Part shown: piece after piece, positions 1 through 64,000 of the stretch | How the letters are laid out: each line of letters begins with the position of its first letter | How positions within the stretch are numbered: the first letter of the stretch is position 1 | Assembly (NCBI RefSeq): GCF_006345805.1 | Contig: NC_042997.1 | Span: forward strand, 97,278,001 to 97,342,000 | Direction of reading: 5' to 3' | Length of the DNA stretch: 64,000 nt | Source of the DNA: Octopus sinensis | Lineage: Eukaryota | Translations under genes and position numbers: made by a program | The notes under the pieces: model-generated | The model's input: the letters and a program-made list of their open reading frames with translations, nothing else | Databases searched by the model: none | What the model was told of the DNA's origin: nothing

Positions 1-243
1 AAGGAGGGAAAGGGTGGGGGCGTATGTAACGTGCAAGTGTGTGTGTTGAGTGGTAGTGTGTGTGTGTCCAGTGTGCGTAGTTGTGTGTATGGCAAGTAAA
101 TTTGAAGTGTGTGTAAGTGTAATGTATATATATGCAAATGTGTGTGTGTGTGAGTGGGTGTATGTATGTGTGTGCGTGTATGTACAAAGAGGGGGGAGTT
201 AAGGAAAAAAACTGCAGCGGAGAGGGGGGAAAGGGGAAGATGG

Positions 244-315
<72 letters not shown>

Positions 316-494
316 AATGGATAAGAACTCAGTTTTAAACAAATGTGGTTAGCTATCTCAAACAATCAAAATGCACGAAGAATACACATTCAAGGTAATT
401 CCTCATTGATGACAAGTAGATCCAAATATCACTTAAAAGAATTTTGAGAAATTCAGATCATTAGACAATATAGATACAAGTGAATAAATGCCTG

Positions 495-850
495 TGTAAC
501 TGTAAAAACAAAATTGTCTGCCCTTTAGAAAAACAGTGTTTAAGAAAAATATAGTCTATCAGTGCTAGATAATACTTACGACCCGGGATCGTAAGTATTA
601 TTACATAGGTTCATCTGCTACAATCTGGGAATCTAGATTTCATAATCATTCTCATTCGTTTAAGTATAGAAGAAAAGGTAATTCTTTAGTAATGCATTTG
701 GGATTTAAAAGATAGGAACATTTAGTATGATTTAAAATGTTCCATTATTAGTTATTCACCATCATACAATATTGATAATTCTACATGTGATCTTTGCCTT
801 GAAGAAATGTATTATATAATTACTTCTAAATTAATTTTATTAAATTTTAA
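495..850 (+). mobile_element. Penelope-like element GIY-YIG endonuclease relic (frameshifted)
   Basis: Manual translation gives CNCKNKIVCPLEKQCL, (N)IVYQC, YIGSS and TCDLCLEEMYYI, matching the CNC..CPL.G.CL / YIG / C.LCL.EK pattern of PLE GIY-YIG domains; broken by frameshifts and stops. Confidence 0.7.
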
Positions 851-1357
851 TGGGAATTTTACAATGAAATTTTGTCACAAGTTTAGGAGAGTATTATTAT
901 AATTGATTATAATTGCTTTTCATATGTTATTTAATAAGCATAATTTTTCTAAAAAAAGTTTTACTATATTTGATAAATAGATAACTAATTGTCGTGACGT
1001 AGGATCTCTGTAACGTAGAATTCTTGCGTTTATTCTTTATTTTTTCGTTATCTACTGACGTCACCAAGAGTTGAATACAAAAATCAGTTTTCTTATATTA
1101 CAGTTTTTCTTCTTAACGTTCTTTTTGTATGTGTTCGTGTGCTGGAATTATTTCCTTAGTTCACTTCGAATTTAATTAATTTTGGATCACCCTGATAACA
1201 CTATGTTAGCAAGTATTTTCGGAAATATTAATTTCAGTGATATTTTCAATATATAAATATGTTGATACAACAGAAACAATTGTCGGCTTTGTAAGGTGAA
1301 TTCTACGAAAGATGTGATTTTGTCTTCCCATATTTTTTGTTATACACACACACACAC

Positions 1358-1394
<37 letters not shown>

Positions 1395-1665
1395 CGTAAA
1401 ATCAGTTTGCCAATGTAAGATGGCAGTCTCCTGCGTAGGACGTTTAACTCCAGGATAACATTTTTTTCCAGCTGGTTATCAACACACAATCTGTCTGAAA
1501 TATACTGTGCTAGCTCCGTCCTAGCTACTATCAGTACCAACAGGCCAATGGTTTCTAGGTAATTTCCCGTCCTCTTAGCTGGACAACCACCGGCTAGAGA
1601 TACCAGTTTACTCGACGCTGTTCACAGTATATATAGAAGACAGTCATTGATTTCGCAATGAGTAA

Positions 1666-1771
<106 letters not shown>

Positions 1772-2035
1772 GATGGGCTTCTTTCGTCCGTCTACCAAAT
1801 CTACTCATAAGACTTTGGATGAGCCCGGGCTATAATGGAAGACACGTGCAAGATGCCGTGCAAGCTTCTTACAGTCACACCTGTGCATATACACATACAC
1901 ATATCCACACATACATACACACACATATGTATATATGTGTGTGTATGTATGTATGTATGTATGTATGTATGTATGTATGTATGTATGTATGTATGTGTAT
2001 ATATATATATATATTTACACACACACACACACACA

Positions 2036-2166
<131 letters not shown>

Positions 2167-2406
2167 AGAAAACAGACAGGTGAAAGAACAAAACAGGACA
2201 TGTTTGTTTAGCGCTCAAAAAAATTGGCTGAAGTCTTTAACGTTTCGAACCTACGCTCTTCTACAGAAAGGAATAACGAAAGAAAACTGGTGGAGAGCAT
2301 AAAAAAAATTGAGAGAAAAGATCAAGTATACTCATCCATACTATAATGACCAAAGGTACTTGTCTTACGAACGTATTCTGCAAGATTAAGCCTCTCCCTA
2401 TATTTA

Positions 2407-2410
<4 letters not shown>

Positions 2411-2476
<66 letters not shown>
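2411..2476. repeat. (CT)n microsatellite
   Basis: Directly visible. Confidence 0.95.
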
Positions 2477-2481
<5 letters not shown>

Positions 2482-3000
2482 TATGACATTGCTGCTGTCA
2501 GGAAAAGCTATACTGATGCATGCATACATGAACACACACATACACACAGAGTCGTATAGATAATCAGGCGCACAGATATAGAAAATAGTTATAAAGCAAC
2601 TGACATTATTAAATGCAGAAACATAGAGACACACATCCGTACATTCTTACATACATAAAGCATTTACTCATATATACGTATACACACGTGAACACGTTTT
2701 TATTTATTTATTTACTTCCTTATTTGTGTATTTTTGACAAGGCCTTGTTGGGATTCTCTTATAGATTTTGATAGAGCAGATTCGAATTCTCTGAAGTATC
2801 TATTTCTTAATACCCGACTGTAAATTTCAGTTATTTCATTTGATATTGCAAATGGAACTCCAGTTAGAAATCCAACTTCCTAAATTTAAATGAACTAAAC
2901 TAAATATTCTGAATAAATAAGTAAATTAATAAATAAATAAAAAAATAAATAAATAAATAAATAGGCATAGACGCAAACACTTAGGTTTGCAACCACGTGG

Positions 3001-3077
<77 letters not shown>

Positions 3078-3101
3078 TATATATATATTATATATATATA
3101 T

Positions 3102-3724
3102 ATGACAGAGTTATAAGTGAGGTATTTTGAATCTGGGAAAAATACTTTATAAGTTCTCTCTTAGTACACCAGACTAACAATATTGTTGAGATTAGTAAAG
3201 AACTCTGTGTATTCTTGTAGCAGGGTCCGGGGTTATCGTTCATCACCATTCTATATTGTAAACCCATGGTTGTGTTCCAGTAAACTGGTTTTTACACAGA
3301 GTGATATACAAAAAAAAGGCATAAATAATGGTCATAACTAATTTTTCTTTATTGTAGTAAATTCGACACACAGCTGTTTCCAGTAGTCATTATAGGTTTA
3401 TTGACAGGTTTTCTCAAGCTGCCCACTGCTCGATTCAGAAAAAATTGAACAACCTAGAAAATTAATGCTACTTTCGTGAGCGTCATTTCTGGTTATAACC
3501 AAGCAGAACATTGAAAGTATAATACAGCAATAATTTTCAAGGTCGTTCGACTTTTTTCAGCTGATCAATGGGTTGATTGGGTAAACTGTCAGTAATGAAC
3601 CTATAATGACTACTTGAAACAGCTGTAAGTCAAGTTTACTACAATTGAGAAAGATATATAATGACCATTATTTATTTATACCTTATCTTACATACACACA
3701 CACACGCACACGCGCGCACACACA

Positions 3725-3776
<52 letters not shown>

Positions 3777-4415
3777 ATATATATATATATATGACAGAGT
3801 TATAAGTGAGGTATTTTGAATCTGGGAAAAATACTTTATAAGTTCTCTCTTAGTACACCAGACTAACAATATTGTTGAGATTAGTAAAGAACTCTGTGTA
3901 TTCTTGTAGCAGGGTCCGGGGTTATCGTTCATCACCATTCTATATTGTAAACCCATGGTTGTGTTCCAGTTAAACTGGTTTTTACACAGAGTGATATACA
4001 AAAAAAAGGCATAAATAATGGTCATAACTAATTTTTCTTTATTGTAGTAAATTCGACACACAGCTGTTTCCAGTAGTCATTATAGGTTTATTGACAGGTT
4101 TTCTCAAGCTGCCCACTGCTCGATTCAGAAAAAATTGAACAACCTAGAAAATTAATGCTACTTTCGTGAGCGTCATTTCTGGTTATAACCAAGCAGAACA
4201 TTGAAAGTATAATACAGCAATAATTTTCAAGGTCGTTCGACTTTTTTCAGCTGATCAATGGGTTGATTGGGTAAACCTGTCAGTAATGAACCTATAATGA
4301 CTACTTGAAACAGCTGTAAGTCAAGTTTACTACAATTGAGAAAGATATATAATGACCATTATTTATTTATACCTTATCTTACATACACACACACACGCAC
4401 ACGCGCGCACACACA

Positions 4416-4461
<46 letters not shown>

Positions 4462-4465
4462 TATA

Positions 4466-4505
<40 letters not shown>

Positions 4506-4510
4506 TATAT
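3102..4510. repeat. Near-identical tandem duplication, unit about 690 bp
   Basis: atgacagagttataag begins at 3102 and 3791; copies differ by single-base indels in the unique part and each ends in the same compound CA/TA microsatellite. Confidence 0.9.
3351..3645. repeat. Imperfect 295-bp fold-back element (second copy 4041-4336)
   Basis: attgtagtaaattcgacacacagctgtttccagtagtcattatagg is the inverted counterpart of cctataatgactacttgaaacagctgtaagtcaagtttactacaat; symmetry continues inward to a ggttataacc centre. Confidence 0.8.
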
Positions 4511-4748
4511 ATAACAACAGATGGATAATGTGTCAATTCACTACAGCTGTTTCCAACGAATTTTTAATTGAGTAATGGAGACATTACATCATTAGAAAAA
4601 ACAGGTTTTTTAATGTTTTTGAATGTTGTGGTTCGTGTATTCACCTGATGAAAACAGTTTTTTCTAATGATGTAATGTCTCCATTAATCAATCAAAAATT
4701 CGTTAGAAACAGCTGTAGTGAACTGACACATTATCCATCTGTTGTTAT
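4511..4748. mobile_element. Inverted pair of Penelope-pLTR-like repeats; the right arm carries a hammerhead motif
   Basis: Arms 4511-4618 and 4652-4748 are reverse complements at high identity (ataacaacagatggataatgtgtca / tgacacattatccatctgttgttat). Confidence 0.65.
4635..4729 (+). ncRNA. Type I hammerhead ribozyme motif with long stem II region
   Basis: TTCAC(4640-44) CTGATGA(4645-51), 54 nt, GAAA(4706-09) CAGCTG T A(4717) GTGAA(4718-22): canonical core, 5-bp stem I extended by GTGT/ACAC, palindromic stem III ACAGCTGT, GUA triplet. Confidence 0.7.
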
Positions 4749-6511
4749 TTATTTATTATTCACCTCTCTCTCGGATCCTGCTCCTTGCGTAGATCCGAAA
4801 TATATTCTTTACTATCCACCTGACGAACTTGACCCTAATTTTCATATATCCAGTTTCAATTTCAATTTTAAAATGTCTTATGTCAACCTAAAGCTATGGT
4901 AGAAGATATTTGCCCAAGGTACTGTACAATGAGAACGAATGCCGGATCTCACTGCGAAGCGAACCTCTTAACTGTTCCCCTATGCATGTACCCTTGGTAG
5001 CTCGTAAACTGTGTTTTAAGATGCTGATTGCCTTGAAATTGCACTGCTAAAACCTACAAATACTGACCGAGCCTTTACGTAGTCGCAAGACCTGGTAGAA
5101 ATAGCAAACAAATCACATCCCACAGTTTTGAATTAAGAGGCATAAGTTGTAGCCTCTGATAAGCAAAAGGACAGGATGGTCATGGATGGAATACTTTATA
5201 CCATAGGTTTAATGTAGAACTAAACAACAACAAATATTGATAATATAAAACGATAACCTATTAATTGCACGTTGTCATATTCCGCAAACTGCATACGTTA
5301 TTTCAAGGGCTTTTCAGTCTACATTGCTAACAAGTTTCAAATGTTTTTTGCGAACAAAGTTGAGACTTGACAAGGTGGACTTATCAGCCAAAGTTAACTG
5401 CATTGGCTGTCAGAAGCATATACTGCACAGAGTAGTGCGAGTCGTCTGTAAAAGTCCCTGAAATGTAAGGTACCTAGATGTTTGTTTTAGAAGGGAATTC
5501 ACCAGAACTGAGCGTCTTCCATGAGTTTTATTTTAATTTGTCCAACTTGTTCATATCTGCCCTGATCGATGTGAAAGTTCTATCATTTGTATGAATCAGG
5601 GCTATGACATTGCTAAAATAAAATGGACACAAATGGAAGCATCGGGATGTTTCTGCTTCTGACTCAGGACTCAACTGTATGTAGAATTAATTGTTTTGGC
5701 TAATATGCTCGAAAAAAAGGGTAGACACCTCACTTGAATTACTCTTAAGCCTCTGTTGCAAAAACTCAACATACTACGGAGTTTCGGTTTAAATTGCAAT
5801 ATAAGATGGTGGTGGTACATTGCGGAAATCGATGGGAAAATGAGAGTGATTTATTGACCTGGAACAATTATTGTGCTTACAACTCAGTACATACTTAGTC
5901 AAGCTCACATGAGTGGATATTGACTATTGGAGCGAGTGACCTGTTACGTCGTGTGGGTCTGATTTGCTCTGGATCTACAAACACAAAAATTCCCTGAGAA
6001 AAAGCTTTGAAAAATCAGGTGACGAAAGCGAATTCCTACAATTTTCTACTGATATAAAGCCATATATAGACTGATCGTCGAAATACCCGACAAAACTTGA
6101 ACATCTGTTGTTTAACTCCTCCGCCTCCTCTTCCATGTTTCTGTTGATTTTCTTGTAGTAGCGGTAGTTGCTGCTACCACTTAGTCTTAGATAAACGTTA
6201 TGGCCAAAGAAATTCCATGCCATCTTATCCTCAGACATTGTACCAAAGACTACATAATCTCATTGTCCTTCCTTTCTTGAGACAATAGTGTGTGATTTAA
6301 GGGAAAATAGTGTTCCTTTTCTAACACGTAAAGGAGCAAAGATATCCACATAAAGGCATCCTCGTTGGTTGCCATGGAGGTTTTCTCCTTAACTGCCATA
6401 CAGTTAGCTTCTTAGCTTGCTCGTCCTCTTCTTATAGAACGAAAAATTCTACCCGCAGAACTTCGTGGGAAACCCTTGCTAATATGAGAGTATATAATCC
6501 TTTCTTCCATA

Positions 6512-6710
6512 GGTACAAGACCTGACACTTGTGGAGAGGGAGTCTAGTCGATTACATCGGCCTCAGTACTCAACTGGTACTCATTTTATCGACTTCGAAA
6601 AGATGAAAAGAAAAGTCAACCTCAGCGGAATTTGTACTCAAAACGTAAAGTCGTACGATATGCCGCTAAGCATTTTGCTCGGCGTACCTACGATGCTACC
6701 AGAAAACATT
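6512..6710 (-). mobile_element. SINE family B copy (diverged)
   Basis: Reverse complement of the family-B body (gagttcaaattccgccgaggtcgactttgcctttcatc) seen at 12560 and 40404. Confidence 0.75.
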
Positions 6711-7184
6711 CCTCGTTTGTAAGTGGGTGCATAGTTTTGCTTAAAATTCTCATTTTCTTCTCATCTAATCTCCTTCATTGTTTGAGCTTATTGTCTTGGA
6801 ACATTCGTTGATGTTAATCTGGTATCTGGATTCATTTAGCTATTTGCAGCATTCTGCAAACTTGGTTAATCGATTGTTTATGGAGAAAATGGGTCAATCA
6901 AACATCGAAATCGTGTTGAAGAGTCAGTTAGTTAGTAGGTTAATGACACTTTAATATCCAATGGTACATGTATGGTTATTTGCCATTTACTTATTTCAGT
7001 CATTGGACTACGACCATGCTGGCCTTGAAAGTTTTTGTCGCTGTCAGTATTTATCTTTAAGTCTGGTACTTATACTATCGCACACATCTGACGAACCTAT
7101 AAGTTACGGGAGCGTAAGCAAATCAACACCGGTTATCAAGCAGTAGTGGAGGACAAACAAACACAAACGCCCAAACACATAACC

Positions 7185-7231
<47 letters not shown>

Positions 7232-7234
<3 letters not shown>

Positions 7235-7544
7235 ATCGAAGTGTACAGTATTATATATCCATTACGGCCGATCTTACCGAGCGGTTTCGCACTACGGCTT
7301 CACCGGAATGTTAAGTAACAGTCTGCTTATGTAACCCTGCGCTCTTCAGAGATGGCAGTTATGGAATGAAATATGGCAACTTATTTCTTTCCATATGGCG
7401 ACGTATTTCATTCCATAACTGCCATCTCTGAAGAGCGAAAGTTACATAATCGGACTGTTACCTAACACTCCTTTGTAACCCTAATGCGAAACCGATCGAT
7501 AAAATTGACCGTGATGGATATATTATACTGCACACTTCGATTAA
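7232..7544. mobile_element. 313-bp fold-back made of two head-to-head hammerhead-bearing repeats
   Basis: Starts ttaatcgaagtgt and ends acacttcgattaa; inner 34 bp (7340-7373 / 7404-7437) are a perfect inverted repeat, outer arms visibly diverged. Confidence 0.8.
7256..7365 (-). ncRNA. Type I hammerhead ribozyme motif with long stem II region
   Basis: Minus strand: GCCATCT CTGAAGA GCGC..54 nt..GTGC GAAA CCG CT CGG T A AGATCGGC; stem I 7 bp with one bulge, G10.1-C11.1 closing stem II, stem III ACCG/CGGT, GUA triplet. Confidence 0.7.
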
Positions 7545-7610
7545 TGTACCCACTCTACTGACAAATATGAGAGTGCAATTTTTTCGTGACTTATGGATTT
7601 TTAGCTCTCT

Positions 7611-7678
<68 letters not shown>

Positions 7679-7682
7679 TATA

Positions 7683-7719
<37 letters not shown>

Positions 7720-7722
<3 letters not shown>

Positions 7723-9288
7723 TTGCGGCCAAAATGTTCAGAACGGCATTGTTTTCGTCAGAAAAGTAAGTATAAGTTTTTATCAAAGTAATTTTATATT
7801 CTATAATTTTCACAGATAATAAATACAATATTAGTTGTTATTGTCTAGGATTTTGGTGTAATTTGAGAGGATAACACAAAAGTTATGGATGATTTAGTGA
7901 TTTACTGCAAAACCCATGGCGGCCAAAATGATCAGAACGGTTGAAAAAATAATAAAATAATCAAGAATGACAGAGAATACTGGAATTATTTAATATTTAG
8001 AGTGAAGCCCTTTAGCTTCAATCACACTCTGACATCTTTGACTGCATGAGGAAATTAAATTTTCAATTTCTTGCTGGGTGATCTTATTCCATTCTTCCTG
8101 AAGGGCATTCCATAATTGCTCAGTTGTCTTAGGATTTCTGGCATTCGAACGTTCCTCTAGAATATTCCATACATTTTCAATAGGATTGAGATCTGGGCTT
8201 TGAGCAGGCCAATCCATAATAATAACCTTTTCAGCCTTGAGGAAGTTCATGACCACCTTAGCCTTGTGACATGGGGCATTGTCCTGCATGAATATGGGTG
8301 GTCGCTTAGTTGAATTTCTCAGCACAGGCAAGACATGATCTTTTACAAGTTGTTTATAAACTCCTGCATTTACCTTTCCATGTAATCGCACCAAAGGGCC
8401 CACACCATCTCCAGATATCATCCCCCAAACCATGACACTTCCTCAGCCGAATTTAACACTAGTCTTAAGGCATTTAGGCAACAATTTTTCACCTACTTTT
8501 CGACGAACGTACCTTTTCCCATCTGTGAGCCAAATAACAAACTTAGATTCATCACTGAAATGCACCGTTTGCCATTTTTCTTGAGACCACAACACATGTT
8601 CGGTTTCAAAGGTAAGACGACACTTTTTATTCTTGGAGCTGATCAGTGGCTTCACTGCAGGTGCTCTTGCTTGTAGGTCATGTTCAACTAAACGACGAGA
8701 CAGTTTTTCGAGATAAAGTTTTCTTCAATACAATGCTCATTTTCCGAGAAACAGCAGCAGCAGTTTTAAATCTGTCCTTCTTAACCAACTTTACCATAGC
8801 ACGATCTTCTCTGTTGGTCGTTTTTCTTGGCCTACCTGTAAACTTTCTTGCTTCACACGAACCACAATCATCGTAGACCTTAAGAATACCGTGTACAACA
8901 CTTTTTGACTTGTTAACAATCTTTGCAATAGATCCAATACTTAAATTATCCTTCCTTCGAAGCTTAATAATCTGCTGACGAATTGGTAACGGAGTAAGTG
9001 GCATTATATTAACAAAGTACACTGCAAATATTCTTACTAATGTTTAGTAAACGAACCATCACGTAAACAAATTCAAAACATTAGAGTTCGCCGGTTAAAT
9101 ATACTAAAACACGGAGTAAAAGCAACCGTTCTGATCTTTTTGGCCGCCATGGGCTTTGCAGTAAATCACTAAATCATCCATAACTTTTGTATTATCCTCT
9201 CAAATCACACCAAAATCTCAGGCAATAACAAATAATATCTACTTTTCTGACGAAAACAATATCGTTCTGAACATTTTGGCTGCTACTG
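7720..9288 (-). mobile_element. Tc1-family DNA transposon (DD34E) with IR/DR-type long TIRs, inserted in (TA)n
   Basis: ta|cagttgcggccaaaatgttcagaac ... gttctgaacattttggctgctactg|ta; each TIR holds an inner direct repeat (gcggccaaaatgatcagaacgg at about 7920 and its inverse at about 9125-9148). Confidence 0.95.
7990..9022 (-). pseudogene. Tc1 transposase, disrupted
   Basis: Three ORF pieces: paired-like HTH plus GRPRKT, FSDESKF, then VWG, QDNAPCH and WPAQSPDLNPIENVW; 34 residues between second D and E. One frameshift near 8697 and an in-frame TGA at 8443-8445. Confidence 0.93.
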
Positions 9289-9289
9289 T

Positions 9290-9326
<37 letters not shown>

Positions 9327-9393
9327 CCATACATACATATATATCCATACATACATATATACACACACACACATATATATATATATGTATGTA

Positions 9394-9447
<54 letters not shown>

Positions 9448-9761
9448 CATTCCCGCATTCTTCTTCTTCTCCTCCACCTCTTCCTTCTTCTTTTCCTCCT
9501 TCTTTCCTGCCAAGAATTCACAACGACCTCGAACCCACAAGAGTAAACAAGAGAGACAGAGACAGGCAGAAACAAGGAAAATGCCCCTTGTATCTGGATA
9601 CTATGCAAATATCCTTTTGAAAAACTTTTCTTTTAACTTTTCCAAAATTTAATTGTTTCCCATACTTACAGTTAAAAAAGTCTCAATGTTTATAAACCGG
9701 TACTGAAATGCGTTTTTATAAAATTGTTTTAGCATTTTCTACCTTGACCTTTTTTTTCTAC

Positions 9762-9828
<67 letters not shown>

Positions 9829-9890
9829 TATATTATATTATATTATATATATATTAATATTATATTAATATTATATTAATATTATATTAG

Positions 9891-9948
<58 letters not shown>

Positions 9949-9951
<3 letters not shown>

Positions 9952-10810
9952 GGTGGGTGGAAAGTAACTAGGTATCAGAAATTGATTATGAAATTTTTAG
10001 TATCACTGAAGTCATGACGAAAACATTTTGTTAACAGACAACACTAATGGGGATTTTTCCTTTTCTTATTGTCCTATTTCTTATTTTCCAGATGGCCGGT
10101 CGCTTGACTGTTCAGGAGTGAGCTAAGATAACAGCACGCTATGAAGTGTTGAATTCCCCATTGTTTTGGTTCAGAGATGGTGGCGTGCATGGAACGATAA
10201 GCATGCAACACTACGTCCGGAGATAATGAAAAGTTGTCATGCGAAGCTGATGACCAGGGGCTCGGTGAACGATGCAAGAAGTGGCTGTCCAACCACATCC
10301 CGATCAGCGGAGACATGACAACAGTGCATGAAATGTTTAATCGTAGCCCGCAAAAATCAACACGTCAAACAGTTCGCGAAAGTGTACTAACAAAATTGAA
10401 TTTTCGGCCGTGGAAACCCATTACGTGCAGATGCTAAAACCTGAAGACAGTGACCGCAGAAGTCCAGAGGTCCAGAACTCCAAGAAGTCTAGATCTCACC
10501 CCATGTGATATTTACCTGCGGGGTTACACAAAAGAAACGTACAAAACAAAACCGCACAGACTGGAGGACTTGGAGATTTTCAATGATTCGGGAGGTTTTC
10601 ACAGATGACGTCCTTCAGAAGGTTGTTCATTCCATCCCTGGCCGTTTGAGGAAACTGTTTGACACCACTGGTGCTTATGTTGAAATATGAAGATTCACTT
10701 TCATTTTCCCATGTAATAAAGAACATTTATCATTTGTTTCAATAAATTTGTAAAAGGTGTTTGGATTTTATTACCAATTTTTAATGCCCACTTACTTTTC
10801 ACCAACCCTG
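9949..10810 (+). mobile_element. Internally deleted mariner-type (DDxD) transposon
   Basis: About 30-bp imperfect TIRs (cagggtgggtggaaagtaac / cttacttttcaccaaccctg); relic peptides VQRWWR..HAKL..GSVNDARSGCP and PRSPDLTPCDIYL.GY. Confidence 0.85.
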
Positions 10811-10830
10811 TATACACATACATATGTGTG

Positions 10831-10879
<49 letters not shown>

Positions 10880-10999
10880 TTATATATAAGCATACATATA
10901 TATACATACATATATACATGCATACGTACGTGTGTGTGTGTGTGTGGTGTGTGTGTGTGTGTGTGTGTAGGCACGCACGTATGTGTGTGTTTGTGTGTA

Positions 11000-11160
11000 T
11001 ACGACGGGCCTTCATACTTTTTCCGCTTACTAAATTCACTCATGAAACAATGCTCGGCCTAGGGTTATAGTAAAAGGTACTTGTCCAAGGTACCGCACGC
11101 TGTGACTGAACCGAAAACCACATGGTTGCCAAGCGAACTTCTTAATCACCCAGCAATACT
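11000..11160 (-). mobile_element. SINE family A head fragment
   Basis: Reverse complement of the tRNA-like head of the copy at 19455. Confidence 0.7.
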
Positions 11161-11422
11161 TGTAGCGTATTATATTGACATCTAAGTGTGAAAATACACA
11201 TTGTATAAAAATATGTTAGTAGACGTGTGTGTAAGTATGCATATGTGAGTGTATGATGTGCGTGTGTGAGGTTACGCGCTAACAGGCGTCAGATTAGTAT
11301 TGTAGCATTTAAATATTGAAAGATTTATGTATGTACAAATAGAATATAATGCCGATAGGCAGACATTATATATCATAAAAATATGTGAGTGTGTGTGTGT
11401 TTATGTACATATGTATGTCGTA

Positions 11423-11456
<34 letters not shown>

Positions 11457-11482
11457 GCATGTATGTATGTATGTGTAAACGC

Positions 11483-11642
<160 letters not shown>

Positions 11643-12559
11643 TCAAAGCGTAACGAGAGCGAATTATCTCTAGTAGTACAACTATCATGCCCTAACAAGT
11701 TTTGAATTTTGTGAACAATTTTATATGAATTATGAATTGATGAATTAGAGCATAAAATTGGCGCCTATGTCTCATTGCTTATTTATCTATGCCAACAGGA
11801 AGATAAAAATAAGCATTAAAATTTGAAAAAAAAAAAGAAAAAACGAGTTTCAAATATTTTATGGACAAAACGAAATTATTCAGAAGTTTCCCAACCAAGG
11901 CCAGAAATGTTTCTGGAGAGGTGGTTAGTCGCTTACATTGCCCTAGTGCTCATGAAAGACGAAGTCAGATCTCAGCAGAATACGAAGTCAGGACGTACAG
12001 CCGGAAGAGATGCCGTCAGACATTTTGTATGGCCTACGAACGATTCTGCCAGCATGCTGCCGTCAAAAATTACCAATAATGAGTGTGATTAACAAATATT
12101 AAGCGAAATTACAGTGTGGCAACGTTAAGCAGTGATGTGTATAAATACAAGATTATTATCACTTCAACTATGCTTGGAGATATTCGAACCCGTAAGAAAG
12201 CCATTCACTGTGTTTCTGCTTGTGAAATTTTCTCCGCTATTTTGTGAATACTGTAGCTAAAGGGTTGCGGTCCGTCCTGAACAGTATTGCTTTCTTTTGG
12301 GTAAATGTGTACTATATGTAGAGTTTTTCATAGTTGTGAGGAAGGTAGAAAGGTAAACTCAAGGTCGACTCCGAGCGACATGAACTCTGCCTACGCAACT
12401 AGTTCACATAAATTAAATACTGTTGTTGTAGTGGTTTAGAGCCATGATTGAAAAGACCTAAAATAAAAGGCTTTCTATTTGTGACCATCTCTTTCTGTAT
12501 ATTTACGACAACATTGCCCGATACATCCTTCTTTTTCAAGACGGTAAACTGTTCTTTGA

Positions 12560-12794
12560 AGGCGGCGACCTGGCAGAAACGTTAGCACGCCGGGAGAAAT
12601 GTTTAGTGGTATATCGTCTGCCGCGACGTTCTGAGTTCAAATTCCGCCGAGGTCAACTTTGCCTTTCATCCTTTCGGGGTCGATTAAATAAGTACCAGTT
12701 ACGCACTGGGGTCGATATAATCGACTTAATCCGTTTGTCTGTCCTTGTTTGCCCTCTTTGTGTTTAGCCCCTTGTGGGTAGTAAAGAAATAGGT
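12560..12794 (+). mobile_element. SINE family B, full-length copy
   Basis: aaggcggcgacctggcagaaacgttagcacgccggg ... B-box-like gagttcaaattcc ... ttagccccttgtgggtagtaaagaaatagg; many dispersed copies in the window. Confidence 0.9.
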
Positions 12795-13289
12795 AAGCTG
12801 TTCTTTGACGAATTTGGCTGCTATTTCTTGTAGGTCGAACAACTGTATTTGAAGCAGCCTCGAAGTTTTATCACTTGAATGCGAAGACAGTGTATCAACT
12901 CTTTAAGGTTCCTAAAATTAAATGTTAGCACTAAATTAACTATTGATTTTCGTAAAAATGGTGCCTCTTAATCATTTTATTTTTTAAACAAATGATTCCA
13001 AAAGTGGGCGATAACTTTCCCTTGGGGATGTCTGGGGCCTGAAGACGGGTACTGGGGTGCAAGAAAGTGATAAAGGTGTTAGAATGCAAAGGGAGATGAA
13101 AAAGTAATGAAAAAAAAGAGTACAAATTTGCTCGTAAAAGTGTCATCTGCGGTATTCACAATGATAATATGATCTTATTAATGAAGAAGATTTAAAAATT
13201 AGTACTGAAGGTGTATGTATGCGGATGTGTGTATACACATGTTCACATGTGAGTGTAATGCATACATATACATAAGTGTGTAATACACG

Positions 13290-13330
<41 letters not shown>

Positions 13331-13611
13331 TCACACACACACACCGTCTACTCTAATGTATAAGACATGTTTTTTTTTATTTTTCTTAAATGTTACAGAA
13401 AATTGCAACGCATTTAATGCATCTAATGCAACCATACAACGGATGAGATACCGAGTGTGTGAGTGTATGATTGAACATTATATTTGTTGTTGTTTTTGTT
13501 TTTTCAATAATATTTACTTTTTAGTGGAAAAAAATATGTAGGGGGTTGTTTTATGCGAGAGTGAGTTTTATACAACGGCAAATATGGTGCGCCTTATGCA
13601 TTGGTAAAGGC

Positions 13612-13716
<105 letters not shown>

Positions 13717-13729
13717 CATTTCTCCTCAA

Positions 13730-14970
13730 CCTCCTTCTTGCCAAAGTGGATAGATTGCCATTACAGTGGCGTCTTCAGAAATAGCATCAACACTGCTAGA
13801 CGGCGGCAGAACAGTCCATTCAACATTTAAGCTTCCCCTTAACATCAGCCGTGTTGAAAATCCTACCACCAATATAAACAAGAATTCTGATGAGGCATTT
13901 GTCTTTCAAAAATGCAAATTGATTGTCTGGGACGAGGCAACAAGAATGCACTTAATGCAATCAACACAATGCTACAAGACCTGCGCTCCAATTCTAAACC
14001 GTTCGGAGGCGTCGCTATTTTTCTTGCTGACTACTTTCGTCAAACCTTTCCTATTATCACAAAAGGCACACCAGCTGATGAATTAAACGCTTGCCTTAAA
14101 AATTATCATCTTTGGCGCTCTGTCCAGTCGAGAATGTTAACCATAAACACGCGTTCCATTCTCCACCAACAAGACGATAACAATTCCTTTGCTTCAAAGT
14201 TATTGGGTGTCGGTAATGAGAGCTTACCACACGACGAAAAACGTTTGGCTGACTTAAGTTATATCGGTAACTACGTCTCTAGCCCTGAGGAGCTATGCAC
14301 AACAGTTTACCCGAACCTCTCTACCAATTACATCAGTCGTGAATGGATGTGTGAAAGAGCCATCTTAGCTCCAGCAAATGCCACCGTCCAAGCCCTAAAC
14401 ACATATCTGCTTCGTCAACTTCCTACCCAAGAGCGATGCTATGCTTCCGTTGATTCAGTTACTGATCCAACACGAGTAACGTTTCTCCCAACAGAGTTTT
14501 TAAACTCACAAGAACCATCGGGATTGCCACCGCATAAACTTAGCCTTAAACTTGGTTGTCCTATTATACACTTGGGGAATCTGGAGCCTCCTCGGCTTTG
14601 CAATGGCACACGTTTGGCTGTTAAGCAAATGTTGGCTAACGTTCTCGAAGACACAATCATCACAGGAAAAGGCACTGGCGACTCTGCTTTTATTCCCCCG
14701 ACTGACTTATTCCGACTGACTGTTTTTGCGATGAAAAAAGTCCAATTCCCCATTCAATTAAGCTTTGCTATGACCATTAACAAAGCCCAAGGCCAGTCAC
14801 TAAAAGTGATTGAGCTGGACCTCAATACACCATGCTTTTCACACGGACAGCTGTACGTGGGGTGTTCCAGAGTTGGAAACTCGGCCAATCTCTTCTTCTA
14901 CACTCAAGAAAGATTGACAAAAAACGTGACTTACAAGGCAGCCCTCCAATATTTTATTCCTTTGAGTTGA
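13730..14970 (+). pseudogene. Helitron Pif1-like (SF1B) helicase, 5'-truncated, one frameshift near 13935
   Basis: ASSEIASTLLDGGRTVHSTFKLPL, LIVWDE, KPFGG..FRQTFP, AILAP, FLNS.EPSGLPPHKL.LK.G.PI, LCNGTRL, QFPIQLSFAMTINKAQGQSL, FSHGQLYVGCSRV. Confidence 0.92.
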
Positions 14971-15457
14971 AATCCTCTTCAGGTTGGCCCTTATTGCGCT
15001 TATTTACTCCTCACAATAGATTATGTAAATCTTCCGACAAATGCCCGTTGTTAAAGTCAAGCATTTTTTCATTTGAATGCACAGCTTCCCAGATGCCTCA
15101 GATAATTTCATATTGCAATTACACATATTTCTTACAGATTGCCTTCATGTCTATAGAAATGTGAATGCTTTTTGCACCGCTTCTTCAGCCATCCAGTCAA
15201 TTAAACGGCATTTCGAATGATAATTTTTTCCATATTTTCACATTTTAATACCCGATATCTGCAAATAAAACATGTTCCTTTTTGAATACCTCTTATTTTT
15301 GATTTAAAGTCTCAACTATGTCAAATAATCCTCAATTTTAAGCATAGAGAGAAGCGGAATTACACTATTTTAGACTCCAATTCTATCATGAACTTACACC
15401 ATCCAACAGACGGAAGGTGTTTGCTTGTGTGACACATACATACATACATACATACAT

Positions 15458-15495
<38 letters not shown>

Positions 15496-15501
15496 CACAC
15501 A

Positions 15502-15597
<96 letters not shown>

Positions 15598-15931
15598 TAT
15601 ATATAATATATATATATATATATCAGAGGCGACTCCAGGTCATCAGCATCATTCGGACGCATTACTGATGTCGTATAAGGCACATCCCTGCCCGAAGTAT
15701 TTCACGTTTTCCCGCTTTATTTCTAGCCTCAAATGGTTTATTTTTTTATATTCTAACACTATGTCTTTCTCCATTTCTAAGTTAAGGGTGAAAATAAAGC
15801 AACCCTGCAAAACGCAACTGATCTTTACGCACAGACGCACAGAATAACATCAATCAAATAACGAAATCAGACTGCACAACAAACAATAGCTATCTGACTA
15901 TCGTCTGTACACGTTAGTCTTTTACACTTAC

Positions 15932-16054
15932 CAGGCTCGTTCGTATTAGCCCAAGTTGCAGGATAATTTTCCGTTCCTTTAAAAATATCGTAGAACGGCA
16001 ACTGTTTTTTGTGCGGAAAAGGTAATCGTTTTGTAGAAGTTATTAATTTTCTGG
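15932..16054 (-). CDS. Candidate internal exon (phase 1-1, 123 nt), product unknown
   Basis: tttgacag| acceptor, strong CCTG|GTAAGT donor, open frame ARKLITSTKRLPFPHKKQLPFYDIFKGTENYPATWANTNEP; weak pyrimidine tract; no family recognised. Confidence 0.25.
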
Positions 16055-16430
16055 CTGTCAAAGATTTTTTTTTTTCGTTATGCGTGTTATATCAGAGATA
16101 TAATGTAGTTTGCAAATGCTTGTTTTGTTGAACTCACAAAATATATCTTTTTTTGTTTTGTTTTGTGAAACAGAATAATAGAAAATAAATATTCAGTCAT
16201 TAGATACATATTTTTATGGAGCTTATGTTAATGGTAGAAACCAGGTCACCTTTGGAAATTTTTTGTATGCTTATTTATCATAAATTTTTGTTCAACAACT
16301 GTTTACATAACAAATTATCAAATTATCATGATAATAAAAGTGATACTGAAAATTTCTCTATTATTTGATAAATTTTACAAATCTTATTTGTATTAATAGT
16401 TTTGAATTTTTTTCAAAATTTACCTGTTTC

Positions 16431-16868
16431 GGATCTTTTCGGTTTGAACGGCAGTTTTTTCTAGCGGTTTCATATGAAATTGTTACCCATAATTATGACC
16501 CTAGTATCGATCTATTGCATTTCAATCTGTTTTAGGGTTAGGGTTAGTTAGAGTTAGTTAGGGTTAGGGGTGGGAGGAAGGGTATCTTTTTTTCTTCAGA
16601 AATGTAAATAAACCCAATCTGTTTCTTAAACGAGGGACATTTTCATACGGCACAGAATGTTTTCACCTCAATAGACGTCATTGATTGGTTGAAATTGCAG
16701 AAATTGAAGAAGAAAAACAACAAATATCTTACAAACTATAGAATTTTCTCAATAAAGCCAAGAGAAAAAGATGTTTTATAAACACATTCTACCAGTATAC
16801 GAAGTTTAAAAGTGTTTAGTTACGTGGAAATTATTTTTAAAAAACTGCCGTTCAAACCGAAAAGATCC
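16431..16868. mobile_element. MITE with about 30-bp TIRs and internal TTAGGG-like repeats
   Basis: ggatcttttcggtttgaacggcagtttttt ... aaaaaactgccgttcaaaccgaaaagatcc; degenerate (TTAGGG)n near 16532-16570. Confidence 0.85.
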
Positions 16869-17399
16869 CCTTTTTCAATTATTAACCATTTATTACAAAA
16901 TTGAAGTACTTTTTCCACTAATAATGGCTAAAGAGTCACAGAAAAATTAAAGATTCCAGGAGGGGACCATGAGCTAAAAAAGAAATGGGAACCAGTGATG
17001 CAGCCTACCGGTAATAGTTAAGGGGACTCGGCCTCCTTACTCCTCGCAGTTTATATAACACGTTTTATTGCGCATATATGGCCATTTGGTGAAGCTTAAA
17101 TTAGCTTATGGACAAATCTCTAGGCGTGGTCCTTGCTGACAACGTCATTGTAAGCATTAAATGAAGATATTGCATATGTTCATTGTATTTAGAAGCAAGG
17201 GGAGAAGAACAGTATGAAAAGAACATAACTATCCTCTCCATTTATTAAACTCCCACTTCACTCCCTTTTCTTTTTTAGCAATGTTTATTTGTTGCTAAAG
17301 GGCAAGAAAGCTATGTGGAAAGCAATAAACACTATTTGGTTTATTTTCTTTCTTCCTTACTACATTATCTTTGGGAACCATGAAAGTATGTAAGAATAA

Positions 17400-17400
17400 C

Positions 17401-17458
<58 letters not shown>
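17400..17458. repeat. (TAG)n microsatellite
   Basis: Directly visible. Confidence 0.95.
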
Positions 17459-17459
<1 letters not shown>

Positions 17460-17671
17460 AAAAATAACTACAGGAACAACAACTGAAATGTTGCTTGCTT
17501 TATAAAAATGCGTTGCTGTTTAGCTACGCATTTCTTAAGAAGCTGTCCCAAATATATTTAGAAAAAAAGAAAAGAAAAAACATTGCAAACCAAGACGAAT
17601 TTAACAGGAAATGTAATTTTAATCCCAGGTGAACTCTGACTCTGATCAAATTTGTCACACCTTAACCATAC

Positions 17672-17922
17672 CATCGTTATTGCATGTTTTGATATATCGG
17701 GCACGACATCGTCCAATCAATAGCATAGCTAGGTAGAGTGGGGAGAGGGTTGATGATTGGGGCGGTCCGCTCTGGACGGCACTGTTATGGAAGGTGGCAC
17801 TTTTGGATCTGCTGTTTAAGCTAGTATAGGGAACTGGACGGTGGACTTGCTGGGTGCTGGAGGTGGCAAACTCGGGAGCTGCCCCGGGTTTCACACACTC
17901 TAGTAACGTCACTGTTTCCATT
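17672..17922 (-). CDS. Candidate coding exon, S/T/P-rich, product unknown
   Basis: GC-enriched non-repetitive island; ccgttttcatag|A ATG acceptor at 17923/17922, GATG|GTATGG donor at 17672/17671 (alternative AAG|GTGTGA at 17661); only one frame open. Confidence 0.35.
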
Positions 17923-19102
17923 CTATGAAAACGGGTTTGATTGCTACTTTTTGTTTCTGCCTTGTTTCATATTGATTGATTGATTGATTCTAGTTTCAGC
18001 TCATGAGCTGTGGCCATGCTGGGGCACCGCCATTTGCTGGGGCACCGCCATTTATATTACATGTAGTTGTTTCTGTTTATCTCCGGATCGACCTTGATTG
18101 AATAAATTTATGACCAATGGAATTCCAGTCATAACTACTCCGTCTGTTCCGGGACTATACGAACCAATTAATGAGCCGCAATAAAAACAGTATATGTTTT
18201 AGTAAGGAATTCATGCATATTATACGCGCACCCACGCACACACATACACACACGCGCGCACGGCATGAATAGACGCGCACAAATGTAAATGGATCTTTGT
18301 CCGTTTTGACCGTAAGAATTCTAAGAATTCAGTTGTTCGATCAAGTGAACTACTTGCCCCTTTGCTCATTGAAATAACATGTCAGTGGCTGAATATTCCA
18401 CAGACATGTGTATACTTAGTTCCTCGGATAGAATCTGGGTGATACATGTGTGACAAGGCTATAGCTTTGAATTATGGGTACAAAGGTTCAAACTTACTGC
18501 ACAAGCGGTTTTCGCTCAATCGTTTCCTTTCGCAAGGTTTCTGTTAGCTCGAGGCTCAGGCAAATGACACTTATCTAAGATGTCATGCAGTAAAATTGAA
18601 CCGGGGATCAAGTAGCAGATTTTCTTAACCATTGAGTCATACATACATTGAGTCACACATACATACATACATACATACATACATACATACATACATACAT
18701 ACACTAGTCGAAGCGACAAGTCGCATATTTGGCTTGGGAGACTATTTATCAAAAATACGATAAATACCATCTCTGACTTTGGAGTCACAACTATCAGCCT
18801 TGTTAAATAACTGGTTAATCCCCAGGTGACTTAACTGAGGAAGTCTTTTATTCACGAACGTAGTGATTTTCGACTGAAACTTGAATTTATCATGCAGAGG
18901 ATTACTACAAACAACATGGCTGGACACATCAACAACACAATCGAGAACAGAACGAAGACAACAGTTCAACAGGTAAACAAATTTTTCCTAGCTGTAGTTA
19001 TAGAAGAAACCGTAACAACAAAATTCATTTCTCTGGGAGTTATATGAGCGTGTCTAGATATGCGACTATATGCATGAGAATACATACATAAAACATACAA
19101 AG

Positions 19103-19149
<47 letters not shown>

Positions 19150-19454
19150 AAGCTTAACTGTTACTGTCGCTGTGATCGAATGTGACTTTTTAGCCCAGCT
19201 AAAAATCTGCAATGTCTTGTACAGAATTGGCAACCGGTAATAGCCGGCTGTAGTTGTAACTGGGCTTCATGTACCTTTGCATGTCGTTTAAGTCCTCCTA
19301 CATACATACACACATACAAACAAACAAAAATACCCTATTATTGATGTTGAAATTCCAATGAAGGAGACTTCGATCTAGATTAGAAACCGGTTCTTTCTCT
19401 ATTGGCAAGAACTCTTGAAATAACTTAATAATGACATACATATATACATGCATA

Positions 19455-19840
19455 GGCGCGGGCGTGGCTGTGTTGTCAGAAACTTACTTCCCAGCCACAT
19501 GGTCCCGGATTCAGTCCCTCTACGTGGCACCTTGGGCAAGTATTTTCTCCTATAGTCTCGGGCTGACCAATGCCTTGTGAATGGATTTGGTAGACGGAAA
19601 CTGAAAGAAGCCCGTCATGTGTGTGTGTCTGTCTCTGTGTTTGTCTTATCACCATCGCTTGACAGCCGGTGTTGGTGTGTTTGTGTCACCGTTATTTTAC
19701 AGTTCGGCAAAAAGACTCCGATAGAATAAGTACCAGGCTTAAAAAATATAAGTACTGGAATCGATTCATTCGACTAAAAATTCAAGGCGGTGACCCAGCA
19801 TGGCCACAGTCTAATGACTGAAACAAGTAAAAGATAAAAG
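19455..19840 (+). mobile_element. SINE family A, full-length (tRNA-like head, internal GT microsatellite, conserved tail)
   Basis: ggcgcgggcgtggctgtg ... ggattcagtcc ... ttgggcaag ... gaaactgaaagaagcccgtc (GT)n ... catggccacagtctaatgactgaaacaagtaaaag. Confidence 0.85.
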
Positions 19841-22800
19841 ACAACAGATACATACATACATACACACACATACATACATACATACATACATACATACATA
19901 CATACATACATACATACATAATACGTACCTACGTACGTATTCACATATAATACACGTATATATATAAATATATGAAAATCAACATAACCGCAAATACATA
20001 TACACATGTATATAGGTGCATATATTTAAATATTCACACTTGTTCTTCTCTTGCACAATTACAGATACTAGCAAATCTACCCATCTACGATGGAGGCATA
20101 AGATGAGGGAGATGAGTCATAATAACAGTATGTATTGAGAAATGTGTAAATGGTCTTGATAGATTACTGGGTGATGTCTTAGAGAAATCACATTATTGTT
20201 GGCGATACAGCATTCTATTGCAGCTATATAACATGTGCTTGTGACTAAGTGACATGTGATGACGATTCACTCCCGAACTGAAATAGGCTCCCAACCTCTG
20301 TATCATGAATGGTTATGTGGACCACTCTTAACGAAAGCCAGAGCTTCCATCGACCACTACATAAAAAGTATTTAGAAAAAGATGTTATTTAGATATACTT
20401 TTATTTTAGTTGCTTACACTATTTTACGCTTCAAAGTTCACAAATTTCCTTATTTGAATTATGAATTATATTCCTTTCGGTAATATCAATATGATTACAA
20501 AACCTCTTTGTAGACGATATTTTCTTTTTGGTCGACACAAAATTTTCAATTTACTGGAGTCCGTTGCTCTACTCTTAGCGACGTATAACTGCCGTGTGTA
20601 AACATCGGAGTGGGTGAAAATACACTTACACGATCTATAGTTTGGCCTTGTGCCTTGTTTGCTGTGAACCTTTAGGGTTGCAAAAAGTCAAACTAAGACT
20701 TACCTCTCACTGTTCTATGCGAATAATATCTGGATGTCCTGGTACCATGGGTTATTTTGATTGACAAAACTGTGACAACAGCCGCTTCGATTAGCCGTTT
20801 CGAATCCTACTCGAGACTAACAGACTTCAATAAACACTAAATAATCACACACTTTTTCCATTTTATTTTCGCTGTTAACCGTCCTCGCGACCCCATTCGT
20901 ATCTGCGATGGGGCCACGAACTATACAATGAAAATCCAGAGTTACTCGTGGTCGGTGATTTTTTTTATAAAAATGCGAAGGTGGTTTATCAATTCAAGAA
21001 TCGATATCCACGAAATAATCATACTTTCTGAGTTTTTAATGCTAAAAGTTCACGAATACATGAAAATCGAAAATTCGAAAACGAAAGTTTACGATGCCCT
21101 CTAGGATTTTCTTAAATGAATTGCAATTTTCGTATCAACTGCACCACATAAACTCGCAGAGATACGACTCAACCATAGAACGGTGAGTGTCACAGCGTCG
21201 TTTATTACTTCGCTTTACAGAGGCCCGTGTAGGTACCATTTTCGAGTTAATAAACTCAATGCTGTGGTTCACGAGTGCTACACACGAGTACACAGGTTAC
21301 AGAACAGCTTGGCTCGTTACTATGGAAACAGGTGTCTGTGGCGTTCGACTGGCAAAAATTACCCAAAATTTGCAAACTTTAAAAGATATTAACTGCTTAT
21401 TTATTAATTTGTGGCGAAAATGAATTTCATTTCCATAATTAGCATACAAAACTACATCAATGCACCAAATTTGTAATTAAATGGAACAAAATCGAAGGAG
21501 TTTAAAAGCGAAAAGCAAACAGAAAAGATCCTAAATCTATTTATCTAGGCCACAACGAAATTTAAATATTGCACACGTTACAGGATACAAGCTTAAAGAA
21601 TTTATTTCAGTTTAGCTTGAGTCGTGGAGAGTTGATAATGCTTATTGAAATATCGCATTTCATAATCAAATTTAACATCATGAACATCGTTGCGAAATAA
21701 TATCACACTTTTCAAGCATTATCTTGATAGTGTAACAAAGGAGGTTTCTTCATGTGATGGAATATAATATATTTCTTACATAATTAGGAAAGGTGCTCAT
21801 GCAGTGCAGTTATTGGAAACATCCAGATAGAACAGCGTAATATGACACGTAGAGAAAGTCTTTGTTAAAAGATCAACATTTGGGCTAATTTTTACATACA
21901 TATTCAGGTACGATGGCATGTCTTCTTCTTCGATCATTCCAAGTTGAATATGCAGCTATGAAAACAGCTTTTCAATCACATGAAGATACCAATTTCGTAA
22001 ATTCACGCCTACCGATTGGCAAACGTGAATTTATGTCTCTTCTTTTGATAACTCTTTTTAGACATTTCTTAAGACATTTAGGAAGTTGAACTCTTATATT
22101 GTCTCGCATAGTAGTCGGTAGTTACAGCCATTTCTACGGAAATTTTGTCTTAAATTACAATACTTAATTCTCCTTCGCCTCAGTGTCGTTTACAAATTCT
22201 GTCTGATTAAATTACTATTTTCTCTCTGTGTCCTGAGAAAAAGCTGTGTATTTTATTCCCGATCTGACTGAGAAAATACAGCTAGAAGCCTTGTATATAC
22301 AATATGTTAATAATAGCAGCAATACAACGTTGTTTTCAATAAATGTACATACAAAATTATGTATAATATGTTTAATAAAAAATAGTCTCGCTGAGGAAAG
22401 AAATATCGCAAACAAGCCACAGTGTGTTCGGTAGATAAGAATGAACGAATCGACCGTCATGGGTTTCGTGTTAATTCCATTTTTTATGACTTATCAAGGC
22501 CGTTCACCTCAACTTGCACCATCCGAAGTTTTGAAGAATAAATCATCTTATCAAAGATGTAAACAAGTAGCCATTTGTATTATGCTATTTACATGGTAGG
22601 AGTCTGACGGACGAGATTGATTAGTGAAAGTACCAACAAAACGACGTTATAAATAAACACGAATATTAGACCGTATACAATGTGTTCATTGAACAGATAT
22701 TTAGTCTCCCGTTGTAAATATACTATCGATAAGCCACAGTGTTCTTGGTTGTTATGAGTTGAGGAATCAACTTGCAAACGTTGTGGCTTGTTCACATGTT

Positions 22801-23081
22801 TATTAAATATATGGCATTATTTTGGTTTTCGTCTATTTCACTGTGTTCCTTTGTTTTCAGCTATGGAAATTACAATTTTGCCAAAATAAATAGATGGATA
22901 GAATAAACAAATGAAAAACCAACCTTTTGTTTTTTGTTTTTTTTTGTTTTTTTTTTTGTTTTGTTTTTTTTTGCTTTTTTTTGTTTTGTTTTGTTTTTTT
23001 CTAACTTTTCGTAAACACTTTTAGAGATTACATGTTTAGAAATACGGAGATCACAATTGCGAAAATAAATAAATAAATGGA

Positions 23082-23112
<31 letters not shown>

Positions 23113-23819
23113 ATGACTTCTTTTTTTTTTTTCAAAATTTCAATATCAATTGCTTGCGGTAATTTCTGATTGCTGCTGTTAAGCCACAAGCGGCCCTGGC
23201 GAAATACCTTTCAGATAGGTTGTGTATACTTTAGAGATTAGATTCTAGTATGCAATAAGTCGTTAACTCTTCGCGATCCTTAGTGGCTTCGGGTGGCAGT
23301 TATTGTTTATTTTTGTTTCGTTTTTTTTTTTTTTTATCAGACTGGTTCCTACCAATATCAGCCAGATGGGTAATGTTTGTATTCCTAGTGAGCATTTGCT
23401 GGTAAAGGTCGATGTATGTATGTATGTATGTATGTATGTATGTATGTATGTATGTATGTTCATTTCCTTTTTGGTTATAGTTTTGACCGGAATGCCTGTT
23501 TGGAAACAAGATTGTAGAGAAATTAGTGGGTCTCGTAATTTTCATTATCATTTGATAGTCCCACAACTGTATGAATCTGAAACGAACTTAGTGTGTGTAT
23601 CTTCTCTTGTACTTTCGGGGTACAAGAAAGCAATCACTAGCCGTTGCTTTAATAATCCAGCATTCTACCAGTCAGAAACAACAAGACGCAGACGTAAATA
23701 ATATATATACTACTTTATTCTCTAATGTGGTAACAGTAACAATAAGTGGTTATCTGATGTCCTTGGTTCTGGGCGCGCAAGGCTGAAAGTTAATCGATTG
23801 TAATATTTACAATGTTCAG

Positions 23820-24175
23820 CCGCTAAAAACAGAACGGGTTAAAGATGGCGTCCGGAACAGGGAGATGTGGTCTGCAACAATTTGGTTAAAGGCCTTTTGG
23901 TAAGGTGCTGCTAGAATCAAGTCCAGACGGAGAGAAAATATTTCGTGACCGTCGCCTTCAGTCGCTGCTGTCTCAAGTCCCCGCTGACTGCTGCTAGTGG
24001 TCAAACGTTCTACGACCCCCTTGCCTCGGCTAACTACCACGTAGGCAAAAGGGTCGTGCTTCCGGTGGTTCGCGCATGCGCGAGAGGGCCCTTCCTTTCT
24101 GTGCCTTGGTGAAGGCACCAACACTCGCACGCGCGAAATAGAAAATGGACGGTGCGCGCGCGCGCACCGTTATAG
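23820..24175. promoter_or_regulatory. CpG-rich promoter-like patch
   Basis: Unusually CpG-rich for this window; YY1-like AAGATGGCG (23842-50), ETS-like CCGGAA/CTTCCGG (23852, 24059), NRF1-like GCGCATGCGC (24072-81), perfect 22-bp (CG)n-centred palindrome 24149-24170. Confidence 0.45.
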
Positions 24176-24387
24176 GATCACTACAAATCCATGTCCGGTA
24201 ATTTCACCGTTTTTTTTTGTTTTTGTTTTCAGTAAAATAGTTTTTAACTATTAATAGTGAGATACTATGGATATATTTTCTCGGTAAACTTTCCCCGCAG
24301 TGAACTTTCTTCGTGGTAAAGCTTCTACACGGTGAATTGATTGGGGTGAACTTACCTGTACTCATGTGAAACTTCGGTTTCACTTAG

Positions 24388-24530
24388 CTGTGAGACTTAG
24401 GCACTGTCCGGGGCCCTTGCGTCTCTGGACTTCCCTGTCCTGCTCTATAATTGTGAAGCTTAGACACTGTCAGGGGCCCTTGGTCTCTAGACCTCACTGT
24501 CCTGCTCTATAATTGTGAGGCTTGGACACT
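24388..24530. repeat. Minisatellite, about 2.3 copies of a 62-63-bp unit
   Basis: gtgagacttag / gtgaagcttag / gtgaggcttgg recur at 24390, 24453 and 24515. Confidence 0.85.
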
Positions 24531-24879
24531 TAAAACCGCCTGAAATCCTTACTTGCTATGAAGTAGTCTGTAAGATATTGTATACATACATTGGTTGACT
24601 ATAATTCCAACTTCTTGCAACTACATACATACATACATACATAAAGATACATACATACATCATACACACACACACACACACATACATGCATACATACATA
24701 CACACACATACATACATACACACACACACATACATACACACACACATACATATTTACACACACATACATACATACATACATACATACATACATACATACA
24801 TACATACATACATACATACATACATACATACATACATACACACTAGCATGCTTTGCGGGAGTATAGGTTACCAATAATC

Positions 24880-25225
24880 AGATTTTATATCCAACCAACG
24901 ACTCTACTCAGATACTTGGATACGTCTTATTCATTGTATGATTCGGGAGATCAGCCCAGACTGTTTGGCCATGTTACTCGATTTTCCGAGTTAGACCCTC
25001 CTACCGCATTCTCTTCACTAGGGATCCGGCTAAGTTGACGGATCGTGTTGATCGACCACATGCCACATGGTCACAGCAGATGAGAAGGTATCTTGCAGGG
25101 ATGGGAACTGATTGGGACCCTGTTGAACGGGTCACCCGAGAGAACCCAGGAATATACTGACAAATGGTGAATGCAGCAAAGCACTGCAACGGCGTATACC
25201 CCCACATCTAATCCGACCCAACCTG
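24880..25225 (+). mobile_element. Decayed LINE 3' fragment (RTE-like)
   Basis: RLFGHVTRF resembles the R.FGHV.R motif at the C-terminus of RTE-type ORFs. Confidence 0.4.
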
Positions 25226-25537
25226 AAGAGGATTTCGATGTGTTTGTTGGGAGGGACACATAAGCGAGTTGTTAAGAGTGTTGTTCAAATGATTAACAAA
25301 TTCCACGAGGGGTGAACGAGAGGGACATTTAACAATAAATTTATCCAAGGAAAGGCTAAAATAAAAGCTTATACACGCATTAATTATCAAATCCTCACTG
25401 GTAACAAGACTGGGATGTGAGGATTAACTTAACTGTATTTGTTCGACCATCAGTTATGAGGAAAATGAGAGATAAAAATATATGAAGCCACCAAAGCCTG
25501 AAATATTTTCTTGGTTTGCTTGGTGAGAAACGAGATG

Positions 25538-25758
25538 CGAGAGGATGATGGGAAAGTTCCTGACTTTGGGTAAAAGAAAGTACAGGAGGACCAAATAATT
25601 ATGATTTTTTTTTCAACATATTCCCCTCTCAGATTCACGCACTTATTGCAGCAGTCATTCAGTTTTTCTAAGTCCTGTAAAAAGAACTCGGAAGGTTGGG
25701 CCTCCAACCAGGCCTTCTGCGATATCCTTAAAGCCAAGACCTTTTCAGCACTCCTTCG
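25538..25758 (-). mobile_element. Short non-autonomous mariner derivative
   Basis: Degenerate TIRs (cgagaggatgatgggaaagttcctgactt / aagccaagaccttttcagcactccttcg|ta) around the mariner C-terminal relic FF..LEKL.D..NKCV.LRGEYVEK. Confidence 0.7.
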
Positions 25759-26099
25759 TATGTGCTGCTTGAAATTCCAACAGAGTTCTGTCCTGGTCTA
25801 GTTTATGGCGAGAGGTGAGATATATGTTCTCTGTAGTGATCTCGAAATCTCTATGTGAATCCTTCAGCTGCCAACAACACTTTGCGACGATTTAGGCGCC
25901 AAACTCCTTAACTAGTGAAAAACAGCGCGAATCTCATGAACATTCGAGATGATGTTCACGACATGGATTCAAGCTGATTTGTCGATAATTTGGTTGTTCA
26001 CATGAAAATGGTACGGTTCATTCATGACAGCGACGAGTAATTTCGTGTATGGGGTTCAAATTCCTACAATAAGTATATAGATGAAAGTATATTCACAAG

Positions 26100-26480
26100 C
26101 AGTGTACTAGATTTGTTGACTCATCATCAGTGATCCATAGATGTCTTCTTTCTCTATATTTTTTGTACAACACTAACATAAAATGGGAGTTGATTTCCAT
26201 AGTAGATATTTTCTCTTTTGCATTCACAAACCAGATAAAGTCGGTTATATTTAAACATGGTTACTACTTTGGACCCACCAATATTCTTTTCATCCATTGG
26301 TCTCCTTTTTTTACTAGTCTCAACTTTAGATTGCTCTGGCTACCATACCATGGGACTACATAATATGCAGAGGAAATTCTCTCACAGTTGATAATGTTTT
26401 CAGTTTGGATTTTGTATTGTTCATTATTGTCAATTAAATGACTCTGTCTTATGTAAAGAAGACACTTGATGTGGATTTCT
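26100..26480 (-). mobile_element. RLE-type (R4/NeSL-like) non-LTR retrotransposon fragment
   Basis: Relic EYWW ... EKEDIYGSL, homologous to the better preserved fragment at 56.3-56.8 kb (EKEDIYGPL). Confidence 0.55.
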
Positions 26481-26963
26481 TGTTCCTTAGGGGGTGTTTA
26501 TAAATTCTCTAGTACTCCATACTAGGGTTTTAGTATCGCTTATTACCTCTAAGGTGTGTGTGTCTCTTTTTAAGTCCCCATGAACTAACGTTTCAGTGAC
26601 CTAGTCTTCTTTTGTTTGCAGAACATATTGCTTCAGTATTACAAGCCTATAATAATACAGATTTAAGACCGTAACTGCCGTCAATGCGTTATAAACACTA
26701 TAATTGGTGTACATACATTTTAATAATTTTAATAATTTCTTCCCTTTTCTCTCTTTAAGAATCTATCATATCAATTTTTTTCCAAAGCACTAGTTATTTT
26801 CACCAGAATGTAAAGAATGTACATATTGTCAAGCGGTTCATCTACCAAAACGCACATTAGGACCCATTCAATTTCATATGTATGTATAGAGAAATGATGC
26901 AAAATTATGAAAAAGTATATCAGCAGTAATTAAGAGCTCGAATAAATAACGTATATTCAAACA

Positions 26964-27305
26964 CTAGCAGTATCGCCCGGCGTTGCTCAGGTTTGTAAGG
27001 GAAATAACTATAAAGCATAAAAAAATTATGGTAAATTTTTTTTTGATAGTTAAAAAAGGTGGAGTCCCCTACACAGTTTGTGGTTTGTGTTCCTGATTCT
27101 CGACCCCATGTCGAATTTATCGATTTTTTTCAGAACTGGGGGAACTTTTCAAAATTTTCGCTGCGTTAGTTTTGAATTATGACATTGGGCTATGTGTGTG
27201 TCAAGTTTCATCAGAATCGGTTGAAAGCCGTGGTCAGGGTGAGGGTACAAGCAAACAGACACACAGAAACACGCACAGACAAACTGCCGTTTATATATAG
27301 AGAGA
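26964..27305 (-). mobile_element. Non-autonomous Helitron, 342 bp
   Basis: On the minus strand A|TCTCTCTATATATAAACGG ... CCTGAGCAACGCCGGGCGATACTGCTAG|T: 5' TC, 3' GC-rich hairpin plus CTAG, inserted between A and T with no TSD. Confidence 0.85.
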
Positions 27306-28354
27306 TCAATGCGTAATATAATGCAGTATGGATTATATATGGAAATTGATTCGGAGACTGAAAATGCACCTAGGTCTTAAAACGAATTTTAGGGGTTTTT
27401 AATTGCCATTCCAATCTTAACATAGTGATTTTTTTTTCTGTGTGTGCGGTTTTTTTTTTGTTTGTTTGTTTGTTTTGGTTAAATAAATAATAAAAAAGGT
27501 AAGATGAAAGCTTTAAAGAAAGAGAATTCACAAGAATTTGCATGGCAATAAAACGCTCATAAATTAATCGTTCAATAGGTTTCTAAGCAAAATTGCATGA
27601 TGAAAATTAAAGTGTTCAAAAAGTTTCACAGCCATAAGAAATGATGGAAGTTCAAATGTTCGATAACTTTTATTGCATCATGATAATAATTTGAAAGTTC
27701 AATAAGTTTCATAGCAATAAACTACATTAGCAATTAGACGAGACGAAGATTTTAAAGTATACGAAAAAGAAACTTTTACTTGCTCTTTTGTGTTGTGCGA
27801 AACAGAATTGTTAATCGTTTGTTAAACTAGTTTGAATGTGCTGACGTTACCTTATATATGTGAGCTTTAAGACATAGATTCAAATCCTGATTGGTTACTT
27901 AGTCAAAAACGTCACTTGTTTAGTCACAGGCAATACTTGACTGTCACAAGAAATCGAAATGTTGTTGCTTAGATCCAGATAAATCCAGACTGGGAAGATC
28001 TTTAATTGAATATAACCCAGTTATCACCATTCTGTCTTCTTTTTCTAAACGTTATGTGCCATGGACTACGCTATCCAACGTGCTCTTCTGTTTTTAAAGA
28101 TTTGGCTGCCATTTGTCGAGCGGTGACATAAAAGCTTTCACATTAACTCATGAGTAGTTGTTGTTATGATTACTACTACTTAGCCCTAAGTTTTCCTTAA
28201 CTGAACAGACCTATGATCAACAACATTCCAGTCCTGACCATCCTGTTTTATTTTCTGGCATAGTGTATCTGGAAATACGTTATGCAATAAGTTAAGGACA
28301 ACAATATAAGACGAGAGAAAATTAAAATTTGTAAGAAATTCGGATTATTTATAA

Positions 28355-28618
28355 CTGTGGTTCTTTACCGGAGTCCATACGGCCTTTAGATGTCCATATA
28401 AGATTTTGTTGTTAAAAATTATCTGCAATAAATTGTTCATAGTTATACAATACACAAAATATTAAAAAAAAATTTATACAATTCCTTATGATATTTAATT
28501 ATAAATATATAATAGGATTAATTATTTTATATATATATATCGTGTGGATATGGAGGTCCAGAAGAGTAAAATAGGAATCAAAGGGGTCCATAGGAAGAAA
28601 AATGGTTGAGAACCAGTG
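28355..28618. mobile_element. hAT-type MITE (related copy 53136-53476)
   Basis: Ends resemble CAGTGGTTCTCAACC (ctgtggttctttacc / ggttgagaaccagtg) with repeated ggtccata subterminal motifs shared with the 53.1-53.5 kb copy. Confidence 0.65.
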
Positions 28619-30327
28619 ATTTATAAGAAACAGAAGTAAACATAGAATTAAATAAAAACATAACCAGCCAAACTAAGTAAGTCTAAATATTTCTATTAAT
28701 AATAGATTGAATATTAATTGAAGTAAAAGAAAAAAAGGAAAAAGTAAAAGAAACTTATGGCATAGTTTATAGTAGTGTTTCTCATGCGCTAGGGGTGTAA
28801 GAATTGAAAGGGACTAGCACCGCAGCTCGGATAGGGCTGTCTTTCCTTGGCGAAGTTTTTGTACCTGCTGTATAAGTTTGTATAGGAAGTGGGGTGGAAA
28901 CTCAATGGCTGCTCCGGCCAGCACAAATTCTAATTACACCACTGAAAGGGGGGGATCAAATTATTATGTTTAATAAAATTAGATGGTTTTAAACTTTTTT
29001 AAACTGGCCCCTGATCATGGCGAAAAATACACGAATTATATGAATGTAAACTCCGGTTTGTCTTCCCATTAATAAAGTTGCGATGGTAGGCAAAAAATAC
29101 TAGTAAGTATTTCGGGTGGGGCCTGGTATTTAGAGTACACTAGCCTCAATCTGATATAGACAGGCTGTATTTACCAGGCATCCAAGGAAGAGAAGATACA
29201 ATCATACAAATAAAGAGTCGCTATTAAATATATTTTGATAGAACTTATAGGCACCACCTAATATAAAATAAGAAATAAAGATAAATTCTTCAAATTAATT
29301 GGGGTGTGCGGTAAAAGTGGATAGTAAAAAACTATTTTCTATAGATAAGGAGGCAATTATGTACAGTACACAGGATAAGAAAACCACACCAGCTGACAAA
29401 GCAAGGGGAAAAATACGGATTAAAACAAAGACTTGTAGATATATTTATAAAGAGGTGGAAACATAAGCCCCCTTTACGGTCAGTATCTCGCAAAACATGA
29501 CAGAAGTGTGGTAAATATCAAAAGAATTCAAAAATAGCATGTCAGTACTGATATAAAAACTGGAACAAAAGGTTTCACATGGTTATGAAGTTCGCTTGGC
29601 AATGACATAGTTCTGGGTTCAATCCCATTGCGTGTCCTGGTTCTTTGTTCAATCCATTAGGCAGGTGTCCTCTACCATAGTGTCGGTTCAGTCTAAGCCT
29701 TCTGAGAGAAAATCAATAAGCAAAATTTTCGATGTATTTTTTTTTTTTGTTCTTCAGTCCAGCACTGTGTTTCTCATAGGATGAGGAACTCTAAGAAGAT
29801 TGAAAAAGAGGAGGACAAATTGCTGTGTTTAATATATTAAGATGGTTTTAAATTTATCCAACAACATAGCGAAGAAATAGGTATTATATGGATGCAAATT
29901 CTGTTTTACCTTTTCGTCAATAAGGGCGTTTGGGCAAAATGTTTCAGATATCTAGGGATAGATTTGTATATGTAAGTTTAAGAACTTCTCGTTTAAAACC
30001 ACTACCCAACACTTGAGTGTCTTAAGCATCCACACTGATACAAGATTTTGGACGAAGTCTCCAATGAAAAAATAATTCTATATTTTGATACTCTTATTCC
30101 TATTGCAGTTACCCATATGCGAGATGCGGTTTATTCTTCCTTTGACCCCCACCAGCTTAGGAAACTCTGCTAAAAGAATTATAAATTCTGTTTTCCTTCT
30201 GTGACTAAACCATAAAAAAACGCTTACCGACCAGAAATTATCTGAAAAGTATCATAAACTAAGAGCAAATTATGCAGTAATCACCAGTAAACAATTGACC
30301 ACATAGTCTTAAAAAGTTTAAATATTC

Positions 30328-30797
30328 ACTCCAGTAATTTGAAAATTACTGGAGTCCATTGCTCTACTCATAGCGACGTATAACTAGCCGTGTGTAAACG
30401 TCGGAGTGGGTAGAGAAATACACCTACATGATCTAAAGTCTGGCTCTGTGCCTTGTTTGCTGTGAATACGCGAGCGGAATCTTTAGGAATTTGCCCGTCT
30501 ACGATGGGAAATAAAGGGACAGTATCGCAAATTTAAACCCTCTAAATTCACGAACTATACGGGTGGTGGTGGTGGAGGATCCAGACTTAATCCTCGTTGC
30601 CGGAATTTTAACAAGAAAAAAATCAAAGGTGATTTATTGATACAAACTCAATATCCACTAAATAATCATACTTTTTCACATGTTTTCCTGATTACTGCCT
30701 TCGTAATCCCGAAAGACATCGTAACCATTGGTTCAGCCGTTTGACTGTGAAGAGGAAACAGACAGACAGATGGACATAACGCCCATTATAGTAAGAT
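30328..30797. mobile_element. Putative Helentron/DINE-1-like non-autonomous element (related copy about 20548-21050)
   Basis: 12-bp stem-loop actccagtaatt/aattactggagt, second hairpin ttgct..agcga, (CAGA)n near the other end followed by a T run; about 150 bp clearly shared with 20550-20690. Confidence 0.45.
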
Positions 30798-31254
30798 TTT
30801 TTTTTCCTTCTTTCTTCAAATTTTCTTCCGTTTCTCGCCGAGTATTTTCCGTACACCTTGGGCAGAGAAACTCATTGTATGCATTCTCAGATTACACACG
30901 CAAATTCACAGGTAAAATATGTATTTAAAAAATTAATAAATAAATAAATAAATTCATGAATGGATGTTATTTTCACAGCGATAAAGCTCTTCTCAGTACA
31001 TGAACCGTTCCAGTTAACACGATTTTTTGCACTTCCTGTAGGGATGGTAAGCCTGGTATCATTTTCAAATAGGTTTCAGTACCTTTTTTTGGCCTTGAGA
31101 TGCCACATTTTTTCAATTTCTATTAGCAAGTCTTTATATTTACTGATCTTGTCAAATTCTTTCGCCGCTATATTGTGATCGCAAGGAATACTCATGTCAA
31201 TTAATAAACACAGCTTTTTACCTGATCTTTTATAATAATATCCAGTTTATTTAT

Positions 31255-31275
31255 TATTATTGTTATTATTATTAA

Positions 31276-31322
<47 letters not shown>

Positions 31323-32090
31323 GTTTGTCCGTGATTGTCAACGATGACCAAGGTCAGCACGTAAAAGAAGATGGATCGCGATGTGTCCAGCTGTGGTCGA
31401 TAAATGCAGTTCGGTGCGTGGTTAGACGGCTTTGTCGTTGAACGAGTAGTAGTGGTCTACTAAGCCTGAAGGCAAGGATCTGACTGTGAAGTTATGCAGT
31501 TCACATTTCCTTTGTGCTTCTGCAATCCTGTTTTCGTAGGAGATGGCAGCTCTGTTGGTGCAGCTCTGTTGGTGCAGCTTCGCCAGGTAGGGCGATCCTG
31601 TGCTTGTATTTCCCAGGAATCGGGGTTGATTTCAAAGCAATTCAATGAGGCTTTGAGAAGATCATTGAATCGCCTTTTTTGTCCACCTGGTGTGCTCTTA
31701 CCTTCCGCAGGTTCATTGTAAAACAGTCTTTTGGAGAGTCGTGTGTCAGGCATTCGAGAAAGATGGCCTGCCCACCCGACTTGCGCTCTCCTTAGCAGTG
31801 TGTAAATGTTTGGCAGATCAGCTCGAGAAAGAACCTGTGTTTCTAGGACCTTGTCTTGCCAGATGATTTTCAACAGCTCCTTCAGGAACTTCATGTGGAA
31901 GCGCTTTAGCCTTTTCGCGTGGCGTTCGTAAACTGCCCCAGTCTTGCAGGCATACAGTAGTGTAGGCAGTACAACTCCTTGGTACACCTTCAACTCGGTG
32001 GCCAGACTAATGCCTCTCCTCTCCCACACTGATTCACGTAGCAGCCCTGATGCTGAGCTTCCCTTCGCGATGCGTGTCCTATGAAGAGCC
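31255..32090 (-). mobile_element. RTE (BovB-like) LINE, 5'-truncated, with (TAA)n tail
   Basis: RIAK.SSA.G.LR..VW..RGI...T.LKVY..VVLPTLLYAC.T ... RAQV.WAGHL.RMPD.RL.KRLFY.E...GKSTPGGQKRRF.D.LK; (ATT)n at 31250-31320. Confidence 0.9.
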
Positions 32091-32232
32091 ACTCTAATGT
32101 CTAAAACCACAAATATTACGATAATTTTCACTTCGAATTTTGCGTAAATTGGCGTTGCAAGCAGAAACGGTACAGAAACAATTGTAACTGATCAGTAAAG
32201 ACGTGTTAAAGTATTTCTTTGTCTTATTAGTT

Positions 32233-32262
<30 letters not shown>

Positions 32263-32267
<5 letters not shown>

Positions 32268-33560
32268 GGTAGGATTCGTGACAGACGAACTGAAAGCAGA
32301 AACTTCGCTGCGGACTATCTAGGAAGTTTGTCAGCAGTAAAACAAAAAGGACTTTCGGTAGGAGAAGGAAAACAAGAATGTCAACAGTGAGTGTGAAACG
32401 AATCTGAGTGAACTAAACAGAAATAACTGACGACTTAAGCCCTGAACCTTTGATAAATGTATTCTCGTCTCCACCAGTTTGTTTGTGTATAGCTTAACAA
32501 AGCTATAACTGGTGGCCCCGACTATAGAACAACAGCTCCCGCTACCTAAACAAACATGACTAGCAACAAAACAACACTGAGGCTACCACAATTCTGGCCA
32601 AAGAGGGCTGAACTGTAGTTCGCGCAGGCGGAAGCTCAATTCAATATAAACAAGGTTAAACGGTTGACCAAACGACGTACTCGCACGTTGTGGCGGCACT
32701 ACACGAAGACACGGCAACGAGGGTGCTGGATATTTTAACCCATCCCCCACCAACGAAAAGATACGCCATATTGAAAGATAGGCTAGTGGATACATTCCGA
32801 CGCAGTGAAAGAGAAGCGGCAACCAAGATACAGGAGGAAGAATTAGGCGATTCCAAACCTTCGGAACTGATGGAGAAGATGTTTCATTAGTCCCTCCACT
32901 CCACTGGTGAGTCATTTCCCTTTTTGTTTAAAGAAATATTCCTCTACCTGGCGCAAGAAAGTTTTCGACATCATTCACGGACTTTCCCACCCAGGTACTA
33001 AAGCCACACGGCGGCTACTGTGAAGCAAATTTATCTGGCACGGTATGGCCAAGCAAATCGGGGGCTGGACCAGGTCCTGCAGCGCCTGTCAACAAGCCAA
33101 CGTCTATCAACACACCAAAGCACCCATCGGCAACTATGAACCACCTCAGGCCCAATTCAGACATGACATATCAAGATCGACCTTGACGAGGGTTGCTCGT
33201 ATCTATTGACCTTGGTAGATCGCTACACCCGTTGGCCTGAAGCTATCCCTCTCCGCAGCACGGAAACGCAAGAAGTCGGCCGAGCCTTCATCGTAGACTG
33301 GGTCGCCCATTTCAGTGTCCCAGATAGCATCTCATCCGATCGGGGTCCACAATTCACCTCAAAGCTATGGAATAACCTGTGTGATCTTTTCGGAACCACA
33401 ATGAAACACACAACAGCCTACCACCCACAGGCCAACGGATTAGTGGAGAGATTTCACCGCGGCCAGAAGGAATCCTTGACAATCAGACTTAACGGGCCAA
33501 ATAGGATTGACCAACTCCCATGGGTGATGCTCCACTAAGGAGGGAGCTGATTTCCAACAA
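32263..33560 (+). mobile_element. Gypsy LTR retrotransposon relic: putative 5' LTR, PBS, gag and integrase; RT deleted
   Basis: PBS-like tggtggccccg 32510-20; gag LPQFWPKRAEL.FAQAEAQF and LGDSKPSELM; integrase HPGTKAT..C..CQ, VDRYTRWPEA, SDRGPQFTS, TTAYHPQANGLVERFH. Confidence 0.9.
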
Positions 33561-33931
33561 AGACACAAGGATCCGTCTTTGAGACGTAGTTAACACATTT
33601 GGAACTTGAGAAAAGTCTTACATATTTTTACTGTTCCACTCACAGATTACACTATGTATGTATGTATGTATGTAGTAAAACCAAAAAAAAAAGAACAAAA
33701 AAAAAACAACAACGCGCTTGGAAGTGGAACATGTAAAGTATTAGCAGACGCTCAGGGAAGGAAAGAAAGATGGTTTGAGCAACGCTCTTCTTCAGAAGCA
33801 GAGGAAAGTCCAATAGAAAGGAAGACGGAGGAAGAAAATCGCCAACGATCCACATGTGGTTACATTATGTATGTATTTATGTATGAATGCATGTATACAT
33901 ACATACATACATACATACATACATACATACA

Positions 33932-33962
<31 letters not shown>

Positions 33963-35332
33963 GTATATGTGTGTGCATATACGCGTGTGCACGTGCGTGC
34001 GTGTGTGTCGTGAGTTGGCTTGACATCGTGAGATAGTTGTAAACAAGTGTTATTGTCATACAATGGAGTCATTCAATTCGAGTCTGCCGTGAAAACATGT
34101 CCTGGACATGAGGAAATATTACCTTACTCAGAAACAGGTTAAGATTGGCAACATGAAAGGCATTCAGTCGTAGAATATCTGGGTCAACAAATTCCGTCCA
34201 ATCCATGCAAGCTTTTAAAAATAGACGTTAAAACGACAACGACGATGATTATTATTCTAAATGTCTCCTACTCGTTTCCACCGTGGTCGACTTTGCCTTT
34301 CATCCTTTCGGGGTCGATTAAATAAGTACCAGTTACGCACTGGAGTCGATGTAATCGACTTAATCCCTTTGTCTGTCCTTGTTTGTCCCCTCTGTATTTA
34401 GCCCCTTGTAGTAGTAAAGCAAAAAAAAAATGTCTCCTACCCTTTCCTCAGCAGTCTGTTGATTATCTGACCGTTTTTTTTTTTTTTGTTTTTTACCCCT
34501 CTATCCCCATAGCGATCTTTCTCTCACTCTTCCCCCTATCTGTCTCACTTTTTATCTCCCTCTCTATGCCCCTCACTGTCCTTGTTACTCTCCCCTCTTT
34601 CCTCGTGTCTCCCACTTCTGCTTACACCGCTTCTCTGTCAACCAATATGTAGCACTTGGTAATACACAACCAAAATAACTGATAAAAAGAATAACACAGA
34701 AGAACAAAGGCTTAACACAAAAGCTATTATTTAAATATAAAAGAGGATGTAAAGAAAATAATTTTAAAATGAAAAACTAGAAAGCATCAGTAGCCAAAAA
34801 GAAACAAACAGTACAACAAAAGGAAGAGGTCATATTACAATTTGTAAAAAAAAAAAAAGGGGGAAAATGAAAATAATACCATAAAATTTAATTAACCTGT
34901 CCAGTAGCTAAAAGGTTGTATACGTTATGAAGGAGAAGGATGTCATAGTGGTTAAAAGTAAGGAGGTTCTAGATATCAAAATAAGCTAATCTGTAAGACA
35001 AAATATAAACCAGACAGATGTTGTAGTTGTTGCTGTTGTTGTTGTCATCGTCGTCGTGTCAGGTCAGCCCAGATCAAGTAGACCTATGATCAAAGGTGTT
35101 CCAGCTATGACCTCAACCTGACTTCAGTCTTTTTATTGATTTTTATTTCTTTATATATTTATTAGTTTGTTTTTTAGATAATATATGTAAAAAAACACAT
35201 TACCAAGCATGTACTTCCGGTGAAGGGCGGAGGATGGAGGTGGAGGTTAAGATAGTACGATGTGATGGGGGAGAGCTTTCGTTGATATTTTTAGCAGGTC
35301 AAGTAGCCATGTAAAATCAGGGTTGCCAAAAA

Positions 35333-35545
35333 TCTATATATATATAAAGCTGAAGTTGTCTGTGTATGGCAGGTTTGGTAGCCTTCAACTAACACTATCT
35401 CCTCCGAGACCCTGCGGCGCAAGTTGACCAAAATTGAGAGTATGATAGAAGAAGGCTTGCTCTCCCTTCCGTAGAAGAAAAAATTCAAATCGGCCCATGT
35501 TAACACCAAAAATTATTTACATCAAAAAGGTGCTTTTTTTTTTCT
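35333..35545 (+). mobile_element. Helitron 5' fragment inserted just inside the hAT TIR
   Basis: A|TCTATATATATATAAAGCTGAAGTTGTCTG resembles the 5' end of the Helitron at 27305; no 3' CTAG end found. Confidence 0.6.
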
Positions 35546-36139
35546 ATGAAAGTTCCTATCAATTCCGTACAAGTCCACATCATCTTCATTCACTCCTTCA
35601 ATGGTGATAGACACATTTTCTTCCTTTTTGAAGTTAAATCTACTCGTATATCTACAATAACAAAACCCATCCACGGCATCTCTAATAAGTATAGCGTTCG
35701 GCTCCCAAGAAATGCATGACGCTCCCTTTCTTGTAATTACTTGTTAGTGAACTTTGACTTTGTGCAATTTACTTGGGAAAATATGCACTCCACGCATGCT
35801 GATGAATGAGGTAACGCCGTCAAATTAGTCATGAATTTTGACAGCCTCTCAAATTTAGTGTGGTCAAGCCAGTCTTTAAGATTGCGTATGGAATACCAGA
35901 ATTCAGGGATGCTTTTTGAGGAAACAAGAATATCTTTGACAGCAATAATAATTCTCTAAATGAGATATAGACAGTGACTGCTCCATAATATAAGGGACAT
36001 TAGCCAACTGAATATGGCTAGGGACAGCGCAGGGTGGTGGGGGTGTCACTGTTGCATTTAGCCCCAGGCGAACATCAACGTCACCAGATAGGCCGACGCC
36101 ATCACGGCGTCCTCTATCTTGCAAAGGGAGATCATTCCC

Positions 36140-36218
36140 CAAGAAGCGGATGCCACACACGGACCTAGGTTTCAAGGTGTATTGCCTATTATCAACGTGT
36201 GGTAGGCACCGCTTCTCG
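36140..36218 (-). ncRNA. Type I hammerhead ribozyme, inverted copy
   Basis: Exact reverse complement of 36366-36444. Confidence 0.82.
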
Positions 36219-36365
36219 ACGAACGACACACCGTGCAAGATATATATAAAGATTTTCAAGTAAATACATTTACTGATTTCGAAAATCTGTTCGACAGCAA
36301 TAATAATTCTCTAAATGAGATATAGACAGTGACTGCTCCATTATCTTGCACGGTGTGTCGTTCGT

Positions 36366-36444
36366 CGAGAAGCGGTGCCTACCACACGTTGATAATAGGC
36401 AATACACCTTGAAACCTAGGTCCGTGTGTGGCATCCGCTTCTTG
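36366..36444 (+). ncRNA. Type I hammerhead ribozyme with U3-A8 core
   Basis: CGAGAAGCGG TGCC TAC CACACG TTGATAA T AGG CAATACA CCT T GAAA CCTAGG T C CGTGTG T GGCA T CCGCTTCTTG: stem I 6+4+10 bp, 3-bp stem II, palindromic stem III, GUC triplet, predicted cut after 36422. Confidence 0.82.
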
Positions 36445-36720
36445 GGGAATGATCTCCCTTTGCAAGATAGAGGACGCCGTGATGGCGTCGGCCTATCTGG
36501 TGACGTTGATGTTCGCCTGGGGCTAAATGCAACAGTGACACCCCCACCACCCTGCCCTGTCCCTAACCATATTCAGTTGGCTAATGTCCCTTATATTATG
36601 GAGCAGTCACTGTCTATATCTCATTTAGAGAATTATTATTGCTGTCGAACAGATTTTCGAAATCAGTAAATGTATTTACTTGAAAATCTTTATATATATC
36701 TTGCACGGTGTGTTGTTCGT

Positions 36721-36799
36721 CGAGAAGCGGTGCCTACCACACGTTGATAATAGGCAATACACCTTGAAACCTAGGTCCGTGTGTGGCATCCGCTTCTTG
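36721..36799 (+). ncRNA. Type I hammerhead ribozyme, tandem copy
   Basis: Identical to 36366-36444, offset 355; predicted cut after 36777. Confidence 0.82.
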
Positions 36800-37763
36800 G
36801 GGAATGATCTCCCTTTGCAAGATAGAGGACGCCGTGATGGCGTCGGCCTATCTGGTGACGTTGATGTTCGCCTGGGGCTAAATGCAACAGTGACACCCCC
36901 ACCACCCTGCCCTGTCCCTAGCCATATTCAGTTGGCTAATGTCCCTTATATTATTAAGAATATCTTTATATTGCCGAAATAATCTCCACTCACTGTCTAG
37001 TTCATCAAGTGTGTTTTCTGGTGCAATTGCTGGAAAGTTTAATGCCAAGGGAATTATAGACTGAGGAGAGTTAGTGAGATCGCGTGCTACTTTTGGATCA
37101 AGTATTTCTAAGAGGGCAAACTACTCCAGCTTCATCGAGAGGAAAGCGCATTTCTATTTGAGAGCATAATTCTATTTTAAAATGTTTGCAATCAGTTTTG
37201 AATCTAGCTGAGTCACCAACGATGGGGTTTTGTTCGAGATATCTCATTGCGCATCCATCGAGGTAAATGTCACTCATATCTTTGTGGTTTGTTGTATTAT
37301 TAAGATCAATATCTGATCATTTAGATACAGCTAAACCATTCTCATTTATAAAGCAACTAAGGATATTTTTATATTCACTGGATATAAGTATATGCAACAG
37401 ATGCTATCAAAAGTGTTCCGATTGAAACTCGACATCAAGAGCATTTACTTTTTTTAATATATAATGTAAGAGCAGCACGTGCTTCATCCCTTTGTTAATC
37501 ATTATTTCATAGATCCTTTTTTGGTCTGTACACTTTTTCTACTTTAACCACTGACTGAAAATAAAGTACAGGGGCATCCCACTATTCAATTATAACATTA
37601 ATTACATTTTCACGTGATAACCATCTAATTTGCAAAAGCTTTGGAATCTTGTTTTCTTTTGTGCCAACAATACTCTCTATCATATTGAAGTCATTTTGAC
37701 GTTTGCTGCTTCAAGAAAAGCAAAAAGTTAAGTCCTTTAAAAAGGACTCGAGATACGAAGGTA

Positions 37764-39360
37764 CCGTAATCCGGGTTGAATAGGGACAATAACCGGGGGA
37801 AAATATTTTAGAACAATAAAGTTGAGATGACTCAAATTGTGCTCGTTTCTTTCTAATTATTTTGTAGGTATATATATACATGCCTTTCGTACAATGACAT
37901 CACTTTGATATTATCACCCTGCCGGTAGCCATGACAGCCGGAATTCCCAGTTTCGTTTTTGTCACGAAAAGGTAAAGTTGTTGGAACTTTCTTTTGCAGG
38001 AGAGGTTGTACCAGCGAGGGTACTCCGACCTGCTCAGTCTCTTGCAGTAGGTTTACAAACACACAGAGCACGTGTCTGATTTCCCGGAAAATCCATTGTT
38101 ATCCTTACCACCGCCTATTTCTGCTTTCACTCCTATTTTGGTGTTTTGTAGGGGTGAATAGGGACACCATAGTGCGACAGTACAAACCAGTTCATGGAAA
38201 GAAAAAATACGCCAAAATAGATCCTGAGCGGCTATAGGCCGCCAAAAGAGCTGTCGCCAACGGAATGACAATCAGAAAAGCAGAAGAGGACTTCAAAATT
38301 CCTAAGAGTGTTCTTTATCGGCTCATCAAGCTGGGGAAAGTATCAAGAAACATGGTGGACAGACTGTTTTATCTTCAGGTGAGGAGGAAATTCTTGTACA
38401 AAGGCTCGTGCTGTGCGCCTCTTGGGGCTATCCGATGGACTCCTATGATTTGCGACTGATCGTGAAACGATACCTGGATCGTCGAGGTGTCGATGTGAAA
38501 AGATTCAAAGGGAATATGTCTGGTGTAGTCATTTCTCATGAGACATAAAGACAGTTTAAGAGAACAAATATGCAAAAATATCAAAGAGCACGAGCCACCG
38601 TCTCTCGACCTGCAATAAACTCGTATTTCAACGATTTAGCCGAGAGCTTAGATGGTATACCTGCAACAAATATTGCGAACTACGATGAAACAAACCTAAC
38701 GGACGAACCGGGACGGAAAAAAAGTCATCACCAAAAAGAATTATGAACACCTCTAAAGCATCTACTTCTTTGATGTACGCCGCCGCGGCTGATGTTACTC
38801 TTCTTTCTCCTTACATTGTGCACAAGGCTGTTAACCTGTACGACACATGGACACTCGGTGAGCCAAAAGGTGCCCGATACAACAAAAGTAAGTCGGGATG
38901 GTTTGATCTCTAAAGTTTCAGCGACTGGTTTACAACCCATAGCTTTAACTTATCTGAAAAAAACTGGCAGGAAAAAAGTTTTGATTGGCGACAATCTAAG
39001 TTCACATTTGTCCTTAGAAGTGATAAAAGCCTGTGAGGAGAACGATATATCATTCATATTTTACTTGTAATACATGTAGTCTTTTTAATTCTGCCAATAA
39101 TCTGTTCACTTCGTATCACTTTGTTTACCTGTAGTTTTTTTAACTCTCCCTATTCACCTCAATCGACGAGATGAATAGGGACAGTGTTTTGTTTTTTTTT
39201 TAAATGGGTGTGCCAACGAATTAGGATAAAGTTTCCATGCGCGTCGGTAGGTTACCAGTAGGGACATAAATCCCACTAAATTAATCGGTAAATGCTATTG
39301 CAGTTGCTTAGTGATATGCATTTGAACCTCAAAATTGTCCCTATTCACCCCGGATTACGG
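37764..39360 (+). mobile_element. pogo-family transposon (HTH_psq, CENP-B-like, DDE_1), C-terminally deleted, nested in hAT
   Basis: TA|CCGTAATCCGGGTTGAATAGGGACAAT ... ATTGTCCCTATTCACCCCGGATTACGG|TA; relics MTIRKAEEDFKIPKSVLYR, NYDETNLTDEPG, VLIGDNLSSHLSLEVIKAC. Confidence 0.92.
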
Positions 39361-40403
39361 TAACACATTCACTGCATGACTTGAACAAAGTGCAAACGAA
39401 TGGCAAGCACAGCCTATCGTAAACAGTCGGAATATCGTTTCTCAATAACTTTTGAAACCCGCTCTTGTTACCCATCATTGTTAAGCAATCATCGCTGACG
39501 AATCCAAGTATGTTGCTCATAGATACATCTTTTGTAAGCGTAGTCTTGACAGCATCGTACAAACCCTGAGATGAACCATTTTCTTCTACAATTGCATCTA
39601 GAGAGCATCCTTGACATTAAGCGATTGTTCATAAAAAAAAGCGAACAACTATTGCTAAGATTTGTATCACTGAGATGTCCGTACTCTCATCTCTCAATAA
39701 TGAAAACTTTTGTTTCTTGAGAATTTCCAAGATTTCATTTTGTTCATAATGTGCAATTCCGTCTAGCATAACGTACGTTAATTTTTTTTTTTTTTTTCGT
39801 TTGCAGATTTTTAGCTATTTCACTATCGGGAAAGGCCTTTTTAGAAATTTCAGCCAAGTGATTTATATGGGTGAAAGGCATGTGATGTTCAGCAAAATAA
39901 CCTGTTAGTAGCAAGTCTGCCTTAGTTACTTTTTCATTTAATGTATCATCTGGTTTTTTTTGTTTTTTTTTAAATAAATGAATCTAATTTAATAGCAGAT
40001 TCCGCACAATCAAAAGCTTTCTTTTGTTTGGCAGTGTTTTTATGAGCTAACAGCATTGATTTGTTAGCATTTTTCAACACAGCGTTGCAACAAAAGCAGT
40101 AGCAGGTGTCCGGATTTTTATCATCTTGCCTTAATCAGTATTCTCCGACCACGACTTCTTAAAATGTTGGGGGTACCACTTCCTCTTTTGGGACACACTA
40201 TTGTCTGCCATTACTTTACAAAGGGTTACAAAACAAAAACACACACTTAAAATGTTGTTAAACAAATTTTAAATCGCGAGTATCAATTGAAGCGTACACC
40301 ATCAACACAGTCATGCTGTCAACTGACGGTGTCAAGAGTTTCAGACAAGTATACAAGCAGCCACCGACGCGTTGTAACTTGTTGTCCGGTATAAACAAAT
40401 AAC

Positions 40404-40635
40404 AAAGGCGGCGAGCTGGCAGAAACGTTAGCACGCCGGGCGAAATGCTAGGCGGTATTTCGTCTGCGTTACGTTGTGAGTTCAAATTCCGCCGAGGTCG
40501 ACTTTGCCTTTCATCCTTTCGGGGTCGATAAATTAAGTACCAGTTACGCACTGGGTCGATGTAATCGACTTAATACCTATGTCTTTCCTTGTTTGTCCCC
40601 TCTGTGTTTAGCCCCTCGTGGGTAGTAAAGAAATA
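40404..40635 (+). mobile_element. SINE family B nested in the hAT, 16-bp TSD
   Basis: GGTATAAACAAATAAC at 40388-403 and 40636-51. Confidence 0.92.
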
Positions 40636-41306
40636 GGTATAAACAAATAACGAACGCGTACGATCGGTAATTACGTCACGTACAATATTTGTATCGATAA
40701 ATTACTTACGTGAGATGATTATGGATAATATACAGAAAGTTTACAAAGTATTAGTAGAGGTGCAGCTTTGGTACATATTGCATACAAAGAGTATGACACC
40801 GAATTCTCTTTAAAAGATAAGTTTGCAGCCAAAATTAACTTAAAAACCCAGATTTAATGTAAATTTGGAAATTGAAACCCATAAACCTACCATTGCTCCA
40901 GAATCCCTAGATCTGGGTGGAAAACCCCATCAGTGGCATCCCTGTGTAAAATCCTTCTTCAGATTCACTGGAAACATATGGTTGTTGTTGTTGTTGCTTG
41001 CTTGCTACTGTTGTTTAGCTTTGATCAAGCAGTCATGATCAAAAGCATAGGGAACCCAAGGCCACATTATTGAACATGTCCTGTTTTAAGATATGAGAAA
41101 GATTTAGCTGCTATCTCTAGCAAGCAAACTGACAATTGACCACATGGAGGCCTTCTCTCATATTCAGAGGTAACTAACAGTGGTCTTCATATACAAAATC
41201 CATTTATCTTTTAGTTGTTTCACTCATTGGACTATGCCCATGCTGGAGCACTGCCTTGAAGAATTTTAGTTGAACAAATTGACCTCAGTATCTATCTCCT
41301 TTTTAA

Positions 41307-41735
41307 CCTTTATTTCTTTATTGCCCACAAAGGGCTAAACATAGAGGGTACAAACAAAGACAGACAAAGGGATTAAGTCGATTACATCGACCCCCCCCCC
41401 CCCCAGTGGGTAACTGGTACTTATTTAATCGACCCCAAAAGGATGAAAGGCTAAGTCAACCTCGGCGGAATTTGAACTCAGAATGTAACAACAGACGAAA
41501 TACCTATTTCTTTACTACCCACAAGGGGCTAAACACAGAGGGGACAAACAAGGACAGACAAACGGATTAAGTCGATTATATCGAACTCAGTATGTAACTG
41601 GTACTTATTTAATCGACCCCGAAAGGATGAAAGACTAAGTCAACCTTGGTGGAATTTGAACTCAGAACATAACGGCAGACGATATACCGCTAAGCATTTC
41701 GCCCGGCGTGTTAATGTTTCTGCCAGCTCGCCTTT
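41307..41735 (-). mobile_element. SINE family B tandem dimer
   Basis: Two bodies joined at cagacgaaatacc|tatttctttactaccc near 41500. Confidence 0.85.
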
Positions 41736-42303
41736 CCTTTTTAACCCTTTAACATTAAAATCAACCATATCTGGCCAAAATATTCTACCTGTTTTATCTT
41801 CAGACTGGTCAGATCTGGCCTCTCACACCTACCCCACAGTATCATTTTAAAAATAAACACTCACATTGTCAAAACTTCAAAGCTATGAAATAATGCATGA
41901 TTAATTTAAAACGATATGAAAGCATAACCCCAAAGGGTTAAACATTGGACTTGGTGCCTTGCCATATTTCTTCTTGCTCTTTGCATACTGTGTTCAAATC
42001 TTGTCAAGGCTTACTTGGATGCTGAACTGAATCCATCACCCAGTTTAACACTGCCACTACCACTTCCTGATCCTTGGATAACTTTAGCAGGGTCTACCAC
42101 TAGTGTAGCTAGAGTACGTGCCGCCCAGGGTGGCTCTTCTGTTTGCCACCCCTGGACCCCACAAAAATACACATACTGCATACAGGAGACCCAAAAGTGC
42201 TGCCCCTTTAAACGTGCTGTCCAGAGTGGACCATCCCTTCCAATGCAATGCTAGTGGGATCTACTTTTTGGCAAGCATTTAAGCCAGGTTTCTGGTTTGA
42301 GAA

Positions 42304-42660
42304 CATTTTTCTCTTTTCTTCCCACAAGTCTCAGAAGCCTTTTAAATGGTCATAAGTACAGTCTTCACTCCTCACTAAAACATTAAAAAAAGTGATTTCA
42401 GAATTAGGCACAAAGCCACGCATTTTTCTCTTTTCTTCCCACAAGTCTCAGAAGCCTTTTAAATGGTCATAAGTACAGTCTTCACTCCTCACTAAAACAT
42501 TAAAAAAAGTGATTTCAGAATTAGGCACAAAGCCACGCATTTTTCTCTTTTCTTCCCACAAGTCTCAGAAGCCTTTTAAATGGTCATAAGTACAGTCTTC
42601 ACTCCTCACTAAAACATTAAAAAAAGTGATTTCAGAATTAGGCACAAAGCCACGCATTTT
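42304..42660. repeat. Three identical 117-bp tandem repeats
   Basis: catttttctcttttcttccc starts at 42304, 42421 and 42538. Confidence 0.92.
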
Positions 42661-43047
42661 TAAGAAAAGAAGAACGAAATTCTGTAATGTTCCTCAATAA
42701 TATTTATTACCAACAAAAATTATGTGAAATAACTGAGCTCCAACAAAATGTAATGCTTTAAGCTCCACAATGTTAAGCAATTGAAAGAGGAATCTTCCTT
42801 GAAATAAGATACCTGCCAGTCTGTTACAGGTGGCATTTTCCTTAACACCTACCATCTATTTATAATTGTTTGGTACACTGATGTAATATAGTATTATATA
42901 CCATGGCCATGCATAGAGATATAATCAACAGAGCCTCTATACAGTTACATTTAACCTGCTAGAAATAGCAACCCAATACAAGAGACCTGAACTTGTTTCA
43001 ACCTGATATTGAAACCAGTTTGGAGGCCCACACATACAGAGCATACC

Positions 43048-43652
43048 TATTTCTTTACTACCCACAAGGGGCTAAACACAGAGGGGACAAACAAGGACAG
43101 ACAAATGGATTAAGTCAATTATATCGAACCCAATGCATAACTGGAACTTAATTTATCGACCCCGAAATGATGAAAGGCAAAGTCAACCTCGGCAGAATTT
43201 GAACTCAGAACGTAGCGGCAGACGAAATACCTATTTCTTTACTACCCACAAGGGGCTAAACACAGAGGGGACAAACAAGCACCGACAAATGGATTAAGTC
43301 AATTATATCGACCCCAGTGTGTAACTGGTACTTAATTTATCGACCCCGAAAGGATGAAAGGCAAAGTCAACCTCGGCGGAATTTGAACTCAGAACGTAGC
43401 GGCAGACGAAATACCTATTTCTTTACTACCCACAAGGGGCTAAACACAGAGGGGACAAACAAGCACCGACAAATGGATTAAGTCAATTATATCGACCCCA
43501 GTGTGTAACTGGTACTTAATTTATCGACCCCAAAAGGATGAAAGGCAAAGTCAACCTCGGCAGAATTTGAACTCAGAACGTAGTAGTGGTAGACGAAATA
43601 CTGCTAAGCATTTCATCCAGCGTGCTAACAATTCTGCCAGCTCGCCACCTTA
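43048..43652 (-). mobile_element. SINE family B tandem trimer (184-bp period) under a single 14-bp TSD
   Basis: atacctatttc at 43043, 43227 and 43411; ATACAGAGCATACC at 43034-47 and 43653-66. Confidence 0.9.
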
Positions 43653-44134
43653 ATACAGAGCATACCATTAATCTATCACACACTAAAGATAAAGTGAAAA
43701 TAAATAAATAAATATAACAGCTATAGAAATTATGTACATCTATAGTACAAAGGGAGGTAAAGAGATAGACATAAAAGGCTTTCTGCTTTTTTCATATATA
43801 CATATTCTATTACCATTATCATGTAATGTCTGATGTTCCATGTTGGCATAAGTAGGAGGATTATCAAATGTCATTTCACCTTTCACAGTACTTTGTTTGT
43901 TTCACCACCTTCTCCCTTACCACCCGTCTTGTATTCCCACCCTTTTTGTCTTCCTAGCCATCTTGCTGTTTTTTGCACTTAATTTTAGTTCTTAAACTCA
44001 TTTGTTTTATCCTGCAGCCACTCACAGATATACCTATTAGATTAACACAAAACCACTCGGGTGACAAATGAATTCCCTGTGCTTATTAATTAGCCAAGGA
44101 TTTCCTCACATGTACCTATAGCATAATAGGTACA

Positions 44135-44460
44135 TGAAGGCGCATGGCTTAGTGGTTAGGGGCATTCGGCTCACGATTATAAGGTCATGAGTTCAATTCC
44201 CTACGACGCGTTGTGTCCTTGAGCAAGACACTTTATTTCACATTGCCCCAGTCCACTCAACTGGCAAAAATGAGTAGTACCTGTATTTCAAAGGGCCAGC
44301 TTTGTCACACACTGTGTCACACTGAATTTCCCCAAGAACTACATTAAGGGTACATGTGTTTGTGGAGTGCTCAGCCACTTGCACATTAATTTCATAAGCA
44401 AGCTCTTCCGTTGATCGTACCAGCTGGGACCCTCATCGTCGCAACCGACAGAGTGCTCCA
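44135..44460 (+). mobile_element. tRNA-derived SINE family C (related copies 52843-53125 plus, 61498-61745 minus)
   Basis: A-box-like tggcttagtggttagg, B-box-like gagttcaattcc, then tgtgtccttgagcaagacactt central domain. Confidence 0.75.
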
Positions 44461-45335
44461 TATAGCCTAATATGAAATGATAACCTTTGGGAGATTATCT
44501 TTTAAGGAAATTTTTACTATCTTTATTGGTTGTGTATTTTTTTTGTATTGTTTACTTCTTCATCAAGCTATCTTTTAAAATATTTTGTTATGATCATTTT
44601 CACATGAGTACAGTATTAATTGTTTAGATATTTGATACTAAAGATATATAATATGTGCAACATTATTTTTAGTACTTGCACTTTTGCTGAATGAAACTTC
44701 TTAGTATAAAAATATTCACTACTCACAATTTAGGCTGAAAGAAATTATAGAAGTTTCTAATTACCTTTCTCTCTGTCCCAGACTCAGTGACCACCTCTGA
44801 ACTGTATTTTATTATTGGAGATGACAATAAAAAATCTATTGAATTACACATTATTCAGCATAATTCTGATCTTTCATGGCAATTTCTATTTCTAAAAGCT
44901 GGTCTGAAATACTAAGCCACTGTAACATAAATTTTAAATAGATAAAGGCCATTGAACCACATTACTTATGCTTTAACAAGTATTATGTTACATAATAATG
45001 TCCTCACACAGAAAGACACTTAGCACAAGTGGGTTAAAATATTGATTATGTGAATTTGTCATGCTTGTACAACCAAAGCTGTGCTGAGAAAATCAACAAG
45101 CCAGGCAATTGAAAGCACATGACATAAAAATAATAGTAGTCAGTGTGAGTTTAATCTGTGCAGTGTCACATTTTGGCGGGATGTCATGGTTCATGTATCA
45201 CTACAATTAATTCTTTAATATTTTATGTTTTTTCTGCATTGCCCTCAATCAAATATCTGTCAGATCAGGGTTATCTCTCTTTAGTATTCCCTACTGAGAA
45301 AGGTATGATAAGCCAGAAATGCAAGAGACAGTACC

Positions 45336-45568
45336 TATTTCTTTACTACCCACAAGGGGTTAAACACAGAAGGGATAAACAAGGACAGACAAACGGATTA
45401 AGTCAATTATATCGACCCCAGTGCATAACTGGTACTTAATTTATCAACCCCGAAAGAATGAAAGGCAAAGTTGACCTCGGCGGAATTTTAACTCAGCACA
45501 TAACGGCAGACGAAATACTGCTAAGCATTTCGGCTGGCGTGCTAACATTTCTGCCAGTTCGCCACCTT
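45336..45568 (-). mobile_element. SINE family B with 14-bp TSD
   Basis: CAAGAGACAGTACC at 45322-35 and 45569-82. Confidence 0.9.
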
Positions 45569-46632
45569 CAAGAGACAGTACCACTGAGCTGATAATGGTG
45601 TATCTATTTTTCTACCAAAAGCTAGAATTTTTCTCCACGGTAAACAGCAGTGAAATTGCCTTTCAAAATTGAAATATGTCACAAACTAAACTAATGGTTA
45701 CACTTTGTTCTTGATTGCCTAAAATAACAAATTATACAGATAACTTGCAAAGCAAAGGGATTATACAATTACATGATAACAATGAATAATAAAACAGAAA
45801 TGGTAAGTTCAGTCTCCCACTTCCCCAATGCATAGAGCCTTAGGAGCCAAGGCTCATGCACACAATCTGACTCAAAGCAATTCAGTGGTCAGCCACTCCC
45901 TAGTTTATAACTATCCAATCAGATTACTGAACCACTCTTACTATCTTATACACTATAAATTAATATATATTATGTGTTTTATTATGAGAAATGAATAAAA
46001 TATGCATGCATAAGTAAACTAAATAAAGAAGTGAATTTTTATAGATAGAAACCTAACAAAAGGTAGCTAATAATAAATGTAATAAATATCTCCATTAGAA
46101 GCTTTGAACATACTAAATCCCAGGGAACTGGGAAGTAAATCTATGCTATACCCACTGCATGTCCCTACCCATCCTATCCTACCTCTGATATGAAAACATT
46201 TCTTCCATAGCTCGAAGTAAAATTATTTAGTGATTAGTCATGATTTGGTTCCTATCAATAGAGATTAATTAGTGAGCTATCTCTTATCATTTGAATCCAA
46301 AGTCATTTTCTGTTCAGACCCATTTTGTTTGTTTTTTTGCAATTCTTTCTCTTTTGAGAATTTTTATGGACTATCCTAAGATGTGATTGATACTGGATAC
46401 TTGCTGCAAAGAGTATATAAATGCACAGAAATCATAGGATCTAAGTGGTTCCACCACCATTGCTGGACATTTCTTTTTGTCTGCTATTGATATTTTTTTG
46501 TCTCTTAGCAATATAAGAGGTTGTTTTGTGATGAATACCAGTACCACAGTACTGAGGCTTTCTGGTAGCATATCCACATTAAGTAAGATATATAGATTGG
46601 TGTGTGTGTGTAGATAGATAGATATAAATATT

Positions 46633-46722
<90 letters not shown>

Positions 46723-46845
46723 TATATATATATATTATATATATATAATATATATATATATGTATATCAAAACACACACCACACACACACATATATATAT
46801 ATACACACATTTATATATACTATATTTATCTGTCTATTTAGCTAT

Positions 46846-46847
46846 AT

Positions 46848-46880
<33 letters not shown>

Positions 46881-49160
46881 GTTTAACGTCCGCTTTCCAT
46901 GCTAGCATGGGTTGGACGGTTCGACTGATGACTGGCAAACTAGATGGCTGTACCAGGCTCCAATCTGATCTGACAGAGTTTCTACAGCTGGATGCCCTTC
47001 CTAATGCCAACCACTCTGAGAGTGTACTGGGTGCTTTTACATGCCACCGGCATGAGGGCCAGTCAGGTGGTACTGGCAACGGCCATGCTCAAATGGTGTT
47101 TTTTACGTGCCACCTGCACAGGAGCCAGTCAAGTGGCACTGGTAACCACCTTGCTCGAATGTTTTTTCACATGCCACCGGCACAAGTGCCAGTAAGGTGA
47201 TGCTGGTAATAATCATGCTCAAATAGTGCTTTCTACATGCCACCGGCATGGAAGTCAGTTAGCTGCTCTGGCAACGATCATGCTCGGATGGTGCTCTTAG
47301 CGCTCCACTAGCACTGATGCCAGTCATTGAATTTGATTTTGATTTCACTTGCATCAACAGGTCTTCACAAGCAGAATTTAGTATCCAATGAAGGAAAGGT
47401 ACGCATAAGTGGGCTGGTTACACACCTGTCATAGGCCACGAGGTTATGGTCTCATTTGGCTTGCCAAGTCTTCTCAAGCACAGCATATTTCCAAAGGTCT
47501 CAGTCACTAGTCATTGCCTCAGTGAGGCCTAATGTTTGAAGGTCATGCTTCACCACTTCATCCCAAGTCTTCCTGGGTCTACTTCTTCCACAGGTTCCCT
47601 CAACCACTAGGGTTTGGCACTTTTTCACACAGCTATCTTCATCCATTCTCACCACATGACCATACCAGTGCAGTTGTCTCTCTTGCACACCACATCTGAT
47701 GCTTCTTAGGTCCAACTTTTCTCTCAAGGTACTTACACTCTGTCTAGTATGCACACTGACATTACACATCCATCAGAGCATACTGGCTCCATTCCTTGCA
47801 AGCTTACGCATGTCCTCAGCAGTCATGGCCCATGTTTCCCTGCCATGTAGCATGGCTGTTCGTACACATGCGTCATACAGTCTATCTTTTACTCTGAGCA
47901 AGAGGCCCTTTGTCACCAGCAGAGGTAGGAGCTCTCTGCACTTTGCCCAGGCTATTCTTATTCTAGCAGCTACACTTTCAGAGCATCCACCCCAGCTATT
48001 GACTTGGTCACCTAGGTAATGGAAGCTGTCAACTACTTCTAGTTTTTCACCTTGGAATGTGACAGAAGTTGTTCTCTGCACATTTCCAGTGTTTATTGCT
48101 CCTGAGTTAGCCTTCCTTTGATATTTCTGCACCTCTTACGTGTTCATAGCTTACACTGGGTACATCTTAAATATTTTCTACCTACACCTTTTCTACAGAT
48201 CGAGCAGGGCTATCTACCTGAAGGGATTTGTGGTTTGTCTGCCTTCCTACTGATTAAGACTTTGGTTTTACCTAGGTTGACTCTAAGGCTCTTTGATTCT
48301 AATCCTTGCTTCCACACCTGAAACTTCTCCTCTAGTTCTGATAGTGACTCAGCAATAAGACCAAGGCCATCAGCATAGAGGAGCTCCCAGGGGCATCCTG
48401 TCTTAAATTCCTCTGTTATTGTCTAGAGGACTATAATAAATAGGTAAGGGCTGAGGACTGAACCTTGGTGGACCCTTACCTCTACCTGGAATTCTTTACT
48501 CGTTGCCAACCCTCACCTTACTGGCAGCGTCCCTGTACATGGCTTGCACAGCTCTCACTAACCATTCATCTATCCCTAGTTCCCTCATTGACCACCAGAT
48601 AAGGGGTCAGAGGACCCTGTCGAAGGCTTTCTCCATGTCAATGAAAGCCAGGTATTTCTACTGCAGTTGTCTTACCAGAAATATAGCATCAGTGGTGCTT
48701 TTCCCTGGCACAAACCCAAACTGCATCTCATCCAGACTGACCCTCTCTCTAATTAGTTGGGTTATAACCCTCTCCGTGACTTTCATTACCTGATCCAACA
48801 ATTTGATACCTCTGTAATTATTTGTATCTAATGCGTCACCTTTACCTTTGTAGCAGTTGACTATGGTGCTGCTACACCAGTCATTGGGTATGACTCCTTC
48901 ATGTATCACCTGATTGACTATAAGGGTGACTAGACTATAGCCTACTCCACCAGATATTTCAAGCATCTCTGCGATGATTCCTGATGGGCCGGATGCTTTC
49001 TCTGTCTTCATGCCCTTAATTGTTTTATCTACCAAGGTACTGTCAATTCGGATAACTGGTCCCTCTCTTGGGTCGACTTTTGGCAGACTCTCTTTCTCCC
49101 ATTCATTCTCTTCATTTAGCAACCTTCCATAGTGGTGTCTCCAAGTCTCTCTGCAACCTC
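46846..49160 (-). mobile_element. RTE-clade LINE, 5'-truncated, RT pseudogene plus 3' UTR and (GAT)n tail
   Basis: NYRGIKLL, QFGFVPGKSTTDAIF, QGS.LSP, LLYAD, RL.WYGHV.RM, GRSRPRKTW; (CAT)n at 46848-79; 3' UTR has roughly 60-bp tandem units at 47030-47290. Confidence 0.9.
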
Positions 49161-50064
49161 ATTTAATGCAAGTGAACCATCATCTATGCGAACACATTTC
49201 TCTCCCATGACATCACAATTCTCTCTCACACACTGTCTCGCAGCACTAAATACTCAAGTCTTTGTGTGTGTATCTGAAAATGCTTCAGAAGTTATTCAGG
49301 TACTTCTTATTTGTGAATTGTGTTGTAAATGGAACTTAAGGCCTGGGAATAACAACATCAAAAGTGTTTGCATGCACACACACACTTAAACATACTTGTG
49401 TGTATGTGTGTGAGTGTGTGTGTGTATTTAGATGTGTGTATGTGCCTGAGTGTGTATGAGTGTATTTGTGTACAAACACACACATGGCACACCGATACAT
49501 ACTCACACACACACACACACACACACACAACCTACCTGTCACAAATACATGCACTTCTTGGTTGATTGACAACTACAAGTTAACAAGTTGGCTTGCAAGT
49601 ATTTTTACACCTTATCCTGGTTACATTCAGTCAACTCCTAAAATGTGACACAATGAAATACATAATGTGATAAACCACTTGTACAAAATCAGGGCCCATA
49701 GCACAGGTGGGTGGTTAAACATCAACCAAGCTAGTCTCAGATCACACTGACTTTTCATACCACAGATAGCTGACGCCACTAAACCTTTTCTTATATTATC
49801 TATTTTATGATTAGTCAATGGTTATTTTTTGCTTAATTTTTTTTATATATTTATATTTTTAGCTTATTTTATCATTTTTTTTTCTCTTATTAATGAAACA
49901 AAATAGCTGTGAAGTCAAAAGGCTGACCTATTTGCCAGAGAGCTATGAGTTCAACCTCTACACAAACGGCTATATTTTATACATATGAAGTGCATGCATC
50001 TATATGCATGTTTATGTGTGAATGGGGGAGATGTGCATGCATACATGTTCTTTATTCTTTTTTT

Positions 50065-50309
50065 CTTTTACACATTTCAGTCATTTGAATGCGGCCATGC
50101 TGGAGCACCGCCTTAAAGGGTTCTTTTTTTAGTCAAAGAAATCGGACCCCAGGACTTATTCTTTGTAAGCCTAGTGCTTATTCTATCAGTCACTTTTGCC
50201 AAACCACTAAGTTACAGCACATACACACACCAGCATCAGTTGTCAAGTGATGGTAGGGGACAAACACAGACATGAAAACACACACACATAGATATATAGA
50301 CACACACAA

Positions 50310-50350
<41 letters not shown>

Positions 50351-50357
50351 TATACAC

Positions 50358-50433
<76 letters not shown>

Positions 50434-50897
50434 CATACATACATACATACATACATACATACATACATACATACATACATACATACACATATATATATAC
50501 GACGGGCTTCTTTCAGTTTCCATCAACTAAATCCACTCAAAAGGCTTTGGTTGGCCTGAGGCTATAGAAGAAGACATTTGTCCAAGGTGCCACAAATTGA
50601 GACTGAACTCGTAACCATGTGGTTAGGAAGCAAGCTTCTTACCACACAGCCATGCCAGCACCTATAGCTATGAATATCTTATTACTTTTTTTTTTAGTCA
50701 ATGGACTGTGGCCATGCTGGAGCACCAACATGAAGGATTTAGTTGAGCATATTTACCCCAGTACTTATTTTTAAGTCTGGTGTATAATATATTAATGCTC
50801 AGTTGTACAAACCAACACTGGTTGTCAAGGAGTTGCAGATGACCAACACAGCGCAAACTCAAAGATACAGACACATATACACACACATACATGCATG

Positions 50898-50947
<50 letters not shown>

Positions 50948-50986
50948 CATACACACACATATATATGAATACATACATACACACAC

Positions 50987-51031
<45 letters not shown>

Positions 51032-51745
51032 ATATACCAACCACATGGTTCCAGGGTTCAGTCCCACTGCGTGGCACTTTGGGCAAGTGTCTTCTACTAT
51101 AGCCTCGGGTCGACCAGAGCTTTGTGAGTGGATTTGGTAGATGGAAACTGAAAGAAGCCCATCATATATATGTATATGTATGTGTGTGTGTGTGTGTGTC
51201 TGTGTCTGTGTTTGTCCCCCCAACATCGCTTGACAACTAATGCTGGTGTGTTTACATCCCCGTAACTTAGCGGTTCAGCAAAAGAGGTCGATAGAATAAG
51301 TACTGGGCTTACAAAGATAAGTCCTGGGGTCGATTTGCTCGACTAAAGGTAGTGCTCCAGCATGGCTACAGTCAAATGACTGAAACAAGTAAAAGAGTAT
51401 GTATATATATATGATTGATTGATTCTAGTTTCAGCTCACGAGCTGTGGCCATGCTGGGGCACCGATATATATATATATATATATACATACATACATACAT
51501 ATATATACACACACACACACATATATATATGTGTGTGTGTGTGTGTATGTATACATACATACACACATAAATGCACACACACACACATGATGGGCTTCCT
51601 CACAGTTTCCATCTACTACATTCTATCACTAGATATTGGTTGGCCCAGAGCTAAAATCAAAAACACTTGCTCAAGGTGTCATGTATTGAGACTAAACTTG
51701 AAACCACATGGTTACAAAGCAAGCTCATTAACCATAGAGCTGTGT
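50065..51745. mobile_element. Cluster of SINE family A copies (minus 50065-50663, minus tail 50690-50870, plus 51036-51400, minus 51420-51745)
   Basis: Head and tail match the 19455 copy; each has an internal TA/CA/CATA microsatellite. Confidence 0.85.
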
Positions 51746-52067
51746 TTGTTCTTTGAAGTTTAGTTGAAATTACCAATTGGAAGAGTTTCTTCTATGGCAT
51801 TAATTGACTTTGAGAAAGACCTGTAGCCACAACTTTCCCCTGTGATCAATGAATGGTATACTACCAAAATTTTAAACAATTAACAATCGTTTGACAACTG
51901 ATTCACCTAAGTCCCTAACTTCTGACTTCAAATTCTGTACAGAAATTTCTGATATCAACAATATAATATCAACAACCTTCTAAAATTTCATCTAAATTCA
52001 AATTTAGTAATAATGGATTATTAAGAAAACACAGAACTCTTTTGAGTTTACATGTGTGTATGAGCAT

Positions 52068-52106
<39 letters not shown>

Positions 52107-52290
52107 TGTGCATGTGTGTGTGTGTGCATGTGTTGTATATATATTCCTGTATACATGTATGTGTATATGTGTGTGTGTGTGTGTGCTTGTGGATGTGTGT
52201 GTGTGTATATATATATATGTGTATATGTGTGTGTGTGTGTGTGTGCTTGTGGATGTGTGTGTGTGTATATATATTCCTGTATATATATAT

Positions 52291-52518
52291 AAGGCGGCGA
52301 GCTGGCAGAAACGTTAGTGCACCAGGTGAAATGCTTAGCAGTGTTTCGTCTGTCGTTACGTTCTGAGTTCAAATTCCACCGAGGTCGACTTTGCCTTTCA
52401 TCCTTTCGGGGTCGATAAATAAAGTGCCAGTTTCGCACTGGGGTCGTTGTAATTGACTTAATCCGTTTGTCTGTCCCTGTTTGTCCCCTCTATGTTTAGC
52501 CCCTTATGGGCAGTAAAG

Positions 52519-52522
<4 letters not shown>
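52291..52522 (+). mobile_element. SINE family B copy
   Basis: aaggcggcgagctggcagaaacgttag ... cagtaaagaaata. Confidence 0.88.
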
Positions 52523-52561
<39 letters not shown>

Positions 52562-52627
52562 GGTCCCGGGTTGATTCGGGGTTAACCACAGTAAATAAGG
52601 TACTCAATACATAGCAGAGTAAAATTA

Positions 52628-52746
52628 ATTTATTATATAGAAGGAGCTTCTACAGGACTAGAACTGTTTCATTCAAGAGAAATCTTGAAGATTTCTCTTG
52701 AATGAAACAGTTCTAGTCCTGTAGAAGCTCCTTCTATATAATAAAT
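52628..52746. repeat. Perfect 119-bp palindrome (59-bp arms, 1-nt spacer)
   Basis: 52628-52686 is the exact reverse complement of 52688-52746. Confidence 0.95.
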
Positions 52747-55396
52747 ATATATATATATATTATATATATATATATATATTCCTGTATATATATGTGTATA
52801 TGTGTGTGTGCTTACGTGTGTGTGTGGTGTGTGTGTGTGTGAAGGTGCATGACCTAGGGGTTAAGGTATTGCACTCACTCACAATCACTAGATCACCATA
52901 GGTTTGATTCTCAGACCAGCTGACACAATGTGTTCTTGAGCAAAACACTTCATTTCACATTGCTCCACTCCACTCAGCTGCAGGTGGGTAACCCCATGAC
53001 AGAAGAACCTTATGATCAAAGACAACATTGGCCTGCTTACCTAGATTGCAGAGTGACATCATTTGAAAGCTAAAACAGTACGAAGGGCATTGTGACCAGC
53101 ACCAGCAATTCATAACAACATCTGATAGTCTTGTCCAGTGGTTCTCACCCAGGGTCCATATAGACCTTGAAGGTCCATATAAGACTTTTGGGGGTCCACG
53201 TGACAAAATAGTAAATTGGGGATCCACAATAGTATTTTAAGGGCCCCTGAAAAAATTCTGCTTCACATGTATGTATTGGTGTGTATTGCAAGAAAAAACA
53301 AGGTTTCTTTCTCTAACATTTTACATAGTCCAACCTACACAAGATAATGTGTAGAAAGCAAAATAAGGATTTTGAAAGAAGTTTCTATAAAACTAGTTTT
53401 TAAACATCAAATGGCTATGGGGTCTCCCAGAATAAAATAGGGGTCCATAGATAAAAAAAATGGTTGAGAGCCTTTGGTCTAATTGATACCGTAATGAGTG
53501 AAATTTGATAGATGAAAGCTATACTTAGAATAACTCTAAGAAATGCATCAGGGCAGGTGCTTAACTCTATTTTCATAGTGATAAGTAGATAAGGAATTAA
53601 TTTTCAGTTAGATAGAAGCCATCTATGTGGCTCTGGGTTCAATCTCATTGCATAACACTTTGGGCAAACGTGTCTTACTAGTTTATTGTTTCTAGTAGTT
53701 TGTTGTCACCTTGTAATACTAAGTGAAAAGTCCTGTTGTTGTTGCTGTCTCTGCCCAAAGTGTTACTTGGGTTTTGGTGTACTCTGGTTAGCTGGTGACC
53801 CCTGGACCTTGGCTAAATTTCTATAGCATAATATAATTTTTACTTACTCTTATAGAAATATGCACAAGTATATAGCTGGTATGTTTTGTAGATAACTTAG
53901 TTGCAATGGATAAATATCAAAAATAGCATCTGTTTCTTCACAGAGCTTACTTTTGATCTATAGACTTCTGAGTTATGGGCCCAACACACTTAAGTGAGTA
54001 ATTAAGCAAATATATAATGTATTATTTCTGGGTTACATTACTTCTGGTACATCATTCATCATATATAATTTATTTATTTTCATGCATTAGGCTGTGTCAA
54101 ATAAATGAAACATAGTAATTACATAATACATACTACAATACTGGGATGTTGATTTTCTTACTGAAAGATGACATTTCACTCTGCTGTTACTCCAAAAGTC
54201 ACATTCAACTAACCACATTCATAGATCTATGCAGTGCAAAGTTTTCTCTGTGTCTCTTCATTTGCCATTTTCAGATCAGCCAGAAGAAAATCAATTCTAT
54301 AAATGCTTCCCTTGCACAGCAACTGATCTTGCTATTAGTATACTATAGAAAATACACTTGATTGTCTTCCGCATTTTCTTGTCAAGATAAGCATAACATT
54401 ATTGGATATTTTTGTGGAGGAATGAATATAACATGAGACATTAATGTGTGGCATTTATGGTTTTCTTAATGTTTCTAAAACATTTATGTTCCTAAAAGAA
54501 AATGGATAAAACTGGCAGTGGCAGAGGTAGAGGTGTGGGCAAAACAGAAATGCAGAATAGGCACATTTAATTGCCCATTATCACTTCCATAAAACGAGTG
54601 ACAAATTAGGTCAAAGTAGTTACACCTATTTCTCATTATTAGCAACTTTAAAAATATCAAAATGTAACACAAATAGTAATAAATCACTTGATCTTATTTT
54701 GAAGTATGATGGTATTATTGTTGTTATTGTTTAAATCTGAGTCCAGCTATGACCAACCCGTCATTTCTATTTTCAGTTTTTTCTAGATATAGTGTACTTT
54801 CAGACTACATTATTTAATGTGTCCTTCCATTTACCCTATAGTCAACTGTTGTCTCAGACTGAACAGGTCTCAACACTCAGGGTATCTAGACTCTGGGGCA
54901 CCTTAGTCATCCAGGAAAGGGAGAGTTACAATGCAGACAGTAATACAATATAAGTCAGTAGAGGAGTATCCAGGAGTCATGGCCTGGATGTAGCTTGGCC
55001 CCACCTTAGAGTGTAAAGGGGCCAAGGACCAAAACACTTGTATGACATGGGTAGTAGGAGCCTTCTTCTCTGAAGACTTTCTGCTGTTCAGCTTCCCTAA
55101 TTCCTAATGATAATCAGATCCCTCTTGAATCACCTGCTATCCCTCTGGATTAACTAAATATTATTTATAAAGTAATATAAAAAAAATTACATTTCATAAT
55201 GCTTATACTAAAATTACCAAAATATGGATGACATAGGCTTGGCTATGTAGTAAGAAGTGTGTTTCCCAACCACATGGTTCTGGGTTCAATCCAACTGTGT
55301 GGCATCTTAGGTGAGTGTCTTCTATTAAAGCTCTTGGCCACCCAAAGCCTTGTGAGTGAATCTCATAGACAGAAACTGAAAGAAGCCTGTCATATA

Positions 55397-55428
<32 letters not shown>

Positions 55429-55679
55429 ATTAAGATTCCATTAAATTAGGTACTGAAATTGAGGCACCTTGCTAGGTCAGTATAATTCATATACCCAAGC
55501 AATATTAATTGAATGTTGAACATCAAGACTCCATGCTGGGGTGTTTGTACCTAATATTCCTGCTGTGCATGCAGACAATGCAACTTAGCTAAGAGAAGAT
55601 ATCCACTCTTGGTAATTCAGACATGTACTTTCTACAATATTTTCAAAGTGCAGATTCCAAGTTAGGTGAATGAAATATA

Positions 55680-56080
55680 AATAACAAGGATGTCCAGGTG
55701 ATAATTCATTACGGCTGTTTCAAGTGACTACTTTAATTGATTAATGTAAACATTACATCATTTGAAATAAACCGTTCTCGTCAGATGACTGCATAAACTT
55801 CAAACATAAAGCATACAACCATTTCCTTAACATATTTGCATCAATAATGGAACTCAAGATATTTACATTGTTTCTTTTGTCATATCAGACAGAAATATTT
55901 TGAGTTTTGTTATTGATTGATGTGGATACGTTAAGGAAATGGTCGTATGCTTTATGTTTGAAGTCTATGCAGTCATCTGACGAGAACGGTTTCTATCAAA
56001 TGATGTAATGTTTTCATTAATCAATTAAAGAGGTTGCTTAAAACAGATGTAATAAATTGACACCTGTACATCTTTGTTAC
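55680..56080. mobile_element. Head-to-head inverted pair of the same hammerhead-bearing repeat as at 4511-4748
   Basis: Arms about 55680-55862 and 55893-56080; both carry gtcatCTGACGAgaacggttt..aatgatgtaatgt..cattaatcaat, shared with 4645-4695. Confidence 0.75.
55704..55790 (-). ncRNA. Type I hammerhead motif with long stem II region (partly degenerate)
   Basis: Minus strand TCAT CTGACGA, 56 nt, GAAA CAGCCG T A ATGA; core intact, one mismatch in stem III, 4-bp stem I. Confidence 0.5.
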
Positions 56081-56309
56081 TCATTTATGTGTGTGTGTGT
56101 GGAGAGAGAGAGAGAGGTAAATGTATGTATGTATATTCTCTTTCTCTTTTTAATTTAGAAGGGATTTTGACCAGCCACCTACATGGTAGCAAGGTTGTGA
56201 ATGAAAGCATCTTGTTTTGGTCATCATCCTTTAAATCTTAAGAAGGTCTCACAGTTTTTATAGTCCCAGATATTGTGATCATTTGTAGTGTATGAATTAA
56301 GGATTTGCA

Positions 56310-56800
56310 TTCTCATACCAAGAATCCAACTTCAGCCATACCTTGTTCAAGACAGGTTGCTCTAACGATAATAGGGAGGAAACAGCAAGTGTATCTTAGA
56401 TACAGAATTAGCAAACACCTTATTAATGGTCCGTAGATGTCTTCTTTCTCTTGTATTTTCCTTACCACGCTAGTGCCTAGAGGGCAGCTGATTTCCACAA
56501 TAGAACATATCTTTATCTTGTGGCCCCACACAACAATATCTGGCTGGCTGTGCTTTAACTTGGTGGTTGTTTTGATTTTTAAGTTCCACCAATATTATTT
56601 TTACCTATCAGTCTTAATATAGTCAGCTTCGTCTGTAGGTATTTTCTTTTTTGTTGTCCTGTTCCAGGCTTTTCTGACCACAGCATCATGCTTCATGGGA
56701 AGAAGATAACATCTGGAAAGCATTTTCTCACAGTTGGCAATAATGCTGTTGATGTTTTCAATCTTGGTCTTGTACAGCCTACATTTGTTGTCTGTCAATG
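56310..56800 (-). mobile_element. RLE-type (R4/NeSL-like) non-LTR retrotransposon C-terminal relic
   Basis: CRL.KTKIENIN.IIANC (CCHC knuckle), KHDAV, KHSQPDIVVW, CSIVEISCPL, EKEDIYGPL (PD..D/ExK endonuclease). Confidence 0.75.
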
Positions 56801-56905
56801 ATTTCTGCCTTTTATGCTGTAGGTACTTGGCAGGGATCTATTGTTCTTTCATAGCATGGGGGTAGCCTTTGAAGTGGGATGTCAGTATGCCATGCCAAGC
56901 TTTTG

Positions 56906-56953
<48 letters not shown>

Positions 56954-57714
56954 ATGTGAACGTGTGTGTACGTGTGAACGTGTGTGCATATGTATGTTTA
57001 TCCCCCACCATTGCTTGACCACCAGCATTGGTTTGTTAATATCTCTGTAACTTGGGACTACAGCAAAATACTCTGATAGAATAGCCAGGCTTTAAAAAAT
57101 AAGTACTGACATTGCTTAGTTCACCTAAAGTTCTTTGAGACAGTACCTCAGCATGGCCACAGTTCAATGACAGAAATAAGTGAAAGAAAAGAAGATATAA
57201 ATGTCATAAAAATTATTTATTAGAATCTTTTGTTATGTTTCAAACACCAGCTTAATCATGGAGTTTATTATTTTACTTAAAGCCCACAATATTCATTATC
57301 ATTTTTGAAACTCTTTGAAACACCGTGTATTTTATTGGAAATATCATCACAAATAACTGAAGTTAAATGATTAAGCTGAAAGCACAGTTCAGGCTATAAA
57401 AAACTCACACTTTATTTCTGCTATCTTAATATTGTGAGAAGACCAAGTCAATAAAATATCACACAACCAGCTGAGAAATTGGTTTATGTGATATAAAAAC
57501 TAAGCAATATTTTCCTATGTTTTTATCATTTTTTTTTCTTTTTCTTTTTCAAATAAAGAACAGAAAATTACAACTAGCATAAAAGAAATTGTGTGAACTT
57601 ATTCTCATAAATCATAAAATAGTTATTTTAGCAGTCATATTTTCTTTTTCTCAGCAGCAAAAATATTTTGCTGATTTCTTTTCACTAAGTACAAAGCCTA
57701 TTATTATTATTATT

Positions 57715-57868
57715 ATTGAGAAAGCAGTGAACTGGCAGAATTATTAGCAGTATTTCGCCTGTTGCTATTTTCTGAGTTCAAACACCTCCAAGCTCAACTT
57801 CACCTTTCATCCTTTTGAGGTTGATAAATTGAGTACCAGTAATGTTGGTATGCCATGCCAAGCTTATG

Positions 57869-57909
<41 letters not shown>

Positions 57910-58112
57910 CGTGCATATGTGTATTTATCCCCCACCATTGCTTGACTACCAGTGTTGGCATTTCATCCATCCTTATCATCTGAGTTCAAATTCCGCCAAA
58001 GTCAATAAATCAAGTACTATTTGTGTAATAGACTGATATAATAGATTGGCCCCCTAGTAATTGACTTGTTCTCTTCCCCAAAATTTCAGGCCTTGTGCTT
58101 TTAGTAAGAAAG

Positions 58113-58150
<38 letters not shown>

Positions 58151-58615
58151 GTATAAGGTGGTGAGCTGGCAGAATCATTAGCACACTGGACAAAATGCTT
58201 AGCAGTGTTTTGCTCATTGCTATGTTCTGAGCTCAAATTCCACCAAGGTCAACTTTGCCTTTCATCATTTCGGGGTCGATAAATTAAGTACCAGTGAAAC
58301 ACTGGGGGTCGATGTAATCAACTCATCCCCTCCTCCAAAATGGCTGCCCTTGTGAGAAAATTTGAAACAATTATTATTATCATTATTAAGGTGGCAAACT
58401 GGAAGAATTGTTAGCATGCCAGGTGGAAAGCTTAGCAGTATTTCATTTATTGCTACATTCTGAGTTCAAATTTTGCCAAGGTCAACTTTGCCTTTCATCC
58501 TTTCGGGGTCGATAAATTAAATATCAGTCAAGTACTGGGGTTGATGTGATTGATTGCGCCACTCCCCACAAAAATTTAGCCCTTGTGTCTATAGTAGAAA
58601 GGATTATTATTATTG

Positions 58616-58690
<75 letters not shown>

Positions 58691-59154
58691 GTATAAGGTG
58701 GTGAGCTGGCAGAATCATTAGCACACTGGACAAAATGCTTAGCAGTGTTTTGCTCATTGCTATGTTCTGAGCTCAATTCCACCAAGGTCAACTTTGCCTT
58801 TCATCATTTCGGGGTCGATAAATTAAGTACCAGTGAAACACTGGGGGTCGATGTAATCAACTCATCCCCTCCCCCAAAATGGCTGCCCTTGTGAGAAAAT
58901 TTGAAACAATTATTATTATCATTATTAAGGTGGCAAACTGGAAGAATTGTTAGCATGCCAGGTGGAAAGCTTAGCAGTATTTCATTTATTGCTACATTCT
59001 GAGTTCAAATTTTGCCATGGTCAACTTTGCCTTTCATCCTTTCGGGGTCGATAAATTAAATATCAGTCAAGTACTGGGGTTGATGTGATTGATTGCGCCA
59101 CTCCCCACAAAAATTTAGGCCTTGTGTCTATAGTAGAAAGGATTATTATTATTG

Positions 59155-59207
<53 letters not shown>

Positions 59208-60750
59208 TAGTTTTATATTTATAATGCGCTTTCACTTCACTACCTAGTGCAGCTCTGTGTGCCTTGGGTATGTGCTGTGGTTTGCTGAAATTTGGGAGGA
59301 AGGTGACTAGTTGATTACATCAACCTCAGTATTTCACTGGTACTTGATTCATCAACCCTGAAAGGATGAAAGGTAAAGTCAATCTCAGTGAAATTTGAAC
59401 ACAGAATGTAAGGCAGCAAGCTGGCAGAATCATTAATACACTGGACAAAATGCTTAGTAGCATTTCATCCTTCCTTACGTTCTGAGTTCAAATTCTGCCG
59501 AGGTCAACTTTGCCTTTCATCCTTTCAGGGTCAATAATTTAAGTACCAGCTGAGTACTGTAGTCAATGTAATCGACTTACCCCATCTCCACCCAAATTTC
59601 AGGCCTTGTGCCTATAGCAGAAAAGATTATTATTATTATTATTATTGTTATTATTATTATCATTATTATTATTATTATTTGAGTTCAAATTCCACCAAGG
59701 TTGACTTTGCCTTTCATCCTTCAGACTTGATAGAATAGGTACCAGTTGAGTACTGGGGTTGACGTAATCGATTTAGCCCCTTCCCAAAATTTCAGGCCTT
59801 GTACCTATAGTACAAAGAAATATTATTATTATTGTTGTTGTTGTTATTAAGGCAGCAAGCTGGCATTTCATCCGTCCTTGTCTTCTGAGTTCAAATTCCA
59901 CCAAAGTCGATAAATCAAGTGCTATTTGTGTAATAGACTGATCTAATGGATTGGCCCCCTTCCACAAAATTTCAGGCCTTGTGCCTATAGTAGAAAGGAT
60001 CATTATTATTATTATTAAGGCAGCAAGCTGGCAGAATCATTAGCTGGACAAAATGCTTAGTGGTATTTCACCCATTGCTACATTCTGAGTTCAAATTCCA
60101 CTGAGATCGACTTTACTTTTCATCCTTTCCAGACACAACACAGACCACACTTTCAGATTTTTAAAATAAAGTTTTCAGAAATAACCCAATAAGTTTACCA
60201 TTAATTCTATGAAATATTCACAGTTCCTGCTAGTTATTATTATTGTTATTATTAAGGCGACTAGTAGAAACTCACTATGGAGCAAGTGGGCAGCAGGAGA
60301 AATTTTCAGAGAAAGAACTCCCATCAAGCGTTTGGTCCATCAGTTCCTAATATTCTAAGGAGCCAGGCCTACCTAGGTCATGACTCCTGGGTGTCCTACT
60401 TTTTTGAAATACCACCTTTAATGGGGATTGAACTAGGAACCATCAGGTGATTTTATATCTCTGAACCGTGGTGCATGTATCTCGGTCATGAACACCACAG
60501 GAAAAATTTGCTCTGTTGATATATTTTAAACAGGGTTTTCGTTCAACTATTTTTACTGGCTCAATGTTAAGTGATGTCCAAACCGCTTCATGGTATTTCG
60601 TCTATCTTTACATTCTGAGTTCAAAATCTTCCCAGGGTCCACTTTGCTTTTCATCCTTTCAGGGTCAATATAATAAGTACCAGTTGAGTGCTGTAATTGA
60701 TTTACCCCTGCCTCTGAACCTGTTGGCCTTGTGCCAAAATTTGAAACCAT
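57715..60750 (+). mobile_element. Dense array of diverged SINE family B copies with (TTA)n tails; includes a 540-bp tandem duplication at about 58150-59200
   Basis: Repeated gagctggcagaatc..ttctgagttcaaattc..ctttgcctttcatcc bodies; lines starting 58141 and 58681 align with offset 540. Confidence 0.85.
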
Positions 60751-61225
60751 TGTTAAGTGATGTGCAATTATTTCCTTTTATGAAGAATATAGCTTCTGAT
60801 TATTTTCCTGAAATCTTTGGTAGTGAAACAACTCTTTGCATGTGACTCACATGTTATCTACTGAAACAGCTTAACCCGGATACCATATTAAATTAGAATA
60901 TTTTTATTATAATTTTTCAACTTAGTGAATCAAGCATTTGTGGAATTGTAAACGAGGATGTAAAGTAAAGGCCAAGTAAATATAATTATACACAACCTCA
61001 GTGATTCGCAGAATGAGTTCTGTGGGGGAAAAAAACTGGTATTTCGTAAGTTAAGGCATCTCTAAATAAAGTTCAATTAAAATTTATTCCATACAAAATC
61101 ATTATTCACTCTTTTCAAAATAATAAAATATTATAATTTTTCTAAACGAATCTGAATTATTATTTTTTTTTTTTATATTTAATGTCTTAGACTGGTGTTT
61201 TGCCTTATTAAAAACTGCATACATA

Positions 61226-62384
61226 CAGGATATTCAAGCTAAATTTGATAATTTCTTTTTTTATGTCTCCCTTTATTTTAGGAACAGTTTGATGTATTGG
61301 TGAATAGGCAATGGCACTGGAGAGCATAAATATTAAAGTTGTTGTCAAGGAAAAGTTAGCTGACATGGAAGAGAGGAAGCTATCTAAATATTGAAAAATA
61401 GTTACCTGTATTATGATGATTCATACTGGCTATCAAAATGCTGACATCATGACTGCTGTTCAATGTTCTCTGAACACTGTAAAGGCTGTAAGTAAAAAGG
61501 TAAAGTTACCTTCTCGAATCATGCCAACTCCTAAGGGCTGGTTTCCCGGTTTCTATGGTACATAAATTCCCCACCTGGACAGGATGCCAGTCCATATCAG
61601 AATCACTCATTTTTGCCAGCTGAGTGGACTAGAGCAATGTGAAATGAAGCCTTTTGCTCAAAAATACATGTCTCCCAGTCCAGGAACCAAAACCACAATC
61701 TTACAATCATGACTCCAACACCCTAACCACTAAGCCATGCAATTCCAGGCTCTAAGATGTGACATGGACTTCAGGAAAACCAAGTTTCCCAAACTGTGGT
61801 GGTTTTTTAGTGTGCCTCCAATGAGGATGACATCATGCCACCCCACACCTTAGAACAGGGCTTTAGGCTAAATTTAGATGGTTATGTGAAGTTGCTGGAG
61901 ACTGTTGTCAAACCCTGGCTGGAGAGGGATGCTGCAGGAAAGCCATATGTATAGCAGCAGGATTCACCTTCTTGCCATGCATCTGGAAAGAGTCAGAAGT
62001 GCTTGTTGGAGAATTTCTACAACTTCACCAGCCCTAATTTCTGACCTCCTGATTCCCCTGATTATAATCTCATAGATTACTGTGTGGAACTCTGCTGAGA
62101 AAGACACCAACTGCTTTGCTTGCAACATCAAGGCTGAGCTGATGGCCAAGATCAAGAATGTGTTTTAAAGATCTTCCCAGAGATAAAGTGAGGAACACAG
62201 GCACCAGGTTCCAGAGTTATCTTGAGGCCATGGTGGAAGCTGAGGCTGAGTAATTTGAGTAAACTGTTATCTACCAGCGTTAATCTAGATGACATTTAAA
62301 ATTTTTTTTAATATTTTTACTTTTGAATGGGATGTGTTTTCTTTTCCATTTATACAAATAGTCGAATTTAGTTCAAACAACCTG
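61226..62384 (+). mobile_element. maT-like (DD37D) mariner transposon, decayed, interrupted by a SINE at 61498-61745
   Basis: TIRs caggatattcaagctaaatttga / tcgaatttagttcaaacaacctg; MEERKLS..IMMI..GYQNADIM HTH; QQDSPSCH to SPDYNLID with 37 residues between the two D. Confidence 0.8.
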
Positions 62385-63194
62385 CACGTGTGTGTGTGTG
62401 TGTGTGTGTGTATATATCTATATTATACTAAAACTCAAAGTTTGTCTGTTTTCCTGAAATTTAAGATGATAAAAATTACAAATAAAATAGTCATTTTCTC
62501 CTTTAAGGAAAAAAAAATCAAGTTCAAAATGTCAACACTTCAAAGAGTCATTGAAGCTTCCATCATCTGTCCTTTTTTTTTACTATCTTTTTTCTTCCTT
62601 TAATCATTTATACAACCTTTGGAGTGGCATGAACTTGAAAGATAGAAATTCTCCCTATATTTCTATAAGATATTTTTGAATCACAGGTACTTGATTTTTT
62701 TTTAAGGGAAAATTACTTTTATGAATTTGCATTGCAAGGTAAACAAAATCATCACTCCAGCAGTGGCCAACAAGAATGCCAGATACATTTCAGACATTTT
62801 GGGCCTTTTCAATGACATGTACTCATCACTAGTCACACACCTGGATGAGAATTCATTACTTGGGATGATTTTTCATCTTCCACCTATATCCAGGGCACAT
62901 CTATGACAGATGTTACCTCGGGATGAATACAATGTACATCTTGCTAGGAAGTTTATTCTGGAGAAACACTTTGTTCTGGTTAGTTTAACAGAATCCTTAA
63001 CAAACACAAGATTAAGTCCTCTTTTTCTATTACACCTAATCTAGCCTATAACATTGCCACTATTAACTGTTTTAGGATTAATAACAATTTCCCAAGAAAG
63101 ACTAATATCATTAACCTTAACAGGTGCAGACCCCAAACACACGCTATTCTTGTTTTTTCTCAACATATCTAGTAAATATATATATAGTCTTTTA

Positions 63195-63582
63195 TTCTTT
63201 TACTTGTTTCAGTCATTTGACTACTGCCATGCTGAAGCACCACCTTTAGTCAAGCAAATCAACCTCAGGACTTATTCTATCAGTGTCTTTTGGTGAACTG
63301 CTAAATTATGGGTACGTAAACACCAGCATCAGTTGTCAAGTGATTTGAGGTTGGGGGGGACAAACACTGAGACACACACACACACACACACACACAGACA
63401 CACACACACATATATATATATACAATGGGCTTCGTTCAGTTTCCATCGACCAAATCCATTCACAAGGCTTTGGTCGGCCCGAGGCTATGGTAGAAGACAC
63501 TTGACCAAAGTGTCACACAGTGAGACTGAACAGGAACCACGTGGTTGGTAAGCAAGCTACTTATCGCACAACTACTCCTGTG

Positions 63583-63667
<85 letters not shown>

Positions 63668-63830
63668 GATGGGCATCTTTCAGTTTCTGTCTACCAAACC
63701 CACTCACAAGGTTTTGGTCAGCCCGAGGCAATAGTAGAAGACACTTCCCTAAGGTGCCACACAATGGGACTGAACCCAGAACCATGTGGTTGAGAAACAA
63801 ATTTCTTACCACACAGCCGCTCCTGCACCT
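63195..63830 (-). mobile_element. SINE family A copies (63195-63585 and head 63665-63830)
   Basis: Reverse complement of family-A head and tail with internal microsatellites. Confidence 0.82.
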
Positions 63831-63849
63831 AAAATTACATAAAAATATT

Positions 63850-64000
63850 TTGAAATACTAAAGAGTATTTCAATAATATTGTCATTGGCTTCAACCACAC
63901 CCTCCAGACGACTTCAGAATCTCCTGCAACTATTCCGGATTGTCTCCTTATTTAAATTGACAAATGCTACCATTATCCTTGCCTTCAGTTCATCTTTGGT
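63850..64000 (-). mobile_element. mariner/maT transposase C-terminal fragment running off the window
   Basis: TKDELKARIMVAF.NLNKETI...CRRF..RLEGVVEAN. Confidence 0.7.

What the first reader, a model, noticed from the sequence alone, without database searches (positions are those of the whole stretch)
35926..36967. Retrozyme-like ribozyme concatemer inserted into a hAT transposase with a 12-bp TSD
Seen: a 355-bp unit is present as 404 bp inverted plus 613 bp forward. I noticed only a few substitutions between copies, and each full unit has an identical hammerhead. The block is flanked by AAGAATATCTTT, and removing it restores the hAT frame (EWRLFRQYK|DILVSSK). Known: non-LTR retrozymes of other animals (Schistosoma Sm-alpha, newt/axolotl satellite 2, cnidarian repeats) are short tandem units with type I hammerheads that self-cleave to monomers, circularise and are re-inserted by a borrowed reverse transcriptase. 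Inferred: this is a young insertion of such an element, predicting a 355-nt linear/circular RNA (36423-36777). I cannot tell whether this family is already described in cephalopods.
Basis: partly seen in the sequence, partly recalled or inferred. Interest (0 to 1): 0.95.

Follow-up and report, generated by a model that had tools for sequence, protein, structure and literature searches.

The report
Octopus hammerhead retrozyme, Penelope-style insertion
A young 1-kb insertion in a dead octopus hAT transposon consists of copies of a 355-bp non-coding repeat carrying a variant hammerhead-ribozyme motif, and its layout points to Penelope-like retrotransposon enzymes as what inserted it; it is a new example of a known kind of element, not a new kind.

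Summary
A 1018-bp block (35938-36955) lies between two perfect copies of AAGAATATCTTT. It consists only of a 355-bp unit: 404 bp inverted, then 613 bp forward. Three single-copy substitutions separate the copies. Octopus bimaculoides hAT paralogues read straight across the junction with no gap, so this is a precise insertion with a 12-bp target-site duplication.

Each unit has a type I hammerhead architecture: a 6-bp helix I with a UAC bulge, a 4-position helix II, the palindrome ACCUAGGU as helix III, and a GUC cleavage triplet. The core is not canonical, however. C3-G8 is replaced by U3-A8, a covariation already reported in Penelope-like element (PLE) hammerheads. G10.1-C11.1 is replaced by U.U. 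No Rfam hammerhead model matches, even at E<=10. Self-cleavage and the predicted 355-nt circular RNA remain untested.

New here: the layout matches the published PLE insertion signature. It has a head-to-head inverted copy next to a direct partial tandem, a short duplication of an AT-rich target, and one outer end 47 nt longer than the other (a "tail"). The outer ends fall at unit positions 177 and 224, not at the hammerhead site. Best reading: a non-LTR retrozyme mobilised by PLE enzymes. Copy number, expression and the PLE partner could not be tested.

The parts
35926..35937 (.). Left copy of the 12-bp target-site duplication AAGAATATCTTT (encodes KDIL of the hAT on the minus strand)
35938..35984 (-). 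47-nt extension ('tail') at the 3' end of the inverted copy: unit positions u178-u224 in reverse complement. This outer end (u224) lies 47 nt beyond the outer end of the forward copy (u177).
   Evidence: ungapped mapping
35985..36341 (-). Inverted full unit (u176...u355, u1...u177; 357 nt). It is joined head-to-head to the forward copies at 36341/36342.
36156..36201 (-). Hammerhead-like motif of the inverted copy; predicted cleavage between 36162 and 36161
36342..36599 (+). Forward 5'-truncated unit (u275-u355, u1-u177; 258 nt). It lacks the AT-rich segment u178-u274.
36383..36428 (+). Hammerhead-like motif 1: CACACG-UUGAUAA-UAGG(CAAUACA)CCUU-GAAA-CC(UA)GG-UC|CGUGUG; predicted cleavage after 36422
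   Evidence: extended helix I 36360-36450, z = -5.5
36423..36777 (+). Predicted 355-nt monomer between two hammerhead cleavage sites (unit u1-u355). 64% of its bases are paired when it is folded as a circle.
36600..36954 (+). Forward full unit in insertion phase (u178...u177), ending at the right outer end u177
36738..36783 (+). Hammerhead-like motif 2, identical to motif 1; predicted cleavage after 36777
36955..36955 (+). Single T that belongs neither to the unit nor to the duplication (untemplated or filler base)
36956..36967 (.). Right copy of the 12-bp target-site duplication
35680..35925 (-). Decayed hAT transposase, C-terminal part downstream of the insertion (VSSKSIPEFWYS...CTKSKFTNK*...)
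36968..37273 (-). Decayed hAT transposase part upstream of the insertion (...FALLEILDPKV...EWRLFRQY), with stops further upstream. A DUF4371-like N-terminal piece lies at 39362-39769.

Best explanation
The block is one retrotransposition event of a non-autonomous, non-coding 355-nt element of the 'non-LTR retrozyme' kind in an Octopus genome.

What the sequence shows:
- A precise insertion with a 12-bp duplication of an AT-rich target.
- Nothing but unit sequence between the duplications.
- Near-identical copies, differing at 3 sites.
- A type I hammerhead-like motif in every unit.

Inferred mechanism:
- An RNA of tandem units, or a circular monomer copied round and round, was reverse-transcribed at a staggered double nick by the RT/GIY-YIG endonuclease of an autonomous Penelope-like element.
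- Both 3' ends of the cut target served as primers. The bottom strand started at unit position u177 and made the forward 613 nt. The top strand started at u224 and made the inverted 404 nt.
- The two cDNAs were then joined head-to-head.
- The two start sites, 47 nt apart, correspond to the PLE 'tail'. They lie in or at the edge of a 98-nt AT-rich module (u178-u275) that I take to be the RT-recognition region.
- The hammerhead (U3-A8 variant, palindromic helix III, probably active only as a dimer or with protein help) would cut multimeric transcripts into 355-nt monomers that a tRNA ligase can circularise. It did not define the ends of this insertion.
For: Insertion and duplication:
-.
- Copies differ by 3 singleton changes in 1017 bp. 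That equals roughly 1 My at the octopus rate implied by PMC13282606 (JC 0.09 = 25 My).

Hammerhead-like motif:
- 9 of 11 invariant core positions are kept, and the two that differ are the C3-G8 pair changed to the isosteric U3-A8. That covariation is reported for about 1,300 motifs of Schistosoma PLEs (PMC4209133).
- The architecture equals the published metazoan type I description: helix I 6 bp, helix II 4 positions, helix III short with a palindromic loop (ACCUAGGU is self-complementary).
- A relaxed descriptor hits only these 3 sites in the window, against 0.04 hits per shuffled window.
- The monomer is highly paired, z = -3.65.

PLE signature:
- Published PLE insertions are partial tandems with an adjacent inverted 5'-truncated copy, an 8-10-bp duplication, and a 30-40-bp tail at one end (PMC8557442; PMC3846280).
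- Purified PLE protein nicks AT-rich DNA, extends BOTH strands, and starts RT at two internal RNA sites whose spacing is the tail. Hammerhead cleavage is not needed for insertion (PMC11167929).

Here:
- A head-to-head inverted copy sits next to a direct partial tandem.
- The duplicated 12-bp target is 10/12 A/T.
- The outer ends, u177 and u224, are 47 nt apart.
- The inner end of the inverted copy (u176) coincides with the outer end of the forward copy (u177).
- Neither outer end is at the ribozyme site.

Available partners:
- O. vulgaris has 31 recently active PLE families.
- Retrozymes are proposed PLE dependants (PMC7229834; 10.64898/2026.07.22.740005).
Against: - There is only one locus. 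No second copy exists in the 64-kb window, and no cephalopod genome could be searched, so the two 'start sites' rest on n=1.
- No Rfam hammerhead hit even at E<=10.
- The G10.1-C11.1 pair, described as highly conserved even in PLE mini-hammerheads, is U.U here, so the ribozyme may be weak or dead.
- The tail is 47 nt against the published 30-40.
- The left target end shows 8/14 identity to the unit sequence next to u224 (p about 0.015). PLE RT initiation was reported as not homology-driven.
- No PLE ORF is in the window.
- Homology of the unit to an octopus PLE pLTR is untested.
Confidence: 0.6

Rival explanations
1. The element and the retrotransposition are the same, but a LINE (for example L1-Tx1, RTE or CR1 of octopus) inserted it by classical target-primed reverse transcription with 'twin priming'. 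The second target end anneals internally to the RNA by microhomology and produces the inverted 5' segment.
For: - A 12-bp duplication and a 5' inversion with a small internal loss (50 nt, u225-u274) are exactly the twin-priming pattern (own knowledge: Ostertag & Kazazian 2001).
- The left target end matches the unit sequence beyond u224 at 8/14 positions (p about 0.015).
- LINE RT fragments lie in the window, and LINEs are the most active octopus retroelements.
Against: - There is no poly(A), microsatellite or LINE-like 3' tail at the right end.
- The right junction has no microhomology (4/14).
- The 3'-terminal base of the left primer is mismatched.
- The inner end of the inverted copy coincides with the outer end of the forward copy (u176/u177), about a 1% coincidence that twin priming does not predict.
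- Hammerhead-bearing tandem elements are otherwise linked to PLEs.
Confidence: 0.2
2. A PLE-type or SINE-like non-autonomous repeat whose hammerhead is only a decayed relic. It does not self-cleave and makes no circular RNA, so it is a pLTR-derived minisatellite rather than a functional retrozyme.
For: - No Rfam hammerhead hit at any threshold tried.
- U.U replaces the conserved G10.1-C11.1 pair (for its conservation).
- All four deviations are G/C-to-A/U changes.
- PLE mini-hammerheads cleave poorly in vitro, and hammerhead cleavage is dispensable for PLE insertion.
Against: - The two core changes are a matched pair (U3-A8), not random decay.
- All other invariant positions, the GUC triplet, the 8-nt palindrome, the 6-bp helix I and the UAC bulge are intact.
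- The insertion is young, so its source copy was recently active with this very motif.
Confidence: 0.13
3. DNA-level event. Fragments of a satellite array, or of an extrachromosomal circular DNA of three units, were captured by end joining at a staggered chromosome break, with one fragment inverted. No reverse transcription is involved.
For: The two segments plus the missing 50 nt add up to 3 units + 2 nt (1067 nt), and both ends fall at the same unit phase. A three-unit circle opened at one point would give this.
Against: - A clean 12-bp duplication of an AT-rich site is the signature of endonuclease-made staggered nicks.
- The model needs two breaks in the circle, 50-nt resection and two ligations.
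- The layout reproduces a known retroelement signature.
Confidence: 0.05

Closest known systems
Non-LTR retrozymes of metazoans (Cervera & de la Pena 2020, PMC7229834), especially the 350-390-bp Mytilus galloprovincialis repeats
   Same: - A short, non-coding, <50% GC unit in head-to-tail copies, with a type I hammerhead per unit.
- A highly self-paired monomer.
- A duplication longer than 4 bp, and no LTR.
- The unit length (355 bp) falls in the mussel range.
   Different: - The hammerhead core is U3-A8 with U.U at 10.1/11.1 and is invisible to Rfam.
- Expression, circularity and copy number are unknown.
- I found no cephalopod family reported in the searchable literature.
- The inverted copy and defined outer ends have not been described for retrozymes.
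Penelope-like elements: insertion architecture (Arkhipova 2013 PMC3846280; Craig 2021 PMC8557442; Frangieh 2024 PMC11167929)
   Same: - A direct partial tandem with an adjacent head-to-head inverted copy.
- A short duplication of an AT-rich target.
- An optional extension ('tail') at one outer end.
- A hammerhead inside the repeated part, with insertion ends not at the hammerhead site.
   Different: - No RT/GIY-YIG ORF: the whole unit is 355 bp.
- The tail is 47 nt rather than 30-40.
- The duplication is 12 bp against the 8-10 reported in Adineta.
PLE hammerheads with the U3-A8 core covariation (Cercyon elements of Schistosoma mansoni; Cervera & de la Pena 2014, PMC4209133)
   Same: - The same isosteric replacement of the C3-G8 pair.
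- A palindromic helix III, suggesting action as a dimer.
   Different: - The PLE mini-hammerheads have almost no helix III, a bulged base after A9 and a conserved G10.1-C11.1 pair.
- This motif has the 'canonical' metazoan 6-bp/4-bp helix I/II layout, and U.U at 10.1/11.1.
Schistosoma Sm-alpha / newt satellite 2 type I hammerhead repeats
   Same: - Tandem short repeats with a type I hammerhead.
- From memory of the Schistosoma ribozyme: a UAC bulge immediately 5' of a 6-bp helix I and a CAAAUA-like loop 2 (here CAAUACA).
   Different: - There is no sequence homology outside the motif.
- The core is non-canonical here.
- The comparison is from memory and is a lead, not a test.
L1 5'-inversion by twin priming
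   Same: An inverted 5' segment, a forward 3' segment, a small loss at the junction, and a duplication of 7-20 bp.
   Different: There is no poly(A). The ends fall at phase-matched unit positions. The element belongs to a hammerhead/PLE-associated class.

Membership tests
Non-LTR retrozyme | Short (about 170-400 bp) non-coding unit in head-to-tail tandem | tested here: met
   355-bp period, 1.7 forward and 1.1 inverted copies. The only long stop-free frame (131 codons) has no homologue.
Non-LTR retrozyme | A type I hammerhead ribozyme in each unit | tested here: inconclusive
   The type I architecture is present in all three copies, and a relaxed descriptor is specific to them. The core is U3-A8 with U.U at 10.1/11.1, and no Rfam hit was found.
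Non-LTR retrozyme | No LTR, GC < 50%, target-site duplication longer than 4 bp | tested here: met
   The insert is unit sequence only. GC is 45%. The duplication is a perfect 12 bp. PBS and PPT motifs were not searched for specifically.
Non-LTR retrozyme | Highly self-paired monomer RNA | tested here: met
   Linear fold MFE -112.7 kcal/mol, z = -3.65. 64% of bases are paired in the circular fold.
Non-LTR retrozyme | Many dispersed genomic copies | not testable with these tools
   No cephalopod genome collection is available. There is no other copy in the window, and no match in the metagenome or viral collections.
Non-LTR retrozyme | Expressed as self-cleaved linear and circular RNA | not testable with these tools
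   No transcriptome data or bench assay is available.
Hammerhead ribozyme (Rfam Hammerhead_1/3/II/HH9/HH10) | Score at or above the family gathering threshold | tested here: not met
   No hit at gathering, and none at E<=10 on 1.3 kb or on the 71-nt motif alone.
Hammerhead ribozyme | Invariant core C3 U4 G5 A6 G8 A9 / G12 A13 A14 / A15.1-U16.1, H17 | tested here: inconclusive
   The sequence reads U3 U4 G5 A6 U7 A8 A9 ... G12 A13 A14 A15.1 ... U16.1 C17. The only deviations are the paired positions 3 and 8, as in the natural U3-A8 variants.
Hammerhead ribozyme | G10.1-C11.1 closing pair of helix II | tested here: not met
   U opposite U. The pair is described as highly conserved.
Hammerhead ribozyme | Three helices around the core, type I topology (helix I open; II and III capped) | tested here: met
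   Helix I is 6 bp and extends to about 29 bp. Helix II is 3 bp plus U.U with a 7-nt loop. Helix III is A-U plus 2 G-C pairs with a 2-nt loop, and the 8-nt palindrome allows a dimer.
Hammerhead ribozyme | Site-specific self-cleavage | not testable with these tools
   Needs in vitro transcription.
Penelope-like element insertion signature | Direct partial tandem with an adjacent inverted 5'-truncated copy, head-to-head | tested here: met
   Inverted copy at 35938-36341, forward copies at 36342-36954. Literature definition.
Penelope-like element insertion signature | Optional 30-40-bp 'tail' at one outer end (two alternative RT start sites) | tested here: inconclusive
   The outer ends, u224 and u177, are offset by 47 nt. 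This is a single locus, and the tail is slightly longer than published.
Penelope-like element insertion signature | Short duplication of an AT-rich target | tested here: met
   12 bp, 10/12 A/T. Published values are 8-10 bp and AT-rich cleavage.
Penelope-like element (autonomous) | ORF with telomerase-like RT and GIY-YIG endonuclease | tested here: not met
   The insert has no such ORF, and no PLE ORF was seen among window ORFs of 130 aa or more. It is therefore at most a non-autonomous dependant.
Penelope-like element (non-autonomous derivative) | Sequence homology of the unit to the pLTR of a resident PLE | not testable with these tools
   No octopus PLE sequences are available. Recently active PLEs exist in O. 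vulgaris according to PMC13282606.
hAT transposon (host of the insertion) | hAT C-terminal dimerisation domain | tested here: met
   Pfam Dimer_Tnp_hAT is only sub-threshold (E = 0.0077). Identity is 73-84% to O. bimaculoides proteins named 'HAT C-terminal dimerisation domain-containing'. The copy is decayed by stops and frameshifts.

The most novel reading that the evidence does not exclude
This locus may be a near-pristine 'footprint' showing how animal retrozymes move. The model is dual-strand target-primed reverse transcription by a Penelope-like element enzyme. It would start at two fixed internal sites (u177 and u224) of a dedicated AT-rich module, on a multimeric or circular RNA, independently of hammerhead cleavage. 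It would also define the first cephalopod retrozyme family, and its active master copy would carry a hammerhead with both U3-A8 and a U.U closing pair. That would extend the range of natural core variation that still supports propagation.
Probability: 0.4. Interest if true: 0.6.

Novelty: new member of a known kind. Interest (0 to 1): 0.45.

Why it matters
Animal retrozymes are abundant sources of small circular RNAs, but how they are copied back into DNA is still inferred only from co-occurrence and pLTR phylogeny with Penelope-like elements, so far in vertebrates. A young insertion with both junctions, the duplication and the empty-site sequence intact gives structural evidence for the Penelope route. 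It also yields testable positions for RT initiation. It extends retrozymes to cephalopods, whose 'unclassified SINE/unknown' repeat fraction is large. Finally, it offers a natural hammerhead variant (U3-A8 plus U.U) for biochemical testing. If transcribed through, the head-to-head copies would form a 314-bp double-stranded RNA hairpin, a potential substrate for the very active cephalopod RNA-editing and small-RNA pathways.

Tried and rejected
- Rfam at gathering threshold on the whole window, at E<=10 on 1.3 kb, and at E<=10 on the 71-nt motif: no ribozyme of any class.
- The sub-threshold MIR6274 and mir-210 hits are only the inverted repeat and the long helix I. Rejected as miRNAs.
- I tried to find more copies through spurious ORF calls, using the 131-codon stop-free frame as a protein query. 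No hits.
- Exact 22-mers of the motif in JGI metagenome contigs (two scans) and in viral contigs: none.
- nhmmer and word-7 blastn of the unit against the rest of the window: nothing.
- Look-ups to identify the source contig or a DNA-level paralogous empty site failed.
- Thermodynamic folding and co-folding do not reproduce the three-way junction or a helix III dimer. This is uninformative, because the hammerhead core and a 2-nt loop lie outside the nearest-neighbour model.
- Missed-adapter palindrome (assembly artefact): rejected. The junction is not mirror-symmetric (u176 abuts u275, with a 99-nt 'loop'), and the flanks with the duplication are intact.
- Snap-back self-priming, or a switch of the RT onto its own cDNA: rejected. 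That would place u177 plus flank at the far end of the inverted segment, not u176 at the junction.
- A second ribozyme on either strand that could explain ends at u177/u178: none found.
Full report
**1. What is there**

The sequence 35926-36967 consists of these parts:
- AAGAATATCTTT at 35926-35937.
- A 1018-bp block.
- AAGAATATCTTT again at 36956-36967.

Repeat analysis and an ungapped mapping onto a 355-nt unit give the internal layout. I number the unit from the predicted ribozyme cut, so u1 = 36423.
- 35938-36341 is the reverse complement of u176...u355, u1...u224 (404 nt).
- 36342-36954 is u275...u355, u1...u355, u1...u177 in forward orientation (613 nt).
- 36955 is one extra T.

The copies differ at only three unit positions (u134, u144, u292). 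Each change is present in one copy only. No other copy of the unit, even diverged, exists in the 64-kb window.

**2. A genuine, precise insertion**

On the minus strand the flanks encode a decayed hAT transposase.
- Joining the flanks with one copy of the 12-mer gives ...DELDSEWRLFRQYKDILVSSKSIPEFWYSIRNLKD...
- A search with that joined peptide returned four Octopus bimaculoides 'HAT C-terminal dimerisation domain-containing' proteins and one ENA protein. Identity is 62-84% and E-values range from 1e-41 to 1e-58.
- In the alignment they read EWRLFRQYKDIPVSSKSIPEFWYS across the junction with no gap.
- The window encodes KDIL twice, at 36967-36956 and 35937-35926. The paralogues carry KDI(P/L) once.

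So the 12 bp are a target-site duplication, the insert boundaries are exact, and the host is an Octopus.

Three singleton differences in 1017 bp imply an age of the order of 1 My. This uses the rate implied by a recent O. vulgaris repeat study (JC 0.09 = 25 My; PMC13282606) and assumes the copies were identical on arrival.

**3. The 'hammerhead'**

No Rfam family reaches its gathering score anywhere in the window. No ribozyme family appears at E<=10, either in 35800-37100 or in the 71-nt motif searched alone.

Read by eye, each unit contains:

...GCC-UAC-CACACG / UUGAUAA / UAGG-CAAUACA-CCUU / GAAA / CC-UA-GG / UC | CGUGUG-U-GGC...

This has the topology and dimensions published for canonical metazoan type I hammerheads: helix I 6 bp, helix II 4 bp, helix III 1-2 bp with a small palindromic loop (PMC4209133).
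- Helix I here is 6 bp, followed by an internal loop and about 23 further pairs (z = -5.5).
- Helix III is A15.1-U16.1 plus two G-C pairs around a 2-nt loop.
- ACCUAGGU is a perfect palindrome that could form an 8-bp helix III in a dimer.
- The cleavage triplet is GUC.

Of the invariant core, only positions 3 and 8 differ. They differ together: C3-G8 becomes U3-A8.
- That covariation was found naturally in PLE hammerheads of Schistosoma, with about 1,300 motifs.
- The 3-8 pair can be swapped with partial retention of activity. C3G/G8C rescue was shown again for a PLE hammerhead in PMC11167929. Data on U3-A8 itself I know only from memory.

The second deviation has no precedent I could find. 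The helix II closing pair G10.1-C11.1 is described as highly conserved, and here it is U opposite U.

I wrote a relaxed descriptor with these rules:
- either core pair allowed;
- the closing pair left free;
- at least 5 of 6 pairs in helix I;
- 3 inner pairs in helix II;
- 1-3 pairs in helix III;
- UH at the cleavage site.

It hits only the three copies on both strands of the window, against 0.04 hits per shuffled window. The strict canonical descriptor hits nothing. The descriptor is post hoc, so this shows non-randomness, not activity.

Verdict on the motif: it is a hammerhead by architecture and descent, of unknown catalytic competence. It most likely needs a dimeric form or protein assistance, as reported for PLE hammerheads.

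**4. The unit as an RNA**
- The unit is 45% GC.
- As a monomer it folds into a branched, largely paired structure: -112.7 kcal/mol with z = -3.65 as a linear molecule, and 64% of bases paired as a circle.
- It has three compositional parts: u1-177 (53% GC), u178-275 (29% GC) and u276-355 (49% GC).
- Its length falls in the 350-390-bp range of mussel retrozymes, which accumulate as circular RNAs (PMC7229834).

**5. What the layout of the insertion says**

Neither outer end of the insert is at the ribozyme site.
- The forward array ends at u177, next to the right duplication.
- The inverted copy ends at u224, next to the left duplication. That is 47 nt further along the unit.
- The inner end of the inverted copy is u176, the same unit phase as the forward outer end. 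A coincidence within 2 nt has a chance of about 1%.
- The forward array begins at u275.

In insertion phase the block reads: [47-nt extension][full unit], both inverted, joined head-to-head to [258-nt 5'-truncated unit][full unit]. The two segments plus the missing u225-u274 add up to 3 units + 2 nt.

This reproduces the published structure of Penelope-like element insertions.
- In Adineta, two direct pLTRs plus an adjacent inverted pLTR are flanked by 8-10-bp duplications, with a 31-bp tail on one inverted pLTR (PMC3846280).

Biochemistry of a purified PLE protein explains the pattern (PMC11167929).
- The protein cleaves AT-rich DNA and extends both strands.
- It starts reverse transcription at two adjacent internal RNA sites whose spacing is the tail.
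- It does not need hammerhead cleavage.

The target here is 10/12 A/T. I therefore infer dual-strand target-primed reverse transcription by a PLE enzyme, with start sites at u177 and u224 in or at the edge of the AT-rich module. The template would be a multimeric transcript or a circle copied repeatedly.

Suitable partners are reported. O. vulgaris has 31 recently active PLE families with 336 young insertions. Retrozymes have been proposed as PLE dependants on the grounds of co-occurrence and, in Xenopus, pLTR phylogeny.

**6. Rivals**
- LINE twin priming gives the same gross pattern: an inverted 5' part, a small loss, and a duplication of 7-20 bp. It is favoured by 8/14 identity between the left target end and the unit sequence beyond u224 (p about 0.015). 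Against it, there is no A-rich or LINE-type 3' tail, the right junction has no microhomology (4/14), and the phase coincidence is unexplained. The 8/14 similarity also fits the reported tendency of PLE endonuclease to recognise its own tail-like sequence.
- Capture of satellite or extrachromosomal circular DNA fragments would explain the three-unit sum. It would not explain the clean duplication.
- The hammerhead may be a dead relic, in which case no circular RNA is made. This affects the 'retrozyme' label but not the insertion mechanism.
- A missed-adapter palindrome and snap-back models do not fit the junction geometry.

**7. Comparison and novelty**

The element works like, and very probably is, a non-LTR retrozyme.
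- Defining features met: a short tandem non-coding unit, no LTR, low GC, a long duplication, and a self-paired RNA.
- Inconclusive: a functional type I hammerhead.
- Not testable here: dispersed copies and circular RNA.

I found no mention of retrozymes or hammerheads in cephalopods in the searchable literature, including the 2026 O. vulgaris repeat annotation. This is absence of evidence only.

The finding is therefore a new member of a known kind. Two points have some specialist interest: an insertion footprint that ties a retrozyme to the PLE integration mechanism, and an unusual core variant.

**8. Limits**
- Everything about mechanism rests on one locus.
- No eukaryotic genome or transcriptome could be queried.
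- The comparison with the Schistosoma ribozyme (UAC bulge, loop 2) is from memory.

Noticed in passing
window 36423-36777 (unit), + strand: The unit has a 131-codon stop-free frame (393 nt), longer than the unit itself, so it runs more than once round a tandem or circle. It has no ATG near its start and no homologue in 5.8 billion proteins. It is probably chance (rough expectation about 0.05).
   Followed up: partly
window 36600-36697 and equivalents (u178-u275): A 98-nt AT-rich module (29% GC, against 49-53% in the rest of the unit) is bounded by the insertion breakpoints. It contains TATATATA (u264-271), which reads the same on both strands and resembles the TATA box described in rotifer PLE pLTRs. 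It is a candidate promoter and RT-recognition region.
   Followed up: partly
window 35929-36242 / 36342-36655: The head-to-head copies form a 314-bp, 98%-complementary inverted repeat with a 99-nt spacer. If transcribed it would be a long dsRNA hairpin. It also explains a spurious sub-threshold Rfam MIR6274 hit at 36198-36380.
   Followed up: partly
window 42304-42661: A perfect (100% identical) tandem of a 117-bp unit, 3.1 copies.
   Followed up: no
window 43043-43583 and 59483-59849: Tandem or partial-tandem arrays of 184-bp (2.9 copies, 96%) and 196-bp (1.9 copies, 79%) units. Their nature was not determined.
   Followed up: no
window 13912-14970 (+): An intact 352-aa ORF with PIF1 helicase domains (Pfam PIF1 2e-14, Pif1_2B 4e-12), as in Helitron-type elements. 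No identical product is on record.
   Followed up: partly
window 7990-8433 (-), 31460-32131 (-), 48658-49122 (-): A Tc1/mariner-type DDE_3 transposase fragment and two ORFs I read as LINE reverse-transcriptase fragments. For 48658-49122, Pfam RVT_1 is only weak and sub-threshold. For 31460-32131 there is no Pfam hit, and the assignment is by eye. The window is a TE-rich, microsatellite-rich region of 31-45% GC.
   Followed up: partly
window 16537-16567: A short interstitial telomere-like repeat (GTTAGGGTTA, 3.1 copies).
   Followed up: no
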